Positions 1 through 64,000 of a DNA stretch of 64,000 nucleotides are shown in pieces. Below the pieces are notes generated by a model. The model was not told the origin of the DNA. It ran no database searches and saw only the letters and a program-made list of their open reading frames with translations. The stretch's first letter is position 1. Each line of letters begins with the position of its first letter. Made by a program: the position numbers and the translations under genes. The stretch is taken from positions 25,296,142-25,360,141 of the forward strand of contig NC_068984.1 in NCBI RefSeq assembly GCF_001194135.2, in the 5' to 3' direction. This stretch comes from Octopus bimaculoides. Taxonomy: Eukaryota.

Positions 1-104
1 GAAGAATAAGGGGGACAACAGTAAATTGCTAAAAAAGTAAACAAAGAATCGAAATTTCCTTCAAACAAACTGAACAAACAGAAATCCAATTTCTGCCTTC
101 AAAT

Positions 105-319
105 TTAACCCATTAACATTTAAACCAGCCATATCTGCTCCAAATATTCTGCCAGTTTTAAGTTGAAAAAAGCCCAATCTGGACTTTCACACATACCCCA
201 CAATGTCATTCTAAATACAAACAATCACACTGAAATGTTGGAGCTACAGGATAATGCACGATTAATTCAAACCAATAAGCATTATATTCGACAGAGTAAT
301 CTGAATGATAAAGGGTTAA
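105..319. mobile_element. TTAA-ended MITE (piggyBac-like non-autonomous element)
   Basis: Ends TTAA-CCCATTAACATT ... AATGATAAAGGG-TTAA form imperfect terminal inverted repeats. A related copy lies in opposite orientation at 40508-40732. Confidence 0.7.
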
Positions 320-439
320 TCAACTGAAAAATCTGCATAACCTGAAACACTCCCAAATAAATCTTCAGTGTGTTTGAATTTTGAGAATTAGATGTGAAGA
401 CAATGCAGCAGACTGTTTTTTGCCAGTTACAGGGATGAA

Positions 440-680
440 AATAAACCAATACTGGCTGTCAAGCAGTGGTGGTAATGATGGTGGTCATGGTGGGACAAAC
501 ACAAATATACATACACACACAACAGGCTTCGAAACAGTTTCCATTTAGCAAGTTCCCTCACATGGTGTTGGTCAGCTTGGGGGTATAGAAGAAAACACTT
601 GGCCATAGGTTGTGCAGTGGAACTGAACTCAAAACCACATGGTTGCAAAGTAATCTTCTAAACCACATCCATGCCTGTAA
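440..680 (-). mobile_element. tRNA-derived SINE, family A (diverged, partial)
   Basis: Shares the body 'cagtttcc...cacaagg...ttggtc...ctatagtagaagacacttg...gtgggactgaacc...accatgtggttg...accacacagcca' with many copies in the window. Confidence 0.7.
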
Positions 681-849
681 GCCAGGTCTGTTCAGTGCTG
701 GTATTTTTCTTTCTAACAACAATTAAGTGGAAGTGATACCAGTGAAAGTAAGCTAAACAAGGTGTTCTGTACAGGATCAGAACACAAATGGCTGCAGCAA
801 GTCTTGGACATGTGACTATGAAGTCAATAGTCCAGCACTTCAAGCTACT

Positions 850-2092
850 AGTTCCTGTGCCTGTTTGAGTGCAATCTGAACTGTTGAAAGTTGATATTTA
901 CAGAAAAAACATGAACAGGATGTGGATTTCGCTAATCAGAAAACTGATTCTGATACAGATAGACAGATGGAGAAACGAAGGGGGGGTGGGAAGCTAAGGA
1001 CAGAATCAATACTTATTAAATGTAGTAGGGGAACATTATTTACTAATTTGAGCAAGACTTTATAAACTTGCAAAAACACTGCAGTTGTACCATGAAATAT
1101 TAACTCTACCTCTCCCAATAACACTTCTGCATGTACATGTGTGTAATAAAAATAACAAATAGACTATTTTTGAGGCCAACATGCAAAACGTCTTCTTAAC
1201 AAAGAATTGTGATCCCATTGTCACAGTGCTGGCTTTAACAGACATGTTGGATAGCACTACTTTGGCTAATTTGATGTATATGAAGGCTATGGATAAGGTA
1301 CAAAGAATGAACAAGGATGAAAGCTCTTTCAGTTCTGCGATGAAAGTGAGCTAACAAATTGCAACAATAACTTCAGGAAGCCAGCCATCAATCTGATTAC
1401 CTACTAATCCGGCAAATACACAGCCAAATAGACTTCATACTCACCAGGAAGTAAGACAACTAACTGGTTGTGAGTATTAGATTTTTCTCTACAGAAGAGT
1501 GTACCACAGACTAACGACCAATGATCTCAGGATAAGTGCTACACAGGCTCGGAGATAATTTGGAGAACGAAGGTATGGAAGATGAAGGATCTCTTGACCA
1601 GAGTAGGTTCAGAGAAGTACTTGATGACACATTATAAAAAGGAGAAGGAGGAAATATATTTACAACATAGAAGACAAATGAGATTTTTCTTTTTTTTTTT
1701 TTTTACAAGACTCTGCTGCAAACTACAAAAGAGATCTGTGTTTAGCACAGAGATGAAAGACTATCATGGTGGTGGCGGAATGGAATGATACAGTAAATAC
1801 AGTCATAAAAGCTTTGAGACAGACCAGAAAAAGTGGAAGTAAGGAAGAATAGTAGGTGGCTAGATTAGAAGATATACATCACCTATACTAAACAAATGGA
1901 GAAACTTGCTAAGACATATAACTTCTCTTTCTGCATTGTGAAGATCAAAGTAATGCCAGTGCAAGTCAAGAAGTTAGGGAAAACTATGTGCAGAGAGATA
2001 GTTCCTATTGATGCTAAAATGAAAGGAGAAAAGTGCTACCATGAGGAGCATGGAGAGAGAGAGAATGAGAGAGAGAGAGAGAATGAGAGAGT

Positions 2093-2130
<38 letters not shown>

Positions 2131-2830
2131 ATGAGAGAGAGAAATGGTAAGGGTAAAGATTTTCTGAAGAAGCTACTACAGAGGGATCGAATTGATGAAC
2201 AAAGTTACAAAAGTAACAAAATGAGTTATAGTCCAGACAGCTAATTAAGAAGAGAATTAGCTTAAATGTGGTGCAGTTTAGGTCTGTACCAAGAGGAGGT
2301 ATTACAGGTACTCTCCTCTTAGTGGGACAATTAAATAAGTTCTTAATGAACCATTAAGCATGGCATTTGTTAAACTGGAAAAGGTCTTTCACAGGATACC
2401 ATGTTCTTTAGTCTTGTCTATGAAAACAAGGTGCAGATAAATTGCTTGTGAATGTAATTCAAACTATGTGCAGAAATGTCATCACCATGGTAAACAATAA
2501 CAAGAATTTAGCAAGCAGGAAGTTGTCTATCAGGGGTCAGTTTTCAACCTCCTACTTATAGTTATCCATGCTATAACAGAGGAGTTTAAGACTGGGGGTC
2601 CATAGGAACATCTGTATGTTGAGCTTAGAAGCAAGAGGCTTCAAGGTAAACTTAAAACAAAATTTTAATTAGCAGGAAAGAAATCAGGTGTGCTACATTC
2701 TGGGAAATGGTTATGTTTAGTATGCAGAAAAGGTTTACTTCTAAATAAACTATGAATGCCCAATAGATGCAAATGTATAACAAGCAGGCTGACAGAGAAG
2801 ACTTCATATGTAGCAAGTGAACAGAGCAGT
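850..2830 (+). pseudogene. Decayed RTE-clade LINE ORF2 (APE endonuclease + reverse transcriptase), split by a (GA)n tract
   Basis: Frameshifted translation gives AGFNRHVG..GYG*GTKNEQG*KLFQFCD..NNNFRKPAINLITY*SG..SQIDFILTRK (about 1225-1455, APE). It also gives MAFVKLEKVFHRIP (about 2360), VYQGSVFN..AITEEFKTGGP*EHLY (about 2525-2620, RT) and SGKWLCLVCRKG (about 2700). Many stops. The 5' boundary is uncertain. Confidence 0.85.
2055..2143. repeat. (GA)n microsatellite with GAAT interruptions
   Basis: Seen directly; it explains the ERERE ORF at 1896-2150. Confidence 0.95.
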
Positions 2831-3129
2831 ACTCAATTGTGGATCTTGTTTGCACTTCATAGGTTAGTAGTTAATAGGCATTGAAATATTTCTTTTAACT
2901 CCAAAGAGAACGTCTACTCTCTCAATTGCAGATTTTACTATATTAAAGATGTGCACTCACCAAGAGTTCTTCTCTGATAATAGAGCCTAGCATTTGGACT
3001 ATTGGTTGCCTGTAACTCATGTTCAGAGCAGTGCAGTCTAATGGTGATTTCTTAACATGCAGTTATTGTGGTGTTTTTTAGTAGTTATTTTTCCTATTGA
3101 AGGAAACAAAATTAGCATGATCCTACTGG

Positions 3130-3560
3130 AGGATATTTTCAAGGTCTCTTTTCATGGAGTCAATAGATAGCTTGTGTAGGAGTGCCTAGGTTGCATGTAG
3201 ATAATGCTTGGGTGCACAAAATTACAGAGGAATGAAAGGTGGTATCATGTGAATGGAAAAGTGGATATGGCTGGAGCTGATGGCAAGTATACCAATGTAA
3301 AGGAGAAAGAATATAGGGAAACAAAACTGAAACCTGGGGTATACCAAAATTGATAGATTGTGGATAAGGGAGACCCATCAGAGCATGCTGCAACAGTATA
3401 TATACTCCAATAAGAAACCAATGACTCAAGAGATGAGAGACGGATGAAACCATTGAGCAGGCAGTTTTCTCAGGAGACTCATGTTCCAGAGGAGTCGAAA
3501 GCTTTGTTGATACTGAGAGCAACAGTCTCAAGTAGATCAAAATTTGCAAAAGTTGTTAAG
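3130..3560 (-). pseudogene. Decayed CR1/L2/Jockey-group LINE reverse transcriptase fragment
   Basis: Minus strand shows VALSINKAFDS, then SINFGIPQVSVLFPYILS (cf. INSGVPQGSVLSPTLF) and HSHDTTFHSS (cf. HSYADDTTLHSS). Confidence 0.7.
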
Positions 3561-5520
3561 TTAACTATAAATCTTAATCAGCAACAAACAATTTAATGCC
3601 TTTCTAGAAGAATCTCTTGAAAAAATATCACAGCAGCATGAAATGGCATAAATATTTCACAGATACAATAATTTAATGTAAAACTTAAGTTCACAATTTA
3701 TATATTTTAAAAAGGAATATTGCTTTAAATATTAATTATTTTTATAAACTATTTGCATAAACTGAGTTAACTATTTGAATAAACTTTTAAGCATTAATAT
3801 TTTCTAATCAAATTCACAGACTAATATTTAAAATATGAATTTTACAAACAAACAAAAAAAATTAACTGAACTGATAATGAGATCAAATTCTTAAAAGTAA
3901 ATGTCAGACCAAGGTAAAAAAAAATAATACCCCATAAATTTTATTTCATATAATCACTAAAAAACTTCTTACATATTTTCTCAAAGTGCTAGTAGAAACT
4001 TAAGAATGTGATCTTCACTTCTATACATTTAAAATATTCAAACTAAATAGATAACCTTTTTAGGTAAATAACTAATAGGTTTCCAATATTAAGATGAAGT
4101 AGGATACTTTATGGCTGGAGTTCTTATGTACCAACTAACACACATATAGTCAGACCAATGATATCAGCCACAGCTGTTAGTTGTCTAATAAGAGCCAGCA
4201 GCAATGTAAAAGTTACAAAGTAGGTTATTTTCTATACATTTTATAGTAGATTCTTTTTCTATAACAGACAAGTAATTGATATGAAAGTCTATGTAGCGGC
4301 TTAATGACATCACATTAAACAAGAGAAGTGCCTGTTTCAAATCAACGTTCCAGCTAAAGTCTATGCTGCTTATTTACTATCATTATTGAATTGTTGTAGA
4401 ATTAAAAAGAAATTTCTTTTTTTTTGGCATAAATACCTTTTATTTTGGTATGTATGTGTGTATGGGGTATCTGTGTTAGTGATGTGTGTGTATTTATAGT
4501 GTGTATGTGTGCAGGATCGAGAGAGGGGGTGCTGTATGTGTGGTGCATGTATAGTGTTACTGAGTTACCAACCACATCTGTATTGCACGTTCAAATCCTG
4601 ACCAAGCCATTTTATGTACTCTTCACACCTGTGATTTCCAGCTGTAGCCATTTGATTTTCTGCATGAACCTACAACTAAACATGTTGACAGATTCTACAA
4701 AATGTTTAGCTTGATAATTTCTGATGACCTTAAAAACTGGATCCCAATGACTAGGTTTCCTCTTCAACTTTGAATAGCAGTTGACCTTCTGTAAAGCACA
4801 AATACAGCTCACATATCAGAGATATGTGCAGCTGCTACACACACACACACACTTTTGTAACTATAGAAGAGCTTAGCTAGTTGTCAAACTGCTACTTTCT
4901 AGTATAGTACAACTACTGACCCAGCAATATATTGGATCCTCTCATTCTCTTCTACTATTACCGCAATGGTTCCTACATTTCTGCAAAAATGAACTGAACC
5001 AACCTATGTACATTCATCCTCTATTCTTGTCAAATTTATTGTCTCACCCACACACCTCACATTAAACACTGACTGGCAACTCTATGGATCTCCTTTCATT
5101 CAAGTGCCTTCAAACAGTAAAAGACCCCCAAAGTGTTGAGAGCTTATAGACTACATTGTCCTAATATATATGGTTAATCCACATTACTTTGTAAGGTGCA
5201 AAGGGCTGGTTTCCTGGTTTCTCTGGTGTATATTTTCCTCCCTGGATAGGATACCAGTCCAACACAAGATAACTTATTTTTACCAGCTGAGTGAACTGGA
5301 GCAACATGAAATGAAGTGTTTTGCTCAAAGACACAATGCATTACCCAATCCAGGAATCAAAGACAATGCATTACCTAATCCAGGAATCAAAACCACAATC
5401 TTACCATCAGGAGTCCAATGCTCTAACCACTAAGCCATGCACCACCACTGTCCTATTATATATGATCAACTAAATTAAGATGTACCTTCATGATGGTGCT
5501 CAGCAGCAATGTCCACAATT

Positions 5521-5644
5521 CTTTTCTACTCTAGGTACAAGGCCCAAAATTTTGGGGGGGAAGGGGGGGGGGGCAGTCGATTAGATTGGCTCCAGTACAC
5601 AACTGGTACTTAATTTATCAACCCCCCCAAAAAGATGAAAGGCA
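5521..5644 (-). mobile_element. Truncated SINE family C insertion with 16-bp target-site duplication
   Basis: agcaatgtccacaatt occurs at 5505-5520 and 5645-5660, flanking a 124-bp family C fragment. Confidence 0.85.
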
Positions 5645-7199
5645 AGCAATGTCCACAATTAAGTTTGTCAGTGGCTCTATCTATGTAAATGGAATTAGTT
5701 TCTCTGCAATAGGTCGTGGAGGTACTCAATAATTAATGCATGCAGTATTTGTCTCAAACACAGAGGAACTCTTCAGTAATGGCTCAATGATATACTCCAT
5801 CATAATTACTGCTGCTGCTATCTATATAGCGAAGTTTAATAATGCACAATAGCAGCATTAAAGCTGCACATGCACACGCACACGCACACACACACACACA
5901 CAAATATTGAATATGATTTTGGCCTTTATTTTTTAATAATTATCTCCTAAGTTGGTAACTAAGAAAATCTAGTAACCAAATATAAAACTTTAAAAAGATA
6001 CTAAAACCAGACAAAAAAAAACCATGCATTTTATGTTTTAATTAGATATTTTAGCTGTTAAAAGAAAATCAATGTTTCTATAGCTACCTACACACTTTTA
6101 GTTCAAACAGATGGTACCCACCTGATTCTAAAAATATGTCTAATGCAAAAAAGTCATTTTTAAATATAAATTCATCTTTAAAAATGTCTTCTTTTTCTGC
6201 AAAGATTTTTAACTAGGCTCAAGGGCAGAAATTCTGGGAGAGTTGTATAGTTGATTATATTGATCCCCTATCAGCCTTGGAAGGGTGAAAATGTCTATCT
6301 TGATAGGGTTTGATCTTGCAATGTAAAGAGATGCATCTAGATAGCAAGGCATTTTGTCCATCTCTCTACCAATTTTGCCAGCCCTATTAAAGTAATGGTA
6401 AATTTTGTGTAATTTCAATAAAGTTTTAGGCAAATGATTTTGTTTCAAATTGGAGGTTATTTATTCTGTCATTCTGCATGAGAAAAATTTAAGTGGAAAT
6501 GTTAAAGTGAAAATTTTCTCTTTGTTGATGGCTTAGGTCACAGGCTTTTGACACTATTATTAACTATGTGATAACAATGTCCTTAAAGCAAGGTTTTTGT
6601 GACATAGAATATCAAAATACTAAGTGCTTTAACTGCTTCAATTACCCATAATCAGACTGAATTATGTATTCAATGCTTTTGTTTCAAATTATACAGGTGG
6701 TGCTAGCAATAAAAAAAAAAAATTTGACTGGATGTTGTTACACATTTAACAACTGTCAAACAAGTCAAGAGAATAATTGCAGAGCCAAATAGAGTTATTC
6801 AGCAAATAGTCACCTCCACTCCAAAACAAACAAACAAAAAAGGAGATGAGCCGGGAATAAATTTAACAACTGTTTTCATTTAAATATTCTTAAAGATGAT
6901 CAAATATATAGATGGAAAAGTCCCATAACCTTTAATGGATCACTAGGTCATGAATAAAAGTTTTATCTTTATGGTGTATCATGTATGGGAGTCCATCTCT
7001 TCGAGCATCACAAGACAGAGAGAAGAAAATAAATGCTATTTCTCCTGGCTCTTCATGTTATGGGATTAGATCCTGCAAAGGTCAACCATGCCTTTTGTCC
7101 TTTTGGGATTGCAAAAACAAAATACCAGAAGAGCACTGATGAAGATGGTATTGACCTCAAAGCTGCTTACCTTGTTCCTAAATTAGAAATAATGACAGT

Positions 7200-7498
7200 T
7201 CTTTCTACTATAGGTGCAAGCCCTGAAATTTTGGAGGGAGGGGGATAGTTAATTACATCAACTCCAGAGCTCAATGGACACTTATTTCATTGAACCTAAA
7301 AGAATGAAAGGCACAAGACAGACAGTATTGAGGGAAAGGTGTTAGTCAATTCCACTGACTCCAGTACTTGACTGGTACTTAATTGATTCTAGAGGATGAA
7401 AGTCAAAGTTCACCATAGCAAGATTTGAGTTCAGACTATTAAGAGCTAAAACAAATACTGCAAAGCACTTTTACTCATGCTTTAACAATTCTGCCAGC
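7200..7498 (-). mobile_element. Two stacked SINE family C fragments
   Basis: Repeated motif 'ctggtacttaatt..tgaaaggcaaagt..gatttgagttcagac..aacaattctgccagct'. Confidence 0.7.
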
Positions 7499-7522
7499 TA
7501 ATAATAATAATAATAATAATAA

Positions 7523-7883
7523 TGGATCATAGATATAGCATGCCCAGCTGACAACAAGGTATGCAATGAGGAAGAAAGAAAAGTCAATAGATATGACAGG
7601 TTAGCTTGGGAGGTTAAGCAGTTGTGGTCGATGAAAAAGGTGGTGGTAGTAGTAGTACCAATAATTGTCGGAACCCTGGGAACTGAGTAAAAACCTTGAG
7701 AAGTACATGGAACAAATAGGGGATGCAATAAGGGTGGAGCACTTGCAGAAAACAGCACTGCTTGGAACCGCTCAAATACTACGGATGGTGCTCGAAAAAT
7801 AAGGGGTGTTACCTTAGTTTACTGGTAGTGAACAGCTGGCACTGTAGTACATCTCCAGCAATAGAAGCTGTGCAAACACAATA

Positions 7884-7916
<33 letters not shown>
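7523..7916 (+). mobile_element. 5'-truncated R4/Dong-clade non-LTR retrotransposon (restriction-like endonuclease C-terminus + 3' UTR) inside (TAA)n
   Basis: 7523-7802 translates with one frameshift to WIIDIACPADNKVCNEEERKVNRYDRLAWEVKQLWSMKKVVVVVPIIVGTLGT/SKNLEKYMEQIGDAIRVEHLQKTALLGTAQILRMVLEK*. (TAA)n is present on both sides. Confidence 0.85.
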
Positions 7917-7917
<1 letters not shown>

Positions 7918-8463
7918 TCTATGGTAGAGCAGCAGCACCCATAACCTCTATGAAACATAGGCTGTATCAAATATTCAAATGAATTAAGCATTACCTATTT
8001 AGCTATCACCACTACTAACAAGATACATTCAAATTACAAGTGCTCGATCACACATTAAAAGGGTTTTGTGATTCTGTCACAAAATAAAATCATTATTAAC
8101 CTAATAGGATTATTACTGATATACTTTGAGATTCTCAGATCACAGCACGAGTCGGTTTAATTCTGTAATACTGTAAACAAGTGTAATTGAATACTTGGTA
8201 ATGCTGTAGTAACTAGTAAAACAACAACCCAAGAAAATTGAATCCCTTGCTCTTTACATTAGGCAATGTCATATAATACAATGGCGCCAAATCTTTCTCT
8301 TTCTTTTCTTCTCAATATCATATCAGTTGGATTCACGAACAAAAGCACAGTAATATATTCCACATTCGCTTCATTACAAAGAATAGTACAGTGACATAAT
8401 GAAATCTAAAACAAAATGTGAATTCATAACCAATTACTCAATATCCATTTGAGCAGCTCTAAC

Positions 8464-8498
<35 letters not shown>

Positions 8499-8569
8499 TC
8501 ATCATATTGTATCCTTAAAGCAAGAATTATTCACTTAGCTTACAAGACTGGTTTATTATCAATATTATT

Positions 8570-8790
8570 TAAAGGCGGCAAGCTGTCAGAATCATTAGCA
8601 TGCTAGGCAAAATAATTAGCAGCATTTCATCTGTCTTTACGTTCTGAGTTCAAATTCTGCCAAGGTCAATTTTGCCTTTTGTCCTTTAGGGATTAATAAA
8701 ATAAGTACCAGTTGAGCACTGGAGTCAATGTAATTGACTTACCCCTCCTCAAAATTACTGACCTTGTGTCAAAATTTGAAATTATTATTT
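8570..8790 (+). mobile_element. SINE family C, near full length
   Basis: Starts aaggcggcaagctgtcagaatcattagc; contains ttctgagttcaaattctgccaaggtcaa; ends cttgtgtcaaaatttgaaattattatt. Confidence 0.8.
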
Positions 8791-10519
8791 TTGTTATTAT
8801 TACTATTTAAATCTCCTGTTTCAAGCTCTCAGGATACAGTTTTGATATTTTCAAATGCAGGGAAGGAAAATTTACATGAAAATATCTAAATAAGGGCATG
8901 TTCCCAAAAGGAATTTATTTATGATGTAAATTCTACGAAATACTTCTACAGCATATCAGTATTAATATATTATACATCATTGAAGTCTCCTCTCAGAGAG
9001 ATTGAATTAGGTTTTGATGCAATATATGATAGTAATCAAGCAACTTAGGATACCATTTCACAGTCTGAATATGTTAACACTCATTGATTTTAGATTAATG
9101 AGTGTTAAATTCATAACAAATGAATAGATAACGAGCTGGTATACAATTAAAAAAAATACATTTATTACACAATTTGACAGGCATTCATATGTTAGATATT
9201 AATGCATTTTGCTAAAATGTGCAATGTTTTTATGATGGTTCTTTCAGCAGATTTACTGCTTCTTGATGATTCATCATCTAATCTGGTATTTGTTGCGTCT
9301 AGAATGCAATACCTTCCCAGTCACCATACCCTTCAGAAATATTTGTATACACACACATACATCACACACACACACACACGCAAGCATATATTTGTATGAG
9401 TAAGAGAGAAATGGGGAGAAAGAAAGAGGTGGGGGTATAAACATATGAGCCATATTTATCAACAGTACACAAAATTGGCTGAAAAGAATGCTCAGTTTAA
9501 TTTATATTTGTTTGAGTGGATAGAAACTGTAGGAAGTACTTTGATAAATATCTTACATGCCAGAATACACAAACCACATTTATTATAATATATCTATAAA
9601 GCAACCTGTCTGTTAAACATCTGCTCATTTCTATTTTGCCACTTTATAGATTGAACTGATAAAGTAATCAACTGAAAGAGTCAATAATAAAAGTTATTTT
9701 TGAAAATAAACTATATTGAAATTTCTTTTATTCCCAATCTAAGATAGATTGGAAGGAAAGAGAAGGAAAATGAAACAATATCAAATTCAAAAACTTAAAT
9801 TGGGAAAAAATGATTTTAAAAAATGATAAAAAGAAATGAAAAGCGAGCTGGTTTTAATGCATGTGGAGAAATAATTTTAATATGGATGAGTAAATTTACA
9901 TAAGATCATTTAGTCAGGTCTTGTAATTAAAAATTTCAAGTAGTCAGACAGCCTGGTATATGATATTTGTCCTAGATATGTCAATGACTTCTATGTAACA
10001 TCATCACCATTATATATTTTTTTATTTGGTTATATTTTAATTTACAAGTGTCATCAAATAATAATTAAGGTTTTAAACATGAGGTTTACATAGCAGCACC
10101 TTCAAGACATTATGTGTTTCAAAAATAGGGCTGGGAAGATTAGATTTATTCATAAGAGCAAACAATAACTTTAATATGAGCTGTTTTATTTATTTTTCCC
10201 TCCTTTTTAAAACCATGAAGTGTCAAGTAAAATAAATAGGTTTAAGGAAGGAAGTTTATACAGCCAGTATGTTTTATAATTGCAATAAGATTAACAGATA
10301 AGAAAACAAAGACTTAACAGAGTGGAAGAGGAATAAATTCAAAAGAAAGGTAACTGCTTTCTTCCAGTTTTACCCAACAGAATGGAGAGTTACTGAAGTA
10401 TATTCCATACTTTTAATCTCTTTGGTTCAACACTCAACACAAGCTACCACAAAGCCCTTAAATGAGTCTTAATTTCACAGCTAAACCAAATGCATATGGC
10501 TGTACATTTAGTTGTCTTA

Positions 10520-10885
10520 CCTTCTGTTTCAGTCACTGAACTGCAACCAAGTTAAAGCATCCCTTGAAGGGTTTAAGTCAAACAAACCAACCACAGTAAG
10601 TTTATTTTGTTTAAGTCTAGTACTTCTATCAGACCTTTTGCTGAACTGCTAGATTACGGAGACATAAACAAACCAATATCAGTTGTCAGGCAGTGGGGGT
10701 GGGGAGAGACACACACACAAAAAAAAAAATAAATAAGCCTCCATAGTTTCTGTTTATGAAATTCGCCCACAAGGCATTGGTTATCCTGGGGCTATAGTAC
10801 AAGACACTTGCTCAAGGTACTGCACAGTGGGACAGAACCTAAAACCACATGGTTGCAAAGCAAGCTTTTTAACCACATAGCCATT
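10520..10885 (-). mobile_element. tRNA-derived SINE family A
   Basis: Family A body with an internal (CA)n tract and a tRNA-like head at the right end. Confidence 0.75.
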
Positions 10886-12625
10886 TATGCATGTATTTAT
10901 TTAGCAGAATGATTAGTTTTATTTTAATTAGCATAAAACCTGGCAGTAATATGTATAGCATGTTGGTCTATCAATTGAAAAATGATGTCTAGTCACTGGC
11001 TTTGCACTTCGATCTGAATAATGTTAACCAATTTTATATTATTTCCCCAACAGCAAGAGCACAGTGATGAATTTGGTTGCAAACTAAGAAGCTATGAATA
11101 ACAGACTTCAGTGTGAAAATTAAATGATCTTCTTACCTAAGAATAAAATTACCTATCAATCAAATGAAAGTTAAAGTGTTGTAAAAAAAAAATTTTTTTT
11201 AAACTTGTAAAACAATGGGTACATCCCTTTAATAGTGAATAAGGGAAGGGGGGTACTCCTTAAGATGATGCTGAAATATAAGAAAATACTTGAAAAGCTG
11301 CTGTTTGAAATAGAATATGGTGGCCTCAGTGCATGATAAGGAAGAAACAGTAGTAATCAGCTTCTAAATTAACGTTAATTCATTCCAGTTTATTCTACAT
11401 GAAATACAATTATTACAGAACAATTAGATGTCTGTTCAGGTCAAGGCAATATGTCTACATTCAACATTATGTTAAGCAAATAAGGTTCAAGAGGTAGAAC
11501 TGAGAAATTATTATGTAATGAATAGAATAGCAGGTTTTAGCACAGTTTTTTCTTTATAGAGACACCAGAACAACTAAAAGACAGATGAATTATGCCTGCT
11601 GTTTGGGCAACAAGAGCAATACATTTACTATCTAACAGCTGCTGAAATGATTCAGTATACCTTTGGCACATGGAGGTGGATGAGTAAAAGAGAAGAGTGA
11701 GAAACAAAAAAGCTGACGGAGGGAGGAAGAAAGGGAGGTGAATAAAGAGAGGGAGGACATGCACACATTAACCAATGGATGACTCAGACCTTCCAGGAAT
11801 GGAAGGGAGTAGGGATGTGAGGAAAATGAAAATTTCTCGATCCTCCAGTACATCAATCGTTTTATAACTCCAAAAAAGGCAAAAATATGGCTCATCAAAT
11901 AAGGGAAAGGGTAGTGAAACAAATAATCTACAAAATAAAATTATTACATACAAATGAACCATTTATCGATAGCATTAATTACTATAAATTTAATATTTAA
12001 AAACTAGCTAATTACATATCTTTTTCTCCATTCTAAATCAAAATGTTGTAAACGCACAGTGCCTAATCCTAGAAAAATAATACTGAAACGATCTACATTC
12101 TTGGAATTAAATTTTATACCATTCTTTGAATTCATCTAAAGTAGGCTAATCAACAAAATGTTATATATAACTTGCCTGCTGAATGAAGGAAGAATTGAAA
12201 ATTAATGAGCTTTAATAACAGAAAACATTAAATTGTACTTAATTATATAAGACTGTCATAAATTCTCTGCAAGCAAATTTTCCTTCAGTAATGCAAACAT
12301 GAAAAAAAAAATTTTCTTAAATGACAGAAAGCTTGTAAATTTAAAATTATTGCCCAAATATCAAAATGAGAAATAAAGTATTACTACAAGTAAGTATTAA
12401 TTACAAAACTGGTGTTAAATTTTTTACCAGCAGACTGGAGAAGGACTTAGAGTTTTAAAAAGAAAAAAAAAAATTAAGAATGCCTACCCTAAATGCACTT
12501 AGAATTCTTATATGAACATTAATGAAAGTATAAGAGATTACCTGATAAATTACCATATGGAAATTTAGACAATTATTACCAAGCAGTATTATACAAAAAA
12601 AAATGACTGCAAATAACTGGCTTAC

Positions 12626-12728
12626 TGGTCAACTGACTGTGTGCCTATGAAAACATTTGCCATGTAAATCTATTTAAAGATTGTTTCAAGTGTTTCCATG
12701 TGGATTTTATCAGAGGATAGTCAATATA
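12626..12728 (-). other. Candidate spliced exon, 103 nt (stops in all three frames from the acceptor)
   Basis: Acceptor acattccttttcag|TATATT and donor GACCA|gtaagc. Splice signals only. Confidence 0.3.
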
Positions 12729-13412
12729 CTGAAAAGGAATGTAAGTGATAAAATCTACAGAAATATTCATAAATTGATCATAATTAGTTAAGTAACGCTA
12801 ATATACAGAACAAGAGGTATGTAATCCAAGGTTTTATTTCTACAAAATTTTGACATCTCAAAATTGTATAATCAGAATATAATCTGAGTTATTAATCAGA
12901 AAGGTTGAACTTCTTCAAAGTCATTACATCCTTCTGTCTTCAAAATAGTTTCATAAATGCCAAATCCATGACATACTGCAGATATATCTAGAATGGTACA
13001 CTTGTACCAGTAATCAGAATATTAGATCATATCTCAGAAAAAGTCATCTACCTCATAAACAAGTCCATTTCCCTCAACTACTTCTAATGACAAACTTATG
13101 AACCTATTGTATATTTATTCTTTAGGTCAGTACAACAAAACTTACTACTGTCCCACTAAATTTGTTCTATACAGCTTCCAATTAACTTTTAAATTATTGC
13201 ACTTGATACTTTTCTTACCAACAATTATTCATTCATCATTCCCTACGATAGGTATTCACAACCAATATAATTTAACTCATTCTCAACGATAATCTATTTT
13301 ACTTTAAAAAAAAAAAACTGCATTCCTCTAAAACTGCCTCATTGCTGAATTAAACCAACTTCCAGATAGCCCCTCATCGTTAAAGTTTCTTAAGGCACAT
13401 CTATTCATTAAC

Positions 13413-13575
13413 ACCTTTTGTTACCACTGAGATCACCACTGGTTCTGTGATGCCAACTTCCTGTTTTTAAATTATCTAAAACCCTTGCATCAAAATTTCA
13501 TCTTCATTTATCTTCCAATGATGACAAAGTTATTTTACTAAATTCTTCATTAGTTTCAACATTAATTGAATGAAA
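13413..13575. mobile_element. Partial TTAA-ended MITE (same family as 35499-36115 and 54209-54411)
   Basis: Begins ttaacaccttttgttacc; the reverse complement of the body matches 'actaatgaa..agtaa..tttagat..aaaacaggaagt'. Confidence 0.55.
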
Positions 13576-16269
13576 CTAAAGGTAGTATATTTCCACAGAA
13601 ATATGATAACAAAAGAGTTTAAAGATATTTCTTAAAAATTCAAATTTCAAAAGAAATATTTTTAAAATGGGCCCCATAGACATGACAGAAGTATTTATTA
13701 TAAACAGCTGTTGTGAATATCACTGCTCAACTCAACAAAAACTCTTAAATTACAGAAAGATTCAATTTCTCTCCACTTGGTCAAAACAAAAAAAAAAAAC
13801 AAAAAAAATTAACACTAAAGGTCTTCAGTATCACATGGAATATGACAAACACTGATTTAAATTTCTCACTTCAGTCATTACAATATTTAACTCCAGGTCA
13901 TCTCCAATTAAGGTCCATAATCAACAACATTCCAACCATAAAATTCCTGTATTTTTCCAAGCCAGTGTACTTAGCGCCCAGACAGCTGAATGTGATTTGA
14001 AGGAAATTCCTATTCTATTTCTCACATAGTCTCATCAGTATCTTAATTAATATAATGCTGTCAGTCATCATCATTTAAAGTCTGCTTTCCATGCTGGCAT
14101 GGGTTGGATAGTTCAACAGGAGCTGACAAGCTCAATGAATAACAAACACTATTTAAATGATTATCAACATAAATGACAAGAATGTTCAATGCAACAGGTT
14201 AAATATTTAATGACAGAATCAAATAAAAGACTTTGAAGAACCTTCTAAAACATTGGTGTTTCCAAGTTGTAAAAAAGTAACTACTCAACGATCACCTTAT
14301 CATCTGGAATCTATTAGTCAAGTTTGAACAAGACCATATCTCTCATGTGTATCTTGAATTATCTCATCTATAAGACCGAATTTCTTCACTTCGGATCCCA
14401 AGATTTATTCACTCTCTCTGCTCCTCTCTTCCATGAACTAATGGTGCTTTATTCATTTAACATTCACCAAACACAAGCGCACATACATTATATGGCCATA
14501 CCAGACATTCATACCTCTTGAGTCTACTGTGATTAATTTTCCAAATTTCATGTGCTAAATCAATCTTATAAGTTTTATGTTACAAAATCTGCCTTCATTT
14601 TTGTCATTCCAGGTGTAAGTCTCTTACGAGTTGATTGCCGTTAAAAGAAAAAGGAATTAATCAGATAGCAAATATTGTTTAGCTTTGATTGTGGATTTGG
14701 TAATCTGTTTATTAACAAAAACAGAATATCTTAACATGTCTGTTTCCCCTTCATTAAAGAAATCATTATTTAAGAAGAACACTAAGTCCATTAATGAAAT
14801 AAGATAAATTATATGAATATTTAGTTTTACTCAAACAAAAATTAGTGTTTACTGATAAGAAAACACTTATTCATTATTAAGTTTGAAAGCAACAAGAAGA
14901 TTCCTGATTTACAGACATTTTAGAATGTTATTCCAAAACTCCAGTTGCTTTCTATGGAATGTGTTTATTAAAAAAAAAATTAATAATGATAAAATTTAAT
15001 AGAAATTCTTTAGAAATTAGGCTCATTGGTAATCTTTATAATCCTTAGTCAACTGTTATATATGAAATATGTCAGTTTTATATGAAAGTTAGTAGACAGG
15101 GGAACATGCACTCAACCCTAAAACAATTCAAGTTTGGTGCATTCATTCACACACATGAAAGCAGTCATGCACACACACAAAAAAAAATTAAGGGAAAAAC
15201 TAAAAGAAATGTAAAGTAATAAATAGGTAAAACTTTAATGGAACCCAATTCCACTACAGAATATCTCCCACCAAAGCAAAACAAAAAATAATAATTCTAA
15301 CGACAATAGAGAAACAACATGAATGTACACAAGTTATTTCTGTTGTTTAGTTTAAAAGAAACATCATCACCATCACAAAATTTCATTATGGATGCAAAGT
15401 GACTAATAGGAAGAAAGTTGAATGATTTAGCATATTTTACCATCCCTCACACTTATCTAAATTGCTTTTTGTTATTGTAGATCCACAGAAGGAACCAATA
15501 ATCTAAAGTCTCTAGCCCATAACAGGTCCATTTCGAAGTTGACTTTCAGTTTCAGTTTCATTATTGATAATTGGAGTGAAAATATACATGTTAAAGCTGG
15601 TACCTTAAAGTCTGGTGTTTGAATCCAAAAAGTGGGGGAGGGGCATAAAATAAGAATAATATTTCATAAACCTTATCACTGTGTTATTTTCATTTCCAGA
15701 CAAAATAATCTACAAAGGGAGGGAGGGAAATTTACACGTTTGCATATATAGGTTTACACGTGTTTTTTAATATATGTTTTGTTTTATTGGAGGTTTTCTT
15801 TTCTTTCTTTTTTTAACTAATACCTATGTTAGTGAAAGATTAGTTCATTAAATCTAGAATGAGGTAATGGTGTTGTTCAAGTAGCTATCAACTAAGAACT
15901 GCACTGCACCATTTTAGAACTACATCACCACCTAGACAAAAGGACTGCACTGGAAAGTGATAGCAAAACAATAGCATAATTAAAATTGGCACAAACAAAG
16001 CTTTGTAATAAAAAAAATATATATTAAAAAATTAAATATGTTTAAAAATATGACTTCCGTATAGAAGACACTAATACTGGTAACTACGATTGTGTACATT
16101 CAAATGACAGAAAGGAATTAAGAATAGGATATTAAAAAAGAAATTACAACAAAAAAAGGCTCTTAAAACGGAACTGACAGAACTGGTATGAAGTCCTAAG
16201 TTCGACAATATTAGTCAAGGCTGATAGCTTTCACACATCAGCGCATCAGATAGCCAAACGCTAACTCGA

Positions 16270-16800
16270 TGACGTCAGCTTTTGTCATAAAAAAATAATT
16301 AAGCAGGGTAAGATGAGGTGGGAGTTATAGTAGAGTAAAACACAAAGCAAGTTTAGTCAAACAATATTTCTATTTCCATAATTAGAGAGAGGGGGAGAGG
16401 GAGAATGAGGTTAGTAATTCTCGTGCTCTATTTCCCTTTGATATGGCATCAGTTTACTTCGAACTACCTCCCTCTCCCAGAACAACGAGGAACATTAAAC
16501 TACACACATTTTTAATTGTTCTGGGATATATTTTTATAACGAGGACATCAGTCACGATAACAGGACCGTGATGATTAGCCGTAATCGGTGAGTTTCTCTA
16601 AGGAGGTAATGTTCATATTTTACTCAAGAAAATTACATAAAACTAACACCGCGACAGGAGACAAGTGTGATAGTTGTGACGTCATTGTCAATCATCAACT
16701 TAACAGTGACGCGTTGACAATCTAATGTCATAAGGTGACCCAGATTGTAGTGACAAATGGCCGAGACTGAAAACCTTGACAGCAACGATGACTGAATCCG
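16270..16800. promoter_or_regulatory. CRE / TALE-homeodomain motif cluster in a CpG-retaining patch
   Basis: TGACGTCA at 16270-16277 and 16677-16684; TGATTGACAA (minus strand) at 16685-16694; about five TGACA/TGTCA within 16686-16780; TTACATAA near 16633. Confidence 0.5.
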
Positions 16801-17599
16801 GTAACAACGACTATGATACTCTTCTTTCCCATTAACTTTAAAGAAGCCTCTTAATTGTTTTAAAAGCCCTTCAGATTACACATTTCTTTGTAGACTAACA
16901 AGAGAGGGAGGGGTGTAAAATTGCAGGACCAAATGAACTCACGCATCAATATCTAATGATAAGTTGTATTTTAATCTCAGATTATAAAATAGAGATAAAA
17001 GTGTGTCCAAGAGAATTCTGGGAGATAAACACATAAAAGATTAAAATATTTATATACATAACAAGGTGGTGCGAATTGATAAAACAATATCAGGCTTAAA
17101 TAAAGCATGCAAAAATGCACGAGGAGACGTTTGATTTAAGGTTACGTTGCTTACAGTATGAATTAAAATTTTCGATCAGAAAATAAAACAAAGAAACTGG
17201 TCGTCCTAAGTACTTGAATAGCGTACAAGGTTTCACAAGAGGACTGATTTAAATCATTTCTATTTGTAACGAATTAAAAAGCTTGGTGAGATTTCAGTGT
17301 TTGATATGCAGAAATGAAAACTTATCTCAGGTTCCTGTCAGAACTGAGAGATATAAACATGCCAATCGTATATATATGAATTTTAAAAAATAAATGCTGA
17401 GAAAGCTGAATGGAAAAATATTTTTAGCGAATCCCATGCATTTTAATAAATTCCAAGCTTACAAGAAGCAAAATAGTAAAAAGTCGTAAAACCAACAAAA
17501 GGTAAATAAATAAACGAATAGAAGCTAGTGATGCTGGTAACCATAAAATAGTTCAGTTCAAAAAAAAAAAAATCCTATCAGGTTGATTCCTCACCACCA

Positions 17600-17740
17600 C
17601 TTGGAGGAGGAGAGGAAGAAAGGGGAGTAGAAAAAGGAAAGGGAGAGTGAGGAGGAGAAAAGGGAGGAGGAAAAGAAACAGAAAGAAAAAGGTGAGAAGG
17701 AAAAGAGAAAAAGGTGAAGAAGAAAGGGGGGAAGAGAGAA
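17600..17740. repeat. Purine-rich low-complexity tract
   Basis: Almost only G/A on the + strand. Confidence 0.9.
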
Positions 17741-18419
17741 CTGCATAATGAATCCTCATACTTTCAATAATTCAAATGAGTGGCATATTAGGGAGAATTC
17801 CTGTAACTTTTTTATAATGGCACTTTGCCAGGAAAACAACTCAATAATGGTAAATCCCAAAAAAAAAAAAAGATATAACAGATAAAAACATAATTCCAAA
17901 AATTCTTCAATTGACTAAATGATCTTTGATTTTTTTGTTCCAAAGAATGTTTGAACCTTCCTCAGTTAATTTACAAGTTCTATGGTAAATACACAAACTA
18001 TCCTAACCCCCCCCCCCCCCCACCGTGCTTGTTTTATTGTTTATTTTATTTTTTTGTTTACATCTTACCTATCGAATGTCCATGTTTACATTCAAGTTAT
18101 ATGAATGTAGTCTTCAAAACAATTCCAGCTTAAATATGTTGTTCTTTGCTTTCCTTTCTGAGCATAAGCTTGTTGAAGTAGAAAGCAAAAACCGTAAAGG
18201 ATGAGAATGTAAAAATATTTCAAATTATATCTTACAAAAACATTTTAGTAATTAATTGCCTAACAAATTGGAATGGTCTGCTTTTCTGATATTGAATAAC
18301 AGAAACTCTATACAAATGTTCCATAGGAAACCTAACTAGTGTAATTGGGTAGATGATTAGATATGATAGCTAAGTATCTCCCCAAGAAGATAATAAATCT
18401 ACAGCATCACGGATATAGC

Positions 18420-18858
18420 TTTATCATCATTATCATCATTTAACGTTTGTTGTCCATGCTGAGGTTTGACCAGAGTTGACAAGCTGGGGAGCTGCACCAG
18501 ACTCCAGTCTGATTTGCTATGGTTTCTTTGGTTGGATGCTCTTCTTAATACCAACCACTTTACAGAGAGTGCAGAATGCTTTCTTTCATATAGCACTGCA
18601 TGGGTGCTTTTACGTGGTGCCATACGGGCGCTTAAAATGAGGTGTTCTTACTCGTTGCCAGTACCGCCTGACTGGCCTTCGTGCCGGTGGCATGTAAAAG
18701 CACCCACTACACTCTCAGAGTGGTTGGCGTTAGGAAGGGCATCCAGCTGTAGAAACTCTGCCAAATCAGACTGGAGCCTGGTGTAGCCATCTGGTTTCAC
18801 CAGTCCTCAGTCAAATTGTCCAACCCATGCTAGCATGGAAAGCGGACATTAAACGACA

Positions 18859-18890
<32 letters not shown>
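18420..18890. mobile_element. Head-to-head pair of SINE family B copies ((GAT)n-tailed)
   Basis: Diverged minus copy at about 18420-18620; well-preserved plus copy at about 18655-18890 ending ttaaacgacaat(gat)n. Confidence 0.8.
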
Positions 18891-18892
<2 letters not shown>

Positions 18893-18929
18893 TTTAGGTA
18901 ATAAATGCATTGAGAATATTCTAATTTCC

Positions 18930-20005
18930 AATTTAGGCACAAGGCAAGCAATTTTGAGAGGAGGAACATAGTTGATAACATCGATCCTGGTATTTAGATT
19001 GATAATTTATTTTATCAACCCAAAAAGAATGGAAGGTTGGGGTGCATGGCTTAGTGGTTAGGGTGTTGGACTCATGATAAGATTCTGGTTTTGATTACTG
19101 AACCAAGTGATGCATTGTGTTCTTGAGCAAAACACTTTATTTCATGTAGTTCCAGTTCACTCAGCTGGTAAAAATGAGTAACCATGCAACAGAATGGTGT
19201 CCCATCCAGGGAGGAATATATATGCCAGAGAAACTGGTCCCTACAGAGTAATGTGGACTAACCAAAAGAATGAAAAGCAGGATTTGAACTCCAAACATAA
19301 AGAGCCTTAAGAACACCTTCACTAATCCACTACATAATAATGGTTTCAAATGTTGGCACAAGGCCAACAATTGAAGGGGTGAGAGTTAAGTCAATCATAT
19401 TGATCCCCCAGCATTCAAAGTTGGTACTTATTTTATCAACCCAAAAGGATGAAAGGCAAAGTTAACATCAGTGGCATTTGAACTCAGAACATAAACATGG
19501 ATTTAATGCCACTAAGCATTTTGTCCAGTGCACTGCCTTAGTCTACTGTGTAATAATAACAATAATGGATTCCAATTTAGGCACAAGGCCAGTAAATTTG
19601 AGAGTAGGGGATTAGTAGATAACCACAATCCCAATATTTGTCTCATATTTTATTGAACCCAGAGGGCTGACAAGCCAAGGTGACTTCAACAAGATTTGAA
19701 TTCAGAACAAAGGGCTGGAGCAAATATTGCATCTCTCCACCATTCAAACAATTCTGTAGATGCACTACCTGAACAATAATTCTTTCTACTATAGGTACAA
19801 GGCCTGAAATTTGGTGGGAGAGAGGGGTCTAGTCAATTACATCAACAGCTTCCCCAATATTTAACTGGCACTTTATTTTATCAACCCCAAAAGAATGGAA
19901 AACGAAGTTCACTATGGCAGTATTTGAACTCAGAAAGTAAAAAACCATAAAAATGCCACTAGTCATTTTATCTGATGAACTAACAATTCTGCCAGCCTGC
20001 CTCCT
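18930..20005. mobile_element. Pile-up of SINE family C fragments (minus) with one tRNA/CORE-like SINE (plus, about 19035-19260)
   Basis: Repeated 'aatttaggcacaagg..caattttgagag..atcaacccaaaaggatgaaaggcaaagtt..tttgaactcagaa', separated by (TAA)n. Confidence 0.75.
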
Positions 20006-20091
20006 TTAATAATAATAATTAGTGCTTCACGCATATTAAGAAGGGCATTGTCAGAAAGAGAGAACAATAAGATTCCCATGCAAATATATAT

Positions 20092-20452
20092 TCTTTTACT
20101 TGCTTCAGTCATTTGACTGTAGCTATGCTGGAGCACCATGTTTAGTCAAAGAAATTGACCTTAGGACTTATTCATTGTAAGCCTACTACTTATTTCATCA
20201 GTCTTCTGCCGAACCGCTAGGTTACAGAGATGTTAACACACAAACATCGGTTGTCAAGCAATGGCAGGACACACACACACACATATATATACAACAGACT
20301 TCTTTCAGTTTCCATCTACCAAATCCACTCACAAGGCTTTGGTTGGCCTGAGGTTATAGTAGAAGCACCTGCCCAAGATGCCACACAGTGGGACTGAACC
20401 CGGAACCATGTGGTTGGGAAGTAAGCTTCTTACCACAGCCATGCCTGCACCT
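20092..20452 (-). mobile_element. tRNA-derived SINE family A, full length
   Basis: Complete body from tcttttacttgcttcagtcatttgactg to ccacagccatgcctgcac; the reverse complement has A/B-box-like gtggtaag and gggttcagtccc. Confidence 0.85.
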
Positions 20453-20833
20453 ATGTATTTTCTTTTACACACCTTTATTTGATTTTTGAAAATGAACAGT
20501 CTAATGTGTGTATTTTAATGACCTATCAATGTATATAGCAGGTTTCTTTGCCCCAGGTGTCAGGAAGACAGCAACAAATAGAAACAATTAAAGGAAGAAG
20601 AAAAACTAATAACAATAGTAATGATGATGATAACGATGTCTGCTCTAACTATGACTAAGAGGTTAGACTTAATGTATATGCAGAAAGAAAGAAAAAAAAA
20701 TGGGAGCACAACATTGGCCAAGTAAAAAGAAAATGCCATCAAATATTTTAAAAGAAAAAAAATGGTAGGGACATGAGTGGAGGGTTATGCATAAAGTTGA
20801 ATATTTATTGCTTCAAGATGATGTAGAAAGGAA

Positions 20834-20867
<34 letters not shown>

Positions 20868-21329
20868 GATATCAAAAAATTGAGTTCATTATAAAACCTA
20901 ATTAAAGCAGCACTGAATGAGAATATTATAAACAGGTTCATTAAAATAAAAATAAATTCTAGGATGAAAAAAGCAGACACCTGATGATGGTGGTGATGAT
21001 GATGAAATTGAATACAATTTGAATAGAGCAAAAAAAAGAAAAAGTGCATGACACATTAAAATACATCACTATTAAACAGTTTGGAATCATCCAAATTTTT
21101 AAATTTTGGTTAAACAGTATAGTTAAATACTTCTATGGCTGCAGACAAAATATGTTTTGAATTCTATGTTCATCAACCCAAACGTTACATGCAGACAAAA
21201 CTACATGTGCACACACACAAACACACACACATATGCCTTCTCCTCATAAATTAACTTCTGCACCCCAGATTCCCATACAGCAATACAATTATCTCAAGTG
21301 TTTTCAGCTTTAAACTTTTGATAGAAGGT

Positions 21330-21700
21330 CATGTAGGTGAATTGGTTGGTCCTCGTATTCGTCAACTAAATTCACTACCATTTAGATAATAGTGTTAGAA
21401 GTTTTACAAATTTTCCCAATTTGAAACCAATTCTTTCAGATTGTTCCCTGGTAACCATGGAGTCTGCTGCTTTCTCAACATCCAAATAGATATATTTTAC
21501 ATTATCTACATGTTCCTTTTGAATATGTTGCTGACACTAATATTTACAAGCCATTTACAAAGATTATGTCAAATACACTTTGGAGAAAGATAATGCCAGA
21601 TAAGATAGCATTATCTTTGTCACTGGGTGGTTTAGTTTTAACTGACAGAGGACTCCATCATTGGAAAAATTCACTCAATTATCCAAGCATGCAACACATG
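21330..21700 (-). pseudogene. Possible highly decayed LINE reverse transcriptase fragment
   Basis: Minus-strand DNVKYIYLDVEKAADS resembles the VDVIYLDFxKAFD motif; little else is recognisable. Confidence 0.35.
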
Positions 21701-22647
21701 TCCTAGCTTTACTCATCTATTTATTTCAAAGATATGTAACATTAGATATGAACAAAGATTTTGCCATTACAACTATGTAATCATACTAGCTTCTAAAATC
21801 TGCTGGCAGTTGTTTTGTTTTACTATGATTATTAGCAAATAAAAGAAAGACAATAAATACATGAAGCAGTTATCTGAATTACTTTATACAGTAGGTTATT
21901 GCAGTTATTTTTCTTAAGATATGATCAAACAGTGAAGATGAGAAATTTAAAAAATCAACAAATCAGCACAGATAAGAGCCTTTTAAAAGCTTGTTTTCCT
22001 CTTATAATATCTCAAACTGATAAAAAACAGAAAAACATTACATGATATACCTCACTATAACCAGCCAATAAGCTAATGAACAATTTAAATGAAGCTAGGT
22101 CAGAGACGTAAATTATCCTAATTATACATAATTCAATAACAATACTGTAATGTTATTGTTAATCTAAGGATATCTGTGAGGTCTTAACTTACTTTAAATA
22201 TATTTTGAAAAATTATTGGAATAGTAAATAGAAGTTTGCTAGAGAGCATTAAAGCATGCTGGGCCTTTTCATTTAAAGATTATAATACTCATTATTGCTC
22301 AACATCTGCTTTCTATGCTGGCATGGACTGGACAATTACTACTTGTATGTGTGCGTATATATGACCCTCCATGTTTGTTTTTGTTCGATTTCCTTCCATG
22401 TCTCCACTGTCATTTTTTTTTTGTTCTTAACTCTGACCCGCTATAAATCCTAAATTTTATTTTAGAATTTATGGGAGCAACGGTCTTTGAAGACTCACAT
22501 TGTTGCTGAATGCTCGAAATGAGGAGTAGACAGACAGCCAACAACTGATGAAGGGTCCTTTCTCTGTGTTTACTTGTCCTGTTTTCCATATTTTTCTTCT
22601 TGTTTGTGTATTTCATGTTATTTACACCGTTGGTGATGTCCTGTACC

Positions 22648-22781
22648 CATATACATATATATGTGTGTGTGTGTATATACACACTATTTATTTATATATA
22701 TATACACACACACACACATATATATATACTATTTATATATACACACACATATATATATATACTATTTATTTATATATACAT

Positions 22782-22825
<44 letters not shown>

Positions 22826-22907
22826 TATGTATATATACACACACACACATATATATATATACTATTTATTTATATATACATACACACACACATATATATA
22901 TATATGT
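22648..22907. repeat. Higher-order compound microsatellite [ctatttatt(ta)n(ca)n(ta)n] x about 6
   Basis: Seen directly; it explains the YI/HT-rich ORFs at 22548-22966. Confidence 0.9.
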
Positions 22908-23212
22908 ATCATCATCATCGTCGTTTAACGTCCGCTTTCCATGCTAGCATGGGTTGGACGATTTGACTGAGGACTGGTGAAACCGGATGGCAACACCAGG
23001 CTCCAATCCAATTTGGCAGAGTTTCTACAGCATATATATATACACACACACACACTATTTATTTATATATACATTGAGGACTGGTGAACCAGATGGCTAC
23101 GCCAAATCAGATTGGAGCCTGGTGTAGCCATCTGGTTCACCAGTCCTCAGTCAAATCGTCCAACCCATGCTAGCATGGAAAGCAGGCGTTAAACGATGAT
23201 GATGATGATGAT
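22908..23212. mobile_element. Inverted pair of SINE family B 3' ends with an internal 26-bp foldback
   Basis: Minus copy 22908-23031 and plus copy 23101-23212; 23075-23100 is the exact reverse complement of 23124-23149. Confidence 0.9.
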
Positions 23213-23562
23213 ATATTTTAGTAGTAGAATTTTCTGACTAACCATGTAGATAATTATTCAGTATACATTCAGATCAGTATGACCTTAGTAGATAAGCTGA
23301 ATAATTTAAACCAAAGCTAACTCAAGGCCATCAGTCAAACATACTTCATTGTTTTCAAAGCCAACAATTCTTTCCTTCAAGATCAGCCAGTTGTCATTAC
23401 AAATCTTCCACCTGAAGTTAACTACTTAACACCAGACAATCTTTAAAAAAAAACAAACAGAAAAAAAAAAAACTATCATTCATAACAAGTGAACAGTTAT
23501 TTCTAATAAGTTGATGAGATGAAGAAGGGTCATGCCCATGGCCTTTCCAGGTCATTACATAC

Positions 23563-23618
23563 TGGTGAGATTGATGTGGCTCAACTAACATCAATCTTAG
23601 AACGGCTAAGTGAAAGTT
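23563..23618 (-). other. Candidate 56-nt exon
   Basis: Acceptor attaaccttttag|AACTTT and donor CACCA|gtatgt; one open frame (NFHLAVLRLMLVEPHQSH). Splice signals only. Confidence 0.25.
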
Positions 23619-24003
23619 CTAAAAGGTTAATATCCCAGCTTTTTTTTTTTGTAAGATGATGCCATACATTAAAAAATAAAAATAAAAACAACTTTAGAAG
23701 CTGCTATTACACCATTTACATAACTGGAACAAATTTTTTAATGGAATATTTTAAAGAAATCTGAACATTTAAATAATCTGAAAGCTTGCACAAAATTTTT
23801 TCTTTCTTTTTTTTTTTTTTCTGTTATTCTACATCAATCAAGCTGTAAACTGTTAAAGAGTTGACTAATAGAGAAAGCAAAGTCAATTTAGTTAGAATCT
23901 AATTTAGAGAGAAGAGGACTATTTGCTGACTGAATCAAAATCAGTATTATTATTGGTATTGTTTTCTAATTGAAGATGGATGATGACGATAATAATAATA
24001 ATA

Positions 24004-24210
24004 ATCCTTTCAACTATAGGCACAAGGCCTGCAATTTGGAGGAGGGAACTAGTCGATTACATCGACCCCAGTGTTTCACTGGTACTTAATTTATCGACCC
24101 CAAAAGGCAGAGTTGACCTCAGCAGAATTTGAACTCAGAATGTAGTAACTGGCGAAATACTGCTAAGCATTTCGTCCAGCATGCTAACGATTCTGCCAGC
24201 TCACCGCCTT
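24004..24210 (-). mobile_element. SINE family C, full length, inserted in (TAA)n
   Basis: Flanked by ataataataa on both sides; ends gattctgccagctcaccgcctt. Confidence 0.85.
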
Positions 24211-27200
24211 ATAATAATAAACCTAGATAGAATGTGAACTGATGACAAGAAAGGCCAGAATGTTCAACAGATTCTGCCAACTCCTACTCTTCAAGAAATG
24301 AAGACTAAAAAAAAAGTAATCAGTTTAAAAAAATATACACAAGGTAATAAAATCTAAAACTAGCCATTACAAGTTTATAGAACATAATATTTAATAACTC
24401 GGGATAAATTTGAACATTTGCCTTTACAGAAATTAGGAATTTATTTTTGGCCTTTATGATGATGATGATGCACTTTCTAGACTTATAACCTATCATAAGA
24501 CCACATTGTTGTTGTTGTTAAGCCCTAGGCAAGGCCTGATCAAGTTAATCTATGATCAACAGTATTCCAGCCATAAACATGTCTTTTTTTCATTCATTCT
24601 GTACTTTCAGATTATCTTATGTAATATGTCTTCTTTTTTTTCTTTTTCTTTTTTAAAGACAGTAAGGTGTAGTTTCAAAAATAGGCTGCTGTTTCTAGTA
24701 GACTGAATGACCACTTAATTGGCTTATAAAAGTATGTAAGACCTGAAAACACTCAGTGTACATTACTTTTACTTTTTTAAAATCAAAAAGCAATCAATTT
24801 CTAGGTCAAGGTTTTCAACTTTTATACTGCATTAATCAATAAAGACTTTATTACTCCAAAATATTTGCACAACAAAATTAAAGAGATCAGAAGCTCTTCC
24901 ATGAATATTGTGGTTTTCCCATAATTCTAAATAAAATTGGAAAATAAAAACCATAATGAATTCAAATATTAGGAAATAAAGATTGGATCCACTCTCCTTT
25001 ATTCACATTGTTAAACAATAATCTTAGTAGCTCTTCATAGTTTAAGAATATGGAGACAAGAACTAGGTTTACATAAAGAGCCAATCATCACCCACAAACG
25101 AGTAAGGTTTGGTAACAATGCATCATGCTTTCAGTAATTGTTTTAGCTACCTATGTAGCCCCAATTAGACACAGGCACCCTTGTGGCTCTCCCATCCTTT
25201 GACCCAACAGCACATCCAGAATGTGGTGAGAGCAGAGAGACTGCTCCGTCAACACTAGGCTGGCACTCATTTTCAGCTGAGCAAACTGAATGTGAAATGA
25301 ACTACTTTGCTCAAGGACACAATACACTACTTGGGCCTGAAATTAAACCCGTGACATTATGATCATGAGCCAAATATCCTAACCATTAGGCCATGCACCT
25401 TCACTGAAGGAAGGGCAGAAGGAAGGATCAATAATTTAAACCAGTGATTCTTAATCTTTCTAAATCTATAGCATATTGGAGATGAAAGTGGAGGGACAAA
25501 ATTACTGGTGTATTTTATATTGGAAGTTAACATTTTACTGGTGCACTTCATGTGCATGAAAAACTTTTGAAAAGCTATGCTTTATAAAAAGCACATTTTT
25601 CAAGATACTTAAACATTCATATTTTCTAAACCCTTAAATTATATATTTTTTAAAAATCTGTGGTGCCCTGTTCAAGAACAACTGATTTAAACCATTAAAT
25701 TACAAATAGAAATTTCAAAGAGGTTAGTAATCTTAAAAAATAAATTTTATAAAAAGCAAGCTAAAATTTAGAACTGCTAGATAATTCGCTGCACTAGGAA
25801 CAATCTTCAGATACATTTAAGAAAAGGGATGCTGTGGCATTCATATCTTCCCAAGTCTAAGTTACATATGTGAGATGGTTACAGCTAAGAATCAAACCAA
25901 GTTGTAGACTACAAGTACAGAAAACTTAACAGCACAGAAGGTATTATTTCATGTTACTAAAGTCAGCTAACTCTACTTGCCTAAAACTCATTACTTAATC
26001 ATTAAAAAAAATTGTAACTACTACAAGTTTGTGCTGGTGCCACGTAAAAGCACCCAGTATACACTGTGGTGTGGTTGGCATTAGAAAGGGCATCTGGTCA
26101 TAGAAACCATGCCAAAATAGACAATTGGGACATGGGTAGCTCCCCTGCTGGCCAGCTCCCATCAAACCATCCAATCCATGCCAGCATGGAAATGTGAACG
26201 TTAAATGATGATAATGTTGCAGCAATATTATTTCATTAAATACAATTTGTATATCATCTCTAGTTTAGTTTATTCATTTATATCCTTACAAAAAAAAAAA
26301 AGAATGGCTTCCAAAATTTGTCTTTCTCATCCTTTTTAACCAATACCGCCCATATCCACTATCATTTTAATGCCAACTTTTCCATGCTTGTATGGGTCAG
26401 ACAGAAAGCCTGCCTCAAAAAATTTTCTCAGTATTATTGAATTAAATAAAACTATTATTTTCAGGGAATTTACAAGCAAATATTTTAATTTTTGCCCAAG
26501 AAAACCAAATATATTTTTATTTCATTTTTTAAACTAGTAATTAAAAAGGCAGCAAGAATTAATAAAACAAAAATAAAAACTAAAAGCTGATTTTTAGTGT
26601 TTGAAGTTTATCTGACAACTCAACAATAGAACATACTGGAAGAGCCGAGCCTAATGGATTAAAATAATAATAAGAATAATGCTTTAAAGGAAAATAAAAC
26701 CTGTCTGTAAAAACAAGTACCTTGTTTTTATTATATAGTGCAACTTAAGTTAGAAAAGTTTCAGAAGAAATGTAACAAAGGTGGCTTTCCAAACCCACAC
26801 CATATTGTTCATTGTTCCACAATTTATCTTGTCAACTTGCCAGCTCCTTAGATTAGCTAGCTGCTCATTCAAGTTGCTAATTCCACAATTTAAATCAACA
26901 TTGTTGTCTTTCAAAGTGCATATCAAAATTGGCACCAAATACATCTTAGCATTATATAAAATGATTTCCTGAAATATCTTTTTTAATTATAACTGGGGTT
27001 TTTTGGGTTTTTTTTCATTCACTTTTTTTTTTTTTTTTTTTGAAAAAAAGTTTTAAGAAATGAAAGTAACAACTTGGAAAGATCAGAGAACAAACACACA
27101 AAGAGTAATTTTGTTTTAAATAAATATACTTTTGATAAATTGGCAACAATATTCTTTTATCTTTTACTCGTTTCAGTCATTGGACTGCAGCCATACTGGG

Positions 27201-27709
27201 GCACTGCCTTGAAGAAGTGTTTTAATGGAACAAATCAACCACAGTATTTTTTTCTTTTTTAAAGTCTGGTACTTATTCTATCAGTCTCTTTGCTGAAGTG
27301 TTAAGTTACAAGTACATAAATGAATATTGGCTGTTTAACAGTATGTTTGTGAGGGGGCAAACAGACACAAACACATACACACACAATGGGCTTCTACACA
27401 GTTTCCATCTACCAAATTCACTCACAAGGTATTGGTTGAAGCTCAGAAGTACAAGCTAATGAAACACTCCTCAATTATTCTACATCCAAATTTCAAGTAG
27501 TAAAAATCTATATCTATTTTGTAAACATTTACAGATGAGCCTGGGCAGAGTTAAAGAGCTTTGCTAAAACACAGCCCAGCACTCAATCAACAGTGACCAT
27601 TCAATTAGTAGGACTCCTGCCTGTTGACTTAATGAGTTCTAGCTCGTCATATAAACATGAATATTGATGTCACCACTTGCACAAAAGTGATGGTGTCAAC
27701 ATTCCTTAC

Positions 27710-27770
27710 CAATATTGTGACTGGTCACTCTGCATTTTTGAACTCTGGAATAAAAATGCTTGAACAACAT
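27710..27770 (-). CDS. Candidate alternative first coding exon MLFKHFYSRVQKCRVTSHNI(G), phase 1
   Basis: ATG at 27770 with an upstream in-frame stop; open to a strong donor ATTG|gtaagg. An internal acceptor tttttattccag| at 27744 gives an alternative 35-nt exon. Confidence 0.25.
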
Positions 27771-27904
27771 CCTGCTTCAAACAATTCCCTGTCTATATGA
27801 CACTTCCATGGGGAAAAAAAAACATTGAATAAATGACTGAGCTTCAGTTTAGCATGAACATCGCAAACTCATTTTCCTCCCTTATAAATCATATTTAAGA
27901 AAAA

Positions 27905-28142
27905 GGCGGCGAACTGGCAGAAACGTTAGCTCGCCGGGCGAAATGCTTAGCAGTATTTCGTCTGCCATTACGTTCTGAGTTCAAATTCCGCCGAGGTCGA
28001 CTTTGTCTTTCATCCTTTCGGGGTCGATAAATTAAGTACTAGTTACACACTGGGGATCGATGTAATCGACTTAATCCTTTTGTCTGTCCTTGTTTGTCCC
28101 CTCTGTGTGTAGCCCCTTGTGGGCAGTAAAGAAATAAGAAAA
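27905..28142 (+). mobile_element. Young full-length SINE family C variant (CpG-rich) with about 8-bp TSD
   Basis: Starts ggcggcgaactggcagaaacgttagc; taagaaaa at about 27896 and 28135. Confidence 0.85.
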
Positions 28143-29361
28143 CGTTATTACTATGTAAGAAAAATCATTATTGCTCATTTGCCATAAATTATTTTATTCT
28201 TTGTGTTAATGACTAAAGTAATTGAAAAAATTATTTCCTGCACACTTTCTCGGTACATGTCATAAAAGACTACTATAATTACAGAAATATTCAAATGTAA
28301 TTCTACTTAGAATGTTGAAGATTATAATGATTAAATAGTTAGGATTCTTGTCCACAGAATAATCTTGCAGAAATAAATTAAATTAGCACACCCATGATGA
28401 GCCAATAACTTTATATACTGCTTAGTTACAATTTATATTATTAAACCTAATATAACGGAGTCCTCTAAAATAAACAGCTATTTATAGGAAATGGTAAGCA
28501 TTTCTTTTCATTAACAGTCATTACAAATGAATGTATGCTTCATTACTAGGAACCGCAAAAAAGCTGTAAATTGAAGTAACATTTTTGTCATTAGCAATTG
28601 ATACATACACTTTATCAAAAAACAAAACAAAAAATATTTCATGTAGGTTGAAAAACTAAATCAACTTTTATAAAATTTCAACTCAAATAACTACAGAATA
28701 TCGAACTCACATTTTTACCAACCTACCAAGTTTTTACCTTTATAAAGTATTCAGTTTTAGTTTTAAAAAGTTATAGAGCAGTATTATCACTTATCAAAGT
28801 AAGCTCCATGACTATTAAGAAGCAAGGTTATAAAACACTTAGAAAATTCAATTCAAGATTAAAACATCTTGACCATATGACCTCCTAAGTAAGCTTATAG
28901 CATAGATAAGATGATTTTAACGATCTTCACAATATGGGGGCAAATCATGATTTTTGTTATGGTATGTGAATAAATCCTGTTTCAAAACTGTTTTCGTCGT
29001 CGTCGTCATCGTTTAACGTCCGCTTTCCATGCTAGCATGGGTTGGACGATTTGACTGAGGACTAGTGAAACCGGATGGCAACACCAGGCTCCAATCTGAT
29101 TTGGCAGAGTTTCTACAGCTGGATGCCCTTCCTAACGCTAACCACTCAGAGTGTAGTGGGTGCTTATTTGACAACAGCCATGCTGGAGCACCGCCTTTAG
29201 TCAAACAAATCGACTCCAGGACTTATTCTTTGTAAGCCTAGTACTTATTCTATCAGTCTCCTTTGCCAAACTGCTATGTTATGGGAATGTAAACACACCA
29301 ACATCAGTTGTCAAGCGATATGGAGGGAGGGGGCAACCAAACACACACACACACACACATA

Positions 29362-29415
29362 NNNNNNNNNNNNNNNNNNNNNNNNNNNNNNNNNNNNNNN
29401 NNNNNNNNNNNNNNN
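29362..29415. other. Assembly gap (N run)
   Basis: Seen directly. Confidence 1.
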
Positions 29416-29444
29416 TATATAGGCTTCTTTCAGTTTCTGTCTAC

Positions 29445-29698
29445 CAGTTACCTTTACTTGCCTAAAACTCATTACTTAATCATTAAAAAAATCATAATTA
29501 CTGGAAGTTTGTGCTGGTGCCACGTAAAAGCACCCAGTATACTCTGTAGTGTGGTTGGCATTAGAAAGGGCATCTAGTCATAGAAACCATGCCAAAATAG
29601 ACAATTGAGACGTGGGTAGCTCCCCCTGCTGGCCAGCTCCCGTCAAACCATCCAATCCATGTATAAGACTCGCCCGAGCTAGTTCATTATCCCAATCC
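29445..29698. repeat. Local templated insertion (direct copy of 25964-26180 + inverted copy of 33085-33123)
   Basis: Manual alignment: about 14 substitutions and 2 indels over about 217 bp for the first part; 2 mismatches over 39 bp for the second. Confidence 0.9.
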
Positions 29699-30894
29699 AA
29701 GGCTATAGTAGAAGATACTTGCTCAAGGTGCCACACAGTGGGACTGAACCCGGAACCATGTGGTTGGTAAGCAAGCTACTTACCACACAGTCACTCCTGC
29801 GGTGTTTTAAAAAACTTATTTAACTTACTGATGCTATTAAAGAAATGGGAAGAGAAACTAAGAAGGCTTCTGTACAAACATATGAAACCTCTTTTGTGCT
29901 TGGATTTTTTTTTTTTTTTTTTTTCAGTTGATTACTGAATATTTGACTAAAATTCAGCATTAATGTTAAAATAAACTTGTTGGTGCAAATTAATACTTTT
30001 AGAACTAAATATTAATGCAATATCTAAAGGAAATTATTATCAATGTATTTTAATATATGAGGAACTGAATTTTCATACTATCAAAATAGTAGTTAGTACC
30101 TGGTTACTTATTTTGCAACATCAAAGAGAATTCACCAACATCTTTTAGGGTCTAAGCAATTAGAAATAAATAACTAAATAAACCCAAAACCATTTATGTT
30201 TCTAAGCAGCAGAATGGCTGTAAGCAGTTCCCAGGATCAGTGAGAAGTTGGATTAATGAAATGGCATTCCTGAGAAAGTTACTTTGTCAGTTTAAGTAAT
30301 TGGTTTAGAGGAAAGCTTGTTCAAAACTAAAATGGCTAGCAACATCCACATCACACTGTAAGAGGCTCAAAGACAGAAAAAGGAAGTGAGAGAAGGTAAA
30401 AGAGAAAGTAGGGAGGAATGAAAAGCAGAAGAGAAATGTAAGAGAAAACGGGTGGGGGTAGTTAGTGTGTAATATGATGGGGTAAAAAATGAAACCGACT
30501 CTTTGTGTGTCACCTGTTTTATATATTCCCTTTTCAGTTTAGTAGCAGATGCAACCCTTAGTGAGAAATAGGCAGACAATTCCCAAACCAGTCAGGTAGG
30601 GAGGAAGGGAGATAGAGACGAAGTTGGCCCTGTATATAGAATAATGCTGCTATTAAAGTGATAACGAGACAAACGAAGAATGCTTGTTACATGTGCATGC
30701 ATGTGAGCACCTTTCTTGCTTGGATTTTTCAATTGATTATTGAAATTCTGTTTTAAAAAACAAAAAAACTGGAGTACTGCTAATTTTAGATGCACAGTTG
30801 ATATTTACAGTAAAATAAATGCAATCAATGATTAAAGAGAATAGTTGAAAATAGTGGTGTAAAGAGAAGGAAAGTTAGTTGCAAACTTTGTACA

Positions 30895-30896
30895 TT

Positions 30897-30929
<33 letters not shown>

Positions 30930-31150
30930 TATTCATATAGTATATGCATCTACTCATATATAGTTATATATATATAGTTTATATACATATATTTATATAT
31001 AGTATATATTCATATATAGTATACATATATTTATATATAGTATACATATATTTATATATATTTATATATAGTATATATACAGATATTTATATATAGTTTA
31101 TTTATATATAAAGTTTATTTATTTATTTATATATAACTATATATATAGTT
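30895..31150. repeat. (TG)n/(TA)n followed by an AT-rich about 20-bp minisatellite (tatatagtatacatatatt-like)
   Basis: Seen directly. Confidence 0.9.
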
Positions 31151-32807
31151 TTAATTACACCGAGTAAGACTTCTAAATGTAAGAAAGCATTACTTCTTTA
31201 AACTTGATCAGTAGTTCCTAAAGTGAAGTCGTGTTAATTTCATTACCGAACACTTCGTGTCAACAAAATGGATTTGGCCAGTGCAAGCTGGGACTGTCTA
31301 GTGTTGACACACGCACACACAAAACATCACGGGAAATAGGTTAAGAGCACTTGTCAAAGGATCATGACAGCAATATTTACATGGGAATATTTGGATACGA
31401 ATATATCATCATGTGTTACAAATGCGCTTTGGAAAGGCATGAATATCAGAGCTAAGAAATCCCCGGTAACGGTACATTTTGTGCCTTTGCAAAGAAAAAA
31501 TTATTAATAGGAAAATAATACGAAAACTATGTAAAATTATAGACATGAAACAAAAACTAGAAACTTAATGAACATTCAGTATAAGAAACAAAAAGTATGT
31601 GTGAATATATATAGAAAGAGTATGTGTTAGAAACTGGGAGTCTAAGAATTAAAATCTAGGCACCATTTTGATGCATGCAGTCTATGTAACAAGACTGTTT
31701 TTGCTTTTATGCTATCATTAGAACTTCCTCGATTCAGTTATATTTGAGACTGAACATCAGCAAATAATTCAAGATAAGAGGGCAAAGAGATGAAATGTAA
31801 AAGAGGAGAGAAAGAAAAAGGGATGAGTGCTCCCTAAAGCACATCGAAACATCTTCCAAAACAGAAAGAGAAAGGGAGAGAGAAATGGGTAATTGATGTA
31901 TGTCATTAAAACTATAAAATCAAATCCAGTTATTAGATATAGCTTTACTCAACCTTTATATGTTGTGTATTTCTTTTAAAAATAGTTTCGTAAAAAAAAA
32001 AAACTGAATCCAATTAGAATAACTACTAAAATACTAACGTAAGATTACCAAAAGGTAATATTAAGTCCGAAAAGAGAGACATGAAGCGAGATCGTAATAA
32101 GACCAGACGTAAACATTCTCAACACATGAGAAGAAAGATAAGTGACATGCCACGCTATCGCAAACAAGGCGTAAAGATATTGAGTATTAAAAAAAAAAAA
32201 CAGAAATCAATCATCTTTAATGTCGGGCTATTGCTAAATATCACCGACATTTATAGTGTAGAATCGGGTAAATCAAGGGGTGAAATACGCTTATGAGACG
32301 ATTTCTGGAGAAGAAGAAAAATGTAACTCGGCAAATTTTTATAAAGTAATTTTTATTTAAGGACTACTGATAGTTCTTCCGTTTTTTTCTTTTTTTTCTT
32401 TCATCAACCTTATAGAGATGACTGCACGATAATTTAATTTAGATCTTCCAAGTGTAAGCCATCAATCTAAATATTGTGAAATATCTAGTAAGTAAATAGA
32501 TTTAAAAAAGAAAAAAAAAGCAGTTATTACTTGCTACAGAAATTCATAGGAAAACATTAATTAACAGAGGAACTCTTTGTGTGTGTATGTTTCCGCTGTT
32601 ACAGTTCCCCCTGAGCTACGACTACTAATCGTGAAAGAGAGAGAGAGAGAGGCCAACAATATAATCTATAGAAATATGACAGGCAGTTGTAAAAATATAC
32701 AATATGTAGAAATCAGAAAAAAGTTTGTATTGTTACAATGAGTTTAATTAAAATGGTGAAAGAATAATTAAAATCAGTAGTTATTGATTAAAGATGTATA
32801 TACATAC

Positions 32808-32832
32808 CTTTTGAAGAAGTGCTTGCTTCCAT
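32808..32832 (-). CDS. Putative first coding exon MEASTSSK(G), phase 1, of an unidentified gene
   Basis: ATG GAA GCA AGC ACT TCT TCA AAA G|gtatgt. It lies about 185 nt downstream of a promoter-like segment in the most CpG-retaining part of the window. Confidence 0.45.
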
Positions 32833-33009
32833 CCCAAGGAATAATAAAAACAAACGTACGTAAAACAACGAATGTGTGTATATAAATATATAGTATATAT
32901 CCCGCGATGAATGTTTTAAAAAAACAAATGAACACAAAAACAAACTAAATTGCGATTAATAATAGTTTTCCTTTGGTTTGTAAAATGTACCGAGTTTGTC
33001 TGTAGTGCT

Positions 33010-33125
33010 TGTGTGTATGAGGCTTGTCAAACAGAAGCGAAGCATGCATGATGTTAGGGTGGGTGTTTACAAGAGAGGTAATAAGGATTGGGATAATGAA
33101 CTAGCCCGGGCGAGTCTAATACAGA
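33010..33125 (-). promoter_or_regulatory. Putative core/proximal promoter for the minus-strand transcript
   Basis: On the minus strand: CCAAT at 33087-33091, GTAAACA forkhead-like at 33064-33070, CACCC box at about 33056-33065 and Inr-like TCATAC near 33018. An E-box CCACGTGG lies near 33520. Confidence 0.45.
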
Positions 33126-35498
33126 ACAGATGCCCAGGGATGTTAGAAGGCAGTAGGACAACGTCTGCTGTGCAGCATTTTACGTGTGTTATGTTCATGC
33201 ATTTACTTTCTTTTTTATAAAATGACTAATTTTGAGAGGGAAAAATTATTTTAATAGAAAAAAAAACTCGATTCTTAAGTAATAAAATTCTATTGACTGC
33301 GATCGTCATTCAAGACATACTTTCTCCGACAGACAGTTTCAGTAATTTTAGATGCCTTATTCCTTATTGTGCTCCAGTTTCGTTTCCCTAAGTATATATA
33401 TTTTATTTCACCAAAAAATCTATGTATAATACTTTCGTCTCATTTTCCGCTTTGAGCTTATTCTTAGAGATCACTGTTTAGGTTAGGAAGTCGCTGTGAT
33501 ATAGCGAATTCTTGGAACCTCCACGTGGTCACTCGACTTCCTAGAAATAAGAGCCAAATTCCTCCAAATGAAACCCTACTGTCTTAAAAAAAAGTACAAC
33601 TTGGACAATGTATATAGATCTACTCGACAAGAGCTGACCTACAACAAATCAACAGAGACATCTTATTGTGGACGTTTAGTTAGAATCTTTCACTTATTTT
33701 TGTAACTAAAGCCTGCACAAACAAACATCACAATTACATATCTCTCCACACCACCACGCCACCATCCTGCCTCAAAACAATTTGAGGTATTCTATCTATG
33801 TAAGAAACAAATGTTTATTCTGCTATTGTTGAATTTTCCTTCATACTAATTAATTTCATAGACTATAATCAACAAAATACGAGTGTGACAAGTCAAAAGC
33901 AATTAAGTGTTCGGATAAAAACACGTAAATATTACGGTCACTACACTAAACTTAAGCCGTTATCAAAAGTACACAAGGTATTATGACAGTGAAATTAGTG
34001 GCGTGGGGAGGGCCAAAGTGACGGAGGTAAGGAATACGTACACCACCCGTTTTCGGCGTAACAAAAACCCTAACCACCTAGTGTACGTATTCTTTACTTT
34101 CGCCGCCTAGATTTAATACGAAAGGTATGAAGAACCATAGAAAACTTGAATAGCATGGTGCCTTCGTAATTATTCCAATTAGTAAACCATACATGAAGGA
34201 AAACAAAATATTTCTTACGCAGGCATAATCCCTATGATTTCAGAGGAAGAGAAAAATAGGAAACTGAAATACACGTTGTTCCCAAAAATATTAACGACAT
34301 AAAGGGAACTGGCACAAAGTGGGTATCGAATTCACGTCCCGGACTCAACTTGCTAATAGCTTTATGTTTATCTCCCAGCTTTCATCCTAATGAACAAAAC
34401 TCATTTATTTTCCCGCAATAATTATATATAGATGTCAATGTCATTAGTTTGTGTTTCTATAAAGATTCATCTACACCCCGTGTCTCTCGAGCACTTCATA
34501 ATGTTGCCAATCCTAACAAACGTGATAAAATGACAAAAGAATGCTTATAAAAATTGATATTAAGAAAATTTCTAGACTATAATATATTAACAGACAGAGA
34601 TAGATAGATATTTCATCAAAAGGATGGTTCACGGTGTGGAACTGAAATCAACGTTGCATAGCAGCTTTCAACGATTAAGCAATATTGCTAAAAAATAAAT
34701 AAATAGAATAAAATATCTAACACAGTTTTCTCTAAGTTACATTTCATTACCATTAAACATAAATATATGCAGACAAAAATGTGTGTGTGATACAAATAAT
34801 TAATCCTTAAAGTTAATTATTCAGAGACCATTCTATGAAAATTAAGCTTAGTATTAACATATATAATGTAGTGAGCATGAAAATCTAATTAGAAACATTT
34901 AAATGAGGAAAAGACCTTAGCTCAGTGACTAATAATATTTTAATCATTTAAGCAAGTATGAGAGACAACCTAAGGGTATGTTTCATTCTTATTAGACCTC
35001 CTCAATGGAACCTATTTTAGCATAGCTCTGAAGCAGTGATGAGAGAATCACTGAATATCACAAATACATGTATGTATGTAACAATCTAAGACAAACCAAT
35101 ATGGAGATTCTATGTTCACTGGACCAGATAGATATAGCAGCCAAATTTCTTACAAATCACATTTTGCCCTCATAAAGAGGAAGTGCACATTAGGAAATGA
35201 AGTCATAGATATATAAAATGATAAGATAGTAATAATAGCTGGATTGTATAACACATCAGAAGTAAAGTCTTCTGTGAGTTCATTGGATCTGGGTGAAATT
35301 GCAGTTAAATTACCCTCAAATCTTATCACTCTTAAAAACAGAAGGGTATGGTGAATAATGTAACTCTAGAAATACTAATCTTGAAAAAGAAATAGGGTGG
35401 TTTCAATCAGAACACCTTAGATCATATATCTGCTGAATCGAGACTGATCTAGGGCTTAGCAAAACTACTAAGGTTTATAGTCATGTCATCATTGCCTT

Positions 35499-36115
35499 TT
35501 AACCATTGTTATATTTCTGTTGAGTGGAGGCGCAATGGCCCAGTGGTTAGGGCAGCAGACTTGCAGTCATAGGATCGCAGTTTCGATTCCCAGACCGGGC
35601 GTTGTGAGTGTTTATTGAGCGAAAACACTTAAAGCTCCACGAGGCTCCGACAGGGGATGGTGGTGAACCCTGCTGTACTCTTCCACCACAACTTTCTCTC
35701 ACTCTTACTTCCTGTTTCTGTTGTGCCTGTAATTCAAAGGGTCAGCCTTGTCACACTGTGTCACGCTGAATATCCCCGAGAACTACGTTAAGGGTACGCG
35801 TGTCTGTGGAGTGCTCAGCCACTTGCACGTTAATTTCACGAGCAGGCTGTTCCGTTGATCGGATCAACTGGAACCCTCGACGTCATAAGCAACGGAGTGC
35901 CAACAACAACAATATTTCTGTTGAAATACACTGCCTTTATTTCAGTTAGTCTTGAACATAATGAGAATTAAGCAAAGTAACTATAATTACTGTGTTTGGA
36001 ACATATATGACCAAGAAATTTTGACAAGTGGTTTTAGTCTAGATCCTTTTAAAACAGGAAGTTTTTATCAAACGACCAAGGGCAGTCTCAGACGGGTTCA
36101 TATCAAAAGTGTTAA
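35499..36115. mobile_element. TTAA-ended MITE split by a SINE
   Basis: ttaaccattgtt... left end and ...atcaaaagtgttaa right end; the body resumes after the SINE. Confidence 0.7.
35524..35911 (+). mobile_element. Full-length young tRNA-derived SINE (family D) with 13-bp TSD
   Basis: A box TGGCCCAGTGG, B box GTTTCGATTCC, (CAA)n tail; atatttctgttga at 35511-35523 and 35912-35924. Confidence 0.92.
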
Positions 36116-36248
36116 CATCTGTTTTCCATGTCGGCATGGTCTGGACCATGTACACTGGAAAGATATCTGGCTAAAGAAAGCTTGTCTCAACAAATTCCAT
36201 GTGAGCATGGAAAATGGACATTAAAACAATGTTTCTATACATATATAT

Positions 36249-36624
36249 GGGCAGGTTTGGTTGCGTGGATAAGAAGTTTGCTTCCCAACTACATTGTTTT
36301 GGGTTCAGTCCCAAACTTGGGAAAGTGTCTTTTACTATAGCCCCAGGCCAACCAAAGCTTTGTGAGTGGATTTGATAGACAGAAACTGAAAGAAACCTGT
36401 CGTGTGTGTGAGTGTATGTCGTGTGTGTTTGTTTGTACTCTACCACTGTTTGACAACAGGTTGGTTTGTTTATGTCCCCCATAACTTCGCAGTTCAGCAA
36501 AAAGACACCAACAAAATAAGTACCAGGCCTAGAAAAATTATTATCAGAGTTGATTTGTTCGACTAAACCCTTCAGGCCAATGCTCCAGCATGGCTGCATT
36601 CTTATGACTGAAACACGTAAAAGA
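36249..36624 (+). mobile_element. tRNA-derived SINE family A
   Basis: tRNA-like head gggcagg..gggttcagtccc; ends gactgaaacacgtaaaaga. Confidence 0.8.
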
Positions 36625-38959
36625 TACACATTTGTGGACAAGCATTATGAAAAGGACACTGATAATTACATATATTAAACCCCCTCATAAAAACATTTCA
36701 TTCATAAAACACCCAAATATTCACAAAACCAAGCTGGTAGAGCAGTAAATTGCAAAGGAATGCAGGATAAAATGCTCAGTTATTAATATAAAATTATGAC
36801 AATGTGAAAGACATCCGGTTTTAAATAAGTATTGAATTACATTTTTCATGTATTTCTATGTAATTAGTTTATATTCTAAGAATTTTCTTGATATTAATTT
36901 GGAAAGTGCAACACTGGCACTAACTTTACCAAACTTAGATTCCAACAAATCTTACTGCAAAATATTTTCAGCTAAGTCATTTATTTATTTATTTATTTAT
37001 TTATTTTAAAGCAAAAGGCTTTAGATATGCTAATCCCAGACAAAATATCTTATATTTCTTTCCTGATGTTATTGTAGTTTAGTTCTAGATCAGCCATGAT
37101 TGAGCAGACAAGCCTATAGTCAAAGACATACCAGCTGTGACCATCCTGCTTTTTTTCCTATGACAAAGCAGTGAGGTGGGATTTAAGGAAGATTTGACAG
37201 CTATTTCTAGCAGATCAAACGACCTTCCAAAGGCTCCTTAATTTTCAGATGTGGAGACGGGGGATAGGGGTAGGAGTTCCTCTAACTTTATTTTATTGAT
37301 TGAAAGATGTTTGATCATTAATTTTGAGGATCAAAAATGTCAAGGGTTAGATCATGATGTTAATTCAATTAGACTAAAATATTTCAGAAACTGAAAAACA
37401 ATAAATATTTCCTCAATAAATGTCATCTATTGAAGAAGTAAGGAGCAAGCATTTAATTAACAAGTATGATCAGAAGCCTGTTCTAACTACTCAACAGACC
37501 TAAACAATATTTGTCAATTTAAAAAAATAAAATCAATAACAGTGAGTTTGAAGCGGAAGATAAAATAAAATTATTTCACTTCTTATCAGTCAACAATTCA
37601 GCTGAAATGGAAAAGAAATCCTGTCCTAAGAAATGTCATCATCAGCATTTTCCATGCTTTCAGATTCAGTGAGACAGATTTTCTACGGCTGGGTGCTCTA
37701 CCTATCACCAACCCTCACTTGTTTTCAGGTAGGTAAAGTAATATTTCCCCATGGCCAGACATGTTCTCACAGAATACTGGAAATGAATGACACTGCTTGT
37801 ATGACAGTGACATTCACAACTATCGTGCGATATCAAGACAATGAGACACAAGCACATACACACCTATATACACACACATACGCGCACGCACACACACACA
37901 CACACGACAGGCTTCTTTCAGTTCCAACTACCAAATCCTCTCACAAGGGTTTGGTCTGTCCAGGGCTATAACAGAAAACACTTGTCCAAGATGCCATACA
38001 GTGGGGCCAAACCAGAAACAGTGTAGTTGGGAAATAAACTTCTTATCACACAGCCATGTGCGCACCTCATAGCTATATCCATCTAATCATCATTATACCA
38101 CCATCACTAGTCGTACTACTATTAGTACACAGGTTGTTCAAAGTCACCTTTGTATTCTTTGTAGATAAATTGAGACTAGAAAAAAAAAATCAATGCTCAA
38201 GCTGCAATGGAGTTAATAAGAATACTAGAATGTTCACATGGATAGAATTTTTTTAAATGGTTTGAGGGCAAACATCAATGTATCTATTCTAATACGTAAA
38301 ATTACCCATCACTAACCCTAGCCACCATGTACATACAAAATAGACTGTCAGAGAAATGTTATCGAACTTGAGGAGCTCTATAACAACGAAGTAACCATGT
38401 TGGATGTGTAAATGTCAGTCTAAAAAGGATACTGAGTTGAGATGAGCTACAAAGGTATTTAGAAATAAAGAGCAAAAACAAAAAAGAAAAAAAAATTTTA
38501 TTGTGTTTTGTTTTTAAGGTATTAATCACACCAGTATGTAGGTTTTTACTTAGGTATAGTTTGTAACCAAATAGCTACCTGAATAAGTACTATTTATAAG
38601 GCAAAGAGATTAAAAGGGGGTTTGGAGAGAAAAGAAAATACGTATACACAGCAAGAAATTTTTTTTTTTTTTTTTTTTTTTTTGCTGCTCACTAACAGAG
38701 CTTGAACATTTCCGTAGTAGATATTTAAAAAAGAAAACAAAAGATTTAGACATAGATTTAATAATGAAACTAAAAGATCAAATAAGTGCACAACATTAAC
38801 AGATATCAGCATGGTATTTTTTGAAGACTTAATATTTACTAGAACAAATATGTGTGTAATGACTACAATACAAGACTGGATTTTTCAGCATCCTTAGTTT
38901 GGTTAGGTTTTAACTTTCCTCTCCAAGGTGAATGAAATCATTACCAGTAATGTATTGGA

Positions 38960-39380
38960 ATCAACTCTGAGTAATTAAAGGTGAGCTGGTAGAATCATTA
39001 GCACACAGGGCAAAATACTTAGCAGCATTTCATCTGTCTTTATGTTCTAAGTTCAAATTCTGCCAAGGTCAACTTTGCCTTTCGACCTTTCGGAATCAAT
39101 AAAAATAAGTACCTGTTGAGCACAGATTGATCTAATCAACTTATTCTCTGGCCTTGTGCCAAAATTTGAAACCAATATTTAAGGTGGCAAGTTGGCAGAA
39201 TCATTAGCATATCAGACAAAATGCTTAAAAGCATTTCTTCTAGCTCATAACGTTCTGAGTTCAAATTCTGCCAAAGTCAATTTTGCTTTTCATCCCTTTC
39301 GGGATCAATGAAATAAAATACTAGTCAAGTACTGAGGTAAATGTAATTGATTTCTCCCTTTCCCACGAAAATTGCTACAA
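38960..39380 (+). mobile_element. Tandem SINE family C copies
   Basis: Two near-complete units starting aaggtgagctggtagaatc and aaggtggcaagttggcagaatc. Confidence 0.8.
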
Positions 39381-39605
39381 CAGACCAGCATCCCATTCAG
39401 GGGGAAAGTTTTGATCTCAGTGAAATATTCACCATGGAAACTAGGTAATGAATCTTGAGTCCTAGGACTCATGAAAAAATTTAAAAGACAAAAAAACTAA
39501 TGTTTACAATTAATAAGAAAAGAAACTAATTTATTTTCAATATTTTACAATGCAACCATATGAGTTACTTTCAAAAATTAAATATCCACATTAATTTTTC
39601 AAATA

Positions 39606-40070
39606 TATGAGGGAGAGTCAAAAACTATACACACTATCGTTTTTTCAATGTATTTACACAAAAGCAGGGGATAAACAAGTACATCATTTTTCTATATAGT
39701 CTCCTTCCTTTTCAATGCACTTGGTCCAATGGTCCACAACCTTGTGTATTCCCTCCAAGAATAAGGTTTTCAGTTGGTCATGCAACCATTTATGCACTGC
39801 TTTCTTCACATCTTCACTCTTAAGAGATCGATGACCTCATAAACCATCTTTGAGCGGTCCAAAGATTTGATAGTCAGAAGGGTGAGATCTAGGCTGTAGG
39901 CAGGGTGTTCCAGTACCTCAAAAACCAATTTGTTAATGGTTTCAACAGTCTGGGTGGCCGTGTGTGCAAGTGCATTGTCATGCAACAACAAAACTTTCTT
40001 CGACAATAGGCTTCAGTATTTGGTTCGAATTGCTGGCTTCAGTTTGTTGGTTCTTATCTTGACATCATGT
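39606..40070 (-). pseudogene. Truncated mariner (Tc1/mariner) transposon: transposase C-terminus plus one terminal repeat
   Basis: LLLHDNALAHTA..EVLEHPAYSLDL/SDYQIFGPLKDGL*GHR..WTKCIEKEGDYIEK* (stop at 39684-39686). TA + tgagggagagtcaaaa terminus at 39606. Confidence 0.92.
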
Positions 40071-40507
40071 AATAGATATGAGTATTATAACCATATAAGC
40101 AGTGTCCTTCATTTCAAATTTTCTTTATAAACATGTGCAGCAACAGGGAAACAGGTAAGAGCATCAGGCCACAGAAAACCTGCCTCAACAAATTCTATCT
40201 GACCCATGCAAACAGAAAAGTGGGCATAAAAACAATTATGATGATAATGATGGATGATGATGGCAACAACTGGAGTAAAGAAAAGTAGACATTTGATAGT
40301 GCAAAACACAATGTCTCACACACCATTTTAAATCCTGCCAAAGCCAAATTTGGTTTACATCTCGCAGGATCAAATAAAATACCTGCCAGAAATTTATGGT
40401 GGGGTCAAAACCAATGAACTATATCTCTTCCTTTGGTCATAAAAAATTCCTTGCACTAAATAAAGAAATCAATATTGATCACAACCAAACTATAAACACC
40501 ATTGTTT

Positions 40508-40732
40508 TTAACCCTTTGGCTTCCAGGTTATTGTCAAATGTAATATTCGTTTATTCACAGTGTTTTTAATTACTCGTGTATTATCTTGTAGCTTTGAGAA
40601 TTTCATGATCAATTGCTTATTTTTAGAAGGACATTGTAAGATATGTGTGAGAGGCTGTTTCTGGCTGGTTTGAATATAGAACAGGAAGAATATTTTGGCT
40701 GGATATAGCCGGTTTAAATGCTAAAGGGTTAA
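40508..40732. mobile_element. TTAA-ended MITE (piggyBac-like)
   Basis: TTAA-CCCTTT ... AAAGGG-TTAA; the body is the reverse-oriented relative of 105-319. Confidence 0.75.
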
Positions 40733-42025
40733 ATACATGAACATCATTACAAGCAAACTAACCTGGCACTATGTCACCTTGGCACATACCTAGAGGGACT
40801 ATGGTTGTTTGACCCCAAATCAACTGTAGTTGAACAGACTTCTGATCAAAGGCATTTCAACCAGAGTTATCCTGTTTTGTTTGCATATCTAAGAATAAAT
40901 TGGCTAATATGTCCATCCTCTTTTTTTTCTTTTTAGATGGTAGGGTAGATAAATATGATTAGTTATAATATCACGACTAATGAGCACATTCTTTATTAAT
41001 GAGAAGAGGAACAGAATTTGCATCCATCTCATTATTCTTTCTTTGCCATAGTACTGGACAAGTTTAGAATGTTTAAAACATCTCAATTCAATTAAATATG
41101 ACAATTTATCTCCCCAATCGTTACATCACTGCTCAATGAGTAACACTTGTAGGGGGTATGATGAGGGAATTTGGCTGTTATTTCTAACAAAACCAAGTAA
41201 CCACATAGTGGCTCCCCAATTAGCTCAGTTGAGAGAATATTAGACTGAAGAGTGACTGTGATACTAATAGATGCATATGTCAGCCAAATCATTCCCATGT
41301 GCTAATTAAATACAGGAATTCAACAACTTGGATACACAAACTAGGATAATTACATTCCCACACAACTCGTTTCAGAATATTAAAAAAAAAACTATTTTCC
41401 TTACATTTTTTATTTGGTCTTTCTATAATTCAACTAATTTAAATTTTAATATTTAGGACAGTTCTTTTCTGCAGCCAGATGCTCACTTTTCTAACAAGAC
41501 ACTACCATAATGAACTAGGATTCACATTTTGTTTTCAGCTGGACAGAGTAGGAGAAGCCAGTTAAGGTAACATATGTGAAGGTGAGCAACAAAATAACTG
41601 TAGTCAATTTTGGTCTCCTGGTGGAACCCAGCTACTGAACTTCACAGCATTTGTGCCTTTATATGTTTCAAACATACACAAAATATATAAAGAAAGCCTC
41701 GCAAGCTCTTGTTTTTCACAAGTATATTCCATTTTCAAAGTCAAAAGTAATAGGAAAATAACAAAAAAGAATATATAAAGGAAAGAAAACTGTCTACATA
41801 TCTGTACATATATATACACATACATAACAAAAGAGATAATCCCAGAGGAGTGAGATTAATTTTAGTTTGCATCACAGGGGATGGGCAAAACTAAGCTTAC
41901 ACATTCCATTGCAGGTAACTTGACAGATCAAGTATTAAACAGTAGTGGTGGCAGTGAATGTAGTAGCAGTTGAAGTATTTGTTGTGATAATAGTAGCAAC
42001 TACTAATATATTCAGTAAATATAAT

Positions 42026-43455
42026 ATGGTTACAGAAAAATAGCTTAATGTAAATACAAAATTCATAAATTATCTTTGTCCTGAAATTGCAAGACAGAAA
42101 AATCTGTCAATATTGCCATGCTCAATTAACAGGCTTCACTGTTTAATTTGATCTGAACTTAATGATATATATATATATAACCATCTTTCTGTAAGCATTT
42201 GTAATATGGTTAAAGAGATGGCTTAATGAAAATAAAATGAAATGTTAAAAAATTATTCATATCCCAAGATTAAAAGACAGAAAATTTCTAAGAACTGTCA
42301 TGCTTAAATGAGCAGTCTTCACTGTTTGTCTTGATCTGAACTAAATAACATAAACAACAAGAGCACTCAGAGAGTGCAAACCTCCACCAAGGCAATATCA
42401 ACGTCCTCCTAACAATTAGCCAGAAATGATTTTTAAAATGAGACTATCTGAAATAAACTTGACTGCTCTCACAAACGAGAATACTAAAAATGAACCCGAC
42501 CGCTCTCAAAGATTAAGTAAAAAAAAAACAGAAAAATAATCCAGAGTCTTTGTCCAGTACCTCATCGATCCCAATGGTAGTCATGGAATGTGAAGGTGGC
42601 TGTAGAAAATTTAGTGACAGTAATAAATAGTTTATCCTTATCTAATACAGTCCAAAGTTAATAAATTCACCATTCAAAATAGTTTCAAAGGCGGAGGTAA
42701 TAATAATAAGTTCTACTTAGGAATTTTTAAATGAATAGCATGAGACCTTTTGGTTTTCTCTTAAATTCCAGCCTTCCTTTAGTATTCCTGTTGTTTTAGA
42801 TCGATGTTTAGAAGTATGTATATATGTAAGTATAATGTAGTGTTAATATGTATGTATAATATATATATTATAAAAATATGTTAGTGTTATTTAATTTCTG
42901 AATGGTTTTGCTGCCATTTGTTTATGTAGTTTGATTTCTTTATCCATCAGTTTCTACTAAGATAGAGATGTGAGTAAAATTAATAATAGAGAAATAAAAA
43001 TAAAACTTTGGAAACAACCTAAAGGGAGATAACTGAGAAAGACTTGAAAGTCAACGTAAGATCATAATCATGCAAAGTAAAGTAAATATAACAAATAATC
43101 CAGAATCCTTGTCAGGTACCGGATCAATACCAAAATCTAATCAGTTCGTGCCAGCCATGAGGCCAAACATCCCTGAAAGTTTCATCTGTGTCCATCCAGC
43201 AGTTCTTGAGATATCTTGTCCACAGACAAACAAACAAATACAACTGAAAACAATACCTCAGCTTTTGCCAAGGTAGAGGTAATAACAGAGTAAAGCATCT
43301 CTGTAACCATATGCAATTTCGTTACAGTAACGGTTTAATGAAAATAAAAATAAACATTTTTTTAAAAATTTGTATCCTTAGATTGAAAGACAGAAAATTT
43401 CTAAATACTGATATGCTTTAATGAACAGTCTTCATTGTTTAATTTTATCTGAACT
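42026..43455. repeat. Three diverged copies of an about 135-bp unit (42026-42159, 42206-42342, about 43315-43455)
   Basis: Shared core aagacagaaaat..atgct..aa..cag.cttca.tgttt....t.atctgaact; copies 1 and 2 have a 180-bp period. Confidence 0.8.
42356..43285 (-). mobile_element. Helentron-associated (HINE/DINE-1-like) non-autonomous elements: one at 42356-42703 and a partial one at about 43080-43285
   Basis: Terminal hairpin GCACTC-aga-GAGTGC at 42363-42377 next to subterminal repeat acctccaccaaggc; opposite ends aaggcggaggtaataa and gccaaggtagaggtaataa. Confidence 0.7.
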
Positions 43456-44750
43456 TTTGTTTTTAATTGATAAATTAACTTTTCAAAATAAGTTAAATCT
43501 GGTTGGTTATCTGTTTAAAATGTTTGTTATAATTAATGAAATTACACATTTCAAGGCATGCTCTGGCCTAAGGCATACATGCTATTTCCTCTCTTTGTCT
43601 ATTTTATTGTGACAATAACTTCTGTTCCTTAGAACTGACCAGTTTGTACCTCTTCTATTTTGACAATCCTGCCCTGCTCATCTCTCTCTCTCTTTCTCTC
43701 TCTACTCACCCCTTGGGTATGCATCAACATACACAGTTCTATATGTTCAAACTGTACTACACTTCTGTGTTGTGATATTTATGAGGCAGGTAGTTAGGGC
43801 TATGGCAGAACCGGTAGGATACTAAGACAAACAGTCTAGTAATATTTAGTTATATCCCTTTACATTCTAAGTTCAAATTCTGCTGGTGTTGATTTTGTCA
43901 TCCTCCTGCAGAATATGTGACTCTGGCAAAGTTAAAAATTATTATCATTCTTATTCTCAGAGTCAATAAAAATGTCTTCTTTTCCACACACGCATATAAA
44001 ATATCTCTAAATACTTTGTCAAGTTCACTTCAAGTCTTATTTACAATAAAATGAATATATAAAATGTATATTGAAGATCAGATTTATTATGGTTTACTCT
44101 TCAAGTCTTAACCTTGAGTCATAAATAATAATTAATCTAAAACATTCAGAATATCAACTTCTAAGAAATATGAAATGAGTTCTGTGAAATAATTAGGTAA
44201 CCCTCTATGTTCTGGATTTAGACCCCACTGGATAAATATAAAATGAAAAGTAAAATAAATAAGAGTAAAACAGATCATGGTTAGATACTAAGATATAAGA
44301 TTATTGTCAATAACAAGACATCTCTAGCAGAGTCTGTGAAGATACTCTTGTCTGTAGGACAATAACAGCATTCATTAGAAAGTGAAACAAATATTCCTTT
44401 ATCTATTAGCTTCTGTGGATCTTCTTATTCATTGCTGCTGGCGCCAGATGACGCCAAAGGGCATCTCTGAAAGTTGTTTATTATTTTGGAGAGAGAGAGA
44501 GAGCAGTGATGCTAACCAAAAGAATTCTACATATCAAAGGAGGTAGTATAATATGATTATTTCAAATTGTGTAGAGTACAAATTCAGTGTGAAAGATTAT
44601 AAATTTCTCTTTCAAAAAGAATGTAATCTTGAGGTAAAATATTTCTAGGCTACAATTTCTACTGAATCAATTCTCTGACCTGACTTAAGCTGAGTGTAAA
44701 TAAATAGTTTTGAAATACAAAGTATGCATAAGGCATTTTGTACTCAATTA

Positions 44751-45008
<258 letters not shown>

Positions 45009-46539
45009 GAAACAAAAACCATAACTATGGATGTTTTTTCCAGCTAATCTCACACATACAACTTGCAGAAATGTGTGCCTATGTGCATGTTCTGCATATA
45101 AATTATTTCCATGATGGTTTTATTATATTAATATTTTATAGAAATCCTGAAGTCTATACTAATTCCTACATTACAAGTAGAAATGAAACAATGTCAGAAG
45201 ACGGCTGCTGTGAACTTTTTTTTTTTTTTTTTAATGGTTCTAATCCATACACCTCTCAAGTAATATGCTGGCATTAAACAACTGAATTGTTTAGACCAAA
45301 TCGCAAGCATTTGAGTAATATATCAGGGCATGTTTATTGAAATATTCACCATCCTGACAAAAGTATGAACAGCTAATTTACAAAGAAACTATCACATAAA
45401 TAGGAAACAAAAACTTTTAAGACAAATGTAAAACAATGACCTTTCATTTCTTAATAAGCATTGGCTGCTGCAGTTCACTCCTTATAATAAAAACAAATAT
45501 ATATATACATTTGAACATTTATTACTGGTGCATTAGCAAGATCTTTGAATATCCCACACAATCAGTTAAATATTTTGAAAACATTTACAGTTTTTGATAT
45601 TAAAACAGGATAGAGGAGAAGATAGGCAAATGCCAAACCCATTTCACAATGAACAATCACATGGAAGACAAGATGAAGATATAACCTTTCAGTGACCTTA
45701 TGTTGGGGCTAACCTTATGTTGAGAAGCCAAAATCTCAGTTAATAACAAAGTAGGTTAATTTCTAGCACTTCAACTCCACCTTACTAATTAGCAATGACA
45801 GAAAAAATAACCAAGTTCAAACACTAGTTGGAAATGTGGCTATATTTTTTCATTGTCTTGAATAATTAAGAAACCACTGCTGACATTTGTTTTTAAGTCC
45901 TCCCACACACACACACACACACACCACCCTCACTAGAAAATAGGCTTCTGAATAAAGTATTGTTCTTTAATCACATCAAGATTACAAATTACGAACTGCA
46001 GTACCTACTGTTTTGTCTTAGCTGTAACTACAACTCAATAAGCATTCAAAGATTGGATATATTTGTCAGAAAACCATTCCTGAGAGAGAGAGAGAGAGAG
46101 AAATATAAAAGGAAGTTTAGTTCCGACTTGTTATTGATAAATATGGCTCATGGTTATAACTACTGATTCATTCATTCAGTTCTTTAAACTGACAGGAAGT
46201 TATCTACTTATAGATTTCAGGAATTGAATTTACCATTCCAAACACATATATTCTTCTGAGTGGTTAAACATAAATCTCAAGCTTATTAAAAGACATCAGA
46301 CAATAATTCGGTCTTGATACTGTAAAACATTAACACCAAATAACGGCCAAGTAGATACAATAAGTAACGTGCATATTCAGATTAAAATTGAAACCAAAGC
46401 AACAACAGCTATAACTAACTGAATGACAATGTCGGCATTACTGGGAGAACAGCTTACAGGAAGAGATGAGAAATGGTGAGGAGGAAGAGAAACAAGGTAA
46501 ATTTGTGGCTTGCTGTACTATCTTTTAATCTTTATCTTT

Positions 46540-46860
46540 TACTTGTTTCAGTCATTGGACTGTGGCCTTGAAGGGGCTCAGCTGGAAAAAAAAATCTATT
46601 CCGGTACTTTCTTTCTTTGTTACTAGTATTTATACTCTCAATCTCTTTTGACAGACTGTTAAGTTATGGAGGATGTAAACAACCCAGCACCAGTTGTCAA
46701 ATGGTAGATGAAGACACACACAGACAAACAATGGGATTCCGCTCAGTTTCTGTCTATCAAATTCACTCACAAGGTATTGGTTGGCCCAGAGCTATAGTAG
46801 AAGACACTTTCCCAAAGAGCCACTCAGAAGGGACAACCTAAAACCATGCTTGCACATAGC
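46540..46860 (-). mobile_element. SINE family A (diverged)
   Basis: tttacttgtttcagtcattggactg ... ctatagtagaagacac. Confidence 0.7.
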
Positions 46861-48208
46861 CAATATTCACATGTGGACTACATTACTTTTCAGTTAAGAA
46901 GTTCATCCCAATTCACAAATTCTTCAAGATCTACAAAAGTCAATCTAATGTAGATTACTAGTGCTTAATGCATGACATTTACCAAAATTTGTATTACATT
47001 CCTAATCTGCAGAATTCAGCTGAAACCAAAATCACTTTCCACCAAGGACAGCAATGCTCAGCCAATTTTGAAATGCACCACATCACACAAACTGTACTAA
47101 CATTGTTTATATTCATTCTAAAAGAAATAAGGAAGTCTAATGCAAAAGAGAAACTAATCTATCCCTCTGTCATCCATAATTGTTCTGTTATGGAATTACA
47201 GGCTTTCTGAGCTGTTCATGTTAAAATTTTCAATGGGATGTTGAATTAATTACCCTCATATTTAATTTAGTAGAAAGTTAAACAACAAAAGTATCTGAAA
47301 ATGTATCACAACTAGTGTGCCATGTTAAATAGTTTCGTATTCCTGAGTACCTCATAGAAATGCCCTGACTAGTGTAACCTTCCATATATAATGCAATACC
47401 AAACTTGTCAGCCACCACTGCCAGTTGTCACCCTGAAATGACCTGATGCCAACACCTGTGTTTTCCTACAGTATTCTGACAGTCTTGAAAGTTGTCCAGA
47501 GCTAGAGTTGATTAATGGACTTGTTTTTGTTGTTGTTGTTTAGCCCCAGGACAGCTTTCTCTGACACAGTTTATCCAGGTTTACATTATTGAATGTATAC
47601 TTTTCTACAATGGAAGATATTGATATGAGAAATATTTAGTTGCTATTTCTGGCAGATCACGCAACCATGTAGAGGTTTTGGACTTTAGAAAAGAACCTCA
47701 TGACAATTTTCACTGCATTAAATTCTCTTTCAAATTTTTGTTCATAGATATTTGAAGCAGATCTAAAATTTAGAAAGTGATGAGGTAACTTGGCATGTAG
47801 GCCTCTAGGATGAAACAACCAAGGATGATAAGTGGTAATATGCTGCACAACAAATCTAACTCATACTAGCATGGAAAAATGGACATCAAAGCTACAACGA
47901 CAATGACAATGGTGATCATTCCTGACAAAGAGAGAGAGAGAGAGAGAGTGTGTGTGTGTGTGTGCATTCAATTTTCTATGGCTTGATGCCCTTCTTGTTG
48001 CCAACCACCACTTGTTTGTAAATGAGGTCATAATCATAAGCAACAAACATGTTTACATAAAGAACTGGAAACAACTGACACCATACGAATGAACTTGGTT
48101 ATGCTTTCAGGGTGGGCTATCAGTAAACAACGGTGAGCATATATAATATAATAATGAAAGTGTTGTATGCAATGCTCAGGTGCACTACAACTTTAAAAAA
48201 AAAAAAAA

Positions 48209-48530
48209 GGCCATCAGGTTGCACTGTTGGCGAATTTCAAGAATCATGGAAGTTTTGGAGGATGTAGTGTCTCGACAGCTAACAACTGACGCAGGTAGTT
48301 TATTCCATGCTTCAGCAATTCTCAGCGTGAAAAAAATGTTTCCAAAAGTCAAGGGTGCTGTCTTATTTTTTGATTTTAAAAGCATGTCCGCGAGTGTTTG
48401 TCATATGGAATTCAAAATTCAAAAAAGTGCTCAAGGTTGTTGTAGTTGGAAAGATGGTGGATAATCTTGTGGATGTCTATCAAGTTAGTTGCCAGATGTC
48501 TGAGCTTCAATATGTGAAGACAAAGGAATT
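48209..48530 (-). pseudogene. CR1-clade LINE 3' end remnant
   Basis: LKLRHLATNLIDIHKII..TNTRGHAFKIKK..NIFFTLRIAEAWNKLPASVVSC matches the CR1 C-terminal TRGH / FF..R....WN.LP..VV motifs. Confidence 0.8.
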
Positions 48531-49347
48531 GCAAACTCACTCACACACAGATATACTCTGTAAAATAGAGTGGCATTAGCAACGGTGTCCAGGTGTAGAA
48601 ACCAAGCCAAAGCAGACATGGCTTGGCATAGTCTTCTGACCGACCAGCTCCCACTGAATTGTCCAACCCACACCAGCAGGGAAGACAGATGTGAAATGAT
48701 GGTGGTAGTGGTGATGATGATGATGACCTGTGTGTGTGCGTGTGTGCAGATGGGGACGGATGGGGACACACAAACACATACATATGAATATGATGATCTT
48801 TCAGTCTCTATTGACCAACTCCGCTTACAAGGCTTTAGTGAGCCCATGACTATAGTAGGAGACACTTGGCCAACATGCCACAGTAGGACTGAACCAAGAA
48901 CCATGTGGTTGAAAAGTGAACATCATAACTACAGATACCCTTTTCAATCAGCAGAAACAATCAGTATAAAATTAAGATTGATATTGTAATTGTTATTCTG
49001 AATTTACTCCGATCCGAACAAGTTTATGCATACAGATTAGCTGACTCAAAGATTTTAAAGTAACTCTCAAAGTCAAAATATAAGACATTTTTCGTTTTTT
49101 TTTTCTTTTTCTTTTCTTTTTTATTCCATTTAAAATACATTCTGTAGTAACTAGTAATTTTATCCATACTGGTAATCTGAAATTAATTGAAACGCTTAAA
49201 TACCACATGAATAAATAGTCTAGCTTGCCATCATATCACCATATAACCAAAACACCATCAGACTTAAAGATTATAAAACACTTGCTAAAAGCAACATTAC
49301 ACAAGAGATTGTATAAATATTCTCAAAACTAGATTCTAGATTCTTAT

Positions 49348-49383
<36 letters not shown>

Positions 49384-50009
49384 AGAAAGAGAGAGATAAA
49401 AGGAGGGGTGAGAGAAAGAGAGAGGGGAATTTCAATTTCTTTAAAATTTCCATTTTAGTGAAATAATTAACCATGCATAAAAATGATTTCTGAAGAGAGT
49501 CCACAAAAATTCTCAATTTCTATTAACTTTTTCTTATGTAAATCAATTTAATTTCATATAATTTAAAAGAGGTGGGAAATAGAATATATTTCAGTTCTGT
49601 AAATATCTATCTTAACTAAGACAGTTTATAAGAAAAACAGAAAGTTAATACTTTGTATTAACATCAACATTTGAACTGGAAGAAACTGATACGTTAATAA
49701 ATAAATTTTCTTGCAATAAAATTCATTTTACTTTTGAAACTGAGTGATTATGAAAAATTATTAAACACATATCTTAAATAATGCATTTCTCTTGTTTTAA
49801 ATAACTAAAAATTTACATCTTTATCATCTTATGTTAATAGCCATAGCTGTCAATTCTCACTCAGTGTCTTTACAGATAGCTTATTCAGCAGAAATACTAA
49901 CTGGTTAACAAATAATTCTTAGGTTTCTATTCATACAGCGACTAGTTGTTTTATGGCTCACTTTACTGATGTCAGCTTAACAAAAATCAGTAACTTTATT
50001 TAAAATGAT

Positions 50010-50416
50010 GTTATAATGGTTTCAAATTTTGGCACAGAGCCAGCAGTTTTTGAGGGTGGGGAGTCAATTAAATCCACCCCAGTACTTGATAGGTTCTTAT
50101 TTTATTGACCCAAAAAAGGATGAAAGGTAGCAAAGTCAACTTTGGTGGAATATGGATTCATAATGTAAAGATAGATGAAATGCTACTAAGCATTTTGTCG
50201 AAGCAGCATTTTGAATTCAATAAAAAAAATAATAGCAATAATGATAATGATTTCAAATTTTGGCACAAGGCCAGCAATTTCGGGGGAGGGGGTAAGTTGA
50301 TTACATTTATTACCACCATCACCCGAGTGCTTAACTGTTACTTTATTTTATCAACTGCAAAGGGAGGAAAGGCAATGTTGAGCTCAGCAGGATTTGAACT
50401 CAGAATGTAAAGAGCC

Positions 50417-50457
<41 letters not shown>

Positions 50458-50880
50458 TTTCAAATTTTGGCACAAAGCCAGCAATTTCAGAGGAGGGGTA
50501 AGTCAATTATATCGACCCCAGTGCTTACTGGTTCTTAGTTTTTTTTTCAATCCTGAAAGGATGAAAGGCAAAGTTGACCTCGGCAGAATTTGAACTCGGA
50601 ACGTAAAGAGCTGGAAAAAAATGTCATTAAGCCTTTTGTCCAACATGGAAGCCATTCTGCCAGCTTGCTGCCTTCAATAACATTGATGATGGTTTTCCTG
50701 TTTAAGGCAAAAGGCCTAGAATTAAGGGGAGGGGTTTAGCTGATACTATTGATCCCAGCATTTTTATTTTATTTGATGTTAACAACCCCCGGACGGGTGA
50801 AAGGCAAAGTTGGCCTCAGTAGGATTTTAATTTCATTTTATTGACCTGAGAGAAATAAAAAGCAAAATCAACCTCTAGCA
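50010..50880 (-). mobile_element. Pile-up of about five SINE family C copies separated by (TAA)n
   Basis: Repeated tttcaaattttggcaca(a/g)agccagca at about 50021, 50250 and 50458, plus further degraded units. Confidence 0.85.
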
Positions 50881-53424
50881 AAATTTTAATTCGAAACCTA
50901 AAATATCATAAATATGACATGCTATTGAGAAAAGAGAATTAGGATCAGGAGAAAAAAAACACTTGCATATCTTTCTTGGAGTCTTGTATAAAAATAAGAA
51001 GGAGGACAGATCAGCACCTAAAGTTACAAGTCATCTTCAAACATCTGTCATACCAAATGAAGATAAAAGCACTCTAGAAATAGCATAAGTTTTAATAAAT
51101 GTATATTCTCTCTTATATAAACACAAACTTGATTTTGCATTTTACTCTAATCTATGAATGGCTAAAATGTTAAATTCAACTAAAACTTTGCAAAAAAAAA
51201 AATAGAAAAGAAAAGATGCCATGCTTTTATTTCATTATCCAGAACACTTCACATAAAACAGACACCCAACAAAAAATAGTGTATGCATGTTATAGTGAGC
51301 TTATGTGAAATTACTTTCAAATAACTTTATTGACCTACAAAAAAATGTGTTGAATGCTCAACCCTTCTTCCTCTCCTCTCCCCTCTCTCTCTCTCTCAGC
51401 TGTTGTGTCAATAGGAAACAAAATTTAGAATTTACATCTGAAAAATATAAAATATCACAGTCACTGGGATGGGGGAATCCATTTATTGGTATTTTAATCC
51501 TCATATAGCAAAGTATGACATATTTTATAACTTAGGTTTAAACCATTTTGTCTGACAATACATACAGTCACAGTTCTTATCTCGTCTGCATACAGTAGGA
51601 AACGGAGAAGAAACAACAGAATTGGTTACCAGTATCTTTTATCTTTTACTTGTTTCAGTTATTGGATTGCAGCTATGCTGGGACATAGCCTTGAGTACAG
51701 ATATAACTACTAATGAATGACAAATATTTTGACAAAATAAATAAATATCTGATGTTACGAGATCCAGGAGCAATCTTGTCAAAGAGAAATAATTGTGTTA
51801 ATCACCTTCAGTACATATTCCTGGAACTGAGATGGAAGATATTCAATGTAAATAAACAAGCTACATCAATTACAATTAAAATTAATTGATTCTAATTTAG
51901 GTGCAATGCCAACAATTTGGAGGAAGGGGCCAATCAATTACATAAGCACCCAATATTTGACTAGTATTCTATTTTGTAGACCACTGATGGAAGAAAAGCA
52001 AAATTGCCCACAGTAGGAAAGCTTTGCCTTTCATTCCCTCTGGGAAATTGAACTCGGAAAACAATGCCAGGAAAAATAATACCACTAAGCATTTTGCTCA
52101 GCATGCTAACAATTCAACCAATCCACTGCAATAATAATAGGAAATCAACATACCATCATGAAAGAAAGAAAAAGGGTTGATAAATATGGAGACCTGAGAA
52201 TTGAGATCACTAAGATGTGGCAGCTATGAGAGTCAAACACAAAGATTGTCTCTATTGTCATCAGAGCACCCAATGAAGAAAATGAATGACACTGCTTATA
52301 TGACAGTGATACTCATTTACAACTATCAGCCAAGTCAATTCAAGGAGGGTGGGAGAGAAACACACACACACACAATGGGCTTCTTTCAGTTTCCATCGAT
52401 AAAATCTACTTACAAGATTTTGGTTGGTCAGGTGTTCTTTCTAAAAAAATAAGCATATCAAACATTAAAGAGGAGAATGGGAGAACTTAGTTATTTCCTT
52501 ACTGGACAAAATATTGAAATTCAGTATCAGAAGAAAGATTTGAACACATGACCCTTTAATAAAAGGGTATATTGTACTTTGTAGAGCTATATAGAAATAT
52601 ATATTAATAAGTGTCAGTTTTCTCATGATTTCTGAGATATTAATTCAAGAAAACATCATCAAATCATGAGAAATATGATTAAGGGAATTGAAATGAGGAA
52701 AATTATTGGAAACATAATATAACATTAACAAAACAAATAATAATGAAAAGGTAACAATTTTACATGGATACAATAGATCATAATTTTGATTTATAACACC
52801 TTCCCAAACAGATAAATTGTAACTTACGTATGCAAATATAAAAACAACTCAACATATACACACTTACATAATATTACAATACATACACAAACACACATAT
52901 ATGTAAAACAGAGACAAACACAGACATATGACTAACATTTTATTTCATATAAACATATATATTAATATAAACATGAATTTATTATATAAGTGCTATAAAC
53001 ACTTTATCATCTTTATTTTGGCAACAGTTCATTAATCACCCAGATACTAACCTTCATACACACACATACACGTAAATGCATGCACACACACACTTGCATA
53101 CACACATACACTCACGTGCACACACACACACACTTGCATGCACACATACACTCATATGCACACATACAATGGTTGATTAGTTTCTGTAAGTGTCCAAAAC
53201 TATTGAGAAACCTAATAAGCTAGGTTACTATTTTTTTCCTATTTAATCCGTCTAAATTAATAACGGAGACATTTTAAATGTATTATTCGATAATAAGTTG
53301 GAGAGGCCAGGGTAAATATTAATAGTTTTGCAGACTCCTTTATACACCAACTAATAATAATATAGAAATAAGATAAATCTTCACATATGCATTCATCCTG
53401 AAACGTTCTTGTTTGGAGACAGAC

Positions 53425-53474
<50 letters not shown>

Positions 53475-53880
53475 NNNNNNNNNNNNNNNNNNNNNNNNNN
53501 NNNNNNNNNNNNNNNNNNNNNNNNNNNNNNNNNNNNNNNNNNNNNNNNNNNNNNNNNNNNNNNNNNNNNNNNNNNNNNNNNNNNNNNNNNNNNNNNNNNN
53601 NNNNNNNNNNNNNNNNNNNNNNNNNNNNNNNNNNNNNNNNNNNNNNNNNNNNNNNNNNNNNNNNNNNNNNNNNNNNNNNNNNNNNNNNNNNNNNNNNNNN
53701 NNNNNNNNNNNNNNNNNNNNNNNNNNNNNNNNNNNNNNNNNNNNNNNNNNNNNNNNNNNNNNNNNNNNNNNNNNNNNNNNNNNNNNNNNNNNNNNNNNNN
53801 NNNNNNNNNNNNNNNNNNNNNNNNNNNNNNNNNNNNNNNNNNNNNNNNNNNNNNNNNNNNNNNNNNNNNNNNNNNNNNNN
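53475..53880. other. Assembly gap (N run) following (CA)n
   Basis: Seen directly. Confidence 1.
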
Positions 53881-53932
53881 ATTGTAGTTTGTTAACTGCT
53901 CTGGTTCCTTTTTCAATTCATTTTGAAAAAGT

Positions 53933-54210
53933 TGCCAGTACCCCTGGACTGGCCCTTGTGCAGGTGGCATGTAAAATGCACCATTTCGAGTGTGGCCGTT
54001 GTCAGTCACCCATCTGACTGGCCCTCGTGCCGGTGGCATGTAAAAGCACCCACTACACTCTCGGAGTGGTTGGCATTAGGAAGGGCATCCAGCTGTAGAA
54101 ACTTTGCCAAATCAGATTGGAGCCTGGTGTCGCCTCCTGGTCCACCAGTCCTCAGTCAAATCGTCCAACCCAAGCAGACGTTAAACGATGACGACGATGA
54201 TGATGATGAT
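53933..54210 (+). mobile_element. SINE family B with (GAT)n tail
   Basis: gccagtacc..gactggccc..aaaagcacccactacactctcggagtggttggc..ttaaacgatgacgacgatgat. Confidence 0.85.
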
Positions 54211-54411
54211 TTCTGTTGAAATACACTGCCTTTGTTACAATTAATTTTGAGACTAATGAAAAATTCAGTAACTCTATCATTAAGCTGGTCTTGAGAACAC
54301 AAATTAATGTGAAATTTTAATGAGAGGTTTCAATTTAGATCACTTTAAAACAGGAAGTATGTATTTTACAACCAAGGGTAATCTCAGGCAGAGTGGTATT
54401 AAATGGGCTAA
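54209..54411. mobile_element. TTAA-ended MITE lacking its left terminus
   Basis: atttctgttgaaatacactgcc body shared with 35912 onward; ends ggtattaaatgggctaa. Confidence 0.65.
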
Positions 54412-54717
54412 GCTTAAACAAACTTAATAAAGAGATAATCACATCTGAACTGCAATCAAAACTATCTTTAAATAAATCTGAGGAAACATCAGTACCAAAA
54501 CTTAAGATCTAAGAACAAAATGCTAAACTATTCAATTATAAAGTCACATTAATACTCTTTACTGAAAAGTCAAACTAGACCCAGCTCGCATGTTAAACTA
54601 TTTTAATTAATTAGTTAAGCATTTTTTTTTTAAAGTTAAAACCATTTGCTATTTGATATGTATAAGCATATGCTAAAAGGAAATACATGAAGCATTAACA
54701 GTTGGGTCTGAACTTAC

Positions 54718-54827
54718 GTTACATGGCAAGAACTGCTTATGTCAAACAAAAACTTTTGAGAGTGAAAGACTAGCTTCAAAGATATATAAATGATGAAATT
54801 TGCAGATCTGTCCAACTTAAACTAGAA
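54718..54827 (-). other. Candidate non-coding (5' UTR) exon, 110 nt
   Basis: Strong acceptor cattttatctttaatttcag|TTCTAG and strong donor GTAAC|gtaagt; stops in all three frames. Confidence 0.4.
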
Positions 54828-54877
54828 CTGAAATTAAAGATAAAATGCCTGATTGCAAAGCCAAGAAATGCTTAATA

Positions 54878-55285
54878 GGCACAGGCAAGGCAGTGTGGTA
54901 AAAAGTTTGCTTCCCAATCACATGGTTCTAGATTCAGACCCAACTAAACTCTTGAGTGGATTTGGTCGGCAGAAATTGAAAGAAGCCCATCATGCAGTGA
55001 GAGAGAGAGAGAGAGAGAGAGAGTAAGTATGTATGTGTATGTGTGAACGTGCAATATATATACATATGTATGTATGTATACATCTATGTGCATCTTTGTG
55101 TTTGTCCCCCACCACTGCTCAAAAACTGGTGTTGGTTTCTTTGCGTCCTTGTAGCTTGGTGGTTCAGCATAAGAGACTGATAGAATAAGTGGCAGGTTTA
55201 AAAATAAGTACTGAAGTCAATTTGTTTGACTAATCCCTTCAAGACCATACCGCAACATAATTGCAGTCCAATGACTGAAATAAGA
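54878..55285 (+). mobile_element. SINE family A with internal (GA)n/(TATG)n
   Basis: Head ggcacaggcaaggcagtgtggtaa; ends gcagtccaatgactgaaataaga. Confidence 0.8.
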
Positions 55286-55344
55286 ACACTGTTTGACAGA
55301 TCATTAAAAATTATCTTTTCTATAAAATAGTTACAATATCTATT

Positions 55345-55602
55345 GCCGTGACCCGACTTTTCGTCCAATGTCACTTTGTCCAACGTCACTTCGTCCATGT
55401 CTTTTGGTCCAAAGTCTTTTTGTCTGATGATCTTTTTTAATTTTTGTCCAATAAACTCTTTAGAAAACAAGGTGAACATCAAAATCAAATAATCATTGAG
55501 AATTTTACTGATAGGATTTGTCGTCTGACAAAAAAGTCATCAGACAAAAAGACATGAACGAAAAGACATTTGATAAAGTGACGTCCGACAAAAACACAGC
55601 AC
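55345..55602. mobile_element. Foldback-type MITE with long inverted arms built of about 15-bp subrepeats
   Basis: Left arm gtccaatgtcacttt/gtccaacgtcacttc/gtccatgtcttttg pairs with the right arm; atctatt direct repeat at 55338-55344 and 55603-55609. Confidence 0.8.
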
Positions 55603-57995
55603 CATCTATTACAGACATAAATATCAGTTAGATCTTCAGTAACTAAACATACATTTCAGAAAAGCAGTTCCAGTGATCCAAAATCTATTACCTTTTGGAA
55701 GAAATTAAAACACTAAACTAGCTCTATTACCATTCCTTCCATCTATTTTGTTATCAAAATTAAGCAATTTCTCCAATCTTCTGAAAAACTGCCAGTCTTA
55801 GAAATCCCTTGCCTGATTAGATTTCCCTAACCACAAATTATAGTTAAACTGCAGAAATTCAAGAGACAGTTTAACACATTTTTATCATTCTTTACATAGT
55901 ATCCAGAACTATTCGCTCTATGTTTATCTAACAAGTCATTCTGCCTGCTTGACAGCAAATCCAATTAATTTGTTTGTAAATTCAATGAGTTAGGCTTGAA
56001 CAGGTCAAGATCATGATAGAAGTATGTTTGATTAATTCTACCTGCATTTACTAACTCTTCTCAAAAGCCTATAAAATCTTTTAGTTTGGCAAAACAATCA
56101 ATTCTCTTGCAATTTAGGGTGTAACGCTAAGGTATTAAGCTGTGTCTCTAGGGTATTGCTAGTTAAGTTCTAGCAACAATTGTTTGTCTGAATGCAACAA
56201 CTAAATCACATATTGAATTCTTTGATAAAAGCTGCAATTTGTCTTTGAATTCCATCCTTTCCAGCATTAACTTAATCATCATAGTAAAGCAATATTTAAT
56301 TGAATGTGAACTTGCAACAAAATTCAATTCTAAGCTGTAATTCATGAATAACACAATATTAAATCTGAAATATATATAACTGTCTTGGATATATAATTGA
56401 TCTCATTAAATGAATCATTTCATCTGTCAAGTAAATTTTTATTCCTTATGGAGATGTAGTTTGATAACGAAAAATGTAAGTCTGAACAGAGGGTTTCTTA
56501 ACATTAAGAGAGAGAGAGGGAAGGAAAACCTGGTGAGAAGGGTGGAGGATAACTGCAAGAAACACAAAAAGGTAGAAGAATAAAAGAGAGGTGGGGTGGG
56601 GGGAGACAGGAAAAAGGAAACGTGGAAAAGTGAAAAAGAGAGGGAGTATAACAGAAAACAATATTTGGAAAGGAAAAGTAACTGAAATATTTTTAAATGG
56701 CCCTTAAAAGAGTTTAATCATAAATTATTTCTTATTATATTCTCCTGCAAGCTACTTTAGAAGACCATCAAATGGACAATTAATCCTAGAGGGAGAAAGC
56801 TTAGAAATGGAAAAGACACACACACACTAAACAGCACAACAAGAATATCCATTCTATTGAATTCCTGATCAATATTTTCATGAATGGATGCAAACTGCAG
56901 ACATAACAAAAGAAGCGCTCTCAAAGATATCTCCTATCACAAACTTCACCAAGTCTAAAATATTTGGTACGGAAATTGATAGAAAGATAGAGAAAGAAGC
57001 TTGCTAGATTTTAATATCTTCTTTAAAAACGTATTTATTTATTTCTTTTTCATCTTACTCATTAATAGATTTGTAAAATGGGAAAAAGAGAGAGAGAGAA
57101 ATAGGTCTTCTATCAGAAAAATATTATTTTAAAGGAAAATTATATACAAAGCTTTAAAAATGTGGAGCTAGCAAAAAAAGCTTAAATAAATCAATAACAG
57201 AAGAAAAAATTAGGATATTTAAATTATTGAAATGACAAACGTTTAATTTACATTAAATATTATAAGCATTCTTATATCTAACACATACATGGAGAAGAGA
57301 GATAAATTGTTTAAAAAAAAAAAGGCCCAAGAAAACATTAAATAGCTTAATACAACTGAGTAGAAGTCGCAATTTACTTTGAAAAAAGTAAAATGGAGAG
57401 AAATCGACAGATGATAAATTTCAAAATATTTGTGTGTGTATGTGTGAGCATCTATATACTCTGATATTCTGAAACAATTTCCTACGGATTCTGAGTACGT
57501 AAAGAAGGCTTAACTTAATATACATTCATAAGCAATTTTATCTGCTTGGGTCTAAATGGGACGAGGCAGTTGAATAGGAATAAAAAAGAAAGAAAAAATC
57601 TAAGAAATGGTGCAAATATTTTGTAGAAATTCTGTATTTTCATTTGCAATGATGAAAAAAGAAAAAAAATGGTTTTTATTGTCATAACTCCACAAATACA
57701 TGAGATAATCTATATAATTTAATGACAAGAAATACAATAAGGAAAATATTAACAAAGTGCTTAGCCTATTGTCAAAACAGGGAGCTAAATTTACAACAGT
57801 AAGATAGGGTTTACATGATCATATTGATGTTCACTTCATAGAGATGAGAGCATTGATCTCGTATAATCTTAACAGAGAGCCCACACTATTACGAAATGAG
57901 AAAACCAAGAATGTGCAAGGCTTTTTGCAGCCCCTACTTCCATTAATTAATCAGTCCACATCAGTGCAACAAACCAAGCATGAGATATAATGAAT

Positions 57996-58361
57996 NNNNN
58001 NNNNNNNNNNNNNNNNNNNNNNNNNNNNNNNNNNNNNNNNNNNNNNNNNNNNNNNNNNNNNNNNNNNNNNNNNNNNNNNNNNNNNNNNNNNNNNNNNNNN
58101 NNNNNNNNNNNNNNNNNNNNNNNNNNNNNNNNNNNNNNNNNNNNNNNNNNNNNNNNNNNNNNNNNNNNNNNNNNNNNNNNNNNNNNNNNNNNNNNNNNNN
58201 NNNNNNNNNNNNNNNNNNNNNNNNNNNNNNNNNNNNNNNNNNNNNNNNNNNNNNNNNNNNNNNNNNNNNNNNNNNNNNNNNNNNNNNNNNNNNNNNNNNN
58301 NNNNNNNNNNNNNNNNNNNNNNNNNNNNNNNNNNNNNNNNNNNNNNNNNNNNNNNNNNNNN
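57996..58361. other. Assembly gap (N run)
   Basis: Seen directly. Confidence 1.
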
Positions 58362-58731
58362 GAGGAGGAGATTTAAAAAATTAATTGGATTCAAAGAAGT
58401 TTCTGAAATTGTGTGTTAATGCTAAAGCAACAGATAATTCATCTGCACACCCCTCCCCTCCTCCTGCTCCCAAAAAAAGACTTGAATATCCCCTGCCTAA
58501 TTTGATATGAATTTTAAGTTATTGAAGCTGATACTTAGTAGCAGATTAGTGGCATTAAGCATGGAAGCAGAGGGAACTGATAGACTGAATAGACATGATA
58601 TGGTCTAGTTCTTGACTAGTCATCTCAATTTCCAATTGATACATGTTTTATTGATTTGATGAGGAAACCCCCCTTTCCTCATCAAAAAAAAAAAACAACT
58701 CTTGATGCAAGTCAAACAACTCAACATTTAC

Positions 58732-58759
58732 CAATTATACGGTTCCACATCACTGGCAT
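58732..58759 (-). CDS. Candidate alternative first coding exon MPVMWNRII(G), phase 1
   Basis: ATG at 58759, donor AATTG|gtaaat, acceptor ctttgatgtttcag| at 58781; locally retained CpGs at 58740-58850. Confidence 0.25.
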
Positions 58760-60302
58760 CAAAAATGTCCAGGAAAATATACTGAAACATCAAAGTTAGT
58801 TACACTGTCCAACGGTGCGACGTATTTCCATTGCGGTTTGAATTATTTACATCTGTGATATATACTTTAGTTACAAAATCAGTGTATGTTTGTAGGATTT
58901 TAAGATTGCTTCACAAAGCAGTTTCATAAGGCAGTTTGGCTCACCTAAGATTATTTTTTTTTATCCCCAAAATGAAAGAACATAAGGCTAATAACTATAT
59001 GAAATAAAACAAAGTACTGAACATGGAAGCCGTGATTTAATATAAATAATGGTATGAAGCTGACTTCAAAAATGTACGGAAAGACAGTAAAGAATTATAC
59101 TGTTTATAATAGATAAACTAGAAAGTGCTGCATACCTTTACTACTGTTGGTGCAAGAGTTATAAAATGTTCTAGTAGGTTTACTGTCAATTATTTTAGCT
59201 CATACAGGAGAGGCAGACATGTCTTACTCCTTCTTACTCCTTTCCCTATTCCACCCCTGCTTTTACATTAATACTTTTGCTACCATATAATGCTAGTAGT
59301 GCTCATTCAAGTGATGGCTTAAACATTTTATTCTCCTTATTTATTACTATTTCTGATGTATTTATGTATTTTTATTGTCACTCATCTGTTTGGCACATTA
59401 TTCCATATACTTTCAACCCCTACTCTTCCTACCTCTTTTACGTTTTCACCCTGCTACCCAAAATATTTACCTGCCTGGCCTAAAGTTACAGAAGTAAGAT
59501 TTCCATGTGAATGATTAGTCTTCACTATGTATACTTAATTGACCACAATCACCACGCTACCGCCGCCACCATCACCACAATCACTGCAACTGTCACCACC
59601 ACTACCACCGCTGGTAGCATTTAACAGCATAGGTAGTATGGGTAATTAATTATTAGAACTGCCATTTAGTTGGAAAACTTTTGCATGCAACCAGTGAAGA
59701 AGAGGGAAAGGAGAGAAAAGAAAGAAATGGAGACAAAAGTAAATAAGAAAAAAAAATAGGAAAAGAACAGAAAGCAGTTACCCCTGGATGGTGTTCAATG
59801 TTTATCAACTTAACATGGAACATTCTTTCTCAGCATATCTAAAATAGGAAGCATTCATTATGTTGCACTACATATGCTAGCATAGCTATAAAACGCTATG
59901 GATCATAAAGCAGAAAGGAAAAGCACATGTGATGGGGATTTTATGGAGAAAAATACTCTTGTTCTAGATACCTACAGAAGAACACTAAATGAGATTTTTG
60001 TAGACTGGATGCCTCTAAATGGATGAGGAAGCAAAAACAACAATGACAAAAATGTGTTAATGAGAAGTCACACATGTTTGATAATTCAAAATTAATGTCA
60101 TTTCTAGAGTCTCAAAACGAAAAAACAAATACTTTTAGAAAGTAGCTTTTGAACTGAGACCAACTTTGTGTTTTATATCCAATATCAGTGTTACCTTAAT
60201 GGTTTTTAACAGTAAGATCAACGTTATAACTTAATTATTGACTTAAAGAGAGGGGGGGGTCAACATGATTATTTTATGCTGAGGAGGAAGAGGGGGGATA
60301 AT

Positions 60303-60672
60303 ATGTGGTTAAGGTTAATATAAGTTCAGTCCCACTGTGCAACTCCTTGGACAAGTGTCTTCTACTGTACACCTAGGCTGGCCATTGCCTAGTGTGTAGA
60401 TTTGGTAGACAGAAACTGTATGGAAGCTATTCGTGTGTGCGTGTATGTGTGTATGCACACACTCACCTTTGTTTTCCCCAGTACCACCACTTGACAACTG
60501 GTGTTGGTTTGTTTACATTCCTTTAACTTAACAGTTCAACAAAAGAAGCAATAGAATAAGTACCAGACTTTAAAAAAAGGCACAAGTACTGGGGGACCAA
60601 TTTGTTCAACTAAATTCATCAAGACAGTGCCCCAGCATGGCCACAGTCCAAGTAACAAATAAAAGATAAAGA
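60303..60672 (+). mobile_element. SINE family A
   Basis: gttcagtcccactg head region, internal (TG)n, ends ataaaagataaa. Confidence 0.8.
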
Positions 60673-61301
60673 CAAGATGCTGTTGTTATCTTGTAAGGGC
60701 ACGTCACTATTTTGCTCAGCAAATTAGTAGACTCATTAAAAACACAAGACAAAATGACATGCAATAATAGTTCTGGGTGAGTTGAGTGAATCATTAGCAT
60801 GTTGGACACTTGTCACCATTACTTCCAGCTCCTCATGTTCTGAATTCAAATACCCCCCCCCCCCCGTTAACTTTACCTTTCATACTTTCAGGATTAATAA
60901 AATAAAATACTAGACTGGGTAAAATCTGAGGTCAATGTAATCAACTTATTCCCCTAAAAATTGCTGGCTTTGTGCAAAAATTAGAAAGGAATAACTGTTC
61001 TGGTTCTCTAAACACTGTGTTCAAATCCCACCAAGGCCAACTTTTTTTACTTTCATATTTTGCAGGTGTAATAAAATATCAGCCCAGAATACTGTTTAGA
61101 GAGTGTTGGCCAAGGATGCTTGTGCTATCTGTTCCAACATTCTGCATTCTTAGACAGTAGACTTAATCCATCACCTAGTTTAACACCACCACTACTGCTG
61201 CCACCTGGTCTTTGTGTGCCTTTTAACAGAGTTCATTCTGCTGCAAGCATTTGGGCCAAATGACCCATTTGTGGAAACTTCCTCCATCCACCTATCTAGA
61301 C

Positions 61302-61694
61302 CAGTGGTTCTCAACCAGCATGCACATAATCGGCGGGGAATCCATACAAGCAAAACAGTAAATNNNNNNNNNNNNNNNNGGGGGGGGGGGGTCCATGGTA
61401 GTATTTTAGGGGTTAATGAAAAAACTTTGCTTTAGATGTATTTATTGTAAGAAACAACTAGATTTCTTTCTCTAACACTTAAAACAGTCCAACATGTTTC
61501 CAGCCACTGAAATGTTTTCTCAGAGAGCACTATTGCAAACATACACAAGTGAATGAGTGAGAAACAAAATAGGAATTTTGAAAGAAGTTTCTATAAAACT
61601 AGTTTTTAAACATGAAATGGCTATGGGGGTCCACCAAAGCAAAATAGTAATCAAAGCAGTCTACAGGTAAAAAAAAAATGGTTGAGAACCACTG
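61302..61694. mobile_element. hAT (Charlie-type) MITE
   Basis: 15-bp perfect TIR cagtggttctcaacc / ggttgagaaccactg; 8-bp flanks atctagac / acatagac. Confidence 0.88.
61364..61379. other. Assembly gap (N run)
   Basis: Seen directly. Confidence 1.
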
Positions 61695-63219
61695 ACATAG
61701 ACTATGAGGCTTTGAAAAAGTAAAGGCATGGGTACACTGGACTGTTGCCAAGAGTGGGTTAGGGCTCACAAGTCTCAGTGCCCAGTTATGATCTATGTAT
61801 GCTGTCAATAAATACTATAGGACACAGTGCCTTTGTTTACCCAGGGGCCTATAATGTTGCTATAATAAGATAGCCCTGGACACTGCACTTTCCTGTCTGA
61901 CTAAATGGTAAAAACAAAAGAAAATTGATACTCCCAGTTTGGAGTTGAGCAATGATTCACATTAAGCTGTTAAAGTGTAATTTTATTTGAGGCAACAATT
62001 CATAAGAATAAGCAACAAAACGCTATCACAATAAAAACTGATGTAACATTAAAATTAAAATAAAAATAACAACAAATTTTTGAACTCTCAGAATCTTTTG
62101 TAATTCCAGCTTCTTTTCAGACAGATTAATGATGTTATTGAGACCAGATTAGAAGTCATTCAGATTCCTCTCTAAATATAGATCTAGTATCATCGTTTTT
62201 GTCATCAATACATGCTGATTCCTCTCAGAAACAAAGAAAAGACTTGTGTACTTAGAACCATTTCTCAGTTTAGTTTAACTTAAAAGTTTAAAAACAAAAT
62301 TAAAAGAAATATTGTATAATCTTGTTGCTTATAAAGATATACCTCAAGTTCAAATCTGTATTGAAGTCTTTGAGTTGCTTGCAGATGTATAATGACTGAT
62401 TTCTTATCAACACTCGTTAAAGAATTAATCAAGAGTTAATCCTCTTAAAAATTCTAAGCTGCTTGTAAAATGTGCAGTAGTAATCAAATATTCTGGAAAT
62501 ATCTGCAACCTTTATGAAGTTTAACGTCTGTCGTTATTCTTTCCTCCATGCATGTAAGAGAGGGGAGATTGTGCACATATGCAAGTGCAGTGATAGTTAG
62601 TTGAACATATTTTTGTCAAGAAAAGAAAAAAAACATTCAGTGCATGACATTAAATTGATTTCTTTTAGAGTCGCCTATTTAATAATCATTCTTGATTGGT
62701 TACTGCTTCACTTTCCAATAGGAAATAGTATATGCATAGTATAAATTGTGCATCTTTTTTTGATAAAAGCATTTATTTTCAGATAGTGGAGACAGTAACA
62801 AGATATTGTAACATATATTTTTTAAAATGCATTACAAAAGCCATATAATTTTCGTTACATCTATTCTTGGAGTAAATTTCCTTTTTATATAAAAAAAATG
62901 AACTATACAGAAATAATAGCTGATTGAATGGGAAAACTAATACATAGGTTTTAATGAATTTCTTAACACAATTCATGCTCATACTAGTTTATTTATCTAT
63001 ATATAATTTAATTTCAATACTGGTTCTACGTTTGTGAGTGACAGAACAATTGAAAGATAAAATAATTGGTTCTCTAACAAACTATTCTAACATTATAGCA
63101 CTTATAAAATAAATATCAACCAAGTAACAGATTGGGAACCATAAACATTTTCCTTTGAGACTGGCATCACTCACAACGTTTTCAGTATGTAATCCATTCA
63201 AATTTGCTAATTCTTGTGC

Positions 63220-63259
<40 letters not shown>

Positions 63260-64000
63260 ATATTGCTGTGCATCTGCCAGTATATAAAATACAACCACAT
63301 TTTACCCTCTCTCTCCAATAATCCTGTGCCTCATAAGGCAAGCCACGACCTAACCAAGCACTACTACACAACGCACTTGAAAACTGCGCTCTCCCCCCAC
63401 TACCGCACCGAAAGAAATATATCGAAGAAAGAAAAAGGAGGTGTCTTGTATGGAAAACAAAGCAAGAAACTTGCACGTAGATATTTTTCAATAGATTTTA
63501 CTGCAGTCAGAAATATTTCGCGCTGCAAAGTGCATTTTACCTGCTGAGTTAAAACGTTAATTTAGTAATACAGATCGACTAAAATGGAAAAAAAGAAAAC
63601 TGCGTAAAAAAAACACAAATCTAAGGGAACAATTGTTCTTATAAGGGAAGTAACTCTTTCTTTACTGGCGGCCTTGACAATTGATAAAATATTTCACTAA
63701 CAAACTTTTTCAAGTACAGGTTGACTTTACATACTACACAAACATGATCCTGTAATTTAATCTGATAATCAGTAAGTGAAAACCAAGAAGTGTTAGTTAA
63801 TTAAAGTCTGTGTGTGGGGGTCCCTTGTATATCAAGTAGGAGAATATTGGGGATGGGGGATTCCTCGTATATTAAGCAGTTCTTTTTCACTCAACAATTT
63901 AAGCTGTTGCTACATAAAAGAAACGTAAATAAATATTAGCATGTTCCATTTAGAACCATGCTAACGCGAAAACCACAAAAAGTGTGTGCCTGTGTGTATA

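Follow-up and report, generated by a model that had tools for sequence, protein, structure and literature searches.

How does a SINE come to be split by DNA that matches sequences on either side of it, and by what route did that DNA arrive? The question is raised by one copy of a family that we call SINE A in the window, by which we mean the whole stretch of octopus DNA analysed here (Octopus bimaculoides, 64,000 nucleotides). A sequence-only reading of the window had claimed that this copy is cut after ...ctgtctacca, that about 29 bp of it is replaced, and that the replacement was copied from two nearby donors, one taken directly and the other inverted. Alignment of the element with eight other copies of SINE A bore out the cut and the loss, and BLAST of the window on itself bore out the deletion with a two-template insertion.

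Against the eight other copies, homology is lost after ...ctgtctacca (29446) and regained at aaggctatagtagaag (29699). While an intact SINE A reads ...ctaccaaatccactcacaaggctttggttggcc.agggctatag... across the break, the interrupted copy is missing the consensus stretch aatccactcacaaggctttggttggcct, which is 28-30 bp long (∼29 bp). Within the window, BLAST matched the left side (29166-29319) to 20111-20262 at 80.5% and to six other copies, and the right side (29700-29787) to 20351-20437 at 89.8% and to further copies. The insert starts ∼30 bp from a run of Ns, the region adjoining an assembly gap. The gap is flanked by (CA)n on the left and by tatata followed by ggcttctttcag on the right, an order that matches other SINE A copies, so the two halves belong to a single element. 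There is no target-site duplication at the insert; instead, the ∼29 bp of host sequence was deleted.

Table. Positions in the window of the interrupted SINE A, the two templated blocks, their donors and the block of CpG-rich sequence around donor 2.
Feature	Position	Strand	Remarks
Host SINE A, whole	29166-29793		Basis: alignment with eight other copies and BLAST of left side
SINE A, left part, to internal (CA)n tract	29166-29361		Contig end within microsatellite
N gap	29362-29415		54 N, inside SINE A (CA)n(TA)n microsatellite
SINE A, gap to left junction	29416-29446		31 bp; end = ...ctgtctacca
Templated block 1	29445-29661	+	Direct copy of 25964-26180; ∼55 bp unique flank + first ∼162 bp of SINE B
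Templated block 2	29660-29698	+	Reverse complement of 33085-33123; ends CCAATCC
SINE A, right part	29699-29793		Restarts at aaggctatagtagaag
Donor 1	25964-26180	+	25964-26018 unique; from ∼26019 slightly 5'-truncated SINE B
Donor SINE B 3' end	26181-26219	+	ccagcatggaaa...gttaaatgatgataatg; absent from block 1
Donor 2	33085-33123	-	Copied inverted; unique in window besides block 2
Repeat-free block around donor 2	31001-34750		CpG not depleted, o/e 0.90; GC 32%; 3.7 kb

The neighbouring SINEs show several features of their own. A SINE A copy at 27160-27438, between donor 1 and the break, ends ...caaggtattggttga without the part that matches 29699-29793, and motifs resembling an A box and a B box can be seen by eye in the reverse complement of that part. 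SINE A is therefore probably read from the minus strand, with the copy at 27160-27438 truncated at its 5' end. Searches of the SINEs and of the surroundings of donor 2 with ARAGORN and Rfam gave neither a tRNA nor any other RNA family; sub-threshold mir-297 matches fall in a (TG)n(TA)n tract. A young SINE B on the minus strand (28994-29165, 94% to 18698-18856 and 22909-23031) abuts SINE A at 29166. The AT-rich strings at 28978-28990 (tgtttcaaaactg) and 29803-29816 (tgttttaaaaaact) are alike and might be a target duplication around SINE B plus SINE A, which would make the pair one composite insertion.

The two pairings of block and donor were each recovered by BLAST of the window on itself and by an independent repeat finder, as the sequence-only reading had described them. 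Block 1 aligns with donor 1 over 218 columns at 92.7% identity (E 3.5e-88), with 14 mismatches (11 transitions and 3 transversions) and two one-base indels; at 7% divergence the copy is not near-identical. Block 2 matches donor 2 in inverted orientation at 37/39 positions (E 3.5e-12), the two mismatches being those noted before, and in a screen of the entire 64-kb window this 39-mer was the sole low-copy pair at ≥90% identity. Exact scans of a metagenome collection for the 39-mer core and flank found no match, a result with no bearing on copy number in the host genome. A homology search of protein collections with the ORF across the junction gave no match, SINE-derived ORFs included, and these collections have no record of that ORF or of the one across donor 2.

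The window holds other low-copy repeats. Direct duplicates lie at 42079-42160 and 43375-43456 (81%, 1.2 kb apart) and at 37781-37824 and 52280-52327 (87.5%, 14 kb apart). An inverted repeat at 55375-55438 and 55530-55592 (arms of ∼64 nt, 83%, 92-nt spacer) is possibly a small foldback or MITE-like element.

Donor 1 comprises a flank outside SINE B that runs into a SINE B copy. This flank had been put at ∼65 bp; it exists, but the full-length SINE B start (gttgccagtacc...), set by three independent 5' ends (18653, 53997 and 53931, an internal duplicate), shortens it to ∼55 bp (25964-26018). Other SINE B copies are homologous to donor 1 only from ∼26028 on, and the 'actgg' at 29499-29503 is still B-derived. 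The flank occurs nowhere else in the window beyond block 1. Because the same flank/SINE junction is found at both loci, one shared SINE B insertion was their ancestor. The donor runs to a normal 3' end, while block 1 is missing the final 39 bp of SINE B together with its tail, and has no poly(A). The copy is thus a subset of the donor, and since the 3' end is present only in the donor, the direction of transfer was from donor 1 to the insert. For block 2, transfer from donor 2 to the insert is the parsimonious direction.

The foreign 5' flank, the 3' truncation, the missing tail and the replacement of host bases exclude a nested SINE insertion, and in this respect the earlier statement that block 1 is not a separate SINE insertion holds. 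The anatomy of block 1 is the opposite of that expected from target-primed reverse transcription. Copying of donor 1 halts inside the palindrome CCATGCcaGCATGG. A hairpin was considered as the cause of this stop, but its CCATGC/GCATGG stem of -4 kcal/mol reaches a z of only -1.5 and is kept as a lead only. Homology to donor 1 further left, weak by eye and with MAFFT, gave no BLAST match and was treated as chance. Elsewhere in the window, a SINE B copy has its first ∼52 bp tandemly duplicated (53931-53982 and 53998-54050, 85% identity).

The event is old. Divergence from the donors stands at 7.3% for block 1 and 5.1% for block 2, and the substitution spectrum of block 1 (transitions to transversions, 11:3) is ordinary. 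When polarised by other SINE B copies, block 1 is ancestral at 7 sites, where the donor is derived, and derived at 1 (an indel); 5 of the 7 ancestral sites come from polarisation against the SINE B copies and 2 were read from the actgg stretch. By retaining ancestral SINE-B bases the insert is a snapshot of an older donor, and this retention together with 7% divergence marks a real, old event rather than an assembly chimera of local sequences. The host SINE lies ∼10% from a crude consensus, compared with ∼3.6% per lineage for the insert; the host thus appears older, and a break after SINE insertion is favoured, rather than a chimera that arose with it.

The differences are unevenly spread, with 9/64 in the flank versus 7/153 in the SINE-B part (Fisher p=0.02), the flank sites being not polarisable and the polarisable ones mostly donor-derived. 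This flank excess and the lopsided derived changes (7 in the donor, 1 in the insert) may be due to chance, to unequal rates, to error-prone synthesis close to the junction or to a third copy. The lopsidedness could be a sign of an unseen third source.

Overlaps of about 2 nt (ca, tg and cc) had been assigned to the three junctions. The first two can be read directly, 'ca' between host and block 1 at 29445-6 and 'tg' between block 1 and block 2 at 29660-1. For random blunt joins, the probability of an overlap of at least 2 nt is 0.16 at one junction and 0.024 at both. The third overlap is ambiguous, anywhere between 1 and 7 nt with 'cc' as one possibility, depending on the bases that this SINE A copy carried before the event; an alternative reading matches the final 5-7 nt (ccaatcc) of block 2 to ccaaatcc of the SINE itself. 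At the left edge, the first 10 nt of block 1 (ccagttacctttact) match the donor at 7/10 positions, and given these 3 mismatches the junction could lie anywhere in 29445-29455. A search of the entire window found no better template for ccagttacctttact.

A short motif recurs at the block ends. Block 1 ends ...CCAATCCAtg, with the heptamer CCAATCC 3 nt from its end, and block 2 ends ...cCCAATCC. On both strands of the window, 128 kb in all, the heptamer has only 8 occurrences, and given its position in block 1, the chance that block 2 would end in it is, by a post hoc estimate, of the order of 1e-3 or less. The SINE A consensus at the break is ctaCCAAATCCActcac, where CCAAATCC resembles the heptamer. 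Extended by one base, CCAATCC(A) at 29652-29659 and 29692-29699 forms an 8-bp direct repeat around 32 bp unique to block 2. The same octamer resembles CCAAATCCA at the SINE break.

Taken together, these observations lead us to conclude that an ancient break in SINE A was probably patched by serial, microhomology-primed copying from nearby donors, in a process of the MMBIR/FoSTeS/SDSA-with-template-switch class. Both donors are still in place, which indicates copying and not cut-and-paste. The intact donors, 25964-26180 and 33085-33123, served as serial direct and inverted templates in cis, the direct one 3.3-3.5 kb upstream and the inverted one ∼3.4 kb downstream. The size of the 217-bp block, the distance of 3.3-3.5 kb, the mixed orientation and the return to the same locus point to this class and not to short-range polymerase theta. 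Nearby-templated DNA is a mark of replicative switching, and FoSTeS, MMBIR and serial slippage look alike at breakpoints (PMC4056370); the three appear inseparable from the sequence here. Germline MMBIR insertions built from several templates with microhomology are known from human genomes (PMC8421209).

From this scar we infer a trigger, an order of steps and a set of enzymes. The trigger would have been a germline double-strand break, or a collapsed or stalled fork, in SINE A ∼30 bp from the (CA)n(TA)n tract. On the top strand, the 3' end ...ctgtctacca would have paired by 'ca' at 25964, and 217 nt would then have been copied rightwards until template 1 was left within the short SINE B palindrome. 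The 'tg' would have re-primed synthesis on the opposite strand at 33123 for a further 39 nt, and rejoining to the other SINE A end would have completed the patch with the loss of ∼29 bp of SINE. A mirror-image order on the bottom strand would be equally possible.

The sequence-only reading had named polymerase theta and FoSTeS/MMBIR together as the source of such a signature. The signature of microhomology-mediated template switching is upheld; theta fits less well. In one alternative, polymerase-theta end joining (TMEJ) built the whole insertion by iterated priming and dissociation, and the 2-nt priming overlaps, the patchwork of segments and the small deletion are its hallmarks, with the 39-bp block near the top of the reported size range (PMC12426944). 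Minimal base pairing of the kind used in TMEJ is seen in the 2-nt overlaps. However, polymerase-theta insertions are generally <25 bp and templated by the flanks of the break (PMC12426944), while the blocks here measure 217 and 39 bp and their donors lie >3.2 kb off, so that we consider TMEJ unlikely as the sole author of the insertion. A different route would be templated by RNA, with local nascent transcripts reverse-transcribed at the break, either by an endonuclease-independent LINE reverse transcriptase or by template jumping of the enzyme during insertion of SINE A; on either account 25964 and 33123, where the blocks end, would mark the 5' ends of RNAs. As in L1 chimeras, the missing target-site duplication and poly(A), the target deletion, the 2-nt overlaps and the local donors are all compatible with this route, which would also account for where the copies stop. 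It nevertheless requires transcripts of opposite strands to converge on one site. The jumping variant is contrived, as the enzyme would have to re-enter the SINE RNA that it had left, ∼30 nt further along. The host SINE is also apparently older than the insert (∼10% against ∼3.6%). To RNA templating in all these forms jointly we assign only a slim chance.

Three further alternatives can be weighed. The local donors would be accidental if block 1 were an independent copy from a SINE-B subfamily whose 5' region is longer, and if the 39-mer belonged to another dispersed repeat, and SINE B is indeed abundant, with ∼10 copies in 64 kb. Such coincidence is highly improbable: three independent SINE B 5' ends leave the 55-bp flank outside the element, block 1 is 3'-truncated, tail-less, free of a target duplication and in place of host sequence, and both donors lie ≤3.5 kb away with neither sequence found elsewhere in the 64-kb window. 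The insert starts 30 bp from an N gap, and the assembly is repeat-rich and of short-read style, as would suit an artefact of assembly or gap closing at this end of the contig that starts at 29416. Mis-joins in an assembly graph should, from the behaviour of assemblers, need long shared repeats and not 2-nt overlaps, the 5-7% divergence from the local sequences and the ancestral states mean that the insert was not assembled from donor reads, and the SINE A halves across the gap fit a single element; an artefact is therefore extremely improbable. Equally far-fetched in our view is a history of two events, in which an insertion from donor 1 was sealed via CCAATCCA/CCAAATCCA and later received the 39-bp filler from donor 2 with a 23-bp deletion. 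This would make use of CCAATCCA as a direct repeat (29652 and 29692) around the 32 bp unique to block 2, and its first step would proceed without any deletion. On the other hand, the same site must be hit twice, the 'tg' that follows CCAATCCA belongs to the continuing donor 1 sequence and would be dropped by a join at the heptamer, and the similar divergence of the blocks (7.3% and 5.1%) fits one event.

Serial copying from nearby donors, the reading that we favour, can be compared with several known systems. Chimeric retrocopies and endonuclease-independent LINE capture leave no target duplication, a target deletion and short overlaps, as found here. The octopus insert differs from chimeric retrocopies in having no poly(A), in drawing its blocks from opposite strands and in the resumption of the host SINE after it. 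It resembles the MMBIR/FoSTeS templated insertions termed MMB-TI in its intact donors, serial direct and inverted templates, microhomology at two of its three junctions and small target loss (PMC8421209). Unlike the human cases of MMB-TI, it is accompanied by no large rearrangement, and it lies in a cephalopod-like, SINE-rich genome; unlike the MMBSearch class, in which inverted templates lie within 100 bp, its templates are 3.3-3.5 kb off and one of them is direct (PMC8421209). With TMEJ and synthesis-dependent MMEJ it shares priming by 1-4 nt, repeated dissociation and re-priming, and patchwork fillers, and the CCAATCC pattern fits their completion when new DNA matches the other end (PMC12426944; PMC2943611). 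A 217-bp block from >3 kb is nonetheless far outside the range of TMEJ, with its insertions typically <25 bp and its own-flank templates. Primate short-range template-switch mutations are likewise germline, fixed, replication-linked, templated nearby and seen by sequence comparison, but they span tens of bases, usually from one inverted local template (PMC7954356), while here two templates were used at kilobase range.

The sequence-only reading went further and placed the CCAAT box of a putative promoter in donor 2. The promoter remains putative: CCAAT/ATTGG has a density of 2.0 per kb across the window, and a search around donor 2 (∼33.1 kb) for a gene found no exon, long ORF, Pfam, tRNA or Rfam match. 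The further suggestion, that the donors are anchors of a chromatin loop and the insert a fossil of three-dimensional contact, is speculation from one case. The donor distances are indeed nearly equal (∼3.27 and ∼3.39 kb to the nearer edges), but these are present-day values, and further SINEs of comparable age lie within the intervals.

One observation speaks indirectly for the sequence-only reading. Around donor 2, at 31001-34750, CpG o/e is 0.90 versus 0.27 in the rest of the window, making this the only large undepleted block; donor 1 DNA is strongly CpG-depleted (o/e 0.13-0.16). A transposon origin of the block was considered and dropped, there being no terminal repeats (LTR or TIR) at 31001-34750, and searches of the same interval for ORFs, Pfam and Rfam gave no match. 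Its composition is compatible with germline-hypomethylated, accessible DNA at donor 2, and the block as a whole may represent a regulatory domain that is constrained or hypomethylated in the germline. On the left it adjoins a 243-bp (TA)n-rich tract (30905-31147). A second, smaller CpG-undepleted stretch is found at 16001-17000 (o/e 0.84).

Was the choice of templates guided? The heptamer pattern, which is new here, suggests guided template choice or homology-guided capture: copying may have ended, or the new strand may have been captured, once the nascent DNA matched the other broken end. Ending on such a match would, by analogy, follow the logic of synthesis-dependent microhomology-mediated joining. 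We found no single-step model that both uses the heptamer and gives the deletion. That template choice was non-random, as CCAATCC at or within 3 nt of both block ends, a near-match at the break and one donor in a putatively germline-hypomethylated block would have it, we regard as very unlikely.

In summary, the insertion is a single case and a clean example of a known repair scar, with no new mechanism. The scar is neutral, lying in non-coding, repeat-rich DNA, and it probably has no biological consequence. What gives it value is that it is a clean, datable natural example, in which the SINE consensus supplies the pre-event sequence and both donors survive.

Looking beyond this locus, the insertion indicates that repair from several templates at kilobase range took place in the germline of the octopus lineage. 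If interrupted SINEs were scanned systematically, the distance and orientation of donors, the microhomology and the chromatin state could be treated statistically. If non-random template choice were true genome-wide, the old cis-templated fillers in the numerous SINEs of cephalopods would record which accessible sequences were sampled by broken germline ends, and would provide a sequence-only proxy for past short-range chromatin contacts together with a homology rule for second-end capture.
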